Positions 1 through 14,597 of a DNA stretch of 14,597 nt are shown in pieces; position 1 is the first letter of the stretch; every line of letters starts with the position of its first letter. The DNA comes from Candidatus Sericytochromatia bacterium (lineage in GTDB: Bacteria; Cyanobacteriota; Sericytochromatia; S15B-MN24; VGJW01): contig JAYKHS010000023.1 in the NCBI GenBank assembly GCA_035285865.1, positions 1 through 14,597 of the forward strand, read 5' to 3'. Below the pieces are notes generated by a model that ran no database searches, had not been told where the DNA came from, and was given only the letters and a program-made list of their open reading frames with translations. A program made the translations under genes and the position numbers.

Positions 1-30
1 CGAGAGCTTCAGGAATTCGCGGCGTTCCAT
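1..30 (-). CDS. 5' end (runs off window) of a Tat-exported protein, probably the ActB/QrcB-type molybdopterin-oxidoreductase-like subunit
   Basis: Reverse complement of 1-30 reads ATGGAACGCCGCGAATTCCTGAAGCTCTCG = MERREFLKLS, a twin-arginine RRxFLK motif. GAGGA lies upstream, and the start is 16 nt after the cytochrome stop. Product inferred from the usual actA-actB/qrcA-qrcB order. Confidence 0.7.
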   Translation of the reverse strand, partial: MERREFLKLS

Positions 31-46
31 CGGGGTTCCTCGGCAA

Positions 47-652
47 TCAGTAGTGGCAGGACCAGCAATCCTTGCTGGCGCCGTACTTGTCGTGACAGGA
101 GAGACAGGTGCCCATGCGGATCAGGTCCACCTCCTGGCGAACCACCTCCTGCTTGGCAATGTTGCCGTGGCAGTTGATGCACGCCGTTTCGGCTTCCTTG
201 CCCTGCTTGGTCGCCAGAGCATAGATATGCACCTGGTGGGGGAAGTGGGCGTGGTTCGGCAGGTCGTAGACCCGATTCCACTTCACGGGCTTGGTGGGAT
301 CCTTCAGCGTCATGTTCGGCGCATTGCCGGTCATGAACTTGCCGATTTCCTTCTGCTCCCACTCGGGCAGAGCGGCCGTATTCAGCGTCTTGTGACAACC
401 CGCACAGGTCTCCATCGCAGGAATGCCGGCGTGCGCGTTCTTGTCGACGAACTGATGGCAGTAGGTGCAGGAGATGCCCCTCTTGCCCACGTGGATCTCA
501 TGCGAGAACAGGATGGGTTGTTTGACCGGCGCCGCATGCGGAGCAGTGATGCTCCATCCGGTTTCGTGTGCGTGCTCGCTGTAGAGCACGAACGCGAGGG
601 CGCCGATGGCCACCACTGGGGCGACCGCCACAAGGGCCTTGATCGGGTTCAT
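47..652 (-). CDS. Membrane-anchored pentaheme cytochrome c (cytochrome c3 family; ActA/QrcA-like)
   Basis: N-terminal hydrophobic helix, QPILFSHEIH, five CxxCH motifs (CTYCH, CAGCH, CINCH, CLSCH, CWSCH), and the AGIP and W-RVYDLP--AHFPH--H segments typical of ActA/QrcA. ATG 652 is better spaced from GGAG than GTG 655. Confidence 0.9.
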   Translation of the reverse strand: MNPIKALVAVAPVVAIGALAFVLYSEHAHETGWSITAPHAAPVKQPILFSHEIHVGKRGISCTYCHQFVDKNAHAGIPAMETCAGCHKTLNTAALPEWEQKEIGKFMTGNAPNMTLKDPTKPVKWNRVYDLPNHAHFPHQVHIYALATKQGKEAETACINCHGNIAKQEVVRQEVDLIRMGTCLSCHDKYGASKDCWSCHY

Positions 653-785
653 CACGACTCCATAGGAAGGGAGAGAGAGCGAAGCTTGCCTGAATGGTTG
701 CGTGTCAGGGTACTAGGCTGCCCCCGTGAATGTCCAGACCGTCTCCGCAGGTTGAACACATCTTTACGTTCCGTGACACGACCCA

Positions 786-1529
786 TCAGATGCGTCCGCC
801 ATCTTCCAGAAGCGTCTGGCCCGTCATGTAAGAAAAATCCGGACCGGCAACTGCCACGATGCTGCGTGCCACCTCGTCCGGATCGGCCATGCGTCCGAGC
901 GGAATGCCGCGGACGACCGCTTCGCGCTGGTCCGCCGAAAGCCCGGCCTGAAGCCGCGTGTCGACATAACCGGGCGAGATCGCGTTGACCCTCACGCTCG
1001 GGGCATAGGCCCGCGCGGCCGATTTGGTCAGGGACACCACGCCGGCCTTTGCGGCGGCGTAGTGCGGCGAGGACGGCGCGCCTTCGAGCGCCCGCATGCT
1101 GGCCACCAGCACCAGACTGCCGCCACCCGCCTCGCGCATGCGGCCGGCCAGCGACTGGACGAGGAAGAAGACGGATTTCAGATTGACGGCGAGCACCTCG
1201 TCCCAGATGTCCTCCTCGATGTCCGACCACCCGCCGCGCCGGACGATGCCGTGACAGATGGCCGCCGAGGCCAGAGGCCCGGCGAGTTCCCACGCCCTCG
1301 CAACCAGTTCCCTGCAGGCCTCCGCGCCATCCAGAGGCGCGCACAGGGCCCAGGCCGACCCGCCGGATTCCCGAATCTCCTCCGCCACGGCTTCGGCTGC
1401 CCTCGCATCACGGCCCCCGTGCACGACGACACCTGCACCACGCGCCGCGAAGGCCAGCGCCGTGGCCTTGCCGATGCCGCTGCTGGCGCCCGTGACGAGT
1501 ACCGCGCTTCCCTGCCAGCCGCTGCCCAT
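786..1529 (-). CDS. SDR family NAD(P)-dependent oxidoreductase (FabG-like), 247 aa
   Basis: TGASSGIG Rossmann motif, catalytic YAAAK, VRVNAISPGYVDT and YMTGQTL. Start moved to ATG 1529, which has GGAGG upstream. Confidence 0.93.
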   Translation of the reverse strand: MGSGWQGSAVLVTGASSGIGKATALAFAARGAGVVVHGGRDARAAEAVAEEIRESGGSAWALCAPLDGAEACRELVARAWELAGPLASAAICHGIVRRGGWSDIEEDIWDEVLAVNLKSVFFLVQSLAGRMREAGGGSLVLVASMRALEGAPSSPHYAAAKAGVVSLTKSAARAYAPSVRVNAISPGYVDTRLQAGLSADQREAVVRGIPLGRMADPDEVARSIVAVAGPDFSYMTGQTLLEDGGRI

Positions 1530-1580
1530 CCGCGTGCCTCCGTGCTTGTCCCTCTCGGGTGTGGCTGCCAAGATAGCAGG

Positions 1581-1790
1581 ATGACGCGCCGCAAGATGCT
1601 TGCCACCCTGCTGATCACGGGGGGCCTCGCCCTCGCCACGTGGTCGCAGATGACCCTTCGCGACTTCGGTGGCCCGCAGGTCGTCAACCGGGAGTTCGTC
1701 CATGATGCTGCGGGACATACGAAGGATGAGCTCGTCGGCGTGGGCTCCGGCATCGTGCTGGTGCTGATCGGTGCCCTACTCGTGATCTAG
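1581..1790 (+). CDS. Small hypothetical membrane protein, 69 aa, two hydrophobic segments
   Basis: MTRRKMLATLLITGGLALATW...LVGVGSGIVLVLIGALLVI fills the SDR-ALDH gap. It has GC3-biased codons and is preceded by TGcCAAGAT. Its stop overlaps the ALDH stop (CTAG 1787-1790). Confidence 0.7.
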   Translation: MTRRKMLATLLITGGLALATWSQMTLRDFGGPQVVNREFVHDAAGHTKDELVGVGSGIVLVLIGALLVI

Positions 1791-3163
1791 GGCCGCCAGA
1801 CGCGCGGCAGCCAACGCTCCATCAACGTCGCCCAGCGGTCGTCGTAGGGATGAAGCCAGGGCCTGAAGGTCCACCGGAACCGAGGGGCGTTCACGTGCCT
1901 CCAGTGCACCAGGGCATCCAGGCCCTGCGTGCCGTGCACGCGCCCCCAACCGGAGTCCTTCTGCCCACCCCACGGGGTCTCGGGCATGGCGTGCGTCAGA
2001 ATCACTTCGTTGATCATGACCGTGCCGACCTGGAGGCGGGCCGCCAAGCGGCGACCGGCACGAACGTCGCGGGTGAAGACGTAGCCCAGCAGCCCCACCT
2101 CGCTCTCGTTGGCGAGTCGGACGGCCTCCTCGACGTCGTCGACGGGACACAGCGGCAGCAGGGGACCGAAGATCTCCTCGCGCATGACCCGTGCATCGGC
2201 AGGGCAGGGCGCCAGCAGGGCCGGTGCGTGATAAGGGTCCGGGAAGTGGGCGTCCGGCCTGATGACCTCGGCCCCCAGCGAGACGGCCTCGGCAACCTGT
2301 TCATCCCAGCGTGCAACGGCCTCGGGCATCGTGGGCCGACCGATGTCGATGCCCGGACGCAACCCCGCGACCTCGCGACGCAGAAGACCGAGCAGTGGCT
2401 CCCAGATGACGCGCGGCACATAGACCCGTTCGACCGAAGCGCAGACCTGACCGCAGTTGGCGAATGCCCCCCACGCGAGTGTCTTAGCCGTCTCCGCGAG
2501 GTCGGCATCCGGCAGCACGATGGCAGGTGCCTTGCCGCCCAGCTCGAGCGTGGTGGGGATGAGACGCTCCGCCGCGGCCACGGCCACCCGGCGCCCTCCC
2601 GGGACCGAACCGGTGAAGATGACATGGTCGGGTCGCGCCGCGATGAGTGCCTGCCCCGCCTCGGGACCACCCTCGGCCACGATCAGCAGATCGGGGTCGC
2701 CGCCTGTCTCGCGCCACCAGCGGACGAGCATTCGCGAGGACTCGGGCGTGCGTTCCGAAGGCTTCAGCACCACGGCATTTCCCGCCAGCAGCGCCGTGAC
2801 CGCATCGCCGATCCCGATCGCCACCGGAAAGTTCCAGGGCGCGATGATGCCGACGACGCCCACCGGCACGGGCACGAGGTCCGAGCGCCGATGGATGGCG
2901 AGATGCAGGGGAATTCGTCGCGCGCGCAGATGACGCGGCACGGACTTCATCTGGTGGCGCATGCCGTCCAGCAGAGGCAGCACCTCGTGGAAGAGCGCCT
3001 CGTAACGCGGCTTGCCTGTCTCGGCGGCAAGAACATCCGCGACCTCCCCCATGCCGGACAGGATGCGCCGCCACCACGGTCTCAGCGCACGCGCACGACG
3101 TGCGGGCTCGAGCCCCCCCCAGGCGCGCTGCGCCCTGCGGGCACGAAGCACCAGTTCCTCCAC
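1787..3163 (-). CDS. Aldehyde dehydrogenase family protein, 458 aa
   Basis: IAPWNFP, LKPSE, FTGS, LELGGK (catalytic Glu), GQVC (catalytic Cys), EEIFGP and PWGGxKxSG motifs. GAGGAGG precedes the GTG start. Confidence 0.95.
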   Translation of the reverse strand: MEELVLRARRAQRAWGGLEPARRARALRPWWRRILSGMGEVADVLAAETGKPRYEALFHEVLPLLDGMRHQMKSVPRHLRARRIPLHLAIHRRSDLVPVPVGVVGIIAPWNFPVAIGIGDAVTALLAGNAVVLKPSERTPESSRMLVRWWRETGGDPDLLIVAEGGPEAGQALIAARPDHVIFTGSVPGGRRVAVAAAERLIPTTLELGGKAPAIVLPDADLAETAKTLAWGAFANCGQVCASVERVYVPRVIWEPLLGLLRREVAGLRPGIDIGRPTMPEAVARWDEQVAEAVSLGAEVIRPDAHFPDPYHAPALLAPCPADARVMREEIFGPLLPLCPVDDVEEAVRLANESEVGLLGYVFTRDVRAGRRLAARLQVGTVMINEVILTHAMPETPWGGQKDSGWGRVHGTQGLDALVHWRHVNAPRFRWTFRPWLHPYDDRWATLMERWLPRVWRP

Positions 3164-3204
3164 GGCAAGGCCTCCTCGTCGGGCATATGCGGCATCATGT
3201 CACC

Positions 3205-4305
3205 ATGCGGGTCGACTGGGACGCCTTGCGTGCGGAGGCAGCCGCCTTGGGCTTCGATGCCGTGGGCGCCGCACCGGCTGACCCGTCGCGCCACGGACCC
3301 CGGTTCAGGGAATGGCTGGCCCGAGGTCATCATGGGCCGATGGCGTGGCTGGAACGGGAGCCTGAGCGCCGCATCGACCCGCGCCTCGTGCATCCGCCGG
3401 CGCGGAGCATCATCGTCGTCACGATGCGCCATGATCTGCCTCCGACGGGTCCCATGCCCGAGGACGTGCCCAGGGGGCGCATCGCGGCCTATGCCTTGGG
3501 TGATGACTACCACGACGTCATCAAGCCGAGGCTGCGGACCCTCGCGGAAAGGATCGGCGACCCGGTTGCCCGCGCCTACGTGGACACCGGCCCCGTGCTG
3601 GAGCGCAGCGCGGCCGAGGCTGCCGGCCTTGGCTGGATCGGTCGGAACTGCAACTTCATCGTGCCGGGCCAAGGATCGTTCACCTTCCTCGGAGTGCTGC
3701 TCACGGCCATCGAGACGCCGGTGCCACCCGCCATGCCCATCTCGTGCGGGCGATGCACGGCCTGCCTGGCGGCCTGTCCGACGGGAGCGCTCGTGGAGGG
3801 CAACCGCATCGATGCGCGGCGCTGCATCAGCACGCTGACCATCGAGACTCGTGGACCGCTTGCCCCGACCGATCGCCCTCTGCTCGGATCCTGGGTGTAC
3901 GGCTGCGACCTCTGTCAGGAGGCCTGTCCCTGGAACCGCAAGGCTGAGGGGACAAGGCAACCCGAACTGCGTGCCCTTGAAGACAGGCTCTTCCCTCCCC
4001 TCGATGGCCTGCTGGCCCTCGACCAGGCCGCATTCTCCGCGCGCTTCCGACGCAGCGCCATCAAGCGCACCAAACGCGAAGGTCTCGCCCGGAACGCCGC
4101 CGTAGTCCTGGGCAACAGCCGCCACCCCGAAGCGGCAGATGTCCTCGCGCGGCATCGGCGTCACGACCTGCCGCTCGTGCGCGCGCACGTCGCATGGGCC
4201 CTCGGGCAGCATCGTGCACGCCCGGTGCTCGAGGCCATGCGCCGCGAAGAGCGCGAGGCCACGGTACGCGCGGAAATAGACAAGGCTTTGTTGGGAATCC
4301 GTTAA
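3205..4305 (+). CDS. queG: tRNA epoxyqueuosine(34) reductase QueG
   Basis: LGFDAVG, GxIAAYAxGDDYH, YVDTGPVLER, AGLGWIGRN, Fe-S motifs CGRCTACLAACP and GCDLCQEACPWN, and RNAAVVLGN with a HEAT-like tail. ATG 3205 avoids overlap with ALDH. Confidence 0.95.
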   Translation: MRVDWDALRAEAAALGFDAVGAAPADPSRHGPRFREWLARGHHGPMAWLEREPERRIDPRLVHPPARSIIVVTMRHDLPPTGPMPEDVPRGRIAAYALGDDYHDVIKPRLRTLAERIGDPVARAYVDTGPVLERSAAEAAGLGWIGRNCNFIVPGQGSFTFLGVLLTAIETPVPPAMPISCGRCTACLAACPTGALVEGNRIDARRCISTLTIETRGPLAPTDRPLLGSWVYGCDLCQEACPWNRKAEGTRQPELRALEDRLFPPLDGLLALDQAAFSARFRRSAIKRTKREGLARNAAVVLGNSRHPEAADVLARHRRHDLPLVRAHVAWALGQHRARPVLEAMRREEREATVRAEIDKALLGIR

Positions 4306-4361
4306 ATCCCACAAGGCTGACCGTACCATCCGGTAAGAATATTGGGAGAGGAATCCAGAGC

Positions 4362-4664
4362 ATGAGCACCATCAAGGCCAACACCCCCCTGGCGCAGAAG
4401 GCTGCCCCGGTCAAGGTGGAGAATCAGACCTTCGACTTCGGGGCCATCGCCCAGGAAGTCGGCATGGCCCGCAAGACCCTCGGTGAGGACAAGTTCAAGG
4501 CCGAAAACCCCGGCATGTGGCAGCGGACCAAGGAGGTTTTCTCGTCCGGTGCCAAGAAGGAGCGCCTCCAGAAGATCGAGAACGCCGAGGCCTTCGAGAA
4601 GCTGTTCGACCAGTTGATGAACCTGGTGGCCAAAGCCAGCAAGGCCGTGTTCGGCGAAGCTTGA
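4362..4664 (+). CDS. Hypothetical helical protein, 100 aa
   Basis: GAGAGGA ribosome-binding site before ATG 4362, strongly biased codons (AAG, GCC, TTC, GAG), and a strong hairpin after the stop. No family recognised. Confidence 0.85.
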   Translation: MSTIKANTPLAQKAAPVKVENQTFDFGAIAQEVGMARKTLGEDKFKAENPGMWQRTKEVFSSGAKKERLQKIENAEAFEKLFDQLMNLVAKASKAVFGEA

Positions 4665-4688
4665 TTCCCAAATCGGTCGCAAGCGTGA

Positions 4689-4718
4689 CGGCCCCTTCGC
4701 CCTGTGGCGGAGGGGCCG
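4689..4718. terminator. GC-rich stem-loop between convergent genes, possible bidirectional terminator
   Basis: CGGCCCCTTCGCC-CTGT-GGCGGAGGGGCCG forms a 13-bp stem with one G-U pair. No clear U-tract on either strand. Confidence 0.6.
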
Positions 4719-4749
4719 GTACTCTGAGGTCAGGTCGACCCGAGCCGCG

Positions 4750-5634
4750 CTACCGGGGACCGAGGCCGAACAGGCCGAGGAATCCGCCCTTCTTGGTCGG
4801 CTTCGCCGCAGGCGCCTGCAACTGCCCCGTCGGCGTGCGCACAGGCAGAGGCAGACGGATGGGTTGCGGCTCCGGAAACAGCTTCGAGAACTCGGGATCG
4901 CCGGCGACCTCGGCAGGCAGGCGTTCGAGCTGATAGAGCTTGCCGGCGATGACCGGCGTCCGCATGTTCTGCAGCTGCTGCAGCGCATCCCGACCGCTCA
5001 AGCGCCGGACCTCGTCAACCTGCTTGGACAGCAGGGGCAAGGCCGAGCCAAGCTCCTCGTAGGTCTGCAAGGCCAACTGCAGACGCGGCAGAAGCTGCGC
5101 CTGGGTCTTGATACGCTCCTTCAGACGATTGAGCTGGGCGAGTTCCGGGGGACTGTAGCGTCCCGGGTTGCCGAGCGCCCCAGCCAGCATCCTCATCCGC
5201 GGGGCCAGATCATCCACGGCCAAACGCGCACTGGCGAGAATCGACTGGGCCTCGATGAGCCGCATGTTGGAGAGATCCTGGTTGGTGACGCGCAACGGCG
5301 TCGTATCGGCCCGGCCACCGGCAATCGAGGCAGGCTGGCGCGTCTGGGCCTCCTCGAAGCCCTCGGAAGCCGACTTGATCATCTGATAGAAGCCCATCTT
5401 CTGCTCGATGCGGCTCATGGCCTGATTCCGCTGGGGGCTCGGCGGCTGGGCGCGTAGCGCATCCAGTTCGGCCTGCTGCTGCTGCGCCAATTGGTCGAGG
5501 TAATCGAGCCGCATGCGCAGCTCACGGGTCGTGGCGCGGATCTGCTGTTCGAGGCGTGCGGCGTCCAGCTTTGCCTGGTCGGAGACGCCCGCGCGGTTCT
5601 CCTGTGCGCCCTGCGATTCTTGCGACGAAGCCAT
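4750..5634 (-). CDS. Hypothetical Gln/Leu-rich coiled-coil protein, ~294 aa, with a C-terminal amphipathic tail
   Basis: Long helical heptad-like stretches, a Pro-rich linker, and the ending KPTKKGGFLGLFGLGPR. The upstream ORF extension overlaps the divergent lipoprotein gene. ATG 5634 is preferred because ATG 5664 falls in the putative -35 box. Confidence 0.8.
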   Translation of the reverse strand: MASSQESQGAQENRAGVSDQAKLDAARLEQQIRATTRELRMRLDYLDQLAQQQQAELDALRAQPPSPQRNQAMSRIEQKMGFYQMIKSASEGFEEAQTRQPASIAGGRADTTPLRVTNQDLSNMRLIEAQSILASARLAVDDLAPRMRMLAGALGNPGRYSPPELAQLNRLKERIKTQAQLLPRLQLALQTYEELGSALPLLSKQVDEVRRLSGRDALQQLQNMRTPVIAGKLYQLERLPAEVAGDPEFSKLFPEPQPIRLPLPVRTPTGQLQAPAAKPTKKGGFLGLFGLGPR

Positions 5635-5643
5635 ACGGAGTCC

Positions 5644-5668
5644 GTACCCCCCCGGAAGGTCCATTAAC
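5644..5668 (-). promoter_or_regulatory. Putative SigB/SigF-type promoter GTTAA-N14-GGGTAC
   Basis: The minus strand reads GTTAA tggaccttccgggg GGGTAC, ending 9 nt before ATG 5634. Same boxes and spacing as 7864-7888. Confidence 0.5.
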
Positions 5669-5705
5669 CCCGAAACACTGCAATTCAGGCGGGTAGGATC
5701 ATGGC

Positions 5706-7808
5706 ATGCGTCGTACCTTGGTGCGTCTCCTCCTCCTGGTGGCCCTGAGCACCGTGGCCTGCCGGATTCCGGAGGCCGCCCCCGTCGTGCCGAGCACGTC
5801 CGGCCCCGCCAGCGAGCCCGGAACAATCCCGCAAACGCTGCCGTCGCCAACCTCGGGTCTCGCGGTGGACCCACCCCACGCGGGGCCAGGTGCGCGGCTG
5901 ACCCTCGTGGGGCAAGGGCTTGCCCTGCCGGGCACACGCATTCGCATCGGGGGTCGGGAAGCACTGTGGGAGGTCCTGGCGCGGCGGGTCCAGGGGACCA
6001 TCGATATGCTTTCCGTGACCGTGCCGACCGGTGCGCGCACAGGCGTCCTCGAACTGGTCCAGGATGAAGAGGTCCGGACTGCTCCGGTTGCCATCCTCGC
6101 CAGCCTCGACCTGCCCGAGAGCGAACTGGAACTGGCTGGACCGGGATTCCGGACCCGCCTCGCGTGGAGTGGCAAGGACACGCTCGGCCTCACCATCGAC
6201 CGACCACGGGTCAACTGGCTTGTCGAGCCTGCAGACCATGCAACCATCGACGCCTCGGGCAACCTCGTCGCCCTGCGGGCTGGGCGCGTCAGGCTGACCG
6301 CTCAGAGCGGATTCATCGCCACAACGCGGAAGACCTCGGCCATGGCGACGAGCGATGCTCCCGACCCTATCCTGATCGGCACGTCCTCGCTGCTGTTCCC
6401 GTTCGGGGCGGAACCCCTGCCCATTGCCGACAGGCTGTCCCTGACAACCGAAACGGGGACAGCCTCCCTCGTCGAGTACCAGCCCGGCGCAGCCCAAGCG
6501 GCGAGGGTCGGTCGCATCACGGACATGATTTATCCCTTCATGCTGGCCCCGCACTCCGAAACGACGCAGCAGGAGGGCATCCTGTTCGTGGACAGTACGG
6601 CCGGCAGGGTCCGCTTCGTTTCCCTGGCCGGCGCGGCAAATCCCGGCCAGAGTCTCGTCTGGACGGCCGTGGGGGGCGGCACGACGCTCCCGGGACCGAA
6701 CACCAACCACGAGATCCGCCTCGTCGAACCGTGGGGCATCGCCGAATGCGAAGACCCGTATATCGTCAATCCCGGCAACTCCAACGCCGGGTTTCTCGGC
6801 AGGCGAATGGTCGTCATCACCGATGCCGGCCGAGGCCGTGTCTACGGATGGTTGCCCGATCCGCCCGGACCGGGGGACATTCGGGCGCGCGACACGGTCT
6901 TTTCGCTGATGGGCGGCAACCCAACGGCTGTTGCCACGCCGGTTCCCAATGCTTCGGCCAGCGCGAATCCCAACGAGCGGATCGAACCGGGGGACTCGGT
7001 CCCGCTCGACGCCAGGGGCCTCATCGCGGCCGACAAGGCAGGACTGGGCCTGCCCCGCGGCATCGCCGCCGGCAAATTGATCCGGGGGACCACCCGAATC
7101 TTCATCGCCGACTCGGGCTACCACAGGGTGCGCATGCTGGTTCGCTACGCGCCATCCTCCGCTCGGTCGTCGAATGACACCACCGGGTACGTGACCACGC
7201 TGGTCGGAACCGGCAAACGCGGCAACGGCCTGGATCTCGCGACCACCCTCCTGACGAGCGACCTGAACGCCCTGCCCATCGGGGCGCCAATGGATGTGGC
7301 CGTCCACGAATTCTCGAAGACCTCTCCCGTCCTGAACCCCGTCCCGATTGACCTCGAGCAGCACCTCTACATCGCGGACACCGACAACCGTGCCATCCTT
7401 CGCCTGCGCCTCGAGTCGCCGATCGTCAACAACGGCGGACCGAGCACCGGCACCAATGCCGTCGAGCGGGATCTCCTGCGCCTGCGCTTCGCGACCTGCC
7501 CACTGGGCTACCCGGTGCAGCTCCAAGTGGCACCGACGACGGGCGCCAACCCGCCCGCGGACCTTCTCGTGACGGACACAAGCGGCAACACGATATGGCG
7601 CTATACCGTCAGTTCCGCCGGGCAAACCAGTGCACTGACCAGCCTGACCAGCTGGCTCGGACGCCCGAACCTCACCACCTCCTATCCAGGCCTGCTGCTG
7701 CCGACGGCGGCAACATTGGGCAATGCGGCCGGTACGATCTTCGTCGCCGATTCCTTCAATCACATGATCCGGTCGATGGATGCCACGGCCAGCTCAGCCT
7801 GTCCGTGA
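5706..7808 (+). CDS. Surface lipoprotein with IPT/TIG domain, Ig-like (Big_2-like) domain and NHL-repeat beta-propeller, 700 aa
   Basis: Signal peptide with lipobox-like TVA-C19 and a P/S/T-rich linker. IPT-like VDPPHAGPGARLTLVGQGL...VTVPTGARTG; Big_2-like VNW...ATIDASGNLVALRAGRVRLTA; about six NHL-like blades such as LPRGIA...IFIADSGYHRVR, PMDVAV...LYIADTDNRAI and IFVADSFNHMIR. Confidence 0.85.
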   Translation: MRRTLVRLLLLVALSTVACRIPEAAPVVPSTSGPASEPGTIPQTLPSPTSGLAVDPPHAGPGARLTLVGQGLALPGTRIRIGGREALWEVLARRVQGTIDMLSVTVPTGARTGVLELVQDEEVRTAPVAILASLDLPESELELAGPGFRTRLAWSGKDTLGLTIDRPRVNWLVEPADHATIDASGNLVALRAGRVRLTAQSGFIATTRKTSAMATSDAPDPILIGTSSLLFPFGAEPLPIADRLSLTTETGTASLVEYQPGAAQAARVGRITDMIYPFMLAPHSETTQQEGILFVDSTAGRVRFVSLAGAANPGQSLVWTAVGGGTTLPGPNTNHEIRLVEPWGIAECEDPYIVNPGNSNAGFLGRRMVVITDAGRGRVYGWLPDPPGPGDIRARDTVFSLMGGNPTAVATPVPNASASANPNERIEPGDSVPLDARGLIAADKAGLGLPRGIAAGKLIRGTTRIFIADSGYHRVRMLVRYAPSSARSSNDTTGYVTTLVGTGKRGNGLDLATTLLTSDLNALPIGAPMDVAVHEFSKTSPVLNPVPIDLEQHLYIADTDNRAILRLRLESPIVNNGGPSTGTNAVERDLLRLRFATCPLGYPVQLQVAPTTGANPPADLLVTDTSGNTIWRYTVSSAGQTSALTSLTSWLGRPNLTTSYPGLLLPTAATLGNAAGTIFVADSFNHMIRSMDATASSACP

Positions 7809-7863
7809 AGGCGCTGTTGCGCCTTGATGAGCATCCTGTTGTCTCCGACGCGATGCCCCGGGC

Positions 7864-7888
7864 GTTAAGCCGATGGCCAGATGGGTAC
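7864..7888 (+). promoter_or_regulatory. Putative SigB/SigF-type promoter GTTAA-N14-GGGTAC
   Basis: GTTAA gccgatggccagat GGGTAC in the intergenic region, 41 nt upstream of TTG 7930. Resembles the B. subtilis SigB consensus GTTTAA-N12-14-GGGTAT. Confidence 0.5.
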
Positions 7889-7929
7889 ATCGCAAGCAAG
7901 GACGCCCTTGTCGGGTGCGGGGGAATGCA

Positions 7930-8967
7930 TTGGGAACCGATCTTCGCTACGGCCTGATCAATACCTTCTCGGTCATTGACCGGTTCAGGCAGAACGTCCT
8001 GTTCAACCTTCAGGGTGCGGTCTCCGCGGGCTTCAACCGCAAGAACACCCAGCTCACGGTATCCAGCAGTCTCACGAGCATCTCCGACGCTGCCTCGGGC
8101 GGCAGCAACCGGGCCTCTCGCGTAGGCATCCGCGGCGGTCCCAGCGAACTGCGCATCTCGGCCGTGGGTATCGACTTCCTGCAGGGCGGTCTTTCCCAGA
8201 AGGTCGGGAAGTACACGAACATCGCCATCAACGACAAGGCTCAGGGCCACTTCTTTGCCGTGGCCGAGTCCCTGCGCCCGGGCGCACGGGTTCTGCTGAC
8301 CCGCGACGGCGAGTTCCAATGGGAAGAGCAGAAGGACGGCGCCAGCAGGTCGGCCAATCGCCTGTGGCTGCTCAAGAACTCGCGTAACCTCTATGTGCTT
8401 CGCGCCCAGGACATCGAGTCCGATCCGACCAAGCCGGGCTTCTTCCGGGTCAAGGAACTGCCACCCGGCGAACAGGCCGGCATGATGACCTCGACCTCCT
8501 ACCAGCGCGATGCCACGCTCGCAGGACCGGCGGGCAGCGACCCCAAGACCGACGCCCTGCAGTGGGAACCGGATCGGCTGCGCGGCATCATCGGCTTCAC
8601 CGGGGATCCCTTCGACATGACGCCTGCCGAGCGCTCGAGCCCGCTGAACAACAACTCGGCTCTGGCCATCGTCAAGGTTCCCAGTCAGGGCACGCTTTCG
8701 GAATCGGCCTTCGGTGGGTCCATCTACGAGACGAACATCTCCAACCGGGCCGGAATCACCATCGAAAGCTACGCCGTACGCCGCGCCAGGAGCTCCGACG
8801 GCTTCCTAGAAGTGCAGAGCGAGACGCTCGAACAGCCCGACTTCAACAGCATCGAACGAGAGAGCAACATCACGCTCGACGTCGCCAACTTCGTCTACAA
8901 GAACCTCACGAAGATGCTGGACGACTACAACAACTCGATCGACCAGCTGATCAATCTGGTGAAGTAG
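7930..8967 (+). CDS. Divergent flagellar basal-body rod/hook-like protein (FlgG/FlgF/FlgE family), ~345 aa
   Basis: NVLFNLQGAVSAGFNR resembles IANNLANxxTxGFK; IDFLQGGL resembles DFSQGSL; NIAI...GHFFAV...LLTRDGEF resembles DLAIxGxGFFxV...YTRDGxF; the C-terminal LEQPDF...YKNLTKML...DQLINL resembles the LExSNV...Y..N.K...D..L helix. TTG start with a G-rich ribosome-binding site is inferred. Confidence 0.7.
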   Translation: MGTDLRYGLINTFSVIDRFRQNVLFNLQGAVSAGFNRKNTQLTVSSSLTSISDAASGGSNRASRVGIRGGPSELRISAVGIDFLQGGLSQKVGKYTNIAINDKAQGHFFAVAESLRPGARVLLTRDGEFQWEEQKDGASRSANRLWLLKNSRNLYVLRAQDIESDPTKPGFFRVKELPPGEQAGMMTSTSYQRDATLAGPAGSDPKTDALQWEPDRLRGIIGFTGDPFDMTPAERSSPLNNNSALAIVKVPSQGTLSESAFGGSIYETNISNRAGITIESYAVRRARSSDGFLEVQSETLEQPDFNSIERESNITLDVANFVYKNLTKMLDDYNNSIDQLINLVK

Positions 8968-8970
8968 CGC

Positions 8971-9819
8971 TCAGGGCGTAGCCAGACGCTCCAGACGCCG
9001 AATCCGCTCATCCATCGGCGGATGCGTGCGGAAGAGGTTCTCGAACCATGCGCCGGCACGAAGCGGATCGACGATGTAGAGGTGGGCCGAGGACGGCGAC
9101 ACGTGCGCCATCGGGGAACGCACGGCTTCCCGTTCGAGGCGCGCCAGCGCATCTGCGAGGGCCAGTGGCTGTCCCGTCATCCGGGCTGCACTGGCATCGG
9201 CCTCGAATTCTCGGGTCCGGGAAACGGCCATGCGCACGAGGAGCGCCGCGAAGGGCAAGAGCAGGGCCAGCAGGAGACCGGCCCAGGGGGATGGCTGGTC
9301 TTCATCGCCACGCCCTCCGCCGAGCAACGCTCCCCATCGCGCCATGTCCGCGAGAAAGCCGATGGCTGCCGCCAGAGATGCCGCCAAGGCCATGGCGAGG
9401 GTGTCGCGATTGCGGATATGAGCCAACTCATGGGCCAGTACGCCGCGCAATGCATCAGGCGGAAGCGTCCGCAACAGCCCTTCCGTCACGGCGACCACGG
9501 CGTGCGCGGGATCGCGCCCGGTCGCGAAAGCATTGGGTGCGTCCTCAGGAATCAGGTAGACCGCCGGCATCGGCATCCCTTCACGCGCCGCAAGCTGTGC
9601 CAGCAAGTCGTGGACGCCCGGAGCCTCCTCGGGGGACAAGGGCACGGCGCTACTCGTGGCAAGGACCAACCTGTCCGAGAACCACCAGCCCCCCAGGTTC
9701 AGGGCCACCGCAAGCAATGTGGCCCATGCAGCGCCCTGGCTGCCTCCAAGCGCGCGGCCGGCCACGACTAGCAGGCCGGACAGCAGGACGAGCAGGCTCA
9801 GGGTCTTGAGCTGGTTCAC
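8971..9819 (-). CDS. htpX: Zinc metalloprotease HtpX (peptidase M48)
   Basis: MNQLKT start, PNAFATGRDPxHAVVAVTEGL, HELAH zinc motif, SRTREFEAD, LFRTHPP..ERIRRL. GGAGG lies 8 nt before GTG 9819. Confidence 0.93.
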   Translation of the reverse strand: MNQLKTLSLLVLLSGLLVVAGRALGGSQGAAWATLLAVALNLGGWWFSDRLVLATSSAVPLSPEEAPGVHDLLAQLAAREGMPMPAVYLIPEDAPNAFATGRDPAHAVVAVTEGLLRTLPPDALRGVLAHELAHIRNRDTLAMALAASLAAAIGFLADMARWGALLGGGRGDEDQPSPWAGLLLALLLPFAALLVRMAVSRTREFEADASAARMTGQPLALADALARLEREAVRSPMAHVSPSSAHLYIVDPLRAGAWFENLFRTHPPMDERIRRLERLATP

Positions 9820-9890
9820 GACGAAGTCCTCCGTCATGAGGACGCTGGGAAGAGCGTCCGGGTTTCAGGGCGTCGGGCGACGCCATGTGC

Positions 9891-10673
9891 TCACGCCTGC
9901 CGCAGGAGGGCAATCGTCTCGCGCACGGCAGGTTCGAGGCCGACCTCGAGCGCCCGCGAGAACACCGCATGGCCCACATGGACCTCCTCGAGACCGGGAA
10001 CCGTCGCCAGGTCCGGCAAGGCGGCCAGAGCAAGCCCGCGACCGGCCGCGACACCGAGGCCGCGATCGGTCGCGACGGTGGCGGCCGAGGCCAGCTGACC
10101 CAGCGCGTGCGCGGGGTGTCCACCGCCCTTGAGGAAGCGCCCCTCCTGGAGGGCCTCGGCGTCGTCGGGCGGAGTCCAACCGGGGCGCAGGACCGTCCGC
10201 GCGTAAGCCGACGCATCCAGTTCGACACCATCCAGGCCCAGATCGGACGCTGCCAGCACCTGACCGGGATCAGGCGCCACGAAGGCCACGATACGGATGC
10301 CCACTTCGCGAAGCCGTGCGGCTACCGGCGCAATGGCCTCGCCATCCTCGAGCAGGTCCAAGGCAGGACCTGCCGCCGCATGCAGTGCCTCCTCGGGAAC
10401 GAGCGTGACCTGGTCGGGTTGCAGAAAAAGCAGATCCTCGAGCCGACCCCCGAAGGGTGAAGCCTCGATGTTGAAGTGACCGCGGAGCACTGATCGGAGC
10501 AGCCTGAGGTCGCGGGTGCTGACGGCAGAGGCCCGGGAAGCCAGCGAAACGCTGATGCCGTCGGCCCCGCCCGACTCCGCGCGAAGAGCAAGCGCCACAG
10601 GGTCGGGGTCGCGCCCCCCACGCATCGCGCGGGCAGCCACGAAGCCGTCCAGATGCACGGAGAGGCGCATCAT
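9891..10673 (-). CDS. pdxJ: PdxJ (pyridoxine 5'-phosphate synthase)-like protein with a degenerate active site
   Basis: Scaffold motifs PDPV, GADGI, RDLRLLR, FNIE, PDQVTLVPE, VEL, AGxGL, VGHAVFSRAL and AVRE are present. Many catalytic residues are substituted (see findings), so the symbol marks homology, not function. Confidence 0.75.
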   Translation of the reverse strand: MMRLSVHLDGFVAARAMRGGRDPDPVALALRAESGGADGISVSLASRASAVSTRDLRLLRSVLRGHFNIEASPFGGRLEDLLFLQPDQVTLVPEEALHAAAGPALDLLEDGEAIAPVAARLREVGIRIVAFVAPDPGQVLAASDLGLDGVELDASAYARTVLRPGWTPPDDAEALQEGRFLKGGGHPAHALGQLASAATVATDRGLGVAAGRGLALAALPDLATVPGLEEVHVGHAVFSRALEVGLEPAVRETIALLRQA

Positions 10674-13600
10674 CGAGCAGGCTCTCCCATCAGGTCGAGG
10701 GCACAGCGAACCTCGAGCGCGAGCTCACTGTCATTGTCGAGCAACCCGTGGGCCCGAACGAGGTGCGCGCGGGCCTCCTCGGTCCGCGCTTCGCTCAATA
10801 GACCGAAGCCCAGGCGCGCAAGAGCCTCGGGCTCGTCCGGATTGAGCACCAGAGCCTGTCCCCACGCCGCCATGGCCTCATCCTGCTGGCCTTGCCCGGC
10901 ACAGATGCGGCCCAGCGTCACGTGGTAGCGGGGGACCGCACCATGGACCACGGCATTGGTCGCGGCACGACGGGCCTCCTCGTGCTGCCCGAGATCGTGC
11001 AGCAGGCGGGCCAGCTCGTGCCAGCCCTCCGCGTGCCGTGGATTGCGGGCCACGAGATCACGATAGGTCTCGAGGGATGCGCGCTTCTCGAGGCGAGCCT
11101 CGAAGGCTTGGGCAAGATCGAACATGGCCTCCGGATCATCCGGCACGACGTCGAGGATGGCTTGTGCCCAATGGACAACCTCTCCGGGCTCTTCTCGCTC
11201 GCGTGCAATCCGGGACAACGCACGCAGCGAGGGCAGGTCACCGGGGCTCACCGCCACCACGCGCTTGAGGGCGGCCTCGGCACGCTGGGGGTGACCGACC
11301 TGCTTGTAGACATCCGCCAGGCGATGGCAGAGGGCCACATCATCCGGCTTGAGATCCACGGCCTTCTCGAGGCTATCGGCGGCCCCGAGCAGATCACCCA
11401 TGACGAGTCGGGCCTCGCCCACGGCGCGAAGCACCTCCGGATCACGCGGATGCTGGCGCATGACCAGCTGCCACCACTGATGGGCGGAGCGGGCATCACC
11501 GTGGGCCATGCACGTCCTGCCGAAGTGCCGGGCCAGAGTCGAGAAGAGCTCGAGTCCGCGCGGATGACGGCTCTCCCGCCGCAGCAGCTCCTGCAGATGC
11601 TCCCAGGCAGTGTCGGCCTCGCCATCACGCCAAGCCGCCTCGGCAAGCCCCAGCAGCGCGCCGCTCCGAGCATTGCCTCGGCCCACAAGGGCCGCGAAAC
11701 GCTCGCGCGCTGCCGCCACGAGGCCCCGATCGAGATCGAGCCAGGCACGTTCCTCGAGGGTCGCAAGATCCTCGGGGTCGAGCGAGAGCGCGCGAGAAAG
11801 CGATGCTTCGGCCTCGTCGTAACGTGCCTCGGCGCGTGCCAGCGCCCCAAGGGCACGGTAGGCCTCCATGTCCTGCGACACGATCCTGAGTAGCGCCTGC
11901 CAGGCCTCCCGAGCCGCTTCAGGGCGGGCCTCGAGAGTGGCGGCCCGCGCCAGACGCCGACAGACTTCGGCCCCGAGCGTCATGGCCCGGGCATGCGCAG
12001 GGCGCCGCGTCAGCACTCTGTCCAGATGCACCCACGCCACGGCGTCCTGTCCCTGTCGCACGGCCATTTCTGCGGCGGAAAGCCAATCCTCCTCGGGCTG
12101 GTCCGAGACCTCGGCGGCCGCAAGAACAGCGTCCATCGCCTCGCCTACCCGCCCACCCCGCTCGAGCAGGGCAGCCAGCGCACGATGGGCACGCGCCATG
12201 CCCGGCTCCCGCTCAAGAACTCCGCGAATGATGTCGACGGCCTCCGCCGGCTGCTCGACGGCTATCAGGACGGCCAGCTCGAGCCACCCGGCATCATCAC
12301 GCTGATGGCGCGCCAGCCAGGGACGCAACAGGGCCTCGGCCTCGGCGACGCGTCCTTCCCGACCGTGCAGGGCGGCCAGTTCGAAAACCGCTTCCCGATC
12401 CTGCGGCGCAAGCGCCATCTGGACCTGCCTGTAGACGAGCGCGGAGGCCGCATCTCCATCGAGATCGGCTGCCTGAGCCATCTCGCGTGCGATGCCGCCG
12501 GCCACCCGTCGAGCCTCGGGATGGGCACCATGTGCGTCCAGCAACCGCTGCGCCACCACCCAACCCGAGTCGAGCCTTCCGGCATCCAGACAGACACCGG
12601 CAACAGCGACCAGAGCCTCGCGCTCGAGTTCCGGATCGCCCTCCGCTTCGGCGAGCACGCGCTCGCTGAGCACCAAGGCGTCCTCCGTCCGACCCGACCT
12701 GGCCAGCCACATCATCTCGATGCGACGCTGCACCCCCGAATCGCCGTCCAAAGACCGCATCTGCTCGAGGACACGCCCCGCCGCGACCTGACCGCCGGCA
12801 GCCATCATCCCCAGGCAGACCACCCGCAGCCTGTCGGCACGATCCGCGACAAGTGGCGCGAGTTCTTCCCACTGACGTACGGCCGCCTCATGCCGACCCG
12901 CACCTGAGAGTTCCTCCGCCCGGCTTCGGCCCGCTTCCCATGCCAGCTCCACGGCCGAAAGCGAGCGCGGATGCCTGGCCAGGACCCGCCCCGTCCAGAG
13001 CCATGCTCCCGCGGCGTCTCCGCGCGTCAGCGCCTGTTCGGCAAGCGCGCAGCCCACGCGCTCCGTGCCGTGGGCCGCGTGATGGTCCTCCCAGAGACCG
13101 AGTGCCTCCTCATTGCGACCCGCAGTCAGCAGGGCCCGGCCGAGCGCCACGACGGCCTCCGCATCCTCCGGACGATCCTCATGCAGGACCCGCAGCATGT
13201 CGAGTGCCTCGTCGGCGAGGCCGAGGGCAAGGCCGAGTCGCGCAGCCGAGGCGAAGGACTCGCGGTCATCCGGCAGCAGACGACCGACCTTGAGCCACGT
13301 CTCGCGGGCCGTCCGCAAATCGCCGGCCGCCTCCGCATGGGCTGCCTGCCAACGCAGGACGTCCACGAACGCACGACGCAGCATGGCTTCGGAGAGCCCA
13401 CGGGCCTCCGCGTGACCCCACGCCTCGTCCACGGCATCGGCGACGCTCGGCCCGGCGAGATCCTGCCGGTCCAGACGCCGGATGAGCTGAAGGGCAGCCC
13501 ACGCTGCCTCGCGCTCGGGACGACCCTCGATGGCGGCCTGCCGTTGGTCCAGGCGATCCAGCCAGGGGCGCGCCGACTCGAGATCACCAGTAGCGAACGC

Positions 13601-14476
13601 CAGACGAGCCGCCGCAAGGGCATTCTCGACCGTCTCCACCGGATCGGCAGGAGTCGACTCGAGGCGTTCGCGCAGGGCGAGGGCCGTCCGCAGGTCTCCC
13701 AATTTCTCGAAAGCCTCGGCCGCGGCAAGTCCCAGCAGACGCTCGCCGGGCAGGGCATCCCACAAGTCCCTGAGGACGGCCGCCTCCACTTCGCCATCGC
13801 CCGCCCGTCGCGCCGCATCCAGAGCGAGGCGCAACAGCGCCGGGAACTGGAGGCCGATGGCGGCCACGCGCGTCCGCAGCCGCAGAATTTCGACATCCCG
13901 ACCTTCCAGGCGCGCACCCTCGGCCTGCTTGAGGACCGCGTGCTCCAGCAGGGCACGTTCCTCCTCCGTCAGACGGCCTTCGCGCCCCATGGCGAGCACG
14001 GCCTCGATGACCGTCCCATGGTCCTGAATCGCCGCCCCGAGCCTTGCTTCGGCCAGTCTGAGTCCTTCGGCCCTCGGGTCACGCTCGCGCGCCGTCCCCA
14101 GGGCACGATGCGCGTCATCGTGGCGGCCGGCCATCTGCAAGGCTTCGGCCTCACGGATGGGCCAGCGTGCCGACTCCGGCTCCATCCGCGCCAGCTCGCC
14201 ATAAAGACGGGCCGCATCGACAGGACGTTCCATCACCAGCAGCAAATCGGCGTAAGCAGCGCGTGCCTCGCGATCCGTCGGTCGGAGCAGAAGGAGACGA
14301 TGCAGCCAGATGGCGCGCTCCGCATCGGGCCCGGCGGCACCGGCAGCTTCACGCGCCAGCTCCGCCATCGCTGTCCCTGTTTCCGGGTCATCGGGCTGCA
14401 GCGCATCCAGTCGCTGGAGTGCCGCCCAGCCTTCGGCAAGGCGCCCTGTGGCCCGCAGCGCGCGTGCCAGCAGCAT
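10670..14476 (-). CDS. Giant tetratricopeptide-repeat protein (>=1268 aa), probably 5'-truncated
   Basis: Ala/Leu/Arg-rich helical repeats with TPR signatures throughout, e.g. LEKAVDLKPDD, ALVLNPDEPEALARLG, RALSLDPED. The frame stays TPR-like upstream of ATG 14476 (ALQGYPDAL-MLLARAL) and no ribosome-binding site is evident. Confidence 0.88.
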   Translation of the reverse strand: MLLARALRATGRLAEGWAALQRLDALQPDDPETGTAMAELAREAAGAAGPDAERAIWLHRLLLLRPTDREARAAYADLLLVMERPVDAARLYGELARMEPESARWPIREAEALQMAGRHDDAHRALGTARERDPRAEGLRLAEARLGAAIQDHGTVIEAVLAMGREGRLTEEERALLEHAVLKQAEGARLEGRDVEILRLRTRVAAIGLQFPALLRLALDAARRAGDGEVEAAVLRDLWDALPGERLLGLAAAEAFEKLGDLRTALALRERLESTPADPVETVENALAAARLAFATGDLESARPWLDRLDQRQAAIEGRPEREAAWAALQLIRRLDRQDLAGPSVADAVDEAWGHAEARGLSEAMLRRAFVDVLRWQAAHAEAAGDLRTARETWLKVGRLLPDDRESFASAARLGLALGLADEALDMLRVLHEDRPEDAEAVVALGRALLTAGRNEEALGLWEDHHAAHGTERVGCALAEQALTRGDAAGAWLWTGRVLARHPRSLSAVELAWEAGRSRAEELSGAGRHEAAVRQWEELAPLVADRADRLRVVCLGMMAAGGQVAAGRVLEQMRSLDGDSGVQRRIEMMWLARSGRTEDALVLSERVLAEAEGDPELEREALVAVAGVCLDAGRLDSGWVVAQRLLDAHGAHPEARRVAGGIAREMAQAADLDGDAASALVYRQVQMALAPQDREAVFELAALHGREGRVAEAEALLRPWLARHQRDDAGWLELAVLIAVEQPAEAVDIIRGVLEREPGMARAHRALAALLERGGRVGEAMDAVLAAAEVSDQPEEDWLSAAEMAVRQGQDAVAWVHLDRVLTRRPAHARAMTLGAEVCRRLARAATLEARPEAAREAWQALLRIVSQDMEAYRALGALARAEARYDEAEASLSRALSLDPEDLATLEERAWLDLDRGLVAAARERFAALVGRGNARSGALLGLAEAAWRDGEADTAWEHLQELLRRESRHPRGLELFSTLARHFGRTCMAHGDARSAHQWWQLVMRQHPRDPEVLRAVGEARLVMGDLLGAADSLEKAVDLKPDDVALCHRLADVYKQVGHPQRAEAALKRVVAVSPGDLPSLRALSRIAREREEPGEVVHWAQAILDVVPDDPEAMFDLAQAFEARLEKRASLETYRDLVARNPRHAEGWHELARLLHDLGQHEEARRAATNAVVHGAVPRYHVTLGRICAGQGQQDEAMAAWGQALVLNPDEPEALARLGFGLLSEARTEEARAHLVRAHGLLDNDSELALEVRCALDLMGEPAR

Positions 14477-14512
14477 CAGCGCGTCCGGGTAGCCCTGCAG
14501 CGCGGCTCCGAG

Positions 14513-14597
14513 ACCTTCCAGGCAGTGGTCAGAATCGAGATCGACAAGCGCTATCAGTTTCCCAAAGACAGCTCAGCAAAAATTCTCACCGCAGGCC
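14513..14597 (+). other. mlaD: Internal fragment of an mlaD-like (MCE family) gene
   Basis: Translates as TFQAVVRIEIDKRYQFPKDSSAKILTAG, matching the MlaD segment just before GLLGEQY. There is no start codon or N-terminal MlaD part upstream, and the DNA is visibly more AT-rich than the rest of the window. Confidence 0.75.

Follow-up and report, generated by a model that had tools for sequence, protein, structure and literature searches.

In section 13 of PMC9997740, pdxJ is described as the signature gene of the DXP-dependent pathway of vitamin B6 synthesis; the same paper lists Caldithrix abyssi among genomes with both B6 pathways, and the part of it available to us contains no mention of inactive PdxJ. 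PdxJ is an octamer in which a closing loop (residues 95-105) covers the active site, and the residues D11, H12, T103, H155, G194 and N213 lie near its intermediate, as outlined in section 8 of PMC10471632. A pseudoenzyme is on record in the other B6-synthase family: plant PDX1.2 belongs to the PdxS/PDX1 family of PLP synthases, according to the accessible portions of PMC6829848 and bioRxiv 10.1101/717082. Our own survey of the literature, made from titles and the beginnings of abstracts and covering subscription papers and supplements thinly, returned no description of a dead PdxJ, and no list of residue roles for PdxJ was found in the literature. We take H45, E72 and H193 (E. coli numbering) to be the acid-base residues of PdxJ, and H12, R47, R51, H52 and T102 to be its DXP site; N9, R20, G194, G215 and H216 presumably form the amino-ketone or product phosphate site, with which we group E153, and N9 and H193 presumably contact the ring of the product. 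Outside these families, the PLP homeostasis protein YggS/PLPBP is a TIM barrel without catalytic activity that holds PLP as a Schiff base with a lysine.

Here we describe a member of the PdxJ family that departs from all of these systems. It lies in a window (the whole stretch of DNA that was analyzed, 14,597 nucleotides) on contig C23 of genome G000, which is 83% complete and belongs to a genus of Ca. Sericytochromatia (Table 1). By sequence and fold the gene is a PdxJ: its product matches the Pfam model PF03740 with 166.2 bits (cut-off 24.5) over positions 1-233 of the 234 in the profile, which bears out the initial annotation of a full-length, unbroken frame with a PdxJ scaffold. As in the described enzyme, pyridoxine 5'-phosphate (PNP) synthase (EC 2.6.99.2; PF03740; TIGR00559; PDB: 1m5w, 1ho1, 6rg0), there is whole-length homology, a TIM-barrel fold, a predicted dimer, seven kept residues and the ancestral locus of the order. 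In contrast to E. coli PdxJ, 10 of 16 motif residues are replaced, the lid is eroded, an extra insertion is present, no pdxA is detectable, and the score falls below all six cut-offs of the NCBIfam PdxJ equivalogs (for example 131.6 against 192.75 for TIGR00559). The protein would resemble PDX1.2, as the latter is portrayed in the sources available in part, in being a non-catalytic member of a B6-synthase family that is kept by selection. However, PDX1.2 is a paralogue regulating an active partner, whereas the present gene belongs to the other family and is single-copy, with neither an active PdxJ nor a PdxS found that it could regulate. The likeness to YggS/PLPBP is a functional analogy between unrelated families, and YggS is separately encoded in these genomes.

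All four genomes of the genus, a sample of species-level sequences that are mutually related, have one PF03740 match each, which is a single full-length copy free of stops; mutual identity is 58-89%. Further members of this family were sought in several collections. A metagenome scan yielded one locus, on the same contig as that of G003, and a search centered on the insertion recovered the four known clusters and nothing else. In a profile search of 1.8 billion representatives the family fell into a single cluster (489 bits), the next match scoring 150, and a search of the ESM Atlas returned PdxJ clusters only.

Table 1. Features of the window, in order of position.
Feature	Positions	Strand	Remarks
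Multiheme cytochrome c7/c3-like protein	47-655	-	Ordinary gene
Short-chain dehydrogenase	786-1532	-	Ordinary gene
Aldehyde dehydrogenase	1787-3163	-	Ordinary gene
QueG	3100-4305	+	Ordinary gene
ORF	4194-4436	-	
ORF	4753-5634	-	No Pfam match; 78-89% identity in genus
700-aa protein	5706-7808	+	Probable lipoprotein-type N-terminus; weak NHL repeat match
364-aa protein	7873-8967	+	No Pfam or NCBIfam match
htpX-like M48 protease gene, downstream	8971-9837	-	Ancestral neighbour
pdxJ-derived gene	9891-10673	-	260 aa (260 codons), single copy, intact frame, predicted (beta/alpha)8 barrel
Retained phosphate-site half	9969-10040	-	G211-R212-G213 (H193R, G194) to H232-V-G234-H235 (N213H, G215, H216); invariant in 4/4
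Family-specific insertion	10110-10193	-	Residues 161-188; also in the canonical PdxJs of G004, G005 and G007; 17/28 invariant in genus
Eroded active-site lid	10362-10397	-	Residues 93-104 (E. coli 95-106); invariant in genus at 1/12
Eroded HLREDRRH signature	10524-10547	-	Residues 43-50, SLASRASA; H45, R47, R51 and H52 replaced, variable in genus
TPR-repeat gene, upstream	10670-14476	-	Stop overlaps pdxJ start (RTGA) in 4/4 genus genomes

Aligned with HMMER, the protein and E. coli PdxJ (1m5w) run together without gaps across residues 3-159 (offset +2) and 186-258 (offset -19), and the alignment reveals the replacements N9H, H12G, H45S, R47A, R51S, H52A, T102A, T103A, H155D and H193R, with D11, R20, E72, E153, G194, G215 and H216 kept. 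Every substitution that the initial annotation had read by eye was thereby reproduced, as was the retention of R20, E72, E153 and the C-terminal GH (G215, H216); proper alignment, named there as a possible refutation, did not restore the missing residues. The same 10 of 16 residues are replaced in all four genus genomes. H45 has become S, A or P and H193 has become R throughout, E72 being retained; all of the residues that we assign to the DXP site, together with the closing loop, are replaced and variable, and the loop 43-53 is invariant at 1 of 11 positions within the genus. The canonical copies of the family and the order have lost none of the 16 residues (13/13), and all 116 other homologues have lost at most 2; hence, the losses cannot be put down to chance or ordinary drift. 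Across 41 canonical sequences, 79 positions hardly vary; at these, the genus retains the residue in 38 cases, has fixed a new one in 9 and varies in 32. Judged by the motifs, the cut-offs and the pathway considered below, the product very probably no longer makes the vitamin.

The pathway context points the same way. A search for pdxA was negative in all four genus genomes (83, 86, 94 and 98% complete), to be read as not found and not as proven absence, versus 13 of 13 genomes with a canonical pdxJ; overall the gene occurs in 14 of 41 genomes, the remaining one being G006 (64% complete). Neither pdxS nor a canonical pdxJ, both of which the initial annotation had suggested looking for, was found in the four genomes, and the single pdxS among the 41 genomes lies outside the order. 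A B6 kinase (PdxK/ThiD-like, PF08543) gave nothing beyond weak partial matches in the five genomes tested, similar in size to that of the Nnr protein of locus L036. No PdxH was detected in five genomes tested for it, G004 included, and no PNPOx-like genes were found in the four genus genomes or in G004, G005 and G007. Within the order, dxs was detected in just 1 of 27 genomes, and a DXP synthase was not found in 12 of the 13 that combine canonical pdxJ with pdxA; the DXP source and the PNP oxidase are pathway holes across the order. The lack of dxs, pdxH and PNPOx was considered as evidence specific to the genus and rejected, because canonical relatives lack the same genes. YggS (TIGR00044) is present in all five genomes tested, including all four of the genus, and therefore PLP is probably needed by these bacteria.

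The gene has nevertheless not decayed in the usual fashion. For five pairs, NG86 dN/dS ranges over 0.11-0.22, which corresponds to the 38th-70th percentile among other pairs of orthologues in the genomic regions compared (n = 235, 171, 16, 14 and 45; best matches with at least 40% identity and at least 150 codons); in the least saturated pair, G001/G003, dN is 0.059 and dS 0.49. A codon model gives an omega of 0.079 (2dlnL of 413 versus omega = 1) on a tree length of about 6 substitutions per codon, and canonical comparison sets give 0.057 and 0.103. Protein identity lies in the lower third of the orthologue pairs (14th-31st percentile). In three relatives without pdxA (G019, G013 and G023) the TPR gene is followed within about 300 bases by an htpX-like gene, and no trace of pdxJ was found between them; thus, in-place deletion was an available outcome. 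In our estimate it is very likely that some function of the protein keeps the gene in place. The three other genus genomes have orthologues that lack the canonical motifs, show no frameshift and evolve under strong purifying selection, and along with omega and the missing pathway genes they support the original suggestion that losses within an unbroken frame do not represent ordinary decay.

The extra segment that had been noticed is also real (about residues 161-188), but it is not part of the degeneration: the canonical PdxJs of G004, G005 and G007, which belong to the same family, carry it as well, and it hence predates the loss of the motifs. Among 458 proteins compared, a profile built from these three alone matched only them and the genus. 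Insertion identity to G004 is 16-18 of 28 positions, against 39-41% for the whole protein. A TPR gene lies upstream of the canonical pdxJ in 12 of the 13 loci of relatives, and htpX lies downstream in 6 of 13; in G004, G005 and G007 the downstream neighbour is not htpX. In a tree that included other long-branched dead PdxJs, the genus, whose stem branch is very long at about 2.5 changes per column, grouped with these and not with its own family. An AU test did not reject the union of genus and family (p=0.069), and in a tree without the other dead PdxJs the genus and its family came together, though not with strong support (76/72). As the trees are weak and long branches group together, the question of origin rests on insertion and synteny, from which we read the gene as an in-place orthologue, the genus's own former pdxJ, apparently altered on the genus stem.

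Dead PdxJ is not a one-off and recurs in many lineages. The profile search of 1.8 billion supplied 149 cluster representatives, of which 50 are without 7 or more of the 16 motif residues. A second concentration is the G041 group, for which 81 genomes were split into two runs by listing order and not by kinship labels. In the first run (G041-G071), pdxA was found in 0/31 genomes, while 23 of the 31 have PdxS and 25 have a PdxJ with a low score. The 24 of these 25 PdxJs that were examined (a contig-edge fragment in G050 was left out) all lack 9-14 residues, the count of 14 being inflated by a misaligned N-terminus, and six of them group as a single clade (support 99/97). In the second run (G072-G121), pdxA is found in 47/50 genomes and the 28 PdxJs examined have lost no motif residue; all 18 genomes of this run with PdxS are devoid of a PdxJ match, and most of them have pdxA. 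At L036, one of the loci of the G041 group (L036/L076, L108-L130), the dead PdxJ is placed between glmM and nnr. At L077 (G041:C174:1-191), a canonical-looking 3' fragment of pdxJ stands at the start of a contig, the full-length copy of G041 being dead; the fragment is either a second copy or bin contamination.

A sample of 301 genomes of the phylum contained five further genomes with low-scoring PdxJ. Four of them (genera g93 and g115; 99% complete) have a full-length PdxJ without 11-12 motif residues and no pdxA, and in the fifth, which has pdxA, a canonical gene is split over contigs. At L163-L166 (G370, G340, G280 and G382), the dead full-length PdxJ follows murT; these genomes are small, belong to the same phylum and show no pdxA, and apparently constitute a separate case. 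In three genome groups, motif loss and a lack of pdxA go together. The gene in the window shares with the G041 group, g93/g115 and the 50 representatives a full-length intact barrel without the signature motifs, and pdxA was not found in the two of these groups that were tested. Unlike the G041 group, which mostly has PdxS (23/31), the genus is without PdxS. It also keeps the entire half of the pocket comprising R20, E72, E153, G194, G215 and H216, as none of the 50 representatives does. From the insertion and synteny, its degeneration is judged to be separate in origin from that of the other dead PdxJs. The PdxJ proteins P0122, P0130, P0144, P0273 and P0292 are about 400 residues long, and P0273 and P0292 match PF02130 besides PF03740, suggesting fusions.

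Within the genus, erosion of the pocket is one-sided. The phosphate/product side is invariant at 11/11 positions and the DXP/lid side at 0/7, against a background of 138/260; these groups were drawn after the alignment had been viewed, from the presumed residue roles given above and four related sequences, and against a stricter background of strand positions (24/35 invariant) the 11/11 reaches only about p=0.02. H7, D9, R18, E70, E151 and D153 are invariant in all four genomes, as is the retained half in Table 1. Four of the 11 invariant pocket residues are new, namely N9H, H155D, H193R and N213H. In a control on the G041 group, 0/72 pairs at 55-80% identity share all nine non-glycine positions, whereas all six pairs of the genus do so. 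The combination of D11, R20, E72, E153, G194, G215 and H216 is likewise kept in full by the genus and by none of the 50 degenerate representatives. H193R and N213H recur in 12/50 and 11/50 of these other dead PdxJs, respectively, and both are single-base changes; they accordingly need not be adaptive.

Structure prediction agrees with the assignment to the family. The best of five models has a pLDDT of 84.9, three of the models being below 65; the best Foldseek matches are all PdxJ, with a TM of about 0.8, and VIA aligned 234 residues to PdxJ 6rg0 (Z 32.6, rmsd 2.0 A), with the next match at Z 20.6. A homodimer model scored 0.53 versus 0.00 for the best control, its runs sharing at least 96% of contacts at a pLDDT of at least 88; of solved structures, 20/30 homodimers but only 1/23 monomers come up to this mark, and the score is probably owed to resemblance to solved PdxJ. 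R18, G213 and H235 sit in the predicted dimer interface of this model.

The sequence evidence, taken together, makes it very probable that PNP synthase activity is gone, and we think it probable that the small-molecule pocket still matters. Our preferred reading, held tentatively and at somewhat less than even confidence, is that the dead synthase has been kept as a predicted-dimeric, non-catalytic binder of a phosphorylated small molecule; the initial annotation had offered ligand binding, a scaffold role and new chemistry side by side, and the data tilt towards the retained half-pocket without deciding the choice. According to this reading, an ancestor would have lost pdxA, leaving PdxJ without its amino-ketone substrate. 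H12, R47, R51, H52, T102, the H45/H193 acid-base pair and the closing lid would then have been released and would now be drifting. The other half-pocket, made up of the phosphate site (G194, G215, H216), D11, E72, E153 and the dimer-interface residue R20, would have stayed fixed and gained the four newly fixed residues, of which H193R adds a positive charge next to the phosphate site. What would remain is a pocket that lacks its lid, stays open and is anchored on a single phosphate, and its job might be the buffering, storing or sensing of imported B6 phosphate. Such handling is the most economical job, because PLP is apparently needed (given YggS) and no route of synthesis is seen. Scavenged B6 phosphate is the first and most plausible candidate, although the overall odds that a B6 vitamer is bound are rather low. 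N9H and H193R alter residues that presumably contact the product ring; YggS could already perform the buffering; neither a clear kinase nor a PNP oxidase was found for the supply of B6; and B6 binding cannot be the general reason for retention, because other dead PdxJs also lose E72, E153 and R20.

An invariant pocket with two glutamates, an aspartate pair and three histidines would suit catalysis equally well. H7, D9, E70, E151, D153, R212, H232 and H235 could constitute a new, possibly metal-binding active site for a phosphorylated substrate, with aldolase-, epimerase-, isomerase- or phosphatase-type chemistry such as other phosphate-binding barrels carry out. The four replacements fixed in 4/4 genomes, all polar or charged and at strand ends, are in keeping with this, as are the retention of E72 and E153, unlike in most dead PdxJs, and a very long stem branch followed by normal purifying selection. 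However, the lid that would close the site is lost, the structure search places no second family near PdxJ, and the ancestral neighbours are unchanged, with no pathway gene having arrived alongside, so that we regard a neofunctionalised enzyme as unlikely. A pure scaffold or moonlighting role, in which an old non-enzymatic job exerted through the oligomer surface, for example with the TPR protein, alone keeps the gene here and in other lineages, is also rather unlikely. It would account for the recurrence of dead but intact PdxJs, most of which erase both halves of the pocket, and it fits the better conservation of the insertion than of the whole protein relative to G004 and the overlap of the TPR stop with the pdxJ start in 4/4 genomes. 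On the other hand, the TPR gene persists where pdxJ is deleted, the neighbours differ in other lineages (glmM and nnr in L036; murT in g93 and g115), and the invariant polar pocket is left unexplained. Across the 50 degenerate representatives, conservation of the predicted interface is 0.53 versus 0.47 for the rest (p=0.12), which does not support the interface as their common retained feature; within the genus 14/24 interface positions are invariant, again not significantly more than elsewhere, and the scaffold reading is weakened accordingly.

The remaining alternatives are much less probable. A useless operon gene in slow decay, selected only against misfolding or polar effects on htpX, would agree with the low protein identity and with translational coupling to the upstream neighbour; but the omega of 0.08 by itself already largely refutes it, there is no stop or frameshift and the length is equal in 4/4 genomes, three relatives show clean deletions in place, and in G004, G005 and G007 the gene next downstream is one other than htpX. 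We consider it very improbable. It is still harder to believe that a residual PNP synthase operates with rearranged residues and a substrate source other than PdxA. E72, E153 and R20 are indeed kept, the order has unexplained B6 holes in any case (dxs in 1/27), and B. subtilis can evolve feeding of PdxJ without PdxA, according to the portion available of PMC7954711. Against this, the HLREDRRH signature and the lid, near-invariant in the 41 canonical sequences, drift freely here, and motif loss coincides with the absence of pdxA in all three genome groups. A broader and more speculative proposal, which we think somewhat unlikely as a whole, is that PdxJ has a second, undescribed function that outlives B6 synthesis. 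Dead PdxJ would then emerge repeatedly after pdxA loss, and here the barrel would have been rebuilt as an enzyme or receptor around H7, D9, E70, E151, D153, R212, H232 and H235, possibly providing a route of PLP capture in bacteria without known genes for B6 synthesis or salvage.

These observations have a bearing on genome annotation. Orthologues of this protein are annotated as working synthases, and with pdxJ as a marker such genomes would be scored as B6 producers though they probably are not. The genus also represents a natural experiment, combining canonical orthologues that have the same insertion and locus, relatives that have deleted the gene, and four species with a half-erased copy; recurrence in other lineages suggests that the answer on a non-catalytic role of PdxJ will be general.

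The surroundings of the gene provided some further observations. The TPR frame (10670-14597, minus strand) spans 1300 codons and ends at a stop roughly 25 bases short of the contig end; the corresponding frames have 2366-2465 codons in G001, G002 and G003 and up to about 3600 elsewhere in the order, and the short frame could reflect either a split gene or an error at the end of the assembly. The 700-residue protein is fast-evolving, with 48-74% identity in the genus. The 364-residue protein is found near pdxJ across the order, with identities of 80-93% in the genus, 46-48% to G005/G007 and 35% to G011.
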